From: Guillardia theta CCMP2712
Taxonomy: Eukaryota; Protista; Cryptophyta
DNA: 64,000 nucleotides
NCBI RefSeq assembly: GCF_000315625.1
Contig: NW_005434642.1
Location: 65,080-129,079 of the forward strand
Direction of reading: 5' to 3'
Shown here: positions 1 through 64,000 of the stretch, one piece after another
Position numbering within the stretch: the stretch's first letter is position 1
How the letters are laid out: every line of letters starts with the position of its first letter
Translations under genes and position numbers: made by a program
The notes under the pieces: model-generated
Told to the model about the DNA's origin: nothing
Databases searched by the model: none
The model's input: the letters and a program-made list of their open reading frames with translations, nothing else

Positions 1-300
1 CTCCGGCGAGGCACCGTGGTCCGGCCGGCCCGGGCGGCGGCGGCGGCCCACTGCGCCCGAGCTGCAGTGCGGCCCGCGGGCGGCGGGGCCGGGCCCGGCA
101 GGCAGTCACTGCCGTGGCCGCGGTGACGGGAGTAGACTCTGACAGTGAGGGGCTGACTCTCACGGTGAGCCTCCTGAGTGCAGTGAGCCAGCTGGCACTG
201 CGGCAGACTCCGAGCTGAGCCTGACTAAGAGTCCCCGGACCGTCACAGTGCCAGTCACCCGGTTGTGGCCCGGCGGCGTTGAAGTTCAACGCCGGAAGTT
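1..300. other. GC-rich, palindrome-dense intergenic tract
   Basis: Dense CCGG/GGCC/CGGCCG runs with CAGTG/CACTG and GACTC/GAGTC words; no credible ORF; similar tracts recur in the window. Confidence 0.5.
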
Positions 301-1497
301 AGCCTTGAATCCTGCCCGGCATACCAACGACCTTGCCCAGCTGATTCTCAGTCTCAAAAGCCTCGACGAGGCTGAAAGACTTGTGCTGGTCGATTATTTG
401 CTGCCGTTTGTCTGGCGATATTCTCTGATAATGCTTGACAACCACCATGATGTACCTGCGGCATTCTTGGTTCAGAAGCGTCGGAATGCTTCCCGACAAG
501 TTCGAGCTGTTCTTACCTTAATTGTACATCCCCATCGAAGGAGACTTCCGGAAGCTGATAAGGCAAGATAATCTCATCAACCTTGGCTGCTTCTTGGCTC
601 AAACTGCAGTCATTGGCCCCACAGTTTGCTCGTCGGTTTCCAATGGCCCAAAGGAGGGAGCTGGAGGACAGGAATCAGAGACGTCGAATCTAATAACATG
701 CTTGTTTCTCCAACAACAATCCTAGACATGTCAGCGTTCGTCTCACATTTATCCTTCACGTGTCATTCTTTGAGCAGAAATCCTCGCACACGATAACACA
801 CCGCGTTACCGACCGGGTATTTTTTCCATCGTGCATTCTTCTCAGCTCGAACATGAAGAAGCTGAACAGCATTGGCATATCTTGTTGGTCCGATCCCGGT
901 GCAGGTGCAGGCCATGCGATCTGAGGAGGAGCCGAAAGCATCTTTGCGGGCAATTCTTCCGTTGAATCTAATCTGAACCTGCGGGGGAAATGATCACGCT
1001 ACAGCATGACTTGAAGTGAGTACACGCCTTAAGTCTTCGTACAAGAGCTGCAGATCAATCATTGTGTCAGCTAACATATCCTCTTCAACAACAGTAGGAA
1101 TGAATTCCATCTGCTTCGCACCAGCAACCAAATCTGCTTTCAATTTCTTCAATTTTTCCAACCTGGACTTGTTGCGACGTCCCAGGACGCGAAGGATAGC
1201 CTCTCTCTCCCTCTCTGTCTTCTCACTCCAATCTGATATCCTCCTCATGCTGCCGTCCTCATTTATCACCAGCGGGCCAAGACGATCCTGTAAACTCAGT
1301 CGTCCCCCAACCTCAAGCGTCCCGTCGGATTCTCCTACAGCCGGCAACCCTGGAGTTCTGTCCTTTCTCTCACTTGTGCATGCCCCCTCTGCATCTGCTG
1401 CAAGCGCAGAGCTCATGAAAACGCTGGAGCCCATAGCGAGCAGCATGAGGATCGGGCGGCTGCTGCTGCCATTAATTCCAGCACCAATCCTGTCCAT
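299..1497 (-). CDS. Multi-exon hypothetical protein with the conserved 'LGPLVINEDGS-RISDW-ER-ILRVLGRRN-RL' domain of unknown function
   Basis: ORF 994-1497 carries a motif I recognise from uncharacterised fungal/algal proteins. It can be spliced in frame via a GC-AG intron (TTAAG|gcgtgt...ccgcag) to the 756-953 frame. Further exons appear near 520-620 and 299-470. Confidence 0.55.
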
Positions 1498-2015
1498 GGA
1501 ATTTCGGCCCGGAGTGAGCAGACTCTGAGGCGGGTAAACATTGTATAAAAAGTGAAAAGTATTTCTTTGGGAGGTTAATTGTCTATTTTTACATCTCCCG
1601 GTAGTATTCTTTTAAATGTTTATAGTTACCAATGCCAAGCTCCGAAAAAAGCATTTTATCCGCGCGCCATGGTGAGGTCCCGTACACCTGCAACGATTCA
1701 AGCACGCCCCCCCTTGCTAAGTCCACCCATGCTCCTCTACCGATCCTTCCTGTCATCATATCATGCTTGAACCGTCCTCCTGCCTCGTCTTCCTCCCTGT
1801 TGGTCTGCAACGGTTGACGTGGGTCTGTCCCGATCTCCGCTGTGCCACTCAATGCAGCAGCGAGATTTCCTTCTGCCCCTTTCCTGCGCAAGGGCGGCCT
1901 CGGTCACTTTGTTCAGCAAGCTTCTTCCTCCCCCCGTCCCCCGCCATTCCTGTCTTTCCTGTTCACCGCCCCTCCGCCAATTCTGTTCACTTCGCAATCA
2001 ACATGAGTGTTGGCA

Positions 2016-3417
2016 ATGACAACGGCACAGGAGAAAGAAGACGTGAACGTCAACGAGGAGGATTTTGTGGAAGACATTGTCATCGATCCCTCGATCGACC
2101 AATCTTTCGAGAATCACGTCAATGATGCGATCCGTTCCAAGGTCCCGCAGTTTCTGGAAATGGTCAAGACAGCCGATCTTATCCCTACCCTCGAGAAGAT
2201 AAGGTGAGAGATAACATGTGGTTTCCTGTCTAGAACTTTTCAAGCCGGAGTAAGCAGCGTGTCCGGTCCTTGGATTGACTTGTTGCCCTTGCAGGTGCAC
2301 AGAGAGCATGGAAGCACTACTGCAACGATTTCTGAAAGCGAGAAGTGGAGATGTGAACCTGGCATTCAAGTTCTTAAAAGAAGATTGTGAATGGAGGGAA
2401 GCCAATCAGATTTTGTCTCTGAGAACGAAGTCCATGGACGATATGCTGGTTGCCGGAAGAAATCCGATCCTCAAGGAAACTATAGTCTCAATGATCCCTC
2501 AAGGATGTTTGGGTCGGGACAAACAAGGAAGGCCTATACTGTACCGCAAGGTGACAGGGAACATGAATGTGCAAAAGCTTGCAGAACTTGGGTACAGTGT
2601 TGAAGAATTTTTGATCTACCAGGCGTAAGCAACACTGCTTCGTTGTGGTTGTCGTTTGATGAAGTGTGTTCCCAGATGGATGCTCGAGCGAACTGTTGCC
2701 ATGATGAATGACAAGGGACAGTGGATCAGTATCATGGACCTGGGAGAACTGAACTTGACAAAGATGATGGGCAACCTCAATATCGTAAAGGCTTTCACTG
2801 CCCTTGCCAAGAACCATTTCCCTGAAAGGTTGGATGTCTCGCACCCAGGATGTCATGACATGTTTGTTGGTTGACAGGCTCGCACACAACATAATCATCA
2901 ATGCACCGACTGTCTTTGGGATTGTATGGAGGTCTTGCTTCCGTCTCTGTCTCCTGCTCTGCTTGCTTCCTCGACTTTGTTTCTTTCTCGCCGTCTTCCC
3001 CCTCACTCTTTGGTTTCATCTTTTCTCACTCATTCGATGCCTCACACCATCATCCCTGAACGGTGGTTCATGCCTCCAGACTCTTGTCCTCTCCTTTCTT
3101 CACTGATTTTATCCTCCTCACTGCTGCCTTGTTACTCCTACCTTCCCTTAGTCTCCACTTCTCGCAGAACGCTCACTCACTGTGCATGCACACCAGGGCT
3201 GTACAAGTTTGGCTTGACAAAGAAACACAGAAGAAAGTTTCTATTTTCAGCTCTCCCAAGAACGTACAGCCTTGCTCTTGCTGTGTTTCAAAGGGCTGAT
3301 TTTTTTCTTTTGCAGTGGAAGCCAGCTCTCGAAAAGGAAATGGACCTGAATCTCCTCCCCACGGAGAGCGGGGGCCCAGCTCACTTGTCTTACTCTCCCT
3401 CAAGTTTTGATCCTTAA
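2016..3417 (+). CDS. Sec14/CRAL-TRIO lipid-binding protein (multi-exon)
   Basis: Motifs LLQRFLKARSGDVNLA..EWR, GRDKQGRPILY, NHFPERL, IIINAPTVFGIVW, WLDKETQKKV and LLPTESGG lie across short introns. Confidence 0.9.
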
Positions 3418-3459
3418 TGAACCAATGAAGTTTTCAAGTGATCCTGAAGCATAATGAGA

Positions 3460-3870
3460 GAATTACGCCGGTGGCATGGTGCCAATCATGGGGGGAATGT
3501 GACGCCGAGTCCGATCACGCCGAGTCTCGGCGAGCCGGGCCGCCGAAGGCCGCGACTACCCAGCCGCTGAGCGCTGCGGGGGCGGGCCGCCCCGCGCTCG
3601 GCCGAGTTCAAGTTTCAGAGGGCCAGGCCCGGCCCAACCATTGAGTGACTAAGCCGCGGCCGCCGCGGCCGGGCGGCCCGAGGCGGGCGGCCCTTAAGTT
3701 GGCCCGGCCGCCGAGTCAGTAGTCAGTACCGTGACGGCGGCGGCCCGGCCGCCGTCGGCCCCGGATCGCCACCGTCCCTGACGGTTCCGAAGCGGCTGAG
3801 TCACCGCCCCGGGGGGGGGGGGCGGCCGGCCGGGTGCCCTGGGCGGGGGCCGCCAGGCGGGCTGTAAATT
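3460..3870. other. GC-rich, palindrome-dense intergenic tract
   Basis: Same composition as 1-300 (GGCCCGGCC, CGCCGAGTC, GAGTCA), includes a long G run. Confidence 0.5.
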
Positions 3871-5040
3871 ATTGACTCCCGCAGTACGGTCCCAATCGGA
3901 CTGCAAAATTGCGGCGAGTCCGCGCAGGGATCGCTTCTCAGAGGCTAAGTTGAAATGGGCAGCAAAAACACCACGGGTGTATTTCATGTTCTGCGTCTTT
4001 GTGCCTCAGAACACGACGATGAGGCGGACCCGATGAAGAATTCATACCTCTACAATAACGGTCGTAACGAGACCTGAATCTCGTACCTCTGATTATCACC
4101 CACCCACAAAACGACGGAAGAAAAGAGGGGTCCTTGTAAAAAGTCAGTAATATGGCCAGGGATTTTGGGAGATGTTTTAAAAATCATAGTTTTAAAGTTT
4201 GAGCTGCGAGGGGACGAGGGTAAGGACAATGAGATGGTCGGTGGGGGTACATGATTTTTTGTGGAACGGGTGGGGTACATGGTCTATTGACAAGGTACGG
4301 GGTACTTTGAACGGAAAATAAGGGGTATCCAGCTTTGCACTCTCTCCGAGGGGCTACGATTAATGCGAAGTTGAGGCAGGGGTGGGGGTGGTAGGGGTGT
4401 AAGAAATATCTCAAGATTTTGTTGACTGAACCAGACCTTACGAGTTTACCCCCCTCCCTCCCAATGCTCATACCACCCTGTACCCCCACCCACCTTTGAC
4501 TAACCCCACCCCCTGACGCTCGATTCCGTGGTGAGATCTGCATTCATCAGTGCCTGATCCATCTAGACCCCACCCCTAGTCAATCCATGACCCCTCCATC
4601 GGATTATTAGACTAGAGAATATAGGAAAGTACCGGTTGTTTTGTAGTTAAATGTTAGGGTACTTTTTATAATAAGGAACCCCTGATTTATGTCCCACCCA
4701 CCTAGGATTCCAATGAGTACCCACCCACCCTTGAATTCCTGTCATTGCCGAATTGCAGCCCACGGCCCACCCCTACCCCTCTCATGATCCATATTCCTTG
4801 GTAAAACAGTACCCTACTGGACCAAATGGAGTTGATCCACCCCACCCACCTTTCCACCACAAGTACCCCTAGTTTCCGCACTATCGACACCTTCTGACGT
4901 GCAACACCCACAACCTCTTCCTATCCCACCCCAATCCGAACTACCCACCCTACCCTATCTTGATCACTTTGAGGACCCACCCTATCCCCCTCCCAAGGTC
5001 CTTATAGGCAGCTTCCGCTTGCACCGCCATCGTCCTCCTC

Positions 5041-5939
5041 ATGTTCCGCGCGATCCTCGTCGCCGCCTGCGTTGCCGCAGCAACTGCTTTCTCCCCCAGC
5101 GCCCCCCTGGCTCGCCCTTCCTCCTCCAGGAATGTCGGTAAGTTGAACAGACTCAGACCTCTTCCATCTTGTATCGAGCCTGTGGTTTCAACATCGCTTT
5201 TCCCGTTGCAACCCATGTGACAGTGGATGTGACGGGTTTGGTGGATGTGATGGGATTGAGCTTGATCGACCTGAAACATTGCTATCTTGTCTTCTGCTTG
5301 TGTTCACTTGTGCTCCACTGCATTCCTCTGCTTTTCTGTGCTGTTTTGCGCGAAAGCATTTTGTGACATGATTTTACAGCTGCCGTCGGCCCTCGCATGC
5401 AGGCCATGTCCAAGTCTATCCCCTTCCTCAAGAAGCCCGCTGCTCTCGATGGAACCTTGGCCGGAGACGTTGGCTTCGACCCGCTCGGACTTTCCTCTGT
5501 AGCCGATGTCCGCTTCTTGGCCGAGGCTGAGCTCAAGCACTGCCGTCTTGCTATGCTCGCCGCCCTCGGAGCTATCGTTCAGGACATCTTCACCTTCCCT
5601 GGAGTCTCCAAGGTCGTCGGATCTGAGAAGATGACCGGAGTCCACGACATCCTCGTCAAGCAGGGTGCCATGGGACAGATCCTCCTCTGGGTTTCCTTCC
5701 TCGAGGTCTTCGGAACCCTCGCTCTCTTCGAGACCCTTGACGGCAAGCGTGCCCCTGGTGACTTCAAGTTCGATCCCCTCGGATTCGGAAAGAACGCTCA
5801 GACCCGTGAGCGCTATGCCCTCGCTGAGGTCAAGAACGGCCGCTTGGCTATGTTGGGCTTCGGAGGAATGGTTCACGGATACTTCCTCACTGGCAAGGGA
5901 CCCATCGAGGCCCTCCTCAACTTCCAGTCCCTCAAGTAA
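5041..5939 (+). CDS. Chlorophyll a/c-binding light-harvesting complex protein (Lhcr-type), plastid-targeted; exons 5041-5137 and 5380-5939
   Basis: Leader [19 protein letters not shown]. The GT-AG intron 5138-5379 restores frame. LHC motifs [41 protein letters not shown]. Confidence 0.96.
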
Positions 5940-6049
5940 ACATTTTCCTCCTTTGTGACTATAATGAAACCCCATGTAAATGGTCCATTCATCTCTGTCT
6001 CACCTTCAACTGATAGACTCTTCAGAGTTGTTTCATCGTGACAAGTTTA

Positions 6050-9000
6050 TCATACAACACTACATGTTCCTGGTAATACACATACCTGCACTCCATCCTT
6101 CAGCTCAGTGTCTGCGATAGAGTCATGCTGATTGTGCAAGCATTTTTCAAACGTCTCACTGATGTCTGTTATGTCCGGGTTGCTTCTGACAAGGCTGGCG
6201 ATATTGGACTGAAACCTGAGCACGAGCATGAGTACCCGCATTACTGCACAAGGGATTCGCAACCTGTCAGCGATGCTGGTGAGCGTGTCGTACCTCCTGG
6301 CAGGATAGAGGGGCCCGAGATTGATGAGCTCTGCCTCCTCCACCTGATCAGGGTTCAAGAGCTGCGGGTTCGCAGCGAAGAGCTGCAAAGTCGAGGTCAG
6401 GGAGTCCTCCTCCTCCTCCACCTCCTCCTCCTTCTCCCCCTCCTCCTTCCTCGTTCCTCCTTGCCCACCTGGAGCCAGTCGGTTGCAAACTCCTGAGAGA
6501 TCTGGAGGAGCGACTCGCCCTTTCGCGCGCAGTACCTGGACCTTGCTCAGCCACGAGCACGGAACCAGGCCTGCCTCACCTGCACTTGCTCACAGTGAGG
6601 ATCAGGCAGCGAGACAAGCGGGACGACGTGAGAGAAGCAGCCTGCAGAGAATGTTAGGAAGAGAAAGTGCTGGTGGTGGGCTGAGGAGTGAGAGAGGGCC
6701 AGGGGGGGAGGAGCGTTGAGGCAGGGCAGGGAAGGGAAGGGCAGGAAGAAGGACGAGGACAACTGCTTGCCTGGAAACAGACTCGTTGTGACAAGCCCTG
6801 CTGGTCGTTCGATGGTCTCCAGAGGATCCTCCGCTCAACGCGCGTGCACAGGAAGATACCAGGGACCTGAAACATCACGAGGATGAGACAAGATGAGGGA
6901 TGGCCGTGAAACGAGTGTGTAAGACACCTGAAAATCCGGTGAAGAGGAGGTGCTCGGTTGGCACACCGGATCCGATAGCGAAGCTCCGGTTGGGAGCGTG
7001 TACTGGAGGCCGTCCGGCTCGATGGAGATGTCAAAGTAGTCAGTCAGGTCGACGGCAGCAAGGGGAACATCCAGCTGGCAGCCCAGGTAGGTGAAGATCT
7101 CAGCTCCCTCCTGAGGAGTCAGGGAGGACCAGGAGATCGACGGGGCAGGGACGATGAGGCGGATGCAAATCGGCATGGACCTCCTGTCCTCCTCGCTGCA
7201 CAGGTGCTGGTCGTTGCGAGACTGGAAGCAGAAGACCTGGTCCAGGCCAGCATGCGAGAAGTTGGCGGAGAAGTTGAGGAGGGAGGTGACCGGGTTGCAG
7301 ACCGTTAGCGACTGGCCGGAGGAGAAATTCCACGCGGATGTCGCGGGGATTTGAGAGCAGACGTTGGGGTTCCAGTCGAAGCCGAAGATCAAGGAGGTGG
7401 TGGAGGAGGGGACGAACGAGACCGACAGCGTCTGGGTGTCGTCGCTCGCGTTGAAGGCAAACTGCTGCTTCCTTCCGACCCTGACTGTCACCTCTTGGTA
7501 GGTTCCTGCAGTTCCGAGCATTGTGAGGGCCGGCCGGGTGCATCGGAGCACGCGGATGAAGGAACAAGAGGGAGGAGATGTCACGAACTTGACCTGATCC
7601 CGCGCTGTAAAACAAGCTTGAAAGACGTCGAGCATGCTCGGGCCCGAGTAGAGGTAGCGGACGTTGGCCGCCAGCAGCTCGCAGGGAGGCAACCAGGTGT
7701 AGTTTGCAGATCCTGAAAAGGAGAGGAAGAGAGGGCGGGCTCCTGCTGTCCAAAGAGTGTCGTTGTGGAGGGACGGGCCGGCGAGGAGCTGGTCTACTCG
7801 GAGATTTTCTGCTGACGTGGAAGATGAGGATGGGAAGATTTGCATCAAGTTGCTCCTCCCGCAGACGAAAGACTGCAAGGAACCTCCCAGGATGGACACT
7901 GCTGGCCTCGTGGCCGAGTTTGCGGGGTTGACCTGCCAGGCGGGTTAGCCCAGCAGGAGGAGACGAGGGAGTTGACCCGGATGATAAAGGAGACGAAAGT
8001 CGATCCGGCGCTATAGGTGTCGATTTTAGCCTGCGACTCGAAAGATCAGAGGGAAACCAAGCAGAGTAGAAGGAGTGAGAGAGATGGGGAGTAGAGATAG
8101 ATAGATTGCTTCACGAGGACGATCAACAAGGGGCCTGGGTTGAGAGGTAAGCTAGCAATGCTGTGGCACAAACCTCAACAACAACATAGACCACAAACAG
8201 GCCGACTGTTGTGGTTGAATACCATTGGACCTGCAGTGTGAAATGATGTAGTTGTCTTCATGCGCACTGGCATCATTCTACCTCCCCTGTCGTAGCATCC
8301 ACTGCAAGAGAAGCAGGAGGTCCGGGCAGCTTGCTGGTCCCCAAGGGATCGAACTCTTGCTGCGTCCCTATCCTCCAGCTCAACTTGTTTCCTTCAGGCT
8401 GTCTAGATGTCACAAATGGATAACAGGAAGGAAGGTTTGAAAGCGCTGGCGGTGATAGTGGAGCGTAAATGAAAGCGGCAGCGGCAGCGGCAGAAGAAGA
8501 AGAAGAAGAAGAGGGGTCAAAGCACCTGAAATGCTTGAATCTTGAATGACATAGTCTGTCCAGCGTAGGCCTCGACCTGCATGACTCGGGCAATCATGGG
8601 GCTCTCGTTGGGGAGCTTGTTTGCCAGCTGGATCATCGCCCGCTCTTGCCAGTACGAGCCCGCGTTGTTGACAAGCGTTGAGAGTCTGCAGCAACCCTTG
8701 AACTGAATGGAGTAGTTGCTGAGGGAAAGGTATTCTTGTATGTACTCCGACAGTACGACCATCGTGTTGTTGAGCACATTTACATCTATGGGTTCAGATC
8801 AGGACACAATAACTTCACGGCCAGCCATTGTCACCTTGAACGACTCCTTCGATGCATTGCCCGAACCTGCTGCTCGTGATGCTCCTGCACAGACTTCTGT
8901 CTCCTGTCAGAATCCTGGACTGCCCCAAGTCCAACTGGACCGTGCCGGAGAGGAAGCCTTTGGGGTCATATAAGGACACCACATCTCCGATGCTCGGAAC

Positions 9001-9327
9001 CATCCTGGAGTTGTAAGTCCCTGTACACTGCTGGCACTGCAGCACGTTGGACACGACCTTGCAGTTCCCTTCGCATCCGAGCTCCGGGCTCGAGAAAGAC
9101 TGCCAGACCCACCCTGTAAACAACTGAACCCGCACGCGTGGAGGTGTGACAGACTCCTGTCGCCAGCGGAGAGTCGAAAATCTGAAAGCACAAGCAAGTC
9201 ACGGCTGAAGGAGGCGGAAGAGCAGCAGGAGCAGGAGCACTCACGTGATGTTCTGGGACAGACAGAGATCGATTGAGGCTAACACCACAAAGACGACATG
9301 ACAACGAATTTTAGATTGCAGCCGCAT
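6050..9327 (-). CDS. Secreted Cys-rich protein with two C-terminal LysM domains (multi-exon)
   Basis: ATG 9327 gives a signal-like MRLQSKIRCHVVFVVLASIDLCLS that splices in frame to 8815-9135. The C-terminus reads YCARKGESLLQISQEFATDWLQ/LFAANPQL..NPDQV and YPARRYDTLTSIADR/FQSNIASLVRSNPDI, i.e. two LysM repeats. Confidence 0.75.
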
Positions 9328-10626
9328 GTCTAGATTGAGGTGACTTGGCCAGATAGCCTCTGGCACAACGAGGATTTGTGAAGTTGGCCCCTCCTCCTTG
9401 GCACGACTCAGACTCGCGCTCTGTTGGCTTCCCTCATGTGATTGCCTGACCATAAAAGTTAGTGAACTCTTCACTGATCTCCTAGCTAGCCTACACCTCC
9501 CCTTCTTCGGCAAAGGTTCAACCAAAACTTTTCCAGCTCATGCACGCTCAACTTCCTACTAGTCTACCTGAGCTATCCAGCATTCGCGGCTACCGTCTCG
9601 ACAGTTCGGCCACTGGCCGGGCACCGGACAGGCTTCCTGCTCCTCCTAGTCTCGCCTCGCCCCTGCAGCCGCATCTGCTCTTGCCGCCCTCCGAACGGGG
9701 ACCTCCTGCTCCTCCTCCTCCTCCTAACTAGCTACCATTGAATTCAACCGACATCAAAATTCCAAGTCAACATTGGTTTTCATCTCCCTCATAACCACTG
9801 GGTGCCCTCGTCCCCTCATTGCCTTACCGGAGTGATCCCGTGTTCTCGGAAAAAAAAAGAAAAGTTGAGCTTTTTCAAAAACATTTTAGCACGGTCAACA
9901 GTACTAGGGTACATATTGTTCCGACGCGACATTACATAGTTTTAAAGCATTCGGATAGTTTTATATCATAGTAAAAATACTTAATAGTTATATAATAATA
10001 TTAAAATACCATATGCCCGTCTTGCCACTTCCTCCTCGTTTCTTGGTCCTCGTCCTCGTCCTGTTCCTCCTACCCCACACCTTCATCTCGTCTATGCTCC
10101 TTTGTTCTGCGTCTTCCGTGTAATCCCAGATCGCTCCTCTTACATCGTTACGTTTAGGCCCCTCGCCCGCACTCGACTACCCCTGCCTGTCCCCTTCGCA
10201 CTGTGAGCCAGCCATGCTTTCCCTTTCCCTTCTTCCAACATCGAAGCTACATCCTTCTTTTGCTCATATTTACATCCTCGAAGTTGGCGTTGCCTCTCCT
10301 GATGCTCTTTGCTGCTTCTTGCCAACCTAACCGTGTCTTATGATCTCAGACTTCGAAGCTTGTTACTCATTTCCTTCTCATCCATTTCTTATCTGTACAT
10401 TATCTATACAACCTCATCAAAACGAAAAAGAAGTAAGACAGAATTGATGAAGTTGAGCTAGGTTAAGGCTGCTGGATAGCAACGATATAACGCGGTTTGG
10501 TTTCTCTCACAGCAAGGCTGAACATTTTTGTCCTCAGGTGCAAATGACGGAGGTCTGGTAGGAGGAGCTTGTTGATCCCTGTGGGTCCAGTCGTCTCATC
10601 CTTTGCAAGGAGGCACACAGAGAGCC

Positions 10627-13125
10627 ATGACGGAGTCGGTGCGGCAAGGCATCAATAATGCTCTGCTCATGCGCTCGAGGTCGGTGAAACTGATGAAAGA
10701 TGAGGAGGTGGATAACGTAGAGGTCAAGAAGCGCATGAAGTTGAAGGTGATGAGACATGTCGCCTTCTTCTCCTGACAATCATCCCAGCTGCAACTTTTC
10801 TCGACGCTGAGAGAGACAGAGGACGAAGTGAAGTCGATTAAGAAGTTGAACAATGGCCGTTTGATGATCCTCTTCTTCAACGCTTTCATCGCTATGGTTG
10901 GACTTCTCCTGTCCATCGTCATCTCAGAGACTTGTCGCTACGGCTACATCCCGACCAGCCAGGAGATGGCTCAAGGCATGCTCAACCCGCTCGATGATCC
11001 ATCAACAGGCTGCAGAGACAAGCCGAGAAGGATTGTAATTTTACAGTGTTTGATCTCGCTTTCTACCGCTGTACTAGCCTCGACGATCATCTACGGCAAC
11101 TACAAGCACTACAAGATGCTTAAGGCGATGAAATCGTTTGTGTTGACACGACAGACCATGTCTGTGGAGTTCTTTGAGCAGATCAAAGAGTTCAAAGCGT
11201 TCTACTGGAACGAGATGATCCTCTTTGATATCAGAGAAATCGTCCTTTGTTGTCTTGTACATCCATTCCCTTGGTGAGGAGGATTCTCGCGTGCAATTGA
11301 AGATTTGATACTGCAATCAGGTTCTTCAAGACTATCACTGTCGAGCAGATGAATAGGACAAGCATCTACCAATTCGAATCTCTCATCGTTATCTTCATGT
11401 TCTTGAGACTGTGGCATATTGCCAAGTTGCTGCTCCATCTGTTCTACAGATTTTATTTCGAGGAGAGCATCTTTGTGCTGGGCAACAGCTACGATCTCGT
11501 CAAGATGTTCGAGCAGAAGCCTTACATCTCACATGTTCTCATGTTCAAGACCTTCCTACGATGCCACCCTGTGAAATGCATCTCGACTTGGTTCCTCTGC
11601 CTCTTGTTCGTTGCTGCCTACTGCATCCGTATAGCCGAAAGCCCTTCCAACTACCTTCACTCGGTATACTTCTGGAACCAGGTTGCGTTATCCCATCCTC
11701 ACTACAACGTGGTTCTGACAATCAGGTTTGATCAGATGTGGATGGTGATCGTGACAATGGTGAGGATGATGTTGATGAGGAGATTCATCTGAATGAAATT
11801 TACAGACAACGACGGGATATGGCGGTGAAGGATGCGCAGGAGAGTGTGAGACGTTTGACATTTGCGGTAGATATGTATCCCTCCTCTCACTTTGGCAGAT
11901 TGATTTGCATCGTCGTAATGTGAGCGGCTAGTCGTCTTGATCGCTCATGAGGATGACGGGGCTCAGGTTGCTGGGGATTCTACTGGTTTCAATCACCACA
12001 GCCATCATGACGACCAAGCTTTCTCTCACGCAGAACGAGACTGAACTGCTGAAATACTCTGAGGTAGACATGCAATGTTGAGATGTTGAAGTTGACATGA
12101 TGACTTGACAGCTGCAAACATTCAAGAAAGCAGCTGTCATTGCAAGCGTGAAGTTTTTACAGCAGATCTACCGGGTAGCAGACCAACAAACAACATGAGC
12201 GTGTAAAGTTCTCTCGCAGACGAATCGAGGAAAGCAGAAGAAAGATCCCATCCTGCTGAACAAGCTGAGGCGAGCCTTGTTCAAGACCGCCTACCTCTAC
12301 AACATCCACTTGTGCGCCCAGGAGTCACCCGTGAGTAGCGACTCACTGAAGTCGCAGGCAAGAAGTGGAAGAAGCGCGTCGGAGGCAGCAAGAAGGAAAA
12401 GAAAAGGCTGCGGGGGAACAGGTGGGCGAGACGACTCGGGAAGACCCAGGGCGATTGCAGCAGATCATGGATAGACAGCAGGAGCTTCTGGAGTGGAAGG
12501 CGACGGTAGACTCCAAGATGGAGGCGCTGCAGGTATCTTCCTCTACCCTTCAACATGTCTCTTCTTCCCTCTGCTTCATGGCCTTTCTCATCCCAGCGTT
12601 TCCTCCCATTTTTGCACTCTCGTTCCCTCCTACTCCTGCTTCCCCTCCCTTCTTCCCTCCCTCCCATCCTCTCCTGGCGACTCTGGAAGGTTCATCACGC
12701 TTCTCATCTCCTTGCAGGGCTCGTTGGACGAGATTCTCAGCCTCCTCAAGGCCAGGGATCGTCAGCCCATCACCTTCAGGACTGAGATCAGCAGCTCGCA
12801 CGTATCTCCATCAGCGGGAGCAGCGGGAGAAGGAGCGGAAGGTGGGCAAGCCTCCGGCCATGCCGTTAAGACGAGGAGGAGGCACTCATCGAAGCCCAAG
12901 ACCATCTCGACTGAGCTTCTCAGCATTCTTCCCAGCATCGACTACAGTCTCAGTCGCACACGGTCAAACAGCAAGTCTAGGGATGAAGATCCCGATATGG
13001 CCAAGTTGCGGGAGAGACTCAGGAGGCAGAGCCTGAAACCGAGCCCGACAGCATGGCGCTCTAGTGAAGAGATGAAATCGCAACTCCGAGGGTTTTCATC
13101 CATGTCATCATTCGCCAACGTGTGA
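10627..13125 (+). CDS. SK/KCNN-like potassium channel (6TM, GYG pore); start approximate
   Basis: Spliced pore reads NQMWMVIVTM-TTTGYG-DMYPSSHFGRLIC. KCNN-like motifs EIVLCCLVHPFP, MFLRLW, FKTFLRCHP, AAYCIRIAE, AIMTTKLSLTQNE; C-terminal coiled coil. Confidence 0.85.
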
Positions 13126-13271
13126 AGGCGACAGATAGACAACTTTACTTGTATATGTTTCAACACAGAATACTTAGCTGGGATATGGTGCAACAAAGAA
13201 TATTTTACTTCGGTATGTTCAATATAGACAACTTAGCTTGAGCATGTCTCTACACAGGAAACCTGACAGCA

Positions 13272-16200
13272 TCAGTCATCGAGCTGGGTCAAGAGCGCAG
13301 CTCCTCGTTTGACCCAGTGGGCCTCAGTCATCTTGGAGGGCAGCACCATCTCCATCACGAAGTTGGTGCTGTGACCTGTGGTGGACAGCGTTCCTCTCCT
13401 CGCGCTTGTCTTGTAGAGGGGGATGGGGTAGTCGCCGTCCTTGAGCTTGAAGTCCGTCACGAGGATGGGAATCAGTTGAACCACGGGCATGGGCTCGAAC
13501 AAGACTTTGGGAGACTGCTCTGTCAGGATGTTCTCTTCGTAGTCCCATGCTGCCCCATCAATGAAGAGGCCATCGATGTAGCAACCGTCCTCAGCCCTCT
13601 CGTTGGGTCGCACGAGGATGGTCTTGAAGTCCCATCGCAGCGTGTCGATAGCAAGCTGATGCTTCCTTGCGAAGTTCTGCAGGGTCCCGGTGAGGAACGA
13701 CTGCGTGAAGTAGAAGCCCGAGAGCCAGTAGACGGGCGGCGGACCCTCGTCGATCCACTTCTGCAGAAACTGCAGGCGGTGCATGAAGTCTTCGAAGTAG
13801 CTTGCCAGAGGTTTGAGGGAGGGGTATGACACGTTCAACCACAGACTCGGTACCTGCCCCACCATGAACGAGTTGGCAACAGCCTCTAGGTCCCCGGACA
13901 TGACGATCAGGCCCTTGACGGCCTTGATGAGCTGCTGCAGGGAGTGTCGTATCACTACGATCACTCGATTGAACCTCAAGCACTCCTGCGTCAGCACAGT
14001 GTTCATGCTCTCCTTGTAGTCCGTGGGGTACACCTCGGCCACCTCGTCCACTCGGAACGGCAGCCCAAACCTGAACAGGTCTGACTGGGTCGGGAGCGAC
14101 TCTTCCATCCTCTGTGCCATCTGCTCGAGGAAGGAGTCGGAGCTCTGACCTCCCTCTGCCCCGGACGACTCGCCCTTGGGCATCAGGAGGAGCATAGACT
14201 CGAACAGCAGGTACGTCTCGTTCTTGGCGTACGTGATGTTGGCGTTCTCGTGTAGCCCGAAGACTTCCGGCTCCTCCAGCAGGGGGAAGTTGCGGATGTA
14301 CCCCAGCTGCTCTTCAACTGACAGGTTGCCTTGCGGGACCAAGTATTTCCCAGACTCGGAGAAGGAGTACTTCTCGTCAAGGATGTTGGGGTTGTAGATG
14401 TCAAACAGGATCTTCGACGTTGTCCGCCTGTCGAACGCGTCCGTGACTCTCCCTCCATAGTTGGTCTCCCCGGCGGTGTACCGCAGGGCCTCCCAGGGCA
14501 CGTTTTCAAACTCGTCGAGGAACATCTTGAGCTGGGTCTGGCAGATCTTCAAGTCGCTCTCGGTGAACTCGTAGGGGATGTTGAAGCCCAGGGGCCCGAA
14601 CTTCCTTCTTTCCTGCAGGAGGGCATGGAAGAAGGCAAGGCCGAAGTGCATCTTACGCAGTTCACGTGGTTTGCTGCACGAGTCGAAGAAGGAGTCTTCG
14701 AGGTTGACGTAGGTGTTGAGCATGTTGGCCCTCAGCCCTCTCGGAGGCTGCAACGTCATCTTGACGCCGTTCTGCAGGATGGAGACAGGAAACTTGTCGC
14801 TCGGGTAGCTGGTCAGCCACAGGCGGAACTGAGGGTGAGCTCGGTCTGCCGTGAAGCTCTCCACCTTGGCCTCCAACGAGGGCATCCAGCTGGGCGCCAG
14901 GTGGCAATTCTGAAGGACGATCCAGGTACCAGCATCGATCGCGTCGTCTATCATCCGCTGCGCGATCGGACCCTGTCCTTGACCGAGAGACAAGCTTTCC
15001 AGCTTGACCCCGAAGGAGTCGGCGAAGGCGATGAGGGAGGCGTTGGGATCAGCTCCTGGCGACAAGAGGAAGATGAGAGGAGAGACAGGGTTCGAGTCCT
15101 CGTAACAAGCTTTGAGATCGAACTGAGGGGGGTCCACGTATCTCTGACCCATCTCACTGATGATGAGGTTGGTAATCATCGGAACCACCTTGTCAGGTCG
15201 TAGGCAGCGCATGATGCAGAGCTTCTGGAATTGACTCAGCGACTCAGCGGAGCCGGGCATCGGCAGGGCGAAGGGCTCGTTGGAGTCGTAGATGGTCTTC
15301 CATTGCTCCAAATGAGAAGAGACCTCGTGCGAAATGTTTTTGAATGGACCAAGAAAAGACAACTGCAGCAGCTCCGTCCATGCTCGGTCAGGAATCCAGT
15401 CTGCTGGTTTCTCTAGCTGCTTCTCAGTGACTATCCCACCGATCCCGCTGAGGAGAAACCTGAGCTCCTCGACATGTATCTTGTTGGTGAAGAGCATCAG
15501 GCGAGTGCAGACAAGAAAGGAGTACAAGATCTTGTCCTTCTCAAACAAGGACCTGCAAACGTTTCTGTACAGTGAGTGAGTGAAGCGCTCGATCAAGATG
15601 TTCACTCTCTCTTCCACCTCGGCATTGGGGCTTGGGTCGTTCATCGCGTTGACAAACAGGTTGATGAACCAATCGAGCGAATACTGGTACATGGGCTCGA
15701 TGTTCCTGAGATCCGCAATGCAGAAGAATAACTGCGATCCTCTCTCAGGGTAGGGAGCGTATTTCATTCGCGTGTGATTGATCTCAGCCTCTGTCTTTTC
15801 AGCTGCTTCCAGCGCAATGCCGATTTCATTGGAGGTGACTTTTGACGCAGAGAGCGTATTGATGAGCTCTTCATCTTCAAGGATATCTCCTCCAGCCTCT
15901 GAAAGCATCTTCAAGATCTTGTCTTCAATCTCAGCTAATTGCTTCTTGTAGCTCGCATTTTGCACGACAAGCATCTGCCTCTTCGCTTCAAACTCACTCC
16001 TCTCAACCTCTACAGTAATGCCGAGCAGCTGATCTTGCAGCCCAACAGGCGTTATGGTAAAGTTGATCAGAACCACCTTGGTCGAAACTTCTGGAGCATA
16101 ATGAGGGCTCGGTAGTTTGGTGGTGATGTACAGTTTGAATTGATCGTTGTATTCAACCGTGCTGTCACCAATGTTGATGACAAACGATCCGCCAGATTTG

Positions 16201-19200
16201 TAAATGGACTTGGACAACAAGGGCTCTAGGATTGTGTCTAGCGACTCGCCGACGTTCTCCAGGAGGACTGGTCTGCCGTACTCTACGCAGGTCTCGATGG
16301 TCCTTACAAAGTTAGGGGTGCTGAGCTTCACAACCCCGATCTGCGCCTCCTTCTCCATGTTCCTGATCCATCGGTTGGCTTGTCCTTGCGGGTCGATCAT
16401 CAGCGGCCACCTACGGGACTTGGACATGATGATGGCGTTGTCGGTCGAGAGGGCGTCCCTCGGCAACCCGGCGATGTTCCAGTCACGGATCTGAACAGGG
16501 TTGCCGAGGATCTTTTCAAGCGCGATATTGCTGGAAGAGGGAATTCCTTTCTCCTTCACGGAGTGAACTGATTCTTCAATGTAGGTCGTGCGATACTCTG
16601 CGCTGAAAACACCGAGGTATGCAACGATCGAGGAGCTGATGAGCACGTCGCCGGTAACGTTCTGGAAAGCCTCATTCAAGGTTTGAACATTCTCGCTCCA
16701 TCTAATTCGCTCGCTGCCCAAACCAGAAATCAATTTACCGGCTCGCACCAGTTTCTTCTCACACAAGTCCACCTGGTTTGCTAAGCTTACTTTCTCTTCA
16801 TTCGCAGCCTTAAAATCCGCCTCGAGCTTTGCAATCTTGTCGAGCACCTGTCGGAGAGCATCTTGTTTCTCATGCAGGTCTGCCATCATGATGGCGAGGG
16901 CATCTTGAGCTTCCTTCAAGGCGATACGTTTGGGTTCCACTACCTTCGCAACCTTGTCGTATACCTCCATCGCTCTGACCCACTTGCAAAGCCCGGTAGC
17001 AGCCTTGCTTTGCTTCTCGATGACGTTGGGCATGAAGTCTGGTAAAGCGATGTAGGTCTTGATCTTTGCGATCACAGCTGGGGGGATGTTGTCTTTGTCA
17101 TACTCGATCAGCTGCTGCATGAAATTCGGCTCTCCCAGCAGTTTTTGAGACGGCTTCCAATAATCGTCGATTTTGGTTTTCCCATCTTCGGACATAACCT
17201 TGTCAGGTTTGATTTGGAGCATGATGCATACCCCCTCCATGACTAATTTCACTCCCTTTGGCGGATTTTTCATAGACTTCATCTCTGTGATGTCGTTCTT
17301 GGTGAGAGATTTCAAAGCCTGGAGGGCAGCATCCAGGGCTGGAAGAGCTTCAGCTAAATCGTTTTCGCAAGATGCTTTCATCTCATTAGTCTTTTCTGCT
17401 TCTGTCTTCGCAACTGCTTCGTCTGCAGCACACTTTTCCTTGGTGACAGCAGCCTCAGCCGATTCCTTGTCCAACACGACTATCAGATCTTCTACTTCCT
17501 TCGTCTTGCTTGCCAGGATGGGTTGCAAAGCTGTAAGTTCTTCCTCCATTTGCGAAACATTCTCGGCGCATGCAAGCAACTTATTCAATCCAATCTCGTA
17601 CCTGCCCTTTTGGTAACCTACCTCTTCTTTTTTCACGTTCAACAGGCTTTTGAATGTCGATATCAACTCCAAATAACTTGTAGGAGTCACGTAATTGTAT
17701 CGGTTCACTTCTGCCAGGTACCTCTTGCTCAAAGATTGCGCCTGAACTTGAAATTGCATGCATTGATCAATGACAGGTCGTAGAATATCATTCTCAAGCC
17801 CTATTCCTTCTAAAGACTTTTGAGCAACAGCGATCAGGCCATCTTCTGGCCAAGGAAAGTACCAATCGATAGTACAGCAGTTCACAAGCGACGGGAACTG
17901 CCTGAGCCTGTCACGGAGACCCGATCCTATGGGGCTCATACAGATAACGATGTGCATGTTCTGCTTGCACTCCTCGATGAAGAACTCGATGGAGTCTGTC
18001 ATAGTGAGGCCACGGCCTGCAGCCTTTGCTCGTGGAGCCACCGCGTCAAGAACCTGCATCATCTCATCTGCTGGAAAGAGGTTAGGCACTGAGCCTGTGT
18101 TGAGAATATTGTTGATGTCTTCAAGCATGGACTCAACAACTATCTGAGTGTCTGTGAATAAAAAGACTGCTCGATGGTTCTCGCAACCTGCCTTCTTGAA
18201 AAGAACCTTAAGATCCTCAAGCCAAGCTGCCTTATCGTAATTCTTCGATATTTCAATGTTGAACAGCCAGAACTCTCCGATAGATGCTGCAAGGCGAGTA
18301 AGCGACTGCCTCCCGCTCCCTCCAACTCCAACAAGGAGGGCATGGCCCCCAGGTTGCCTGAAGATTCGACACAGACGGCAAATATGCTCAATAACGTATC
18401 CAAAAAGAACCAAGTTCATAGGCTTGTTTGACATCAGATTGTAATCTTCGAGGAACTCTTCCACGACAGCAGTTGCAAGGGTGATGTCCACGACTTGTGT
18501 GTATTTCCTCTGCTCATAATCCAGCTGGCTTCTCTTTCCATCTAACATGAAGTCAGAGTACAAGAGAAGACCATTTCCATCAGCGCCCTGTCCAACTATG
18601 GAAGCGATCTGGGTCTTGAAGTTCTCTTGAACGACGGTGCTTTGCATCTTGTCAAACCACTCCTTGTCTGCAGAATCAATCAGGCGATCCTGGAATATTC
18701 TTCTACTCTCGTGGATCCACGCACGATACAAATCGTCGGCTCCCTTGATGCTTTCACTGTTCACTGTCATGATTCCTTGGATGACCTTTGACAGGTCCCT
18801 CAAGTTAAAAGTGTAATGCGACTTGGAAGGGGTGGGTAAAAGCCCTTCCGATATGTTCTTGAACACTTGAAGGGTAGCAGAAACAATGTGAGTGGTGATT
18901 GATGACGATACTGACGTGCACACATTCTGGCACCACCAGCTCAAAATCGTAGTGAAAATTCTCGTCATTCCCTCATCGTCGAAGGGGGTCACTATGATGA
19001 TGTTATACCATCGTGTGTAGCGACATGTTATGTCTGTCCTGCTGCCCCCAGGAAGACCCATCGCAGCGATGTAAACGATGTCAACGAGCTGTTTCCATTC
19101 GATTTCCTTTCTATCCCACCATCCTCCCCAATGCATATGCTGGCGCAAGATCTCAATGGGCGGCTGAGCTCCATACTTTTCCTTTGCAGGCATATTCAAA

Positions 19201-22200
19201 TCATCCACGAAAATAATCAATTTCTTCCCAAGTGGTGGACCATAGACGCCTTTCCTCCGTTTATCAACTTTGCCATCGATAATGTCTTGAGTTTGATTTG
19301 CTTTTGAGTTTGCCGAAAAATTCATGAAGTGGGATAAAAATGTTTCACCCATTCCTCGCATCAGGATATCTTTTACCATCACAGACTTTCCAGTACCCGT
19401 GTCACCACATAACAGGACTGGATAATCATGTCTTAATTGGGTTTGAATGATATATCCATACCGCAAGGTATCTATCGTAGGGACAAGAATGTCTTGAAAC
19501 TTCTTGTCAGCTGTAATGGCAAAGTGGGGAATGGTATCTAACCAGCCTTTCCATTTGCAGGTTGCAGCATCCCAAGCACAATCATAGACTTGACCTTTGT
19601 CTGGCGGTGGACAAGACAACTTGACAGTATCTGGTGCGGAAATCAAGGCTCTCAGACTCTGATCGAACTTTGCCCTTCCTATCTCATCAGTTACACAACC
19701 TAGTGACCAAATCAGAGAAAGGAGGAATCCGCCATCAATTTTCTTAGCAATTTCTGCCAATTTTTTGAAATTGTCTTCTTCAAAAAGTTCTGACAGATGA
19801 GATTTCAGCAATTTGATCAAACTCAATACTAATTCAGAATTCTTGGTGGAAACAGGTTGCTTGCATTCTTTTTTCAGCGTCACAAGTAAAGGAGGAATGA
19901 AATAGTTGAACAACTGTTTTATATTAGGCTTGAAGGCATCGAGATGTGTTGGCAGGGACTCAAGCCAAGATTCGAGTATAGACTGCCAATCCAGCATGTG
20001 TGGCTCCATCAATACCATTCCGTTTCGACTGACCGTTGCAGGAGAGGCTACCGCCAAGTCTTCGGGCTCAAACATCATAGTCATAGTTGGAGTAAGCTTG
20101 ATGATCTCACCACTGTTGAGACACAATTTCTTATTGTCATCCATCACTGTATTCATGTTTTCAATCCAAATGGCATCGACAGGTCCATCGAACAAAATCC
20201 ATTTGCGCTTTACTCTCAGCTCAGGATCAAAGTCCATCTGTGCACATTTTCTGACTAGTGAAGCTCCAATACCCTCCACCCATTCTCGAGTGACTGGATC
20301 GAAGTTTCCGTATATCTGATCAATCGTGATTGCTTTGGGGTTCAGACTGAACATGGTAACGTCCTCGTAGTGTTTCTTATCCTTGACGTTGTTCATCCCA
20401 TACTCAAGAACCTTGAAGACAGTCGTTTTCATCGACATAGCAAGACCAACAACCATCAAACTATGTCGAACTGTTATGGTCTCGTACAACTGAATGCATT
20501 TTGCGAGCAAAGTCTCCGTAGGCTGCACATTCAAGAAATGGGTCTTAGATGAGCTGACAGTGAGAGGATTGGGAAGTCTGTCAACCAGTTCTGAGCATGC
20601 TTGAACCAATCCTGCCTTCAACATGTCATAGTCAGGTGTCGGGGTTACAATACCAAGGAATAAATCAGATGTAATGCCACGGAATAATGGTAAATCTGCA
20701 TCTGTAAACTTTGGCAGGTTTACATCATTGATGGCTCGCAACACAATAATATCTTCCTTCTCGTCCAAAAATTGACGCTTCAGTTGCCCAGCAGCAGTAA
20801 GAATCGACTTCACTGCTCGCATACCAAAATCGTAATGCACCTGCGAGGATAGCTGTTCGCTTGAGATCTGGAGAGACTTCACCAACTTTCTTGCGAGATC
20901 TCTTGCATCTGTGAATCCATAAGAGTACAAGCAAATTTCTGATATCATGGCATAATCAGGAACCATCATTGCACAAGGACGAAACAAAGCTTTCAAATTA
21001 TCTGGAAGTTCACTTCTCCCGGCATATCCTGGGTTCATTGTGATGAATGAAGAAAATCCTTTCACCAGGGGAATATCGCTTCCCTCAAACACGATGCGGC
21101 TCAATCCCCTTCGCAAGCCGTCACTCAAAGTCAAAATCTGTTGAGCAATCACTGAAAGCACTTCTAGATCGATTCGATTGAATTCGTCGAAACAAGCCCA
21201 TGCGCCACAACTGGCCAAGCCTTTGAAAAACTTGGCCATTGCCAGGTAATCTAGACCGTCCGAACAATTGAAAACAACGCACTGCTTTGCAACAGCCTTG
21301 GACAGATCTTTGACAGTTTCTGTCTTCCCAGTACCCGCTGGGCCCTCCGGAGCTCCGCCAAGGCTGAGATGAAGAGCTCCCATCAACGTGCGGTAGCATC
21401 GATCGGTTAGAGGCGTGACGACCAAGCGCATGGAGTTCCCGAGGTATTCGTAACTGTAAGGGAGGGTCGCGTTCATCATCTTCGTCAGGATCACATCTTC
21501 TCCTTCTAATGGCTCCTCGTAATATCTCAGTTGGGAATTCCAGTCAAATTCATGGATAGAAGAAACACCATTCGTCACCAGAGTGCTGGTTACATCTTTG
21601 TTGTGCACGTCGAGAACCACCATGGCACCAACAATAAGCCGGGCTTGCTTGGACATGTCACCCCGAACGAGCTCAACAATCTCTGTAAGTTCCTGAATCA
21701 TCTTGGTTTCAACTTCCTTCACACCGTTCTTGCCTTGTGAAATCATCGCAGATTCAATGTCCTTTGTCCAATATAGACAGTCAACGGCTAGCACAATCAT
21801 ACCAGTCATTTCCTGAACAAATGATGTACGTACTGCATTGGCGTATTCAGCAATAGCACTTCTTCCTATGTTCTTCAAGGACTTCCTCATTGAAGACTCT
21901 AACTCCAGCAGCCATCTTTCAACGTTGCCCCTATTTCTTTCCGCATCTGGCTGTACGGGACATTCAGAAGTAAGTTGAACCACTTCACCTTCGCCAGAAA
22001 TGATTGAGATAATATCCAGCATTGCTCCTCCTTCAGCTTGTTCGACCTCTGTCTTGCCTTTCATTTCAACACCACATATTGCTTCGAAAATCTTTGGAAG
22101 ATGCGGTACGACTCTTCGTGGATCTTTGGTTTCTGACAAGATATCCAAAAGTTCATCATTGCTGAGAAAGTAAAACCTGGGAAACGCACTTCTCTTCGTT

Positions 22201-25200
22201 TCAAGGTAATCATTCAATCCTTTTTGGACAATATCTAACGTCTTGTTTGCGTCTATGAAATGATTCTTTAGATTGTCAATATTCATTACTTGCAAGACTG
22301 CAGGCGCTTCCGCACCAGCTTGCATGGTCTGCCGCCAGAGCTGGTCCACCTTTTGAAATCGACGACCCTCCGTTGGCATCTGTCTCATGATGTCTGGCGA
22401 GGCGAAAATCGGTTCCAGATACAACCATGTCTTTTGAAACTTAATCCATTCTTCTAAAACGTCTTGCATGTATACCAAACGATTGCTCCATTCAATCACA
22501 ACAGCTTCAAGTGGCTTAGCATAAGGGGATCCACGCATGGATTGAACTTTGACGATTTGATCATCCAAAAGCATGACTGTTTCTTCAATTCCTTTCAGAA
22601 CGTAAGTGCCAGTGTCTTTGTAGGGAGAGAATTCAAATTCTAAATCTTTCCATTCAGTTTTCATCTTGTCCAATGCTCTCTCAAATCCATACTCTTTGGC
22701 AGCCTGTTCTGACAAAGTTACCACAAATTGCTCGTGTTTGTCTATTTCCATTTCAAGCAAAAACTTCAAAGTCAGAGATACGTCTGGAACAATCTCCTTC
22801 CCAACTTCTTGGCTCAATTTAGTCCAATGCCTTTCTCTCATTCCCGGGTTGCGGAGTGCAGCAATTAGAGGAAGATATGGTCGGAAGTTCTCTAGTTTTT
22901 CTCTGAGAAGGGCAGCAACGGACTGGGGTTCAGGCTTGCCTTCGAATATTTTCTCTGCCTTGACAGAAAATTTCCACCAAGAATTGACATTCATTTCAAT
23001 GCTCTCAGCATCAAGTTGGTTGAATGAGCCATACATCCAATTCGGAAATCCTTTTTGGAAGTCTGCTGAGATGGACCACAATTCTGCATATGGTTTGAAC
23101 GTAGATGACAGGTTGTCTATTTCGAGGTAACTTGTCTGTGAATATTCAAACAATTTCTCACGAGAATTTATCAGTTCAGCTGTCTCTTTAGCTTCAATCA
23201 ACCTTTGATTCAACAACATAACTTGACCAGCATACTCTTCAGCTTGTTCCAAGTCATTGTAAGAGAAAAATCGATTAATGTCCGCCTCAATTGACAAAAG
23301 ATCCTTCTGGAATTCAACCTTAGTGTTTTCCAGCTTGGTCTTGAATTTAAAGCTTTCGTCTTCATGTCGTGGCACGGCATCTTTTCTGGTCTGATTTAGA
23401 ACCTTTGGCTGCTTGAAGGCATTCCAATACAGAGCAAGATCTTCAGAGTCGACATCGTATGCAAATAATTCTAACACATCGAGCTTTTCTCTTGCTCTTG
23501 AGATCTCAACGGTGAGTTCATGCATCTCTGCTTCACACGTTATCACATACTCCTGCAATTTCGCCAGCTGCTCAGGATTCTCGGGAGTCTCCTGGAGTTT
23601 GGATAGGATCTTCTCAAATGCATCGACCATGGATGTGTTCTGTTCGTGTGCTTCATATGCCACATCATTAAGCATTGACATCTTAAGCTTTTCAGCCTTT
23701 GCCTCTAGCTCCAATATAGTCTTGGAGTTAGAGACTTCATACATCCTCAAAATCATCAGGTTTGGTATCCGTCGCTGAACTTCATGACAGGCTTGCATGA
23801 ATCTATGAATCTCAGCTTTGGTTTCACTCAAAGGATGTCCAGATTCCTTCCACTTGACCACATGTTCATCCACGTCGGTGACAATAAGATGATCATAAAC
23901 ATTGAACTCATTGAGTAAAGCTTGCGGAGCAAAGCAATTATCTGTGATACACCGCTTCACCCGATCTATCGATTCTTTGATGAAATTCTCAAAGTCAATG
24001 CCCACGCATGGTTCCAAAGCAGTCTTGGAGGATTTCGCACCGATGACTTCTACCCCAAAGGATGGTATCGTCTTTGTAGCTTCCACCAGCTCTTGCACCA
24101 CAGAAACAGCTATTCTCTGAATTTCCTCAAGCGGAGGATCGATCGTTAAGGATCCGTTTGAATAATTCACAGAAATGCAGAAGAGCGGAGAGCGCTGTGA
24201 ACGAATTCCGAATGACAGATCTGAAGGGAGAGTTTCCGGTTCCCCAAAGAATGTTTGATGATTGCCTTCAGATGTCAAGTTCTCGTCCTTCATCGGTCGA
24301 ATAAAGCTTTCAAGAATTCTCACATAAGTCTGAATGTCTTCATACACCGAGTTTCTGATCGCGTCTTTCAGCATTTGATTTCCAAGTTGCACGATTCTTG
24401 TATATTTCACTTTTTGCTCAGCAGAGAGAGATTGCCCAATTGTTGCTTCCTCAGTGCTGTACGCTTGTAACAGCGAGTCTATCATGGACTCCATCATGGA
24501 CGAAGTGACTTCCTCAATCGCATGACTCCAAGTGTCCTTTTGTCGTTTCAAGAATGCATCTATTTTCATGGGTTCATTGCTGAATGATAGAAACCGAACA
24601 TTCTCAGCCTTGGTGATTTGACTTTGAAATGCAAACAAAGATAATAACAAGTGAGATGCAGCCCAAGGCAGACCAGCCTCTACCTTTTGCACAACACGTC
24701 GGAAATTTGATTGCTCATGTTCCTTTTCATAGACAACCTCAAGATCTTCTGAGAGTTTTGTCGATAACGGTACTGTACATATGACTCCCTGGCCTGGAAT
24801 TCGAAGAATCGTTGCAGGCAAGTCCTCTTGACCATGCATTTCCACTGGGTCTAGAATTTCATTGGCGTTCTTGCTGGGTTCTATGTGGTTGAGCACCAAC
24901 TTGTTCATGGTCCTGCAAAAGTGGAACAGCACCTCCTCGACGAGGTCGAAGTTTCTCTTCAGCCGATCTGTTGATATATCTAAGCCTATTCTCTGTACAA
25001 TAGCATGAAACTGCTCTGGCATCAGTTGGAGTTGATGTTCAATTTCCATAGAGTCTATCAGTCGCTCGTATCGCAGCATGGCTTCAATTCTGGTGCGACT
25101 GTCAAGAGCCTGCTGCCTTCGCCGTACATGCCGTTGAAGATCTTCATCTTTGAAACATAGATTCAACCTGCTTACTTTTTTGGTCTTTTCATTGTTGAGC

Positions 25201-26079
25201 CACTTGACAAGAAACATCTTTTCCGATTCGATCCAACACAAAGTCAGCACCTCTCGCCACTCACACGTCCCATCACCAAAGTGCCAGAGGGATAATGCTG
25301 GTTTCGGATTGTCAGGTTGAATACTTTTGAACATGGATGGATCCATCGTTTCATAAGTCATGTCATCAAAGTATTCTAGAGGGAAAAACGATGGGTTACT
25401 AATTGCTTCTTCGTATGCTGGTTTTCTTCTGGATGCCTCCAAGGATAGAAGGTTTCTTTGGATAGCCAGCATAATCTCTGAAATATTAGTTGAAGTCTTT
25501 GACACTATTTTTGCGTCTGTGAGATGTAGCGAGTCATGAGAGGAACTTGCAACGCCCTGGATGGAAGGATTTCGGAATGTAAAGTGAGAACTTTTTTCGT
25601 TATTTGCTTCACTCGTTGATCTGTATGAGTGCTTGGATTCTTTTTTCGAGGTGACAATTTTTGAGTGTGGCGCTCGCACAACATTTTGTTGAGCTGAAAC
25701 ACAAAAGTCAAGATGATTGCCTGGAACTCAATTTTAAGCACCTCCAGTTGAATTATTCTTCGTTCCGACCCATTGCTTGAATTGCTACAATCCTCGAATC
25801 ACAACACAAACATAAGGAATTCGAACAGCACCTGTGAAGTTTTCTTGCTAAGATGCTCTCCTTCATTCTCCTTTGGAACATGGATGACCACATTCCATTC
25901 TCCCGGCTTGGGCACGTTCTTCAGATCTCGAGCCTATTCAAATCCCTCAGCATATTCTTCTCCACATGATTCACTTCAAGCACCTTGAGGTTGATTTCCT
26001 TCACATTTTCCTCCTCGTACTGTGTGAAGCGCTCGTAAGCTTGCTCTAGCCGCGCATTGGACGCGCTCCTGTGTGCCAT
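13272..26079 (-). CDS. Axonemal inner-arm (single-headed) dynein heavy chain; three short 5' exons plus one ~12.4 kb exon
   Basis: 4135-aa ORF with P-loops GPAGTGKT, GLAMSMKT, GDTGTGKS, GVGGSGRQS, plus CFDEFNR and LSTTGHSTNF. ATG 26079 (MAHRSASN) splices in frame through three GT-AG introns. Confidence 0.97.
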
Positions 26080-26327
26080 AGCGGCAGGAGGCGGTTAGCG
26101 CGATTCTTCACTCAACCCACTTGCACCCCACCCCCTGCCCCAGACTGCGGAGCCTATCACTGACGTCCCCCTGATCCTCTTACATCTCAAAAACTCCTTT
26201 CTTAGCACTAATGAAATAAGGCATAGTACCTACCCTGAAGCTCAAAGATCTTATAGTCGATCACTTGAAGCCTAGTTCCTTGCCAACTGTTGGCCCTACC
26301 TCAACGACCGTAGTCAGAGAGCGCGGG

Positions 26328-26385
26328 CCCTCATCCCCTCATCCCCTCATCCCCTCATCCCCTCATCCCTTCATCCCCTCATCCC
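26328..26385. repeat. (CCCCTCAT)n tandem repeat, about 7 copies, followed by a GC-rich tract to about 26730
   Basis: Directly visible. Confidence 0.85.
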
Positions 26386-26809
26386 GGGGCCCCCCACTGA
26401 ACCGGCCCCGCCGTACCGCCGGGACGCTCCCGGACAGTCAAGAGTCGGTGCCCGATCGGACGGCGAGGCCCGGCCTCGCTCCGGCAGGCCCCTGCTTTAG
26501 CAACTCAGTCGTTCTGAGTGCAAGGTTTAACCGAACTTCAAGCCGACTCTCAGACGGTGGATGACCGATTGTCACCCTGGCTCAGCCTGCGTGATCATCA
26601 GGCCCACCGTGGCCGCACGCGCTGCGGTCGGAGCGGCTTGCGGGACTCGAATAATCACACGTGGCGACAGCCCGGCACTGCTAGGCTGAGGCAGGTCGGA
26701 CTCGGGGGAGTAGTACGTCACGGGTGACTCAATTGGAGTAAACATTGAGTTTTACTGCTCGTGGGTGTTGCAGGACTCATGCAGAACTTAGAGTCCAGTA
26801 GCATACTGC

Positions 26810-28331
26810 TCATCGCCGACGCTGAGACGTCACTGAAGGCTTTTCTTCTTCCAAGTTGTCAATGAAAATGAATGGATTTGCTGTGAAGTAGTCCACCAAT
26901 CTTTGAAATCGCTTTGGCTTTGGCCCAGCGGTTTCCAGCTTGTACACCTTAATTCAGGTTAGGCACGATGTAACAGCGAAGCATGACAATGAATCACTTC
27001 AAGCATTTCGTTGAGGGCAAGATCAAAAGCAACTATTTTCCTTTCCTGTAGTTCTGCAGCGTACTATGGCAAAGTAGTCAAATTTCTTGGAAAGTGGCAG
27101 AGCAGAGGTACTCACAATCTCTTCAAGTAACTGTATTCGAGCACTTCGAGGCGCTATAAGTTTTCCCTGTTTCAAACAATTATTCAACCAGCCTGGTTCG
27201 AACGAAATAAATCAAATCTGCTGTTTCGAACCTCAACCCACTTCTTGCGTGCTGGCACTGCAAGTTCTTTGAAAATGGCGATGTCACTCATGGTCTCGAT
27301 GACCTCCCTTCAATCAAACAGATCATCAACAGCAATAGATATTCGCTAATTTCACCTTGCAGAGACTGCCCATCGTCCGAAGGCATAACCATCTTCACCG
27401 TCTTGATCAAACCTTTCTCCCTCCTTGAGCCATGCCTGGGCATTTCTGCTTTTGAGGACAGCAAAGCATAAGATCGCTTGTCACCTCTTCTAAACGTCTT
27501 TCCAGTTCGTATCGACTGCCTTTGATCCCAATCCTTCTGCTCTGCAGCTCCTGTATAACACAGTATCATTGGAACTAGATTGTGAACATGCCGGAAACTC
27601 AACCTCCCGGATCTCTTCCGTGGACATCTGACTGGGCAGTCGCGTGTGCTTCCCCGACATCAGCACACTTCCCTTCCTCTCGAGACTGTGCAAGATTTTG
27701 ATCTTGTGTGCCATTTCTGAGCGCGAAAGCTGAAGAGCATCATGTGAGGTTTCGACTTGTGCGTTACAAGCATACTTTAGCATCCCCCTTGCAGGATACT
27801 CCCCATTCTTCCAATTTACGAATTTGATCCTTGTTCCACAACTGTGACACAAAGTCATTCCAAGCATGGCAGAACAGATGGTTCCACTTGATTGTACCTC
27901 GTTGACCATCTTTTGCATCGACTTCTTGGTTGCATTATGCACGTCGACATGGGAGAGTGACTTGTCTTCTTCTTTGCGGCAAGAGAGTTCTACCCTTAAA
28001 GATTCTGACAAGTAGGAGTGTAACAATTATCGCAGACATGCTTATCAAGAGCGTCCATACCTTCATCCATGTGTTTAGCGTCCAGATCTGCATTGGCAGC
28101 TACGGGTCTACGTCGTCTCGGCGGTGAGAAGGCATCGAACTCGTGCAAGATCGGCGCGCCGAACGAAAGTCTCTTCTTCTCTTTCTTTTCAGCGGACTTT
28201 GGTTTCTTCTGAGGAGTGAGCAAGGACAAGAACTTTGTTATCTTTCCAGGCTTCTTGCTCGGGGATTTCGACTTTGGCGGAGAAGGCGATGGGGATCGTT
28301 TCCTTTTCTTACCTTGACTGGATGGTGACAT
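26810..28331 (-). CDS. Basic nuclear protein with an RLSF (RVxF-like) motif and a SAP domain (multi-exon)
   Basis: Lys/Ser/Pro-rich N-terminus with KKRLSFGAPILHEFDAFSPP. Splicing yields MSTEEIREELQSRRIGIKGSRYELERRLEE (SAP consensus). Exons traced to TGA at 26810. Confidence 0.6.
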
Positions 28332-28365
28332 GTGTCCGCTAACCTGAATGAAAAACTAACGTTCA

Positions 28366-28410
28366 CACGTGTACAACAAGCACGTGTACAACAGGCACGT
28401 GTACAACAAG
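28366..28410. repeat. 15-bp direct repeat x3 (CACGTGTACAACA[A/G]G), each copy containing CACGTG
   Basis: Directly visible, 35-80 bp upstream of ATG 28331. Confidence 0.85.
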
Positions 28411-29225
28411 AATCTGTTTCATGCACTACATTTCTCGGATTAATTGGTGCAAACCTCGATCAGCGCATCAGATCTCTCACTGCCAACAAACTGGGATGCG
28501 AAAATTCAAATTCAAATGTCTCCGACACACCGTCCTCCTTGGCATCTCACTGTAAGGCCGTGCAGGTCCAGGAGATCACAACCAACCACCTCACACCTTC
28601 CCACATCCTCAATGAAGTTTCTTCATCGTCCTCAAATGCTCTTCCTATCCTATCGATGTGCTCTCGTGGGCATGCGGCATGGTCTAGGGAAGCTTGTCAT
28701 ACCGGTGGTAGGAAGGGTCACAGTACCGCTATGGTAGATAAATCACTAGTACAAAATAAGATCAACAATATGTACATGTAGATACAAATCAATAAATAAT
28801 AACTTTAGAATATGTTATAATTTGTGAATCGTGGTACAAGATCACTTTTATGTCCAGAAAAGAAATATTTAAAAAGTTTTTGTAAATCTGGTACAGGGGA
28901 TAACTTGTATGAAGGTCTAAATGCTGGTCTAAATGTGCTACTGTGAAAGCTGAGGCGGACCAACCAAAGATATAGAGCTAAACATGTGAATATATTTATT
29001 ATACTTTAAAAACAGTTATAAAGTCGATGGAACACCGGAAAGCTGTTGCGCAGCCAGCGCCATCTTCTCTTCATGCATGCAAGTTGTCTGATGCTTGCGT
29101 TTTGTATCCACCCCAGATCCCACTCACACCATCGCACACATTCATGTATGTTTCATCATTCTCGACTGCCTGAGACCCATATCACACCCCTTCTTCTCGA
29201 TTATGTACCTGCACACTTCACGTCG

Positions 29226-29478
29226 TCAGGCAATCAGACTTTTCTTTTGTGGATTATCATCTGTGACTTTCCTATATGAATTGTTGTTCTGATGCAAAAG
29301 CTATACTGCTCTTTTCCTTCCCTGTATGAGATACTTTCGCTTCCTCCGACGCATGTAGCCGTGTTGTTTGACAACCATGCATAGTTGATTGAATTTTTCT
29401 GTCCTGGCTTTGTCTTCTGTGTCATTTATCCCTTCATAAAGCCTTGTCTCACACGTTTGTCACCTTTCCTCCCGGCAT
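29226..29478 (-). CDS. Possible small spliced protein (MPGGK/KTKPGQKNSINYAWLSNN...)
   Basis: ATG followed by a clean GT-AG intron joining the 29234-29425 frame; downstream splicing uncertain. Confidence 0.25.
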
Positions 29479-29645
29479 TGCACTGTCGTGTGAACTAAGA
29501 TCGGATAAGAAGTGCGAACGGTAGTGAGTTACAGAAGCATGATGTAACGAAATGACAAAGTTCCATGGATCAGAATGAAAACAGCTCGAAAAGCACACAC
29601 GAACGCCTCACATACATACACCCTGATCATTTGGCATGAATATGA

Positions 29646-30440
<795 letters not shown>

Positions 30441-30555
30441 ATGTTTAATTCTTTCTTAGCGCATCCCCTCTGCGATGCGACGTGTATGTTTTATTCTAAC
30501 TTCGATCCGTGGTATCGAGATTATGGAAACTCATAGTCTGGGACCCCCTCGATTC

Positions 30556-33500
30556 TCATTCCATCTCATCTGCGATCAGCTCTTGCTCGTAAACTTGTCC
30601 ATACTGAAAGTCAAGACCCAGCTCCTTGCAGAATTTCTCCACCACAAACTTCTCCTGTGGCTCGCAGAGCACAATCGAGGTCCCCTCAGCCCCTCCTCTC
30701 GCCGTCCTCCCTGCTCGATGAACGTAGTGGTTCGCATCGGTGGGGAGGTCAAGGCTGACAACGTGGCTGAGGCCGGGGATATCGATCCCTCTCGCTGCGA
30801 TCTCAGTCGCCACCACCAGCGGCACCTCCCCGAGCGTCCCCTCGCGCAATCGTCGCATCACCTCCTTTCTGTCCTCCTTGGACTCATCGCCCTTGAGGGG
30901 GGCAGCGATCAGGCCGTTCTCGAAGAGCTTGTCGCAAATGATGTCTACCCTCCTCTGATCGTTGACGAAGACAAGCAGCCCTGTCATACCGTTGAGGTTG
31001 AAGATCTTCTTCACCAGCGCGATCTTCTTCACGCGGGGGGTCACAATTACACAATGTCTGAGCTGGGGGGGGAGCCGGAGCCCTGCAAGGTCCAGCAAGA
31101 GAGGCTCCTTCCTGAAGCTCGACTGCGCTAGCGACTTGACGTTGTTCACGTTGCCCGTGGCGCTGGCGAAGATGGTCTGACGGGCAGGAGAGGAGCAAGC
31201 TTGGAGGATCAGATTGAGGTCAGACTGCATGGCCTTCTTCAGGCACTGGTCCACCTCGTCCACGATGAGATACTTCACCCCCTGCAGTCTTATCTTGGCG
31301 CCCATCTTCGACGCGAGCTCAACGATGCGTCCTGGTGTGCCTACAAGGATGTGGGGCCGGCTGTTACGGATGGCCTCGATCTGGCGCTGAATGTTCGCTC
31401 CTCCGATAGCTTGAGTGGCGAACAGTTCTGTTCCAACGATCACTGACTGCACAACCCTGAGAATCTGGATGGCTAGCTCTCTGCTCGGAGCGACGATGAG
31501 GAAGGAGGGGCCCTTGCGGTCAAGGGAGTCGAGCTGTGCGAGGAGCTTCTGGACGATGGGGAGGACGAAGGCGAGAGTCTTTCCGCTGCCGGTGTAGGCG
31601 CTCAGAATGATGTCAGACCCCTCTAGGATCCTGGGGAAGGAAGACTTCTGCACAGGAGTTGGAGTGAAGAATCCGTTAGCGTTGAGGTTGTCAAGAAGAG
31701 CCTTTGAGGTCAACCCCAGCTCCTCGAACTGCGCGCGGGAGTTGGAGTTGTCGACAACAATCCGCTGCACGTTCGCCGTCGAGTCTTTCTCCTCCTTGGC
31801 CAGTAGCCCACGTGCCCGGAAGAACTCAATGTCTTCCTCGTCTAGCTCGTCCAGTCTCTCTTGGATCGGCTTCTCCTGGCGAGCAGGCGCCGGTTTCGCC
31901 TGCTATGTCAGGTGAGCAAATTGTTTTGTGCCGGGGAGGAGGAACAGGTGCAAAAGGATGCCGAGGGAGGAGGGAGGAGGGAGGAGGGAGGAGGGAGGAA
32001 GTGTTGGCGGGCAGAAAAGACAGCCATGGAAACATGACAAGGACGCACATCTTGCGGTCGATCTCTTGAAGCAGAAGCTTTCTGCGTGACGACGAAATCG
32101 TCGTTGGTTGTCTCAACGTTGGCAGAAGGAGGATTAGGAGCCTCCTTCACAACCTCGCTGAGCCTGACGCAGTTCAGCGATGTACCACAAGGACAAGTTA
32201 TGTTCGATCCTACCTTGCCTTCTTCCAAGCTTCAAATGAGTTTTCGACCTTCTCCATGCTTTCCTCCTGGAAAATGCTTCAAAGAAAGCCAGTAGGGTTA
32301 TCAATGAAAAAGATGCAAGAAAACGAAACAAAAATGATTGACAGGGAATGGACAATGACACAGAGCAGGGTTGTAAACAGAAACCAAAATCATCGCGGAA
32401 AATATTAGGAGTGTATCAAACAACTCACATCCTCCAGCTTAGACTGAAGAAGCGCAGGCACTGCTTTAATTCCATTGTATGAAGTCTCAGGCTTGTTCTT
32501 CGCCTTCTGCAGAGAAAGTCATGTCCTCGACAAGTGGGTGGTTACCTTGTACCCCCACCTTGGGCACATCAACTTCATTTTCAGCATCTTGCGACACTCT
32601 CTGCTCTGTTGGCTTCTCTTTCTTACGAGGCTGCACGATTCGAAAGAAAAGAAACATCACTATCTTTCTTTCATCATCGAACAAAGAAGACTGACGTTTA
32701 CATCACTCTTCTTCACTTCCAACGATGCACGCTCACTCCCTGCCTCTGGTTTGTCAACATCGTCCTGCTCGAACTCATCTTCATCGCTGTATTTCTTCTT
32801 GGAGATCTGCAAATATTGAATGTGAAACAAAGGTCATTGCTGTACTCGACAAAAGCTCAGTAGAGCAGACAAAGTTGCAGGTGGTGGGGGGAAAGGCAGA
32901 GGAGGAGTTGGAAGAAAGGACACTAGAGGAGGAGGAAGTGGGAAGGGAAGGTTATGAAGTGGCAAGCACAGGAAGGGCAAGAAATAAATGAGGTGCAAGT
33001 GATACTACTACCCTCACCTTTTCTGCCACAAGAGCCTCAACCTGATCTGCGTCCAAGTCCTGGCAAACCAACTGTAAGGTGCCTCCTCCATACCCCGAGT
33101 CAGAACCTTCAGCTCTTGTTTTCTCCTCCTCAGATAGGCTTCGAGCTTCGCCTGGCTGAATCCATCATCCATCATCTAGCAAGAAGCCTCAGATGTCAGC
33201 GAGCAAGGATGGAAGGCTGTCTTCCTTGCCTTTTTCTTCTCCTGTTGCATCGCCTCCTTCCTAACATCTTTGCGGATCTCGTCGAAGAGGCCCTTGGGTT
33301 TCGGTTTCGTCTTAAAGACTCGTCCTTTCTTCGGATCCTCCCCGGGTCTTCTGCCTGCAAGGGCCCGCACGCTACATACATGCTCCCGGACATGAAGCCG
33401 CACCAGGCTTCCGATGGAATTCTGGGAGAAGGCCATTCCTCCTGGTCGACCGCTTGCGTCATGAACTCTGAAGAAGGGGGAAGGAGAAGAGGCTGGTGAG

Positions 33501-33601
33501 GAGAGAGACGTCAGGGACAGAGGGAAGGAGGAGGAGGCTGGTGAGGTGGGGGCAAGAGCCGCCAACGTAGTAACTTGCAGCACCAAAAATCTCGCCAGCA
33601 T
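30556..33601 (-). CDS. DEAD-box RNA helicase (DEVD variant), probably plastid-targeted, with a long multi-exon N-terminal extension
   Basis: Core 30556-~31900 has PTPVQ, YTGSGKT, APSRELA, GTPGR, DEVD, SAT, ARGIDIP, HRAGRTAR. Upstream exons link plausibly to the signal/transit-like leader at 33601 (MLARFLVLQVTTLAALAP..., Ser-rich). The 5' linkage is less certain than the core. Confidence 0.85.
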
Positions 33602-33887
33602 GCCGGGCTAGGGGATTTGGCCGATTTTGGTGGGTGGGTGATTGATTGGGGGTAGGGGTGATCAAAGAAAGTCAAAGTAGAGCAGTTGTGGTACATTTAC
33701 ATGTATACAAATTGGAAATATTCGAGGTTGTATGCCACTGCCATCGAAATCTTTCTAAGGGGGGTGCATACTTGAAATGGGGTAGGGTACCGGTCGGTGG
33801 GGTGAAGGAGAGATCGGGGGCCGGAGGTTCAATGAAGAAATGCGACCGCGAGAGGGTAGATAAGGCGAGAGCAGAAGACGGCAGGGG

Positions 33888-33950
33888 GGGAGAGGAGGAG
33901 AGGAGGAGAGGAGGAGAGGAGGAGAGGAGGAGAGGAGGAGAGAGAGAGAA
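33888..33950. repeat. GA-rich simple repeat (GAGGAGAG-type)
   Basis: Directly visible. Confidence 0.8.
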
Positions 33951-34177
33951 GTTACGATGAGAGGATATCACCGGACAGGAAAAGGAGAGAAGATGTGGCG
34001 GTGTGCAATCTTGAACAAGTGTAAACTAACAACAGACCGGTCGGATACAAACATAGCTTTAAACTTTGCAAGGACGATTGAGGATCAGAAAGAGAAAAAT
34101 CAAGCATACTCAACTAGAATGAATTCAAAGATCAAACAAAAGGAGGTATTCCAAATGCAGAATCCATCATAGGAAGG

Positions 34178-35240
34178 TTATATCTGACCAGCACCAGGGG
34201 AGCTGAAGAAAAAAAAAGTAGATACAGCTTCACCAGCTAGTTCTTGAAGATGCGGCAGAGAAGTATGAGCTGTTTGTGCTAGTTTCCTTATGAGCTTGTT
34301 GCTCGTCGTGAGCTCGATCCTATCCGAGTATCCTCTCCTTGGTGTTTGATAGGGCATTGCCACTCAACCAGACGCAACGAGCATGGCAGGACATAATTGA
34401 GGTGTTGAAAACTGGACGTCAAACCGACGGCAGAATTGAAAACATATGATAGAAAGGCGGAGGAAGAAAACCCTTGAGATGAGAAATTCCATGTTGAACA
34501 AATGAACATTTGGGAGCAACTTTTAATACATTGCATCTCAACATTCTCTTCTTCTGAGATTTGCCTGATACTTCTCCGGATGAATTGATGCAGGCACTTC
34601 ATGAGATAAGCCATGCCTGTAAAACGTTTGCTTGATGCCCTATCAAATTTTGCTCCTTGCAGTTTCTTGAAAGCAGGTATCCCTTTTGCATGGTTGCCAA
34701 AGCGATACAGCTCCCATGCACTTCTGAAACAGTTTGCTTCTTGAGAAATTCGAATCGTTTTGAGATTCGCGTTGTGACTCGATGGACAGAAGTATCACGA
34801 GCAACTGACGAATCGCCATTGACACATTCTGTACTCACTCATTGACCTCCTGCTCACGTCTCCGAGGTTACGCTCCTGTTCATGGTGTCCCTCGCAACTG
34901 CTTCAGCATGCCCGTGATTGCGTCATGGTTGTCTGAAACCCAACCTTCCGTTTCACTTCATCTATTTGCAAAATGACCTCCAACAAACATTGGCTTCACT
35001 GTTCGTGATGAATTGCATGCTGACCTTGATCCTCTGCGTTTTTACCAGTGACTTTCATGCCATTACACATCATTGAAGCAATTTCGCCATCACAGGCTAC
35101 TTCGCGGTTTTTATTGACGGAAATGACACAAGGCAAACCGAAGCAAACGAAGTAGAAGAGGATAATCCCGACAAACTCGCATCGACAGAATACTAGAAAA
35201 AGGAGGAGGCAGCGAAAACCGCTACTCCAACCACGCAAGC
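34178..35240 (-). CDS. Possible multi-exon hypothetical protein
   Basis: Chain of short minus-strand ORFs with a hydrophobic 5' segment and intron-like spacers; no recognisable domain. Confidence 0.25.
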
Positions 35241-35666
35241 GACGGCATGCACGACAAGCAGGGGCCAGGACAAAGAGCAGAGCGAGGACGGCAAATGGTT
35301 TGATCTGAGGCAGGCTTAGTGGTGTGCAGGGCAGACCCTAACGATGCTTGTGTCCTGCATCTGTCAAACACTTGGCGGTAGGCCCGGAGAGTCTTTCTCA
35401 CCGCAATGCGCTCGAACGGTCCGACGGGTGTGGGGCGAGACTGAGAGCGGCGGATGAGAAGCTGCTGAAGGGAGCGAGGAGAGAGACTGAGAGCCTGACG
35501 GAGATCTTGATGAACGAGAGGGGAAGAGCCGGAGATTTTCTGAACAAGGTCCGGCAAGGACGATAGGTTGCATCCAAGGACATTCGTAACCGCCGCTGAC
35601 TTGCTTCGTCGTCGAGAGCATCACGATCAGAGTCCAGCGGGTTGAGTGAGACTTGAGCTGCAACAG

Positions 35667-36745
35667 ATGATACCTCCCAACAAGTCGTTGGTGAAATATG
35701 ATAACCCGGTCCTCCTAGCCAACGCTAGCAAGTCGAAATCGTCTCAGGCCAAGTCTGATGCGGCGGGGTCTCCATCAAAGAACGAGAAGTCGCACTCGCT
35801 GTATCAGCCGGAAGAGATTCTGAATGCAATCATTCCTCCCAGGTGTTCATCACTCAGCACCCAGACATTGGTTGTTGCCCACGTAACATGAAATGCAGGG
35901 AATGGAACGAAGGCGGTCAAGTATGGGTTCAACATGTGTCAAGTTCGCCTGCTACGCGTCTGGATGTTGTCAACTTGCAGGTGAGTAGAGGCCAGGAGTG
36001 TCGTTGGATGTTGGATGATGCCGTGCAGGAATTGTTGGATAACAAGCTGCAACAACGAAAAGCGCGAGAGACGGGGATCTGTCCTGTGCGAGAAGAGCTG
36101 TACAAGGAGACTTTCGATGAGATCATCCGACAGGTTGGTCGACGAGCAGAGAAGGGGGAAGGAGGAGAGGACCTGACGATCTCTCAGGTGACGGTCAACT
36201 GCGCCGAGCGAGGGCTGCTGATGATCAGAGTGCGAGATGAGATTCAGATGACTCGGTCGGCCTATCAGACTCTTTACGAAAGCAGGTTTCTCGAGTTGCT
36301 GTTGGAGAGGCGTCTGCGTGACATGTGGTACCAGCATTGCTTTTGGCATCCGAAAGGTCCTGCAAGCCAAGCAGAATCGAACTGCGATGAGGAGGACGAT
36401 AGAGCGGCTCTTGGAGAATAACGAGACCCTCCGAGAAGAGATCAGCATGCTCAAGGTTCTTTCGGCTTCAAGAATACTTGCCTGCACTCTCACAATTTAC
36501 TGTGCGGCCGCAGCAAAAAGCGACATCGATCGAGAAGAACTCTAACAAGCTAAGAGAGGTAAAGAGCGCCTGGTGTGAGGCTTGACCTGACGCTCCTGCA
36601 GCAAGAGAAAGGCAAACATCTTGATGAGGTCGCAGCGCTCAAGTCGGAATACTCCGATCGCAAGAAGCAACTAGAGATACAGATCGGCCTCGTGCAAGCT
36701 CCTCCAGCTGCTGACAGCAAGAAGCAGAGCGACGAGACCAAGTGA
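35667..36745 (+). CDS. DNALI1: Inner dynein arm light intermediate chain p28 (multi-exon)
   Basis: MIPP..SLVKYDNPVL, EEILNAIIPPREW, VSSSPATRLDVVNLQ, ARETGICPVREELY, ERGLLMIRVRDE, YQTLYESSIAFGIRK. Confidence 0.95.
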
Positions 36746-36968
36746 GGGCTCTCCTCTGAGATGTACATCCATCGGATTCGAGCTTGCCGATTTCAAAATC
36801 GAACAACGAAAGAAGTAAATAAACTTGAAATGCAAACATGTCCGCCTCTCGATGTCCTTCTGAGACCTGATTGAACAACCGAAGTTGTCCAGAATGTCTT
36901 GTGGCGGGATACAGGAACATCAATCTGACGGGTGCACAGGCTTCAAAATCAGTGAAGTAACGGATCCG

Positions 36969-37658
36969 CTAGTCTTCCCTTTCTATTGAGATGCGTTGCC
37001 TGACCTTCATCAGGCTCTCTCCTAGAACATTCAAGCATCCAGTCTTCCAGTTCTTGGGGTCTCTCGCTAGATCCTCGCCAACTCCAACACCCCAGACTGC
37101 ATCGTCGGGTGATGCTTCGGCTAGATGAAGCTCGTTGGTGCATAGAAGAACTTCTTTGAGAAGCTTCGAGCTGGTGAACTTGGAGTAGAGCAGCTGCACT
37201 GCTATAAAGTCTCTGACGGACCCCCACGCGGTAGGGTTGAAGTCTTTCACTGATCGACCCAACTGCTTGCACTTCCTGGGGTTCCCGCTGTTTGCGAGGA
37301 TTTGCTTTGCCAAATCGTGGTTTTGATCCTTGATCCTCTGCGACGAAGAGCTCTTGTATGCCTCCACTCCAGCCCTCGCAAACATCCCTTGCTCGCCATT
37401 CCACGGCAATATTGACTGCATGCCGAAGAGATCCGCTTTGGCGAGCATGATGCCGGCCTCGGAAGTCTGAAGTTGCACACCCTCGAACTGGAAGGGCTCG
37501 GCATGCACGTAGAAGTTACTGAAGGAGCCGAAGGGGATGGAGGGAGAGCTGTCGTAGAAGGGAAGGATGCATGCTCTGTCCCCCATCCACTGGACGGACA
37601 TGCGGCCATGCCGAGGGTGGTGGATCACTACATAGGGCTCGCGCTCCTGCTGCGCCAT
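36969..37658 (-). CDS. NADAR (YbiA-like) family N-glycosidase
   Basis: FSNFY, TSE..M.AKA.LF, P.KCKQLGRSV..F, KF, LL.T...LAEASPDDAVWGVG, N.LGESLMKVR. Confidence 0.88.
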   Translation of the reverse strand: MAQQEREPYVVIHHPRHGRMSVQWMGDRACILPFYDSSPSIPFGSFSNFYVHAEPFQFEGVQLQTSEAGIMLAKADLFGMQSILPWNGEQGMFARAGVEAYKSSSSQRIKDQNHDLAKQILANSGNPRKCKQLGRSVKDFNPTAWGSVRDFIAVQLLYSKFTSSKLLKEVLLCTNELHLAEASPDDAVWGVGVGEDLARDPKNWKTGCLNVLGESLMKVRQRISIERED

Positions 37659-37927
37659 TGCGACCGCAGGGGTATCATTGCATGCCCGCCTCAGAGGCCT
37701 TGGGTTATGCAGATGACGCGATCGGGCTGCGGGCGAGATGGAGGAGGAGGGAAGGAGAAGCGAATGCTGGGGTGATGGAGAGCCTTGATCTCGAAGAAGA
37801 CATATGCCACTGATCTGATTCAACATGAAACCCTTCCTCTCTCTCAATGCTCCCCTCCTCGTGCTTGCTCTGCTCATAGCCTGCCACATACGCGGCGGCT
37901 CTAGCAGGAGAGTGAGTGAGGTGCGCA

Positions 37928-38965
37928 ATGTCGATGCCATGGAGCCATCGGAGTCTGAGAAGGTCGAGCCTCTTCTACTATGTGATAGAAAAGTTGTCTG
38001 ATTCATTCTCTGTCAAGATCTCGTACGCTGCTCAGCAAGCCGCCGCTGCAAACGTCGCCAAAGGATCATGGCAGCCGAAGCAGGTTCTCCTTCACGAGAA
38101 GCTTGTGTTGTCTTCCTCCCCCCTCCCCCTCCACTCTTTGCTCTCTCCCTCTCCCTCCTTTCCTCTCTTGTCCTTATGACTAGACTGATAGACCTCTGGG
38201 CAGACGAGGTTCTCGGAGAGGATCGAGGGACCCCCTCCCTCTCGCTGCGTCAACGGGTGCGTCTCAAAATGTGTGCCTGAGTGCATGGGAAACCCGAACA
38301 CGGACAGCCTGTGCACTGAAGACTGTGAGAAGTAGGACAAGCACAGCTGAGCTCCGTCCTCTTGCGGCTGACAGGTTGCTTCCAGGTACTGCAAGAGGGA
38401 TTGCATGCTCCGACCCAACTCCGAGTACCCAGGAGCAGAGAAGAAGGTCAAAGTCAAGTTTCTCCCACCCATACAACTCATGAGCTCCAGCAACGGTGAC
38501 ATAGATCCATGCTCTCCTTGTGACTCCCCCGCTCACCACAACTTCCTCCTCAGCTGTCCTCCCACATCAATCGCCCAAGATGGACAGCTTGGCGCTGGGC
38601 CCAACCGAGTGCGAGCCTCACTGCAACTTTGAGTGCAACACTGAGTGTGAGAGGAAGTACGAGTTTCCATGGAAGGTTGTAGACATCCACTCTCCTCCCT
38701 CCCTCCCTCCCTCCCTCCCTCGCCTCCTCCCTCCCTCCCTTCTCACTCCCTCGCCTCCTCCCCACCCTCCCCTCACTTCATCGCTCGCTTCCTCTGACGC
38801 AGTTCCCCTCCTCAGTGCCCAGCAGAGTGCAAGAGAGACTGTGCGGACTACTGCAAGCCTCTCACCACCGGCCGGTTGAACAATGGCGAGTCACTTCACC
38901 GTTGCGTGCGTTCTCTGAAGGCTGAGCAGGAGACAAGCTCGTGCGAGAGGATGAGGACAGTCTGA
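37928..38965 (+). CDS. Possible small Cys-rich hypothetical protein (multi-exon)
   Basis: Exon-like fragments with CxxxC spacing: LCTEDCEK, YCKRDC, ECEPHCNFECNTEC, CPAECKRDCADYC; exact splicing unresolved. Confidence 0.35.
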
Positions 38966-39348
38966 GGCGGGTCCTCAGGTCGACAGAACGGCAGCTTCCC
39001 CCCAAGCTTGTGGTGCCATCAGGGAATATTGCTCTCCGATGGCTCTCGGGTATGTTGACTGCCATTGGGAGTGACACAACTCACATACTTGTCAGTCACA
39101 TTCACGGTTTTGTGTTTGCTGACCATTCTTCTTATTCTTTATCGGTTGTACGGTATCGCTCCCTCCTCTCTTCTCACCAACACAACACCTGACAACCAGC
39201 AAACAGGAGGGAAAACTTATGTAGCAATGTATTCTAAAGACAAAGCATGAAGTCAGTGAGTCTTATTAGTGATGCTTACAGTACAATAACAGCGTGCCAG
39301 GAACTAAAGATTTTTCACGACCTTCGAGTCCATGAAATTTCAACCTTT

Positions 39349-42300
39349 TCACGCCTTCGATTTCTCTAAGTCCGTCATGAGCTCATTGCAGATGGCTGTT
39401 AACTGTTGGTTCTCGGAAACTTTCAAGTCCAGCTCGTTCTTAAGCGCCTTCTTCTCCATCTCCGCCTTCTGCATCTGAACGCGCAGAAGCTTGATCTCCT
39501 TCTCGCTGCAGTCAGACGCCAGCAGGGCCCAACCCTCGTCTCACCTTCTCAAGATCCCCACCTCCCGCTTTCGACTGCTGCGAGGCTGCGGTCTTCAACT
39601 CGAGGTTCTCAGCCTGGGCAGGCAAGGGGTCAGGACAGAGGAGGAGCAACAAGACACCTACCTCTAGCTTGCTCACCCTTCCCTCGAGCTCCGCCTTTGC
39701 TGCATTGGAGGACTTGAGCGTCTGCTCCAGCGTCGCGTACTCGATCTTGTAGTTCTCCGTCTTCCTCCTCTGCTCGATCAACTCCTGCAGAAGGACGAGT
39801 TGAGGGCAAGCGGGAGGAGGAGGAGAGAGGAAGAGCAAGGGAGAGAAGAGATGAGGGGGAGGGAGGGAGGAGATGGAGGAGGAGGTACCTGCTGAGCCAT
39901 CTGCGCCTTGACATTCAGGGTAACGATGTTGGAGTCGCGCTCGCTGATGGACTTCTCTGCGCTGGAGAGCTTCTCTGCCAGCAGCGCGCACTCCCTGCTC
40001 CTGCTCTCCGACTCCTTCATCACCCTCTCCTCCAGCTCCTTGATCTTCTCCTCTCGCACTGCCCCCTGCTGCTGGCAGCTCCTCAGGATCTCGTTGGTCT
40101 CGAGGAGGCTCTGCGACAGGTCGCTGTTCTTGGCGTCTGCCGCGGCGTAATACTCCTTGAGCTTCGTGTACCTCCCGTGAAGCTCGTTGAACGCTGCCTC
40201 CAGCTCCTACACGATCCAGTCAGAAGGATGGAGGAGAACTCTGACCTTTAAGGGAGCGACTGAGTGAGAGCGGAAGGGGAGGAGCAAAGCGGAAGAGAAG
40301 GAGAGGAGCGGGGAATACATCAGCATAGTTCTTGGTCTCTGTCAACTCCTTAGAGAGCTTCTTGTTCTCCTGCCTCTCCTTCTCGAGGATGCCAGCCATC
40401 TCGTCGACCGTGTTGTCTGCCTCCTGCACCAGAGGCTGTCAATCGCAGGAGCAAAAGGAGGAGGGGGAGGAGACACAGACCTTGATAGCAACTTGAAGCC
40501 TCTCGTTCTCAGTCGTCATGGACTTCTTGACGTCCTCCAGCTCCTTCTCAGCTGCCGCGAGCTTGCTGGTGATCTGTCGCTTCTCGTTGTCAAGCTTGGC
40601 TTGCAGGGCTTCAGTGTTGTAGCTCGAGATTCGCTCCACGTCCTCCAGCGTGTACAGCTGGCGGGCTCTTCCCGACGATGTGAAGGCCGAGGGCTCGACG
40701 GGTGCAGCAGCAGGAGGAGCCGGGTTGACCGTCTTGAGTACGTCCCACTCGCTTGAGATCTCCCACACGACCTTCTCCTTCTCCTTCTCCTTCTTCTCCT
40801 CCTCCGTCTTCCCTTCCCTCTCCTCAGGATGGCCCGCCGGCTTCACGGCTGCCTGCATCGCTTCCCTGTCGTCCTCGCAAACGTCGGAGATCCTGAGGTC
40901 AGCCATGTCCAGCACGTCGTCCTCGTCCAAGAGGTCACAGAGAGCGTTGGCGTTGTCGAGGGCCCCGGGGGATAAGGTGAGACGATTCTGACGCGCCATA
41001 AGTTACAAAAGGAAGCAAAGGAGAAGAGAAGGACAGGGAAGGAGGAGAAGAGAAAGAGCAAATCAACTGAAAGGGGCCTGCAAACAAGAGACATACCTTA
41101 CTGATGGACGAGTGCGGCGAGGGCAACGGGACCTTGAAAGCTGGAGAAAAGACTGACGACAACTCCTTGCAGTCCGCGCACTTGCATCCTGCCTTCCTGA
41201 TGCACTTCACCTCCCCTGAGCTCTCCTCCTTCCCTCCAATGCAGATAGACGCCATCGCCTTGCAGTCCGAGCACGTGCACCCCGCCCGCCGAAGACACAC
41301 CTCTCCTCCTTCCTGCGCCGCCGCCGCCTCGTCCTCTACGGCCTCCGTAGGCTTGGTCGTCTCCTCTGCCTCTGCCTCTGCCTCTGCCTTGGCGACTTCC
41401 TCCTCTGCCATCGCCTGCTCCACCTCCTCTTCCTTGGCCACTTGCTCGTCAGCAGCCTCCTTGACATCCGCCTGCTCCTGCTCCTGCTCCTCGGGCTTCG
41501 AGTCAACCTCCTCCTCCTCCTTCTTGAGAGGAGTGACCGCAAGGGTGATCCCCGCCATCGCAAGGCAGTCCGCGCACTTGCATCCTGCCTTCCTGATGCA
41601 CTTCACCTCCCCTGAGCTCTCCTCCTTCCCTCCAATGCAGATAGACGCCATCGCCTTGCAGTCCGAGCACGTGCACCCCGCCCGCCGAAGACACACCTCT
41701 CCTCCTTCCTGCGCCGCCGCCACCTCGTCCTCTACGGCCTCCGTAGGCTTGGTCGTCTCCTCTGCCTCTGCCTCTGCCTCTGGCTTGGCGACTTCCTCCT
41801 CTGCCATCGCCTCCTCTTCCTTGACCACTTGCTCGTCAGCAGCCTCCTTGACATCCTCCTTGACATCCGCCTGCTCCTCCTCGGGCTTCGAGTCAACCTC
41901 CTCCTCCTCCTTCTTGAGAGGAGTGACCGCAAGGGTGATCCCCGCCATCGCAAGGCAGTCCGCGCACTTGCATCCTGCCTTCCTGATGCACTTCACCTCC
42001 CCTGAGCTCTCCTCCTTCCCTCCAATGCAGATAGACGCCATCGCCTTGCAGTCCGAGCACGTGCACCCCGCCCGCCGAAGACACACCTCTCCTCCTTCCT
42101 GCGCCGCCGCCACCTCGTCCTCTACGGCCTCCGTAGGCTTGGTCGTCTCCTCTGCCTCTGCCTCTGCCTCTGCCTCTGACTTGGCGACTTCCTCCTCTGC
42201 CATCGCCTCCTCCTCCTTGACCACTTGCTCGTCAGCAGCCTCCTTGACATCCTCCTGCTCCTGCTCCTGCTCCTCGGGCTTCGAGTCAACCTCCTCCTCC

Positions 42301-43867
42301 TCCTTCTTGAGAGGAGTGACCGCAAGGGTGATCCCCGCCATCGCAAGGCAGTCCGCGCACTTGCATCCTGCCTTCCTGATGCACTTCACCTCCCCTGAGC
42401 TCTCCTCCTTCCCTCCAATGCAGATAGACGCCATCGCCTTGCAGTCCGAGCACGTGCACCCCGCCCGCCGAAGACACACCTCTCCTCCTTCCTGCGCCGC
42501 CGCCGCCTCGTCCTCTACGGCCTCCGTAGGCTTGGTCGTCTCCTCTGCCTCTGCCTCTGCCTCTGCCTCTGGCTTGGCGACTTCCTCCTCTGCCATCGCC
42601 TGCTCCACCTCCTCTTCCTTGGCCACTTGCTCGTCAGCAGCCTCCTGGACATCCTCCTTGACATCCGCCTGCTCCTGCTCCTGCTCCTGCTCCTCGGGCT
42701 TCGAGTCAACCTCCTCCTCCTCCTTCTTGAGAGGAGTGACCGCAAGGGTGATCCCCGCCATCGCAAGGCAGTCCGCGCACTTGCATCCTGCCTCCCTGAT
42801 GCACTTCACCTCCCCTGAGCTCTCCTCCTTCCCTCCAATGCAGATAGACGCCATCGCCTTGCAGTCCGAGCACGTGCACCCCGCCCGCCGAAGACACACC
42901 TCTCCTCCTTCCTGCGCCGCCGCCACCTCGTCCTCTACGGCCTCCGTAGGCTTGGTCGTCTCCTCTGCCTCTGCCTCTGCCTCTGACTTGGCGACTTCCT
43001 CCTCTGCCATCGCCTCCTCCTCCTTGACCACTTGCTCGTCAGCAGCCTCCTTGACATCCGCCTGCTCCTGCTCCTGCTCCTCGGGCTTCGAGTCAACCTC
43101 CTCCTCCTCCTTCTTGAGAGGAGTGACCGCAAGGGTGATCCCCGCCATCGCAAGGCAGTCCGCGCACTTGCATCCTGCCTTCCTGATGCACTTCACCTCC
43201 CCTGAGCTCTCCTCCTTCCCTCCAATGCAGATAGACGCCATCGCCTTGCAGTCCGAGCACGTGCACCCCGCCCGCCGAAGACACACCTCTCCTCCTTCCT
43301 GCGCCGCCGCCACCTCGTCCTCTACGGCCTCCGTAGGCTTGGTCGTCTCCTCTGCCTCTGCCTCTGCCTCTGCCTCTGACTTGGCGACTTCCTCCTCTGC
43401 CATCGCCTCCTCCTCCTTGACCACTTGCTCGTCAGCAGCCTCCTTGACATCCTCCTGCTCCTGCTCCTGCTCCTCGGGCTTCGAGTCAACCTCCTCCTCC
43501 TCCTTCTTGAGAGGAGTGACCGCAAGGGTGATCCCCGCCATCGCAAGGCAGTCCGCGCACTTGCATCCTGCCTTCCTGATGCACTTCACCTCCCCTGAGC
43601 TCTCCTCCTTCCCTCCAATGCAGATAGACGCCATCGCCTTGCAGTCCGAGCACGTGCACCCCGCCCGCCGAAGACACACCTCTCCTCCTTCCTGCGCCGC
43701 CGCCGCCTCGTCCTCTACGGCCTCCGTAGGCTTGGTCGTCTCCTCTGCCTCTGCCTCTGCCTCTGCCTCTGGCTTGGCGACTTCCTCCTCTGCCATCGCC
43801 TGCTCCACCTCCTCTTCCTTGGCCACTTGCTCGTCAGCAGCCTCCTTGACATCCTCCTTGACATCCG

Positions 43868-43906
<39 letters not shown>

Positions 43907-45079
43907 CGGGCTTCGAGTCAACCTCCTCCTCCTTCTTGAGAGGAGTGACCGCAAGGGTGATCCCCGCCATCGCAAGGCAGTCCGCGCACTTGCATCCTGC
44001 CTTCCTCATGCATGCAACGAGAGCAGGGGCATCAGGCTCGCTTAGTTTCTCCTCGGCATCGACTTGTTTCTTGCTGGTGGTAACTGAGGCGGCTTGCGGT
44101 GCATCAACATTGGCACGTTCTCCATCGGGTTGCTGTGACGGTTCGCCGAGAGGACTGCAAGGGTTTTCCTTTTGATTGCTTTGCAGGTTTGCCTGCTGGA
44201 TTGCCCATTCAATCTCTTCCTCTGAGAATCCCATTTCAGTCATGGAGGCTCGCATCTCCTGGTTCTTTTCATGGCAGCTCTCTTGACAGTCTCCGTCTTT
44301 CGCGTCATCATCTGCAAGAATGTTGTCTTCCAGCCGTGTCATTCAAAACCAACGAGACTTTCAAGCTCACCGATCCGGTCGATGATCTGATCTGAAAGAT
44401 CGTGGAAGGACTGGTTCCCAGCCGCATCCTTCTCTACAGCCGGCTCGCTGGGCTTCTCATCTTTCCCGCTGTCGTCGGCTTGAATCTCAGACACAATCTC
44501 CTCCCACACTTGGTCTGGGAGCATGGGAGGCGGTCGTGAAGAAATCTTTGGAAGCTTCGGCTGCACAGCATCTGGCAGACAAGTGTGAGAGACAACAAGG
44601 GCAGGTGAAACTCTTGGACCTGCTTTTGAGTCCACATGATCTGGATTGAACTTGGGCAAAGACGACTCTTTCACCTTGCTCAAGGACGGCAGGGCAGGAG
44701 GATTTTCAACAAGGAAAGAGAGCCGGATAGCCTTGACTTGAGCCTGGCAAGAAGCAGTCTCAACTAAACAAAAGACCAGGGGTAGATTAATTACTTGTTT
44801 CTGTTCCAAAGTCTGTTGGCAGTCCACCACTGCTTGCTTCTCCGTAGCGTCTCCCAACACAGGCAACGCTAAAGATCGCAAGACGCCACTGTCTCTGACC
44901 CGAAACATGACCTCGTCATCTCCTTCCTCAACAAACTTGAAGTCCGTCCCAGATGTCCAGCACGTGTTCACAGGAGTCTCGGCACTCGCCATTGCCCGTC
45001 GGCAGAGCACTGGGGTCTCGACATTCGACAGATCTTTGAATGCGCCTCTCGACCTCTCTTCTTCCCCTGGAGAAGACAT
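39349..45079 (-). CDS. TACC-like coiled-coil protein with a UBA-like motif and 15 Cys4 motifs in an acidic tandem repeat
   Basis: C-terminus ELEAAFNELHGRYTKLKE and LDLKVSENQQLTAICNELMTDLEK match the TACC domain. Upstream: MTEMGFSEEEIEWAI (UBA-like) and RGAFKDLSN (D-box-like). Confidence 0.72.
41160..44015 (-). repeat. Coding minisatellite of about 7.3 near-identical units, 387-420 bp each
   Basis: Spacings between equivalent positions are 393, 387, 420, 393, 390 and 396 bp, all multiples of 3. Confidence 0.97.
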
Positions 45080-45619
45080 GTTTGTCTGCACGAACATCAG
45101 AGAAATATGAACCAAAATAGGAAATAATGAGCTCTCTGTAACGCAATTCTAACGAAATTATTGATTACAAAGAGCACAGTGGTATGGATAAGAGGGAGCA
45201 AAGGAAATACATACTTCACTTCACATACGCATCTTGATCAATGTGTGGCAAGCTGTGGCACATTTACAGCAGCATTGTGTGCAAGTTTTAGCAAACGGAA
45301 ACCTAGAGGCACTCGATCTGCTATACATGAAACTACGCTTCGAGCACATGATTGTTGTGAAAAAAATACTATACAAACGCAACAAAACAGAAAAGTACAT
45401 ATGCAGCTTCTGATGACATTCATTCATTGCTTTCGACTCAATATCATCATCTTCACATCGAACTCAGTTCTACTTCTCTCTGTCTGTCATTCACACTTCT
45501 CGCTTGAGCTCCCTTCCTCCCTTCCCTCCCCTCCTGGCGAGGTTTGAAACGGAAAACAAATTCAAATCCTTAGCTACCACCACGCCTCTCAACGGACGAT
45601 AACCGTAAGTAAGGTAGTA

Positions 45620-45900
45620 CGGTCGACGGTTTTAGAGTCCGTTGACCGTGTGCCCGGTGACCGTCTGACAGCGGCAGTGCGGCCCGGCCACCGTCGGCGG
45701 CCCGCCGGTGGAAGTAGTACAGCACGGTTGTTGAGAGTCTAGGCTGGCCGGGCCGCGCGGAGCTCCGAGCCTGAGTCCGCCGCCGCCGCCGTCACCTGGC
45801 CGGCCGCCGTCCCGGCACTGCGGCAAGGCTCCACGGTGGGGCACGGAAGGCTTGCCAAGTCAGCGGTGTATCCGAGGCGGCCTCAGTGACCGTACCGTGG
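45620..45900. other. GC-rich, palindrome-dense intergenic tract (similar tracts at about 46590-46740 and 51170-51370)
   Basis: Same vocabulary as 1-300 and 3460-3870. Confidence 0.45.
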
Positions 45901-46763
45901 CAGTAATAGAATTGATGCCAGAGTAGGCAGGGGCCCTGAACCGACTCGGAGATGATCAGTGTACAAAATTGTCGTAGAGTCGGATCTTGAAAATGATCTT
46001 CATCATGTCTGGATGCTTCACATCCTTTTTGTGTGCATTGACTTGTGACGGACTCGGTCTTGAGCAAACTTGAACCTGTCACAGCTTGTTTGCACTACTT
46101 CAAGTTCAGTTTGGCATAGCACACTTTGAAGCCTTACAAACTTGATCGGAAGTTTGAGTAGGATCATGAGTCAAATGGAACTACCAGGAGATCTGGCGGA
46201 AGCCTTGTTTTTTATGTCACGGAGCTTTTGAAAACATTCAAGGAGCTACTTCTGGATTGGCCCCCGTGAACTTGGCAGGCCGGGTGGCCCCAACATCTTC
46301 AAACTTTGAAATGCCTTGAAACGGATGACGGTTCAAGTCCGGTGGCAACATCGCGGCAGCAATCTCTGGTCACAAGTTCTTTACAGTACGGTTCCGTGGC
46401 AAATTTTATCTTTTGGTCTGCTCTCTTCATCAGTGTGCACACTGATGATCTAATACTGAGCCCTCAGGCCATGAAAATCAGGCTTCTTCAGCCTGTGAGA
46501 ATGGACAATCCTTGAACCGTCACGGTTTCGAGGCGTCAGGCCAATTCTGGTCAGGCCGCCAATTCTGGAGCAAAAAACTGTCCGTGACTGGCTAAGTTAC
46601 TTCCCCGTGGGGGGCCCCGGCGTCCGGTGGGCCCGGCCGCCGCAGCCACCGTGGCACGGTGCCACGGTGCCACGACGGTGCGGCCGCGGGGCCAGGCCGG
46701 CCGGGCCCGTGCTGCCACTGAGCCCGCCCCCAGTCGGGGAGCAAGTAGTGGGAGATACCAAAA

Positions 46764-49700
46764 ATGGTGAGGCAGGGGAGACTTTCGACGCAGGCGCTGC
46801 TGCAGGCGCTGCTGGGCTTGTACTCAGCGGCATACTGCTGCCTGCTGGAGGGGAGCTTCACCAACGAGAGAGGAACGACGATCATCTCGAAGCAAGAGAG
46901 TAACTTCGTCGTCTCCTTTCTCAACGATGCTCAGGACAAGGAGGGTTGGTTGGTAGCAACCGGCACCCTGAGCAAGAATGGAAGTCGATGGTGCACGTGC
47001 GGAGCAGGGGGCAGTTGCACGTCGAGCGAAGGACTTTGTAGGGAGCTGACGGTGACTTTCATCAGGGCGAACAAGTCCGTAGCGATGGTGCTCAATGGTA
47101 CTGTCGAGCTGGACTGCCAGGGGGTAACATCATGGAGCAACGGGTACGGCGACTGGTGGAAGCCCGACCCGTCAATCAAAGAGCTGCACATTGTCTCTAT
47201 GACACATCTTGACGTCGGATTCACAAACACAACTCACAGCGTATGCGACATGTACTTTGAGAAGCATTTCCCTCAGGCCCTCGAAACCCATTACGAACTC
47301 AAGGCGCGAGGGGGTGCTGAAACCTACACATGGACTGTCTTCCCGTGGCTTCTCTTGGAGTTCTTCGATGGTGCAGCTGGCTGTGCTCGACGCAGACGGA
47401 CAGAGCAAGAGATGATGGAGATGAAGGTTGCAATCGAGAGTGGAGCGATCATCTGGCAAGCCAACGCCCTCAACTCCTTCATGGAGCTCTACGACGAGAC
47501 TCTTCTTGACTACAGCCTCTCTCTGAGACATGAGCTGAACGCCATGTTTGCTGCCAAGTCAGGACTGCTCGCAGGCAAGCAGACTGACGTGCCTGGAATG
47601 AGCATAGCTGCCGTACCAGCCTTGCACAAGAAAGGTCAATGCCGTTGGGTTCGGTTCATGTGTGATGATCAACCCAGGCGTGCGAGCGTTTCACATCGGA
47701 TACAACGGGGCCTGCAAGAAGCCCGAGGCTCTTCCTCCTCTCTTCAGGTCAGACGTCTTTGCTAGTCTCAAGTCCGTCAGACTTGCGTCAGGTGGCTGCA
47801 CAAAGAGTCGGGCAAGGAGTTGCTCGTCATGGCCGAGGCCTCGTACGGTTGGCTGGTTAGGTTTCAAGATATCGCGCTCGGTCAGTCTTGTCTCAACTTT
47901 TTGTTCTTGGACTGACTTCTGATCGAAGTCTTCCAGTATGGATCCGACAACGGTTTACCCCCAAAGCCAGGGCAAGTTTTACAATTTTGGCGAACGATGC
48001 AGAATCGATTTCCACAGGCGAAGGTTTTTCACACGCTTTGAGGCGTTTACATGATATCACTGATGTCTTAAAAGTTGATATCAAGCAGCCTTGACGCCTT
48101 TGTCTCGCGTGTTATGAACAGCCCAGGTTACGCAAACCTTCCCATCGTTGATAAGGACATTGGTAAGCAAATTGACCTGCTGGACTGCGATGGTCGGCAA
48201 AGTTTGACGCGTTGAGCAGGAGATTCGTGGCTGTATGGTTCTCCTGCTGACCCCATCAGACTTGGTATCTTGTGCTATCTTCTCCTCTCGCCCTCATCAT
48301 CTCTCCAGCTGCCTATCGCGAGGCCGTGCGATTCATCAATGAAAAGATCGGTACTCCTCTCCTCCATTTTCAACTCTCTCCTGACCGACCAAAGGGAGCA
48401 AAACGATATCACCAAGGCATCATTCGGTTGGCCTTGAGAGAATTTGCACATGACTGAGCTGATCTGCGCACTAGCTCAGGCGATACATGAGGAGGTTGCT
48501 CAAGGTACCTGAGATCCCTCGTGCTCCTCGTGCTCCTCGTGCTCTTCGTGCTCCTCGTCCTCGTCCTCGTGCTCCTCGTCCTCCTCGTCCTCCTCCTGCT
48601 CCTCGTCCTCCTCCTGCTCCTCGTCCTCCTCGTCCTCCTCGTCCTCCTCGAGCCCTTCCGCGTTTGTTTCCTCCTCATCCTCCTCTTTCCCGTTTTTGTT
48701 TCTGTTCCTTTTGCGTAGACTTACCGACAACCAGGGACCTCCGGAACACAATTGGGGTCTCAGCATAAATGATGTAGAGATAGGACACGCCTGTACGGCA
48801 ACGTGACAGCTGTCACAGTTCTTTCACGTCCTCAGAACCCCTGACGGGAACTGGAGCAACGAAGAGTTTCACCGGTTGCGGAGGTAGAACGTCTTGTTAG
48901 AATTAGTCTCTCCTTCCATTCACCATTTTTCCGAACAGGGTGGACTCGCGCTATGCCATGCTCGAGATGGTCAGGGCCGGTTCAACAAGAGTCCCTCTCA
49001 CAGTCAGTGCAGGAATGGGCAGATCAGAGGCTGTACAACCACCCGCTTCCCACTCACAACAAAGGTAATTCCCTTTAGACTCTCTTAAAGGCCTTGGGCA
49101 TGATGTTTGATGCAGGGACCTGGGGCCGTCTCGTGGAGGAGCTGGAGGGGAGGCTGAGGATGGTAGAAGGCGGGAAGGTCTGGTCCTCGGAGAGAGTCAG
49201 AGATCCTTCAAGGGGGAAGAAGAGGTGGAGAGCGATGAACCGTGCAGAAATCTCAAAGATGCGCAAATGCGGAGAGTATCTCGTATGCTCACTTGGACCT
49301 CTCCTCTTCTCCAATCCTCATGCTTGTACTCAGGTTGCGTTCAACACGACTGATGGATCTCTTTCCTACCTGAGGAGGAGTGAGGTAGTCTTCACTCCAT
49401 CTCGAAAATCCAACTGTCCCCAAACACCTTCAGGCTGGGGCGTTCCAGTGGGCCAAGTCGTTCGGAAGGATGAGGTAGATAGACAAGCTATGCAGTGACA
49501 AGAAGGCGCCGGGATGTTGAACATCTTGATCAGATATCGAACATATTCGGAGCAAGACTTCCTTCACTTCAACGAAGAGTACACCCCAGGTAATCGCCAT
49601 TGCTCGCAGTCTATCTCCCAGCTCCTCATCATCCGGCTCAGGTTGCATTCCTTGCGATGACTTTGCCAAACTCGGCATGGAGGTCCGCAAGATTGACTTC

Positions 49701-51006
49701 AAGTCCTCCGGGAGGCTGACTCTTGTAGACTGCCCATCCTGTCTCCCGTACTTGGGACTTCAGAGTTTCCTCTGCCGCTGCAAACATCATGAAAGGTATC
49801 CAATGCGCAGAATCTACATCGTTGTGGCGGCTCAACTTTGACTCAAATGCGATTGAGTTCCTGCAGATTCTTGTGAGATTCGCTTCACTTTGTCATCCGA
49901 GGACGAAGCTCACAGCAAGTACAGAGAGGGAGGCAGGGAGAGGGAGGGAGGGAGGGAGGGAGGGAGGGAGGGAGGGAGGGAGGGAGGGAGGGAGGGAGGG
50001 AGGGAGGGAGGGAGGGAGGGAGCTCCATATAAGCGCATCTTGCATGTCGCCTCTCCCCGTCTCACACTTGATGTCGCAGGTACGGTGCGCCTGGGAGCAT
50101 ACACGTTTGCCTCTTGCTCGATCCTCCTTCATCTACTCATCCATGACCGCAAGCTCTCCTACAACATCCCGGGACCAAACAAGACTGCAGTCAGTCTGCA
50201 AGTTTCTTGGACCAACAAGACAGCCACGTATCTTCCATCATCAGCCTCGTTCTCGATGACCAGCCTACAGGAGGCTCGCCGAATCCACTTGGATTTCCTT
50301 CGAACCAAACCATGAGACCAGCGCGACATGGCAGATGCACACGCTTGGAAGGTGAGGTACGGACTAGCTCGGCGGCTGCGTGACGTTGACGAAGTTGGCT
50401 GTCGCCATATCGAGTGGTGGAGAACGGCACAAGGCACGTCTTCTCCGTATGGTACCTCCTCCTTCTCCAACCTCAGCTTACGATCACGTCACTGAGTCTA
50501 TCAAGGGACGGAGTTCGGCTGATCCAAGAGACTTCTCCTACCTTGCAGCCGACCAGACAGCAAGGTCTCCTCTCGTCCTCACAACCTCCTGTGCTCGACT
50601 AATCCTCAGCCAGCGGGGGGCTCGGAACCTTCTTCTCCCTCCTCGTCCTCTCCCTCCTCTCCCTCTCCGTTCTCGCCCTCCTCCTCCTCCTCCTCCTCCT
50701 CCTCCTCCTCCTCCTCCTCCTCCTCCTCTCCCCCCGCCTCCCATTTCCTCATTCAGGCTTTGGATTCGCCACTGTTATCCTTCACAGACATCGATCACCT
50801 CATCTGGTGCAGCCCCCTCCCCCTCCTTCCCTCCTCTACCTTTGACTGCTCACCTCAGGTACGATGGAGGTTCTTCTCCTCCGCTGCCGTCGGACCCAGC
50901 AGGAGGGCTTCACTTCAACCTGCACAACAACCTCTGGGGAACTGCCTTCCCTCAGTGGTTCTCCGACGACGCAGCCTTCCGCTTCTTCATCTCGCTTCCC
51001 CCTTGA
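46764..51006 (+). CDS. Secreted DUF5054 / GH38-like glycoside hydrolase (multi-exon)
   Basis: Signal peptide; HIVSMTHLDVGFT, YTWTVFPWLL, KQTDVPG, DIGDSWLYG..ADP, LLKVPEHNWG, LHFNLHNNLWGTAFPQW. Confidence 0.8.
48516..48650. repeat. Intronic (CTCCTCGTN)-type microsatellite
   Basis: Directly visible, inside an intron of the DUF5054 gene. Confidence 0.8.
49940..50021. repeat. (GGGA)n microsatellite, intronic
   Basis: Directly visible. Confidence 0.9.
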
Positions 51007-51471
51007 CTCGGGGGGGGCACTGGCACACGGACAGTGACGAGACGATCCGATTCTGGCATGTTTGTAAAAGTTAAGATGCCGGATGGAGCCAATTTGAAGT
51101 GTACAGTACCGTACCGTTCATGGGGCCTTTACTCACGAGGACAAGTCGAGTCGGATGATCGGGAGAGTACAGAGTCACTGCCAGTGCGATCATAGGCCGT
51201 GAGCTGACTCTGTCACCGTCTGCCAGCTGGGCCGGGCCCCGGCCGCCAGCGGCGCTAGGGGATCCCCGGGTCCCCGCGGCCCGATGCACTCCGACTCGCG
51301 GCCCGGCCGGGCCCGGCGGGCGGCTCAACTGACTATGTGGGATCACCGACGGTGGTCAGTGAGCTCGCCTCAGCTATCAAAAGAATGAAATGTGAAAGTG
51401 AAACGGTAGCGAGCGGGAAGAGTGAGGGATGCATCGAGGGAGGGAGGGAGGGAGGGAGGTAGAGGGATAGA

Positions 51472-51631
51472 TAGAGGTAGAGGTAGAGGTAGAGGTAGAG
51501 GTAGAGGTAGAGGTAGAGGTAGAGGTAGAGGTAGAGGTAGAGGTAGAGGTAGAGGAGAGGTCGAGGTAGAGGTAGAGGTCGAGGTCGAGGTAGAGGTCGA
51601 GGTAGAGGTAGAGGTAGAGGTAGAGGTAGAG
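51472..51631. repeat. (GAGGTA)n hexamer microsatellite with GAGGTC variants
   Basis: Directly visible. Confidence 0.92.
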
Positions 51632-52151
51632 ATGTTGCAAAGCAGAGAAATCAAAATCAGAGGTCCAAGAAGCCTAAACCCCTCTCATTTCATGATATTC
51701 TTTTTCTAACCTCTTGCTTCCGGCAGTCTGATTTCAAGTGTGCACGGTTGCCAAGCATCGCTTTATGAGTATTGTTGAGGAGCTCCATGAAGTGTAAGGA
51801 TCCGAACTGGACCGAAAAGGTCCCCCTCCTGCTTCTCCCACAGGCGAATCAGATCAGAAGCAGTTTGAACCTCTCGTTGGATAGATCCTGCAACCAAGAT
51901 CTCGAGGCTCATGTCCAAGGTGCTGATCAGGGGAGGAATGAAATTCTGAGTCAGTGTGATGTTCCAGATCGATGTGACCTGTGCAACCTGGAAACCCGGT
52001 GTCGCTCCACCACGAGCAGCGTAGTTGATGTTATTGACACAAGACCAGCTCCAATGGCGCGCAGGTCTTGCATGGGTAAATCTAGCTCTGAATAATCTGC
52101 AGACGTTGACCTTGCGTTTATACTCTGTCTTGCATCAACAGGTAGGTTTCG

Positions 52152-53750
52152 ATGTCTTCGACTTGTCTTTCTCTGTTGGAGTCGAAGTTCTCTGAAGGTG
52201 CCTTGTCGACCGCGATGGATTCCAAAGGGCTGATCTCTTTCGCTCAGAGGAAAGCATTACAATACAAAGCAAGTGCTAAAACATTGAGCAAGCAGCTTCG
52301 GCATGCGTCCGAAGACGTCATGAGAAAGAACACGGTAACGAGTGCTGCCTCTGGTTTGTGTTCCTAATGTTCAATTCAGATCATACATGGAGAACGTGTC
52401 CGCTTTCAAGAGACGATTGTACGTCCAATGGATCTTTCAACACATTGCAGGTAGTGAAATCATGTGGCAGGCGAGGTTGGAAGCTTCTGTTCAAGACTCG
52501 TCAAAGCGACTGTGTCGGGAGGTTACCCTTGAGGTGCTTTACCTCCAATTCTCATGCCTGAGCTCTCAGGCGCGAGATTTAGGAAAAGAGCTTCTGGTGA
52601 TCAAACAGGAGATCGTATCCACGATCAGCCATGATGAGCAATTACATTCGTCCCATTCTGATCTCAAGGTGATCAGATCCGCGCAGAGTTTGTATCTTTT
52701 GGTCCATAGTTGACTCAGTTTTTGCAGATCAAATATGCAGAACTGCTGGAAGAGTCGAAATCATCTCAAAAGCAGATACAAAACTTGAAGAACATGAACG
52801 TAAACCTCGAACACTGTAAGAGAGTACGCGTTGATACACTCACTTGGAATGCAGAGCGACCTTTGGAGGGAATCGGAGAGCTATTATCTCAAACAGAAGG
52901 TTTCCATTCATGCATGCGTATTTGGGATGTATTGAAGGCACCTTTCCCTTCAGGCTCATATTGCTCAGCAAGATTCACAGATATCGCAATTGCAAGAGGA
53001 AATGGTCTGTTGTCTGCCATTTCGTTTGTCCTGATCTGACGTGCGGAACAAACAGCAAGAAATGCAGAGAAGAGAAGCAAAGTTGAAGAAGAAGCTCGAC
53101 AAAGGAAGGATGATGGAGCTTCGCCGCTTACAGAAGCTCGCCTTGCTGGAGGTCAGCTCACTGACCTAGGATTCCTCATGCTGTCTCATCCATCTCACCA
53201 CTATCGCATGCAGGAGGTCGGAACCACTCTGCTCAAGACTTGCATAGGGAGCGAGCATAACCCGGTCTGTACCATCGTTCCGGAGGGCCCAGGAGCAGAA
53301 GACTCGCTCAACTTCAGGATCGACAAGCTGGTAAACGCGGCACCTGCTCCAACATCCCCACCTAAAGTGTCAACAGGTGGCGTTAGCTTGTGCTCAGCTG
53401 GATATGCTTGTCGACAGGGATCAAAGGAAAGAAGGTACCTAAGCCTCCGAGCTTGTACAAACCGTACCATCCCTGGGATCCACCGCGAGACAGGAATCGC
53501 ACTTCTTGTCGCCTCCAGCAACACCTCTGCACCCGCTGCTCGGCTCATGACAGTGTCACAGCGGCTTGATAGGCCTGAGCTGCGCACTGCTGACCTGCAA
53601 GCCCAAGTGCAGCCACTGGCCGCAGCCGCGCACGCGACCGCTGCCACCGAGGCAGGTCGCACCACGGCCGCAAGTAGAGTCAGGCCGCGCAGTCAGAAAT
53701 CGTCGAAAAGTAGTACAAAGTCAAATGTGAATTATGATTTAAACGGATGA
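52152..53750 (+). CDS. Hypothetical coiled-coil protein (multi-exon; start uncertain)
   Basis: Series of heptad-rich exons (IKYAELLEESKSSQKQIQNLKNMN; LKKKLDKGRMMELRRLQKLALLE) separated by ~50-nt introns. Confidence 0.5.
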
Positions 53751-53809
53751 TGTGAGTGAAATTAATTAAATTGAATAGGATCTTTTCAAGTTTTTCTGAC
53801 TTCTGTCTG

Positions 53810-53944
53810 ACGACTGTCACGAGAACGCGTTGGCCATAACAAGACACAAGGAACACAGCACAAGACGAGGACGAGGACAAGCACGAGGTAAAATGAAGTA
53901 GGAAACCGCGTCACTTCATAGTGTCCTATTGACCAGTACAAATA
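53810..53944 (+). repeat. Direct repeat copy 1 flanking the transposase remnant
   Basis: ACGACTGTCACGAG...CAGCACAAGACGAGGACGAGGACAAG...GAAGTA.GAAAC...GACCAGT.CAAATA is shared with 56127-56341. Confidence 0.8.
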
Positions 53945-54149
53945 CTTACAGTCTAGAAGAACATCACTCGCTCCCTGTTCTAACCAACCTCAAACTTCTT
54001 GGTGTTACCAAGCCAGAAACATAAACCCCATTCTCAAACAAGAACGAACACCTAGATCAGGCAGCTGTCTCGGTATCTTCAAATAGAGTTTTGTAGAAAA
54101 AATAGAAATCAATCAAGTTCACTCTTGAAAAGTCTGTTTCCCTAAGCTG

Positions 54150-55950
54150 GAGATACTCTCTTTCATGCACCGGCGTCCTGCTGCCATACCGCAAATACCA
54201 AACGGTCGCTTGTGCGGATCGTTTTCGCTGCATTGGTCACAACAATAGGGTTCTGCGACCCTGGCCATGCAAATCTCTGCAGATCCTGCATCTAACTCGT
54301 GTCAATTTCCTGGTCCCATCACCTGGATGCATGGGAAGGTGCTTTCTCTCACAAAATTCGCTCACCAGTATCATGTCATGCGCTGCCTCCGACAATTGCG
54401 AGTCCTGCGAGTTTGAATCGAATGAAGAAGATTGTCAACCCCGAGCACTTCGATGCTTGTTTCTCCTCATTGCTTCACCTTCGTATTTATTTTGTACCAA
54501 TTGCAAAGCAAGCACGTTAATGAACTCGCTATGCTCAACAAAAGATTCTGAATCGCCAATCTGCAGTTCCAATAGAGTTTTCCATCCCCATATCAACCTG
54601 CCCGGGGTGATTGTGAACATCGATGGTCGAAGTTGCATCGAAATATTACTTCACCATCTTCGTTCTAGGCCCAGAAAAGTTGAAGTGTTCGGTCTGGTTG
54701 GTCTGTGCATTGATCATCCATCCATCTCTCACGTGTCCAACGGTTTCACGTGTTGAATTCCAAGTAGAAATCAAAAGCTTTCGTGGTGCACCAACCCCGC
54801 CACCTTCATTCCAGGCACGTCCGTACACCCTTTTTTCTCCATTGATCTGCACACTGAGCCTGACAATCTGAGTCAAGCCCTTAGATCATTGCTGTGCCAT
54901 CCTAACGTGCTCAGGTACTGTATATGTCCTTCGTTGAGATAATTGTGTGCCAACCTGAGCACCTCAGCTGTGTGCCTTTGCATACCTGTCCGAGAAAGGA
55001 AGGTCTTGCATCCGATCTTCACCTTCTTGAACGTCCAAGACATCTCGATCCCAAAAGTGCATTCAGCGATGTTCTTGTATTCTGTGCCCACCCCGACGGG
55101 CTTTCCTTGCATTTCCCGTCAGCTGAAGGATACTCTGGGCAGTATTCTACCGATCTCTGGGCAGTATTCTACCGATCAAAATCATTCAGAACACAAATCA
55201 CAGCCATATCCCAATCTTACTTGTATGTGAGGACGCCATTCCGACATACTCTCACTAATCATCAATTCACTTCCTGCGTTGATTGTCTGCAACCTGTTTT
55301 TATTGAAAGCTTCAACACGAGAACGAATCATGTCAAATCTGTTCTGAGGGACTGCCTGCCGATGATGGCCAGAACCTGAGATATCTATCCATGTTTCATA
55401 CCGGGTGTGGCTGATTCAAAACCTGGTCTCGACTTCCGACGAGGTGGAACAAAGCCATGGCGATTGCGACCCCACATGTACCTCATCCGGCCTTTTGGTT
55501 GCCACGTGCTACCGTAAAGAAGACCTATCAACTGAACCCATTCGTGCACCGTGATGGGTTGCATGTCTTGGGGCAAATCGTCGTCGGTCCAGAGCAAAGC
55601 AGCTGCTATGACTTCTGTTGGTCCCATAGAAAAACTCCCATGGAAGAAGGGATTGCCCGCATTCAATCTCAGGCTTCCACTCTAAAACTTTGACACACAC
55701 TGTATAGAGGAGGAATCTGAATTCAATTTATTGTCATCCCGCTCTTCAACGAGATTCTCATTATCTCCGGCCTTTTGCCACATCTTTTGCATCTTTTGTT
55801 CATTTTGTAGGATTAGACCTCCCAACAAGAACTGTAAACAGACTGCAGCGCCTGTATTGCATGTTTGCAATGACCCAACACCGTGCTTGTCACGTATATC
55901 TCCTGCCCTATCTTGAAGACTGTTCGGTTCCTGCAGAGCGAGTTTCAGCA
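54150..55950 (-). pseudogene. Degenerate piggyBac-like (PGBD/DDE_Tnp_1_7-type) transposase remnant
   Basis: Fragments ITVHEWVQLIGLLYG, MWGRNR, GKPVGVGTEYKNIAEC..GI, TAEVLRL, YFDATSTIDVHNH...MENSIGTADWRFRIF and a Cys-rich tail CCDQC..GICG..RC; many stops and frameshifts. Confidence 0.75.
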
Positions 55951-56126
55951 TTGGAACCCCCCCGTTGATCCCTGCTTCCAGTTGAAGCCATGGCGAAGTA
56001 CGAGCTATGTAGAGCTATGGGTTTATTGACTGAAATGAGTTTATGTCACGGCCCTCACTGTCACCAAAAGCTTTTAACTGCAGCGTGCGGGGGGTGGGGT
56101 GGTGGTACCGATACGTAGATACATTT

Positions 56127-56341
56127 ACGACTGTCACGAGGACGTTGGCATGGCAAGACCTCAGGAACCCAGCACAAGACGAGGACGAGGACAAGGATAA
56201 GAGTAAGAGCAGGAAGGATAAGAGCAATGAGAGCAGGGATAACGGTAAGAGCAAGGATCAGGACAAGAGTAAGAGCAAGGATAAGGACAAGAACGAAGTA
56301 AGAAACTAAGTCACCGTATCCTTTAGACCAGTGCACAAATA
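56127..56341 (+). repeat. Direct repeat copy 2, with an internal expanded 6-bp array (GACAAG/GATAAG/AGCAAG)
   Basis: Colinear with 53810-53944. Confidence 0.8.
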
Positions 56342-56547
56342 GTTGTAGGGAAGAGGAAGTAATAAGGAAGAAATGAACACAGAGAAGGTATGTAAGAAAG
56401 ATGGGTGATAAAATGTAGACAAAAATGTTTTTGTTTCAGGAATCGAAGGACATGCCAGAAAACATGAATCATTTAGCTGTTAAGAAGGCAAATTGGAGGG
56501 TGCAAGTTGTCATGTACTGACAGTCGAGCAGAACGCCCCCCGCTCAC

Positions 56548-59500
56548 ATGGGGCGCACGAAAAGCTTTGTGGCATCGCTCCCGAGCTTCCTTGTTCGGAA
56601 GAAGGCGCCGGCTGCAAGGCGATATTCACTGATAGAGCCTACGCTTGATCCACAGCTTCCTGTGTCCGGCCGCAGCCTTCACTGCTTCATCTATCGGCTG
56701 GACCCCCCTGGTGTGGTACAAGAGAAGGAGTCGCAGGTTGATCAGCCCAGGAGCGACGAGTTTTCAGCGCTGCTGCATCAGGCCATACACAACAGCCTCT
56801 CCTCACAATCACACAAGGTTTGGAAGATCTACCCCGGCAAGACTTACCTGGATGTTGACTGCATGCCTCTGCTCCTCCTGGAAGAAACTAGAACCTCAAA
56901 GGCCAAGTACTTATGCAACTGCTCCATCTTCGTGCCTCTCATCTCCTGGGGAAGTGCCCACAGTGTACTCGACGATCTTGCATGCATCCACTTCGACGGA
57001 GCAATCGATCAGGAAAGCCACTTCCTGGTTCACGCATTATGCGCCATTTACCTGCTTCAGAAGAAGGCAGGAAGGCTACAAACTATCATGCCAATCACGC
57101 GGGACGAGTCAAGGGGGAAGGTCAGCATGGCAGAAGCCTGCCGACGGCTCAGCACAAAGCCATCGATACCAAGCTGCAAGCGAGCCTGCGTGCTGCTGCA
57201 GGAAGGAGGCGTCGAGATGGGGCAGGGAGTGATTCTCAGTTTTCTTCTGGGCATCTCCGTACGTGATGCAGTGATGATGCTTATGCCGTCGAACTGGAGA
57301 GAAGAAGCTCTACCGGACTGGGAGCCGGCAGGAGGTCTGACAACCAAGAATTCGTACAGCCTGTACAATGTGAAAATCGAAGGGAACGATAAAGTCAGTG
57401 CAAGCGAGGCTGCAGAGATGATCGTAGACTGTCTGGTGAAGGTGCTCAAGGAACATGTAGAGAAAAAGCTGTGGGAGTTTACAAACCACAACCCACGTGG
57501 AATTGAGCTGCTGAAACTGCTACGAGAGTCAGGGATATATGACAAATTCGACAAGTACTTTGCGCTGCGAGGAATCGAGTCCCTCCATCAAGTGCCGAGC
57601 TTCACTCGCGGCTCTCCGTCCAATGGAAGCAAGAGGGAGCAAGTGGTCCACCGGCCATGCAGTGACATCACAGCTTACAACGCGTCAGACGAAGGGTCGA
57701 TCCGAGCGCTGGAAAGGCTCGTGGAGGACCACCGGGACGATGAGCGCTTCCTCCCCTTGCAGGAGCGTCTCAACCGCTACCGTGACTCAGAGGTTGATGG
57801 CATCCTGGCCCTCCGCACCACCAACTCAATCGAGACAGCCATGGTGAAGCTGCCGGCGCGATGCTGCGTCCTCTGGCTGAGTATGGTGTACCTTGTCTTC
57901 GGGATCAACCAGCTCGGCCCTCTCTTCACCGAGCAGATCTGGTTGCCAGAGAAGAACTCTACCACTCCAGTGCAGCCCAAGACAGTGAGAATCGCCAAGG
58001 TTGCAGCGCCAGTTATCAGCTTCTACTGGTCTTTCTTGTTCGTTGCAGGCGTCATCGTCGGGCAGGTCAGCACGCCGCTACGAGCCAAGTGGCTGATGCT
58101 GTTCGCGGGCCATCTAGTCATTGCCGGCAACGTCTTCAGCTTCATCGTAGATAGCATTCAGTGCTCGGTGGAGGGGACAGGGATCGGACCTAACTGCAAT
58201 GCTTACACGCTCATCCCTTCCATTGCGGTGATGTCGTTTGTGATGTACCTTGCTCATAGAGTTCAGCACTACTTCTGGATGGCTGCCTTCTTCCTCCAGG
58301 GCCTCTACTGCTTTTACTGCATTTACGCTTTCCCTGCTGACAGCGTGGACTTGAAGATCGGGCTCGGAATGTGTCTGTTCCTGGCCATTGGCTGCTGCTT
58401 CATCGCCATCGCCATCATCGTCCAGTACCGCCGCTCCTATAGACAAACATTGAGGGAACTGCAGACGGTCATGCAAGGCTTTGACGACACCTGGCAGAAG
58501 ATAGAGGAGGAGAACAAGCAGAGCATCGCGGCAGTGAGCGTTCAAGCACGCGAGATCGCGCAAGAGCTGCAGGCAGTGGTGAAGGAAGACTTCAAGACGT
58601 GGGGGAGGTGGCTCTCAGCGATGGCGGGATGGCGAAGGGCGAGGTACTCGACAACGGACTCAAAGATCCGGCAGGAGAGCAGAGACATCGAGAAGCTGTT
58701 CCAGGAGGCGCAGGAGATCAGCGCTGCCTTCCAGCTGTGGGTGTCAGCTTGGAACCAGGTCGGCAGAGTACAGCATGGGAACGTGAAATCTTGTGCGCGA
58801 GCGATACAGAAGACCGTGAGATCGTACGGGCGAGACCCTTCCTGCTTGACGGACCTGGTCCGATGCACTATCCTAGTGCAGTCGATGGAGGAGGTGCAGG
58901 AGTGGCTGAGCTGCTTCCGCCGCATCTCGGTGGTCGGTTATGGGGTGAGCGCGAGGGACAGGAGAAGAGCAAGCGACGTAGCCCCTGAGGACGTGGAGGT
59001 ACGCGAAGAGAGGAGGAGCGGAACGTGGAGATGAAAGTGAACTGCAGATGGGAGGGCGGGAGATCTTCATGAGCGTCACGAGCATCAAGAACCGGTGAAA
59101 GCAGGCGAGGGATTGGAATATGCCTGAAGCTCCGATTTCCAGCTATGATCCCCGATACGATGCCAGATTGAGCGGAGGTTACCGAGATATGTGCATCTGC
59201 GTAGAGGAAAGAGATGAGCGAGGTGGGTGGGAGAGCTGACGAGTAGACTGGCAGGTGGGATGGACGATAGACGAAGCGAGTCAAACTTGCATGTTTGTGC
59301 CTGTGAGGGAGTGGGGAAAGATGGAAGTTCGGAAACACATCTGCGAAATCCAGGTGAAAGACGCTGTCAGCAGCAGGAGTGGAGGCGGGAAGAGAAACGA
59401 GCGGTGCAGGGCAAGTGCGAGCCCTGCATGGAGGAGTGGAAGAGACGAGGGGAGAGGCGAGAGAATGAAGCGACAGGACAAGAAGGGGACTGAGAAAACA

Positions 59501-59741
59501 TATCAGTAGAGGCGAAGCGGGGAAATGGTGGGGAGGGTACGGACGAAGATACGAGGAGAGCTATGCCAGAGCTGGAGGGGGAGAGGGAGTGTACAGGAAG
59601 AGAGGGGAAAGGAGGGAGTGCATAAGTGGAGACGGAGGGAGAGCTCTGAGATTGCTTCAGGTGTTGCTAGAAGTGATGCAAGGAGTGAAGAAGGTGTTGC
59701 ACAAGGAGTACGTGAACTTCCGCAACATCATGTGCCAGTGA
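56548..59741 (+). CDS. TIR-like + SAM-like + 6TM + RelA/SpoT-like nucleotidyltransferase fusion protein; exons about 56548-58998, 59048-59094, 59143-59200, 59255-59353, 59661-59741
   Basis: 828-aa first ORF, then GT-AG splicing gives IKNRYDPRYDARLSGGYRD, KHICEIQ/VLL, LHKEYVNFRN; also VKSCARAIQK and LTDLVRCTI. Six hydrophobic helices. Confidence 0.75.
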
Positions 59742-59829
59742 AGAAGTTTGTTGTGAATATCTAAAGACGCCAAGAGGCTCTCAAGAGACTGACATGAAGC
59801 AGAGGAGGACAAGTAAGCTTGAGTCTTCC

Positions 59830-60820
59830 CTCAGCTTTGCACACCACAAGCACGCGATAGCCGCAGTGCTCCTGCCACCCTCACGTGAACTTCACCCCCA
59901 CATGTCTGTGTGTGCTGACAGGTCTTCACTTTGCATGGCATGTCACTGAATCCTCCGATGCCAAGAAGAAATTGGGAACCAACAAGCTCGTTAAATGTTG
60001 TAGATGATACGAGAATTGAAACATCGAATGTTCAAAAGATTTTCGAGCCCCATGTTGTCACCAACCGAATTCATCTTCTCTCACTTTGCGAAACTTCAAG
60101 TTCTGCCACTCGCCGGCGCAAAAACGACAGCTCTTCTTGGAGCGAATCGTTTGTGGACATGCTTGTATCACCGTAATTGGTCACCCGCGTCTCATCCCGA
60201 GTCGAAGTCGATATGTATGATTGAGAGAGCTCAGAAAGGCTGGCTTTTGCAAACTGCTTTTGTATCTGTCTTGTGGTCATGCAGAGTACAAGGACAGACA
60301 GCACAGTACCTGGACGCTACGTTGTTGCTTAATCATAGTGCTCCGTAGACGGCGCGCGACGCCCTGCTGTTCGTTGCTTTCATTCTTGAAGGAAGACATA
60401 TATCGCTCCTTGTTTTTGAGCATATTCCTCGTATTGAATAGCAGAACCTGACGCGAGCACTAAGTCTGCAGTACAAACCCAAGCTCTTGATACCTGCATG
60501 TCCACCACAGCTGCCCCTGAGATCTCTTTCTCAAACTCGATCCCATTTTGAACAACAGCAGCGATGTCGTCGATTGCTTTCTTCATCTTTGTCGCCAGGG
60601 TAGTCTCATTCTTCAGCGCGGCGATGTAGTCATCCACGTTCTCCTGCAGCTCCTTCACTACCTCCTGGGGCGGTACCGTTCTATTGGCACGGAAGTCCTC
60701 CCCAGAAGTCCCCGCAGGCCTTGTATCAGTCAGTGTTGGCTCCACAATCACCTTGAAGGAAAGAGGGATCCTCTCCTCTCCCAGTCTCGACGTGCTGTTC
60801 ATGCCCCCCAAATGTCTCAA
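59830..60820 (-). CDS. Hypothetical helical protein (multi-exon; ends uncertain)
   Basis: ORFs 60380-60820 and 60071-60304 with protein-like amphipathic content and intron-like spacers. Confidence 0.4.
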
Positions 60821-61539
60821 TGGCAGGGAGTTATCAAGGGTCAGGGGCAGATATCGCCTGAACCGAGGAAAAGTGGACGATAAAGATCTTCTTCCTTCTC
60901 TTTCGGCTCTTAGTCCCTCCTCCTCCTCCTCCTCCTCCTCCTCCTCCTCCTCCTCCTCCTCCTCCTCTTTCAGTTACTCCTAGTCTTCTCGCTCTGCCTC
61001 GAGTTCCTGCGACCCCTTCCTTGCTCGTCAGCGCCCATTGGCCATAACCATCCTTCAACGGGCCAACGTCTAGAGCATAACTGTAATGTAACGGCTATAT
61101 CATCGCGCTCCGAGTCCGGTCAGTCCTGCCCCCCCGACGGGGCGCCGAATTTTTTTTGGGTACTGGAAAGCTGACTGGAAAGGGTTTTAAAAAACGCGGC
61201 CGCCCTCAGATCGAGTGGTACTCTGAGGACTTGTAGCAAGAAGTACTATAATTTTAGTTAACTATTGTTTCTGTACTGTGTGAAACCGACTTCCTAGGGA
61301 TTCTATAAATAGTTTTAAAATAGTACTAGTTTTAAAACTGGGTCGCACCGTGGCGGAGCAGATCATTGGGGGGTAAGGGGTGGGCCTGGAAAAGGACAAA
61401 GTAGGGTAGGGTATAAAGTGGGGTGGGGTGGTTTGCCAGACCTGATAAGGGGTAGAAGGTACTATCTAGGCTACTCACCAGGGGTGGGGATCGTAAAGAT
61501 ACAGTGAGGGAAAGCAGGGGGTTGTTACTCGTTGGCAGC

Positions 61540-64000
61540 ATGTTGGGCGCATGGCGGGAAGGAGGACGACGGTGGATGAGCATGAAGGGGTTAATGCAGG
61601 TTAGCAGGGATCTCTCGTTGCTTCTTAGTGCTTAGAATCCTGATCACATGCAGCGTCATGTCTTGATTGTTTATGACCTTGATCCTGATGTCCACGTTCC
61701 CCTCCTCTTCGATGTTTTACATGCTGTACGTATGTTTCGATTGTCGCCAACAGATCCTCTACCTTTTTATGAACACGAAGGATGAACGATGTTTGGAATA
61801 TCAATGATATGCAAGACCTTGGATGCGAAGAATCCCTTCTTCATGTTCTCCCCCGCTTGCTCTTGTTGATCGCAACACAGCATCGCCCCCTTCTCATATC
61901 GGACCTGTTCGATTATGCTGTCAAGGTACACCCTTCATCACATTCCACTCAGAGCTGATTCTTCGAAACCTGAACAGATTCATCATTCACAAGAGATCGT
62001 ATCAAGAACGATCGAAGATCCTCACAAGTTCCACCGGTAGTGCGTGCCTCTTTGTTCCACTCAGTGTAAGCATTCGCCAAGGTACACGTATTCGGACTGG
62101 GGGAAGAGGACGAAGAGGATGGCAAACAGCTTGAAGGAGCTGGGTGTTACTTCAGGAGACCGAGTTGCTACTATCGCCTGGAACGGATACCGGCACTTTG
62201 AGCTCTACTACGCCATTTCGGGGGGAGGAGCAATCCTACACACCATCAACCCCCGCCTGAGTGCAGAGCAGATGTCTTTTATCATCAACCATGCTGAAGA
62301 CAAGGTTCGCATTCGATTGATCCGACTCCGCATGTCATTCATGAAGGCTTCTAGGTCATATTTGTGGACCTTACCTTCTTCAAAGCCCTTCAGGCTATTT
62401 TGCCGAAGCTTTCTACAGTGAAGGCCATTGTGGTCATGAGTGACAAAAAGCAGTAAGAAAGTGGAGGATCCCCACATCACATCTATGACAATATCTTTGT
62501 TTAGCATGCCAGATGTTTCCCAGCCAAACATTCTGTGCTACGAGGATCTTATTTCATCCGGGAAAGAAGCATTTAACTGGGCAAAGATGGATGAGAACGA
62601 TGCGTGTTCGTTGTGCTACACTTCTGGAACTACTGGTGTAATTGTATTCAAAGATAATGCATTCTCAAGGACATGACAGGTGACCCTAAAGGCGTTCTCT
62701 ACTCTCACCGATCGACAGTGTTGCATGCTTGGACTATCTGCAGTACGAATTCGTTTGGCTTGGTATTTTTTTTTGAATGTAGTCTTCCGACGGCATATAT
62801 GGAGCATCTCATCCAATTATGTTGATCCTTGTATTGACATATACTGATGTTGTGAGTATCAGGGTTCAAATGATACCTGCTTGCCGATTGTGCCAATGTT
62901 CCACGTGAACGCGTGGGGTGTGCCATATAGTGCATGCATTGCAGGCTGCAAACTAGTCCTCCCCGGATCTGGTGATAGTTCTTCAGCTGAATCGATTTCC
63001 CTCTCACCCATTCTTCGACCTTTTCGTTTCCTGTTCTCTATCCTCCCCTCACGTCGAGGGACATGACTTGACTTTCACAGCTATGGACGGCAAGAGCATA
63101 GCAGAACTTCTTTGTGCAGAGAGAGTATCATGCACTGCTGGGGTTCCCACGGGTGAATTCATTTCTGACCCCTCAGAGATGCTAACCTTCTCTGTTGTTA
63201 TCAGTATGGAGCATGCTCTTTAACTACCTGGAGTCAACTGGAACCAGAGTCCCAGACCTCAAGCGTGTGCTCGTTGGTGGTGCTGCTTGTCCTCCGTCCA
63301 TGATCGCGACATGGGAAAAGAAGTTCAAGGCAAGGCCTCGTGTTTCTGTCGATTGAAAGTTTCTTACATGTCGCTGTCAGGTTCGATGCCAACATGCATG
63401 GGGCATGACAGAATTGAGTCCGACTGGAGTGATCAATGACCTCCCAAAGCTCGACGACAATGAGTATCCAATCTCCCAAACATCGGACAAGGTTAGAAGC
63501 GTTGTGAAGTTCTTGAGCACTGATCGTCAACTCATAGGCACGTCAAGGCCGAGAAATGTATGGCATAGAACTCGCATGCTTTGACGATGATGGCAATATT
63601 GTACGATCGAATCCTTCAAATGCACAATGTGATGATCCATTTCCAGCTGCCGCGAGATGGCAAGACAGCAGGACGGCTGAAAATACGAGGGAATTGGGTT
63701 TTGGAATCTTATTACAAGTCGGACAAGGTAAACCTTCAAGTCACCTATGCATGGGATGCAAAATGACCTGCAACTCGTAGCCAGCGGTCGATGAGGACGG
63801 ATGGTTCGACAGCGGAGATGTTGCGACCATCTCTGAAGACGGCTACATGCAAATCACGGATCGCAACAAGGACCTGATCAAGTGAGTAGGGAGATGTCCG
63901 CACCCATCGGAGACCAACAAGTCTGATGTTTGATTCTCAGGTCTGGTGGAGAGTGGATTAGTTCTATCGAGCTTGAGCACGTGGCATTGGAGCATCCCAG
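61540..64000 (+). CDS. AlkK/DmdB-type acyl-CoA ligase (AMP-binding), multi-exon, truncated at the window end
   Basis: Spliced [115 protein letters not shown]. Confidence 0.93.

Follow-up and report, generated by a model that had tools for sequence, protein, structure and literature searches.

RelA/SpoT-type enzymes of eukaryotes are known mainly from the (p)ppGpp enzymes of plastids and from uncharacterised effector domains of fungal NLRs. The SAS enzymes are homotetramers that make (p)ppGpp, and the toxSAS are bacterial or phage-defence proteins held under the control of antitoxin domains. In SARM1, the SAM domains drive oligomerisation and so bring into position an enzyme activity by which a nucleotide pool is depleted. 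Nucleotide profiling has been carried out for Tas1 and for BcTas1; Tas1 itself acts as a soluble effector of bacteria, carries a PAAR domain for delivery and is paired with the immunity protein Tis1 (PMC10083569). In fungal NLRs, RelA_SpoT is known as a presumed effector domain (PMC4986451).

Here we describe GUITHDRAFT_108018, a nuclear gene of Guillardia theta on the plus strand of the window, by which we mean the whole stretch of 64,000 nucleotides that was analysed. The gene defines an expressed and expanded cryptophyte family in which a Tas1-like synthetase is predicted to stand in a six-pass protein, behind TIR and SAM domains. Our search of the literature found no description of a TIR-SAM-6TM-synthetase combination in eukaryotes.

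Results

Gene structure and expression

GUITHDRAFT_108018 is expressed: spliced transcript contigs from three studies define a coding sequence that runs from the ATG at 56548 to a stop ending at 59741 and specifies 913 amino acids (Table 1). The list of open reading frames contains an 828-aa frame at 56548-59034, and the preliminary description had proposed that further exons are spliced on downstream of it; the contigs contain these exons, with exon 1 joined to four downstream exons, and the transcripts run past 59034. The joined coding sequence is in frame and its sole stop is the terminal one (59739-59741). All of the motifs quoted in the preliminary description are found in the 828-aa frame or in the downstream exons.

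Contig X1 maps contiguously to 56154-58996. The 5' UTR that it covers holds nine upstream ATGs with short uORFs, as well as an in-frame stop ahead of the start codon, and the ATG at 56548 is the earliest in-frame ATG downstream of an in-frame stop inside the transcript. Because that stop precedes the ATG within the transcript, the start and end previously proposed for the gene are exact. The public gene model contains two errors that the transcripts put right; exon 3 ends 6 nt further downstream than the public model has it. All four introns are short, and intron 3 is non-canonical (GA..AG), with none of the four placements compatible with the joint giving GT..AG. Exon 1 encodes the TIR-like and SAM-like segments, the juxtamembrane motif, the six TM helices, the linker and the first half of the synthetase, which is itself split across five exons and has its GGYRD motif in exon 3. 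The immediate neighbour of the gene is a convergent gene.

Table 1. Features of GUITHDRAFT_108018, in positions of the window
Feature	Position	Strand	Basis
5' UTR, unspliced	56154..56547	+	reach of transcript contig X1
Coding exon 1, 817 codons	56548..58998	+	ORF list, transcript contigs, splice check
Divergent TIR-fold domain (predicted), residues about 110-376	56674..57474	+	AF2, VIA-align, hhalign
SAM-like helical domain (predicted), residues about 380-465	57484..57741	+	VIA-align, hhalign
Juxtamembrane motif (DERFLPL..RL..YRD..VDGILALR..NS.ET)	57742..57852	+	alignments, per-domain identity
Six TM helices (predicted)	57853..58431	+	hydropathy of protein and family average, loop charges
Charged helical linker, TM6 to enzyme domain	58432..58683	+	inferred
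Tas1-like RelA/SpoT-fold nucleotide pyrophosphokinase domain (predicted)	58684..59738	+	AF2, Foldseek, VIA-align, profile, invariant columns
Conserved Lys (VKS)	58786-58788	+	synthetase domain
Conserved Asp (TDLVR)	58852-58854	+	synthetase domain
Intron 1, 49 nt, GT..AG	58999..59047	+	joint in X1, X2, X3; boundary by script
Coding exon 2 (..FMSVTSIKNR)	59048..59094	+	transcript contigs, script
Intron 2, 48 nt, GT..AG	59095..59142	+	transcript contigs, script
Coding exon 3 (YDPRYDARLSGGYRDMCICVE)	59143..59206	+	transcript contigs, script
Intron 3, 48 nt, GA..AG	59207..59254	+	joint in X1, X2, X3
Coding exon 4 (VGWT...HICEIQ)	59255..59353	+	transcript contigs, script
Conserved Glu (ICEIQ)	59345-59347	+	synthetase domain
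Intron 4, 307 nt, GT..AG	59354..59660	+	transcript contigs, script
Coding exon 5 (VLLEVMQGVKKVLHKEYVNFRNIMCQ + TGA stop)	59661..59741	+	transcript contigs, script

Domain architecture and family

From N- to C-terminus the protein very probably consists of a TIR domain, a SAM domain, the juxtamembrane motif, six TM helices, a helical linker and a RelA/SpoT-fold synthetase. This agrees with the preliminary description at each point examined, and neither of the two findings which that description had named as refuting it was made. None of the three cytosolic domains of GUITHDRAFT_108018 is recognised at threshold by a Pfam or NCBIfam model. A chance assembly is excluded, since about 14 paralogues in G. 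theta, as well as transcripts of Hanusia phi, show the arrangement over its full length, and since the C-terminal domain is widespread (684 cluster representatives at E<=1e-3). The paralogues lie in tandem and inverted clusters on contigs C37, C4 and C117, and every relative that carries an organism name is from a cryptophyte.

Identity within the family is 41-45% in the scaffold, TM and linker regions and 68-72% in the juxtamembrane motif and enzyme domain. The module formed by the TM helices and the synthetase is joined in relatives to canonical TIR_2, to SAM, to discoidin and to HEPN plus kinase, and in some of them the discoidin domain sits within the outward loop between TM1 and TM2. G. 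theta also has two canonical long RSH genes of the plastid type (contigs C47 and C24), and HD_4 domains were found in its genome only within these two; a six-frame genome search, in which intron-rich genes can be missed, found no stand-alone HD_4 alarmone hydrolase.

The synthetase domain

The C-terminal domain had been put forward as a RelA/SpoT synthetase, and its predicted structure bears this out. With the AF2 model (pLDDT 85.2, pTM 0.80) as query, the best 50 Foldseek matches were all RSH synthetases (SAS1/2, Tas1, FaRel2 and Rel), with E values down to 1.7e-5. The corresponding VIA-align Z scores were 13.7 for SAS1, 10.3-10.5 for CapRel, 10.4 for Tas1 and 8-10 for Rel/SpoT, and Pol-X nucleotidyltransferases reached only about 7.5. 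Taken as a whole, the structure resembles Tas1 less than it does the SAS enzymes, which make (p)ppGpp, but among the structural matches it is Tas1 that has the highest identity (25%). The family profile, searched against PDB sequences, also retrieved Tas1 (E 5.5e-8; YwaC followed at 0.18) in an alignment of 79 residues that covers the N-terminal half of the domain only; the single-sequence match to Tas1 has an E value of 0.018. By sequence, Tas1/Apk1, a toxin that synthesises (p)ppApp, is the closest characterised relative of the domain.

Even with E relaxed to 10, Pfam RelA_SpoT (PF04607) matches neither GUITHDRAFT_108018 nor the paralogues close to it, and a genome scan with RelA_SpoT gave no match at this locus. 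Eight of 37 relatives do touch the model; hits on relatives stay below threshold, the best at 25.4 bits against a cutoff of 27. Across 37 diverse members, K48, R52, K56, R59, D70, R73, R148 and E184 are invariant and Q186 nearly so. D70 aligns with D87 of YwaC and the GYRD of the family with GYRS, and the acceptor-stacking Tyr of GYRD is kept. The family thus has the catalytic and ATP-binding motifs of RSH synthetases, namely K-x3-[S/R]-x3-K, the Mg-binding Asp with its Arg, G-Y-R and E-x-Q. The roles of these residues are presumably those assigned in RelSeq and the SAS enzymes. As judged from the model and the conserved columns, the C-terminal domain is a RelA/SpoT-fold synthetase with intact catalytic residues.

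The TIR and SAM domains

The TIR-like N-terminus seen in the preliminary description holds up as a predicted fold. The AF2 model of this part has a pLDDT of 65 overall and 72-91 in its core, with a low-confidence beta-B region. In an exhaustive VIA search, nine of the ten chains at Z>=8 were TIR domains (RPP1 at Z 10.5 with 158/166 residues aligned, RPS4 at 10.2, SARM1 at 9.5), although it should be noted that Z scores of 6-10 are possible for common folds. Foldseek alone gave no significant TIR match for the model (E 0.2-0.4); its neighbours in the atlas were mostly TIR_2 clusters. Pfam TIR and TIR_2 do not match the protein, and a genome-wide TIR_2 scan picked out about 20 other loci, GUITHDRAFT_108018 not being one of them.

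A probable homology could be traced in steps. With hhalign, the N-terminus matches the N-termini of relatives at 97.9% (E 5.4e-13), and these in turn match Pfam-positive TIR_2 regions at 99.4% (E 3.8e-21) and 98.3% (E 1.5e-14). Direct profile comparisons were not significant (0.3% against canonical G. theta TIR_2 and 4.6% against the TIR of relative P0049), so that the assignment rests on the predicted fold and the transitive chain. In the alignment the TIR of GUITHDRAFT_108018 is without the NADase catalytic Glu: the column holds a His (FLVHAL, codon 57031-57033). Paralogues have H, Y, L, S or E there, and the Glu is kept in canonical G. theta TIR_2 (NCRRE), in relative P0049 (NVLME) and in the A10 relatives (NVLLE).

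The helical segment that follows had been noted as SAM-like. It is homologous to the equivalent segments of relatives (hhalign 96.2%, E 2.3e-9, 84 columns), which match Pfam SAM_1/SAM_2 at the same position ahead of the TM module; the SAM of relative P0027 lies above the cutoff (21.1 bits against 20.5). Its predicted fold matches the SAM of tankyrase-1 at Z 6.4 and rmsd 2.3 A (60/63 aligned, model residues 280-361), a modest score for a small helical domain, and it carries an insertion of about 25 residues that is poorly modelled by AF2. Pfam SAM_1/SAM_2 do not match the GUITHDRAFT_108018 protein itself, and a profile search of PDB sequences found no SAM.

The membrane module

The juxtamembrane motif is the most conserved part of the family, with a mean pairwise identity of 72%, and is present in distant relatives too. 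It is followed by TM helices at residues 507-523, 556-572, 583-599, 623-639, 645-661 and 676-692. The earlier proposal of six helices with both termini on the same side fits the hydropathy of the protein and of the family average as well as the loop charges, and the predicted topology is N-in/C-in, with both ends cytosolic. There is an NST sequon in the TM1-TM2 loop and a conserved Cys pair in the TM3-TM4 loop. The charged linker behind TM6 matches TM-plus-coiled-coil families (DUF948, SLATT_6) only weakly. The protein had also been called a membrane receptor; its prediction as a membrane enzyme stands, but "receptor" fits the relatives with a discoidin loop better, as GUITHDRAFT_108018 has short outward loops only and no ectodomain.

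Discussion

We lean towards the view that GUITHDRAFT_108018 is a membrane-held, Tas1-like synthetase on TIR/SAM scaffolds that acts as an effector in conflict, stress or cell death rather than in housekeeping alarmone metabolism. The TIR and SAM domains would probably be self-association scaffolds, as in SARM1, keeping the enzyme domains at the membrane. Once a trigger is sensed, either by way of the membrane module or by the scaffold in the cytosol, the synthetase domains would take up an active arrangement and use ATP to pyrophosphorylate a nucleotide at its 3'-OH. The acceptor would most likely be an adenine nucleotide and the product (p)ppApp, with ATP drain or growth arrest as the outcome. 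The parts of this proposal differ in strength. That the domain is an active pyrophosphokinase seems quite probable; an immune or conflict-type role has a slight edge in our judgement; an adenine nucleotide as the acceptor is a tentative assignment; and activation by oligomerisation is one to which we hold a little more loosely still. Since the closest relative is the toxin Tas1, the output may be toxic or ATP-depleting rather than a reversible messenger. The paralogue clusters, the variable scaffolds, the domain shuffling and the failure of our search to find a stand-alone HD_4 protein together suggest a conflict-type context.

A reversible second-messenger receptor, close to the reading in the preliminary description, seems to us an unlikely alternative to such an effector. 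Working in the cytosol or at the periplastid/plastid boundary, the enzyme would make a pyrophosphorylated nucleotide, be it (p)ppGpp or some other, and, in a manner comparable to a membrane adenylyl cyclase, downstream proteins would read the signal and a hydrolase would remove it. The overall structure, best matched by the (p)ppGpp-making small alarmone synthetases, and the retained Tyr of GYRD are consistent with this role, but the sole significant relative in sequence is a toxin. Those relatives in which the outward loop between TM1 and TM2 contains a discoidin domain do resemble genuine receptors, whereas expansion of a family and its shuffling with TIR, HEPN and kinase domains are seen more typically in conflict systems. 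Hydrolase domains are available in the plastid-type RSH genes of G. theta, but the six-frame search found no stand-alone cytosolic one, and we know of no eukaryotic cytosolic receptor for (p)ppGpp or (p)ppApp. It also weighs against a messenger role that, according to a 2022 review, (p)ppApp has not been reported from plants or algae (PMC10107265).

Less probable again is a translation-blocking effector that, when triggered, would stop protein synthesis by pyrophosphorylating the 3' CCA of tRNA, as do CapRel and FaRel2. Both of these are among the structural matches, and the invariant basic residues (K, R, K, R, R) could bind RNA; the likeness in sequence, however, is to Tas1 and not to them, and a membrane tether with a short linker would suit a small-molecule substrate more easily than a tRNA. 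We think it similarly improbable that the scaffold has been misassigned, the N-terminus being a generic flavodoxin-like alpha/beta domain plus a helical bundle that are functionally unrelated to TIR and SAM; variants of this idea would make the protein a membrane-anchored RSH with a lineage-specific regulatory domain, or a non-catalytic pseudo-enzyme. A generic fold would explain why neither Pfam nor profiles match TIR or SAM directly, and it agrees with the low-confidence beta-B region, the missing catalytic Glu and the range of the Z scores. It accounts poorly for the predominance of TIR domains, aligned over nearly their full length, among the top VIA matches, for the transitive links to Pfam TIR_2 regions, or for the link to Pfam-SAM-positive segments at the same position. 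That all of the synthetase catalytic residues are invariant argues against a pseudo-enzyme.

Carried to its full extent, the effector proposal would mean that the membrane enzymes of a cryptophyte family, once triggered, swamp the cytosol with (p)ppApp or with a related nucleotide pyrophosphorylated at the 3' position, with the discoidin ectodomain between TM1 and TM2 as the trigger route in some members. We regard this as conceivable but doubtful. If true, it would be the first eukaryotic alarmone-type system outside plastids, one coupled to immune scaffolds of the TIR and SAM type, and would amount either to an abortive-infection or programmed-death effector or to a new second-messenger pathway. 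The family makes several questions testable: whether eukaryotes employ toxin-type alarmone synthetases for immunity or cell death, whether algae have a cytosolic pool of (p)ppApp or (p)ppGpp, by what route a bacterial conflict enzyme became part of a membrane receptor architecture, and what role degenerate, non-catalytic TIR domains play beyond animals and plants. In addition, the public gene model has been corrected at both ends and a non-canonical GA..AG intron documented.

Among known systems, Tas1/Apk1, the (p)ppApp toxin of P. aeruginosa type VI secretion (PDB 6OX6), and the phage protein Apk2 share the RSH synthetase fold with the cryptophyte family, and among solved proteins Tas1 alone resembles it significantly in sequence. 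The two have in common the signature P-[IV]-K-x3-R-A-x-Q-K ... D-L-x-R, which in SAS and Rel enzymes takes the form K-x3-S-x3-K ... D-x2-G-x-R. In contrast to Tas1, GUITHDRAFT_108018 is eukaryotic, contains introns and is predicted to be embedded in the membrane, with TIR and SAM; Pfam found no PAAR or MuF delivery domain in the protein, and no immunity partner was detected. Overall, the structure is matched best by SAS1/RelQ and SAS2/RelP, at Z 11.8-13.7 with about 145-153 aligned residues; they share the catalytic Asp, the GYR and the ExQ, at 11-15% identity, but unlike GUITHDRAFT_108018 they are soluble, single-domain enzymes. The toxSAS CapRel and FaRel2, effectors of conflict systems with the RSH fold, are also structural matches; the family profile found no significant sequence similarity to them among PDB sequences.

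The RSH enzymes of the plastid type in algae and plants belong to the same superfamily, but their HD_4 and RelA_SpoT domains pass the Pfam thresholds and they are without TIR and SAM. The family described here is separate, much more divergent and provided with both, and the distinction from plastid RSH drawn in the preliminary description is upheld. In fungal NLRs, too, a RelA/SpoT-type domain is presumed to supply the enzymatic output of a eukaryotic multidomain protein of the immune type. These NLRs are soluble and combine NACHT or NB-ARC and repeats with an N-terminal RelA_SpoT that Pfam detects, whereas GUITHDRAFT_108018 has no NOD module and its synthetase, undetected by Pfam, is C-terminal, behind six TM helices. 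The resemblance to class III membrane adenylyl cyclases, which also have a six-helix module, a helical linker and a nucleotide-converting domain, is one of analogy only, as their catalytic fold is different and there is no relationship in sequence or fold. Finally, SARM1/TIR-1 (ARM-SAM-SAM-TIR) combines SAM and TIR in one polypeptide, as GUITHDRAFT_108018 is predicted to do. Here the order is reversed, with TIR before SAM, the protein is integral to the membrane, and the TIR is without its catalytic Glu, so that nucleotides would be consumed by the RSH domain and not by the TIR.

Gene structure and transcripts

The window corresponds to positions 65080-129079 of contig C32 of Guillardia theta CCMP2712. 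The public annotation of GUITHDRAFT_108018 is a 978-aa hypothetical protein (P0001). The gene's plus-strand ORF of 828 aa lies at 56548-59034; the downstream motifs noted in the preliminary description lie in short exons past this ORF. Four transcript runs were mapped onto window 55700-60400. In each of three independent studies, the spliced contigs covered 56154-58996 without a break and then skipped four short stretches, reaching the downstream exons rather than stopping at 59034. The joined coding sequence encodes 913 aa, in frame and with a single terminal stop, and the gene limits first proposed, from the ATG at 56548 to the stop at 59741, are exact.

The public model contains two errors, the N-terminal extension and the boundary of intron 3. 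The extension (MDLRNPAQ...) has its start in a low-complexity ORF rich in Lys, Asp and Ser (KDKSKS..., window 56043-56547) that is spliced into the main ORF; this requires an intron, but the transcript is unspliced over 56154-58996, and in-frame stops precede the ATG. Since transcripts are unspliced at 56043-56547, this stretch is 5' UTR, of at least 394 nt, and its nine upstream ATGs and short uORFs could exert translational control. For intron 3 (59207-59254), GA..AG ends are the sole placement allowed by the transcript joint, which is present in contigs of three studies and never permits GT..AG. The public model avoids the non-canonical intron by choosing a GT six bases upstream, and thereby deletes the 'EV' of CICVEVGWT, two residues kept in all paralogues and in the wider family (GYRDxxLNxEVGW).

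A minor joint from 59096 to 59698 (GA..GT ends; pieces 59076-59096 and 59698-59726) was set aside: it occurs in short contigs from two of the transcript runs (X2 and X3) with long unmatched ends on both sides, and probably represents a paralogue transcript or a chimeric contig.

A convergent gene lies on the minus strand. Its poly(A) sites are probably marked by the poly-T loose ends found at 59733 and 60055, and its 3' end would then overlap the last coding exon and the 3' UTR of GUITHDRAFT_108018. One transcript contig spans both genes, and the raw RNA-Seq reads of the region come mostly from this neighbour. In the raw run X18, short reads are scarce over GUITHDRAFT_108018 and heaped at 59.7-60.3 kb with poly-T loose ends, a pattern that fits the minus-strand gene.

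Table. Coordinates of GUITHDRAFT_108018, its neighbour and grouped paralogues (G000, the G. theta genome; C4, C37 and C117, its contigs)
Feature	Location or length	Strand	Basis or remark
Coding exon 1	window 56548-58998	+	transcript contigs, boundaries by script
Coding exon 2	window 59048-59094	+	transcript contigs, boundaries by script
Coding exon 3	window 59143-59206	+	transcript contigs, boundaries by script
Coding exon 4	window 59255-59353	+	transcript contigs, boundaries by script
Coding exon 5	window 59661-59741	+	transcript contigs, boundaries by script
Introns 1-4	49, 48, 48, 307 nt	+	three GT..AG, intron 3 GA..AG
Convergent neighbour	window 59733-60400	-	
Intron of neighbour	window 60266-60309	-	CT..AC on the + strand
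Six hydrophobic segments	P0001 507-523, 556-572, 583-599, 623-639, 645-661, 676-692		hydropathy, protein and family alignment
Paralogue cluster, three copies	G000:C37:146475-157753		
Paralogue inverted pair	C4:1071672-1079226		
Paralogue divergent pair	C117:82718-89258		

The C-terminal enzyme domain

By its residues and predicted fold, the C-terminal domain is a divergent, catalytically complete RelA/SpoT-fold pyrophosphokinase, and its nearest relative in sequence is Tas1, the type VI secretion (p)ppApp synthetase toxin of Pseudomonas aeruginosa. This identification follows from profile matches, invariant residues and structural comparison of a predicted model. No TIR, SAM or RelA_SpoT match came from Pfam or NCBIfam when the ORF, the annotated protein, isolated segments and seven further members of the family were scanned. 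A phmmer search of PDB sequences with residues 765-978 found Tas1 (6OX6) as the best match, at a marginal E of 0.018, over VKSCARAIQK...TDLVRCTILV. Five cryptophyte domains then served as the query of an exhaustive profile search, which returned 684 cluster representatives at E<=1e-3, 213 of them at E<=1e-10. Across an alignment of 37 full domains, eight residues (K, R, K, R, D, R, R, E) are invariant, within the consensus motifs RGPVKxPxRAxQKxVRxYxRD, LTDLVRCT, KNRFD, GYRD, EVGW, HICExQ and HxxYVxxRN. Searched against PDB sequences, the profile of this alignment matched Tas1 (E 5.5e-8) and next the small alarmone synthetase (SAS) YwaC, with the family Asp falling in the column of YwaC D87 and GYRD in that of GYRS; 8 of the 37 members give sub-threshold matches to Pfam RelA_SpoT.

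The AlphaFold2 model built from the same alignment (pLDDT 85.2, pTM 0.80) bears out the RelA/SpoT-like domain that the preliminary description had proposed from motifs. In Foldseek, the best 50 PDB matches were RelA/SpoT homologue (RSH) synthetases throughout, including SAS1, SAS2, Tas1, FaRel2, an exported Streptomyces SAS and Rel. VIA-align placed SAS1 at Z 13.7, CapRel at 10.5 and Tas1 at 10.4, the last with the top identity (25%), and generic Pol-X nucleotidyltransferases at only about Z 7.5.

A diverged TIR-like and SAM-like N-terminus

By sequence, the N-terminal module is confined to Hanusia phi and the approximately 14 paralogues of G. theta, and never stands apart from the transmembrane (TM) and enzyme modules; the profile of this family found no match among PDB sequences. 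We conclude that the N-terminus of GUITHDRAFT_108018 is a TIR domain followed by a SAM domain, both strongly diverged, as had been suggested from short motifs, because of VIA-align matches to a predicted model and profile-profile links through relatives; the TIR link is transitive and the model is of moderate confidence. The model, covering residues 105-520 of P0001 and made from a 16-sequence alignment that includes divergent paralogues, reaches pTM 0.65 and an overall pLDDT of 65, rising to 72-91 in the core. Foldseek returned weak TIR rows, none at E<=1e-3. In exhaustive VIA-align comparison, 9 of the 10 matches at Z>=8 were TIR domains, among them RPP1 (Z 10.5, 158/166 residues aligned), RPS4 (10.2) and SARM1 (9.5), as well as IL-1RAcPb and IL-18Rbeta, and the tankyrase SAM domain aligned on model residues 280-361 (Z 6.4, rmsd 2.3 A, 60/63 residues). 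Atlas neighbours of the model are mostly TIR_2 clusters. Weak matches of the SAM-segment profile to F-BAR/PACSIN-type proteins and a septin among PDB sequences were taken as chance.

The intermediate links come from more distant proteins that share, upstream of the same enzyme domain, a juxtamembrane-plus-TM module recognized by a local HMM. These relatives have Pfam SAM matches 40-70 residues ahead of that module (one, P0027, is above the SAM_2 cutoff), and their N-terminal consensus resembles a classic TIR: MISYR, KVFLDExCLxxGExW, VFVPLLSW, VDNVLLE and IxPxFVGEK. In P0049 and P0056 the N-termini of these relatives pass Pfam TIR_2 (34.6 and 29.4 bits; cutoff 28), followed by weak, sub-cutoff SAM_1 matches. 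Direct profile-profile comparison of the TIR-like module was not significant with either canonical G. theta TIR_2 (0.3%) or the P0049 TIR region (4.6%, in the right register).

Table. Profile-profile links of the N-terminal modules through relatives
Query	Target	Probability	E
GUITHDRAFT_108018 TIR-like module	relatives' N-termini	97.9%	5.4e-13
Relatives' N-termini	P0049 TIR_2 region	99.4%	3.8e-21
Relatives' N-termini	P0056 TIR_2 region	98.3%	1.5e-14
Relatives' N-termini	G. theta canonical TIR_2	36%	3.7e-4
GUITHDRAFT_108018 SAM-like segment	relatives' SAM segments	96.2%	2.3e-9

The column of the NADase catalytic Glu holds Glu in canonical TIR_2, P0049 and the intermediate relatives, and His in GUITHDRAFT_108018, with H, Y, L, S and E among the paralogues. 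Since the catalytic Glu is replaced or variable, the TIR domain is probably a scaffold rather than an enzyme. A complex prediction for two copies of the SAM-like segment (score 0.00, uncertain fold, no alignment used) has no bearing on self-association.

Membrane module and topology

Hydropathy and loop charges agree with the earlier proposal of six TM helices with both termini on the same side. In the family alignment the TM2-3 loop has a mean of 2.1 K+R and 0 D+E, the stretch after TM6 has a mean of 3.8 K+R, and the residues ahead of TM1 are mildly basic; a conserved Cys pair lies in the acidic TM3-4 loop, and the TM1-2 loop carries an NST sequon. This distribution fits a predicted N-in/C-in topology, in which the TIR, SAM and enzyme domains would all be cytosolic. 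The TM1-TM2 loop is only about 30 residues long in GUITHDRAFT_108018; in P0049 and another relative, P0144, it spans about 280-300 residues with an F5/8-type-C (discoidin) domain, and would thus form a receptor-like ectodomain.

The most conserved part of the family is a 37-residue juxtamembrane motif (72% mean identity), followed by the enzyme domain (68%), with the TIR, SAM, TM and linker regions at 41-45%. An Atlas search with the TM module found only generic small helical membrane proteins (TM<=0.38 by query). Weak Pfam matches of TM6 and the charged helical linker to DUF948, SLATT_6, Occludin_ELL and TMEM120 were judged compositional rather than homologous; that to SLATT_6 is seen in the GUITHDRAFT_108018 protein and absent from the paralogues.

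Family and genomic context

G. theta has approximately 14 copies of the TIR-SAM-TM-RSH architecture, some of them grouped as tabulated, and a second, longer subfamily with ORFs of 1060-1090 aa. Some paralogues appear truncated or interrupted, for example at C37:155651-157753 and on contig C284. Relatives with a species name are cryptophytes throughout (Guillardia, Hanusia, Baffinella, Rhodomonas and 'Proteo', read as Proteomonas); many more are metagenome or transcriptome sequences, and Atlas look-alikes in other protists are read as likeness only. One relative, P0046 (1443 aa), combines a HEPN_DZIP3-like region and a protein kinase with the same juxtamembrane/TM module and a Tas1-like domain; members of its cluster (P0167-P0179) are near-identical copies on many ENA metagenome contigs. 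Six proteins of 1300-1560 aa, P0067 (GUITHDRAFT_121010), P0182 (GUITHDRAFT_121009), P0080 (GUITHDRAFT_121390), P0087, P0093 and P0119, contain up to four separate stretches matching the Tas1-like profile and, judged by sequence, may carry enzyme-domain repeats in tandem; P0067 and P0182 are already entered in UniRef as 'RelA/SpoT domain-containing protein'.

Canonical TIR_2 is present at about 20 loci of the genome. It stands at the start of ORFs of about 1200-1370 aa on contigs C150, C149, C23, C92, C184, C221, C228, C33, C72 and C19 (loci L019-L028). Nine of these ten TIR regions are 61-93% identical to a reference copy, with identical scores for the matches on C149 and C23. The group resembles a TIR gene family that has expanded recently, and it shows no sequence relationship to the TIR-like module of GUITHDRAFT_108018.

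Discussion

GUITHDRAFT_108018 is an expressed membrane protein with TIR-like, SAM-like and Tas1-like RSH domains, the last with intact catalytic residues, all predicted to be cytosolic. In SARM1-type proteins, it is the SAM and TIR domains that bring about oligomerisation. We propose that the scaffold domains would cluster the protein at the membrane, and that their control of the enzyme domains would run through the juxtamembrane motif and helical linker. The activated enzyme would then use ATP and an acceptor, of which an adenine nucleotide is the likeliest, to make a 3'-pyrophosphorylated product; this could drain energy, arrest growth or serve as a signal. Tas1 itself pyrophosphorylates AMP, ADP and ATP and kills through depletion of ATP and ADP (PMC10083569).

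A role as a conflict or stress effector seems to us more likely than one in housekeeping metabolism, because the paralogues have expanded, the module has been shuffled with TIR_2, discoidin, HEPN and kinase domains, and a six-frame search of the G. theta genome found no stand-alone hydrolase, its sole detectable HD_4 hydrolase domains being those of two canonical long RSH genes. The lack of a separate hydrolase in that search also speaks against a rival akin to the version given in the preliminary description, a receptor that makes a reversible nucleotide messenger; the discoidin-bearing relatives, with their receptor-like form, speak for it. A translation blocker that modifies tRNA, like CapRel, is another rival; CapRel is close to the enzyme domain in structural comparison, and Tas1 is closest in sequence. 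Less probably, the scaffold is mis-assigned, given the indirect route to TIR, or the enzyme domain is a pseudo-enzyme, a reading against which its invariant residues argue. Among these, the conflict or stress effector is the reading we prefer.

In full-text literature searches, neither a eukaryotic Tas1-like family nor a TIR-SAM-TM-RSH architecture nor GUITHDRAFT_108018 itself was found described, and a 2022 review lists (p)ppApp as unreported in plants or algae (PMC10107265). The individual modules are all of known kinds, and we see a realistic chance, though a lower than even one, that the gene belongs to a nucleotide-effector pathway of eukaryotes that is genuinely new. Fungal NLRs, in which RelA_SpoT is presumed to act as an effector domain (PMC4986451), provide a precedent for such an effector in eukaryotic immune-type proteins.
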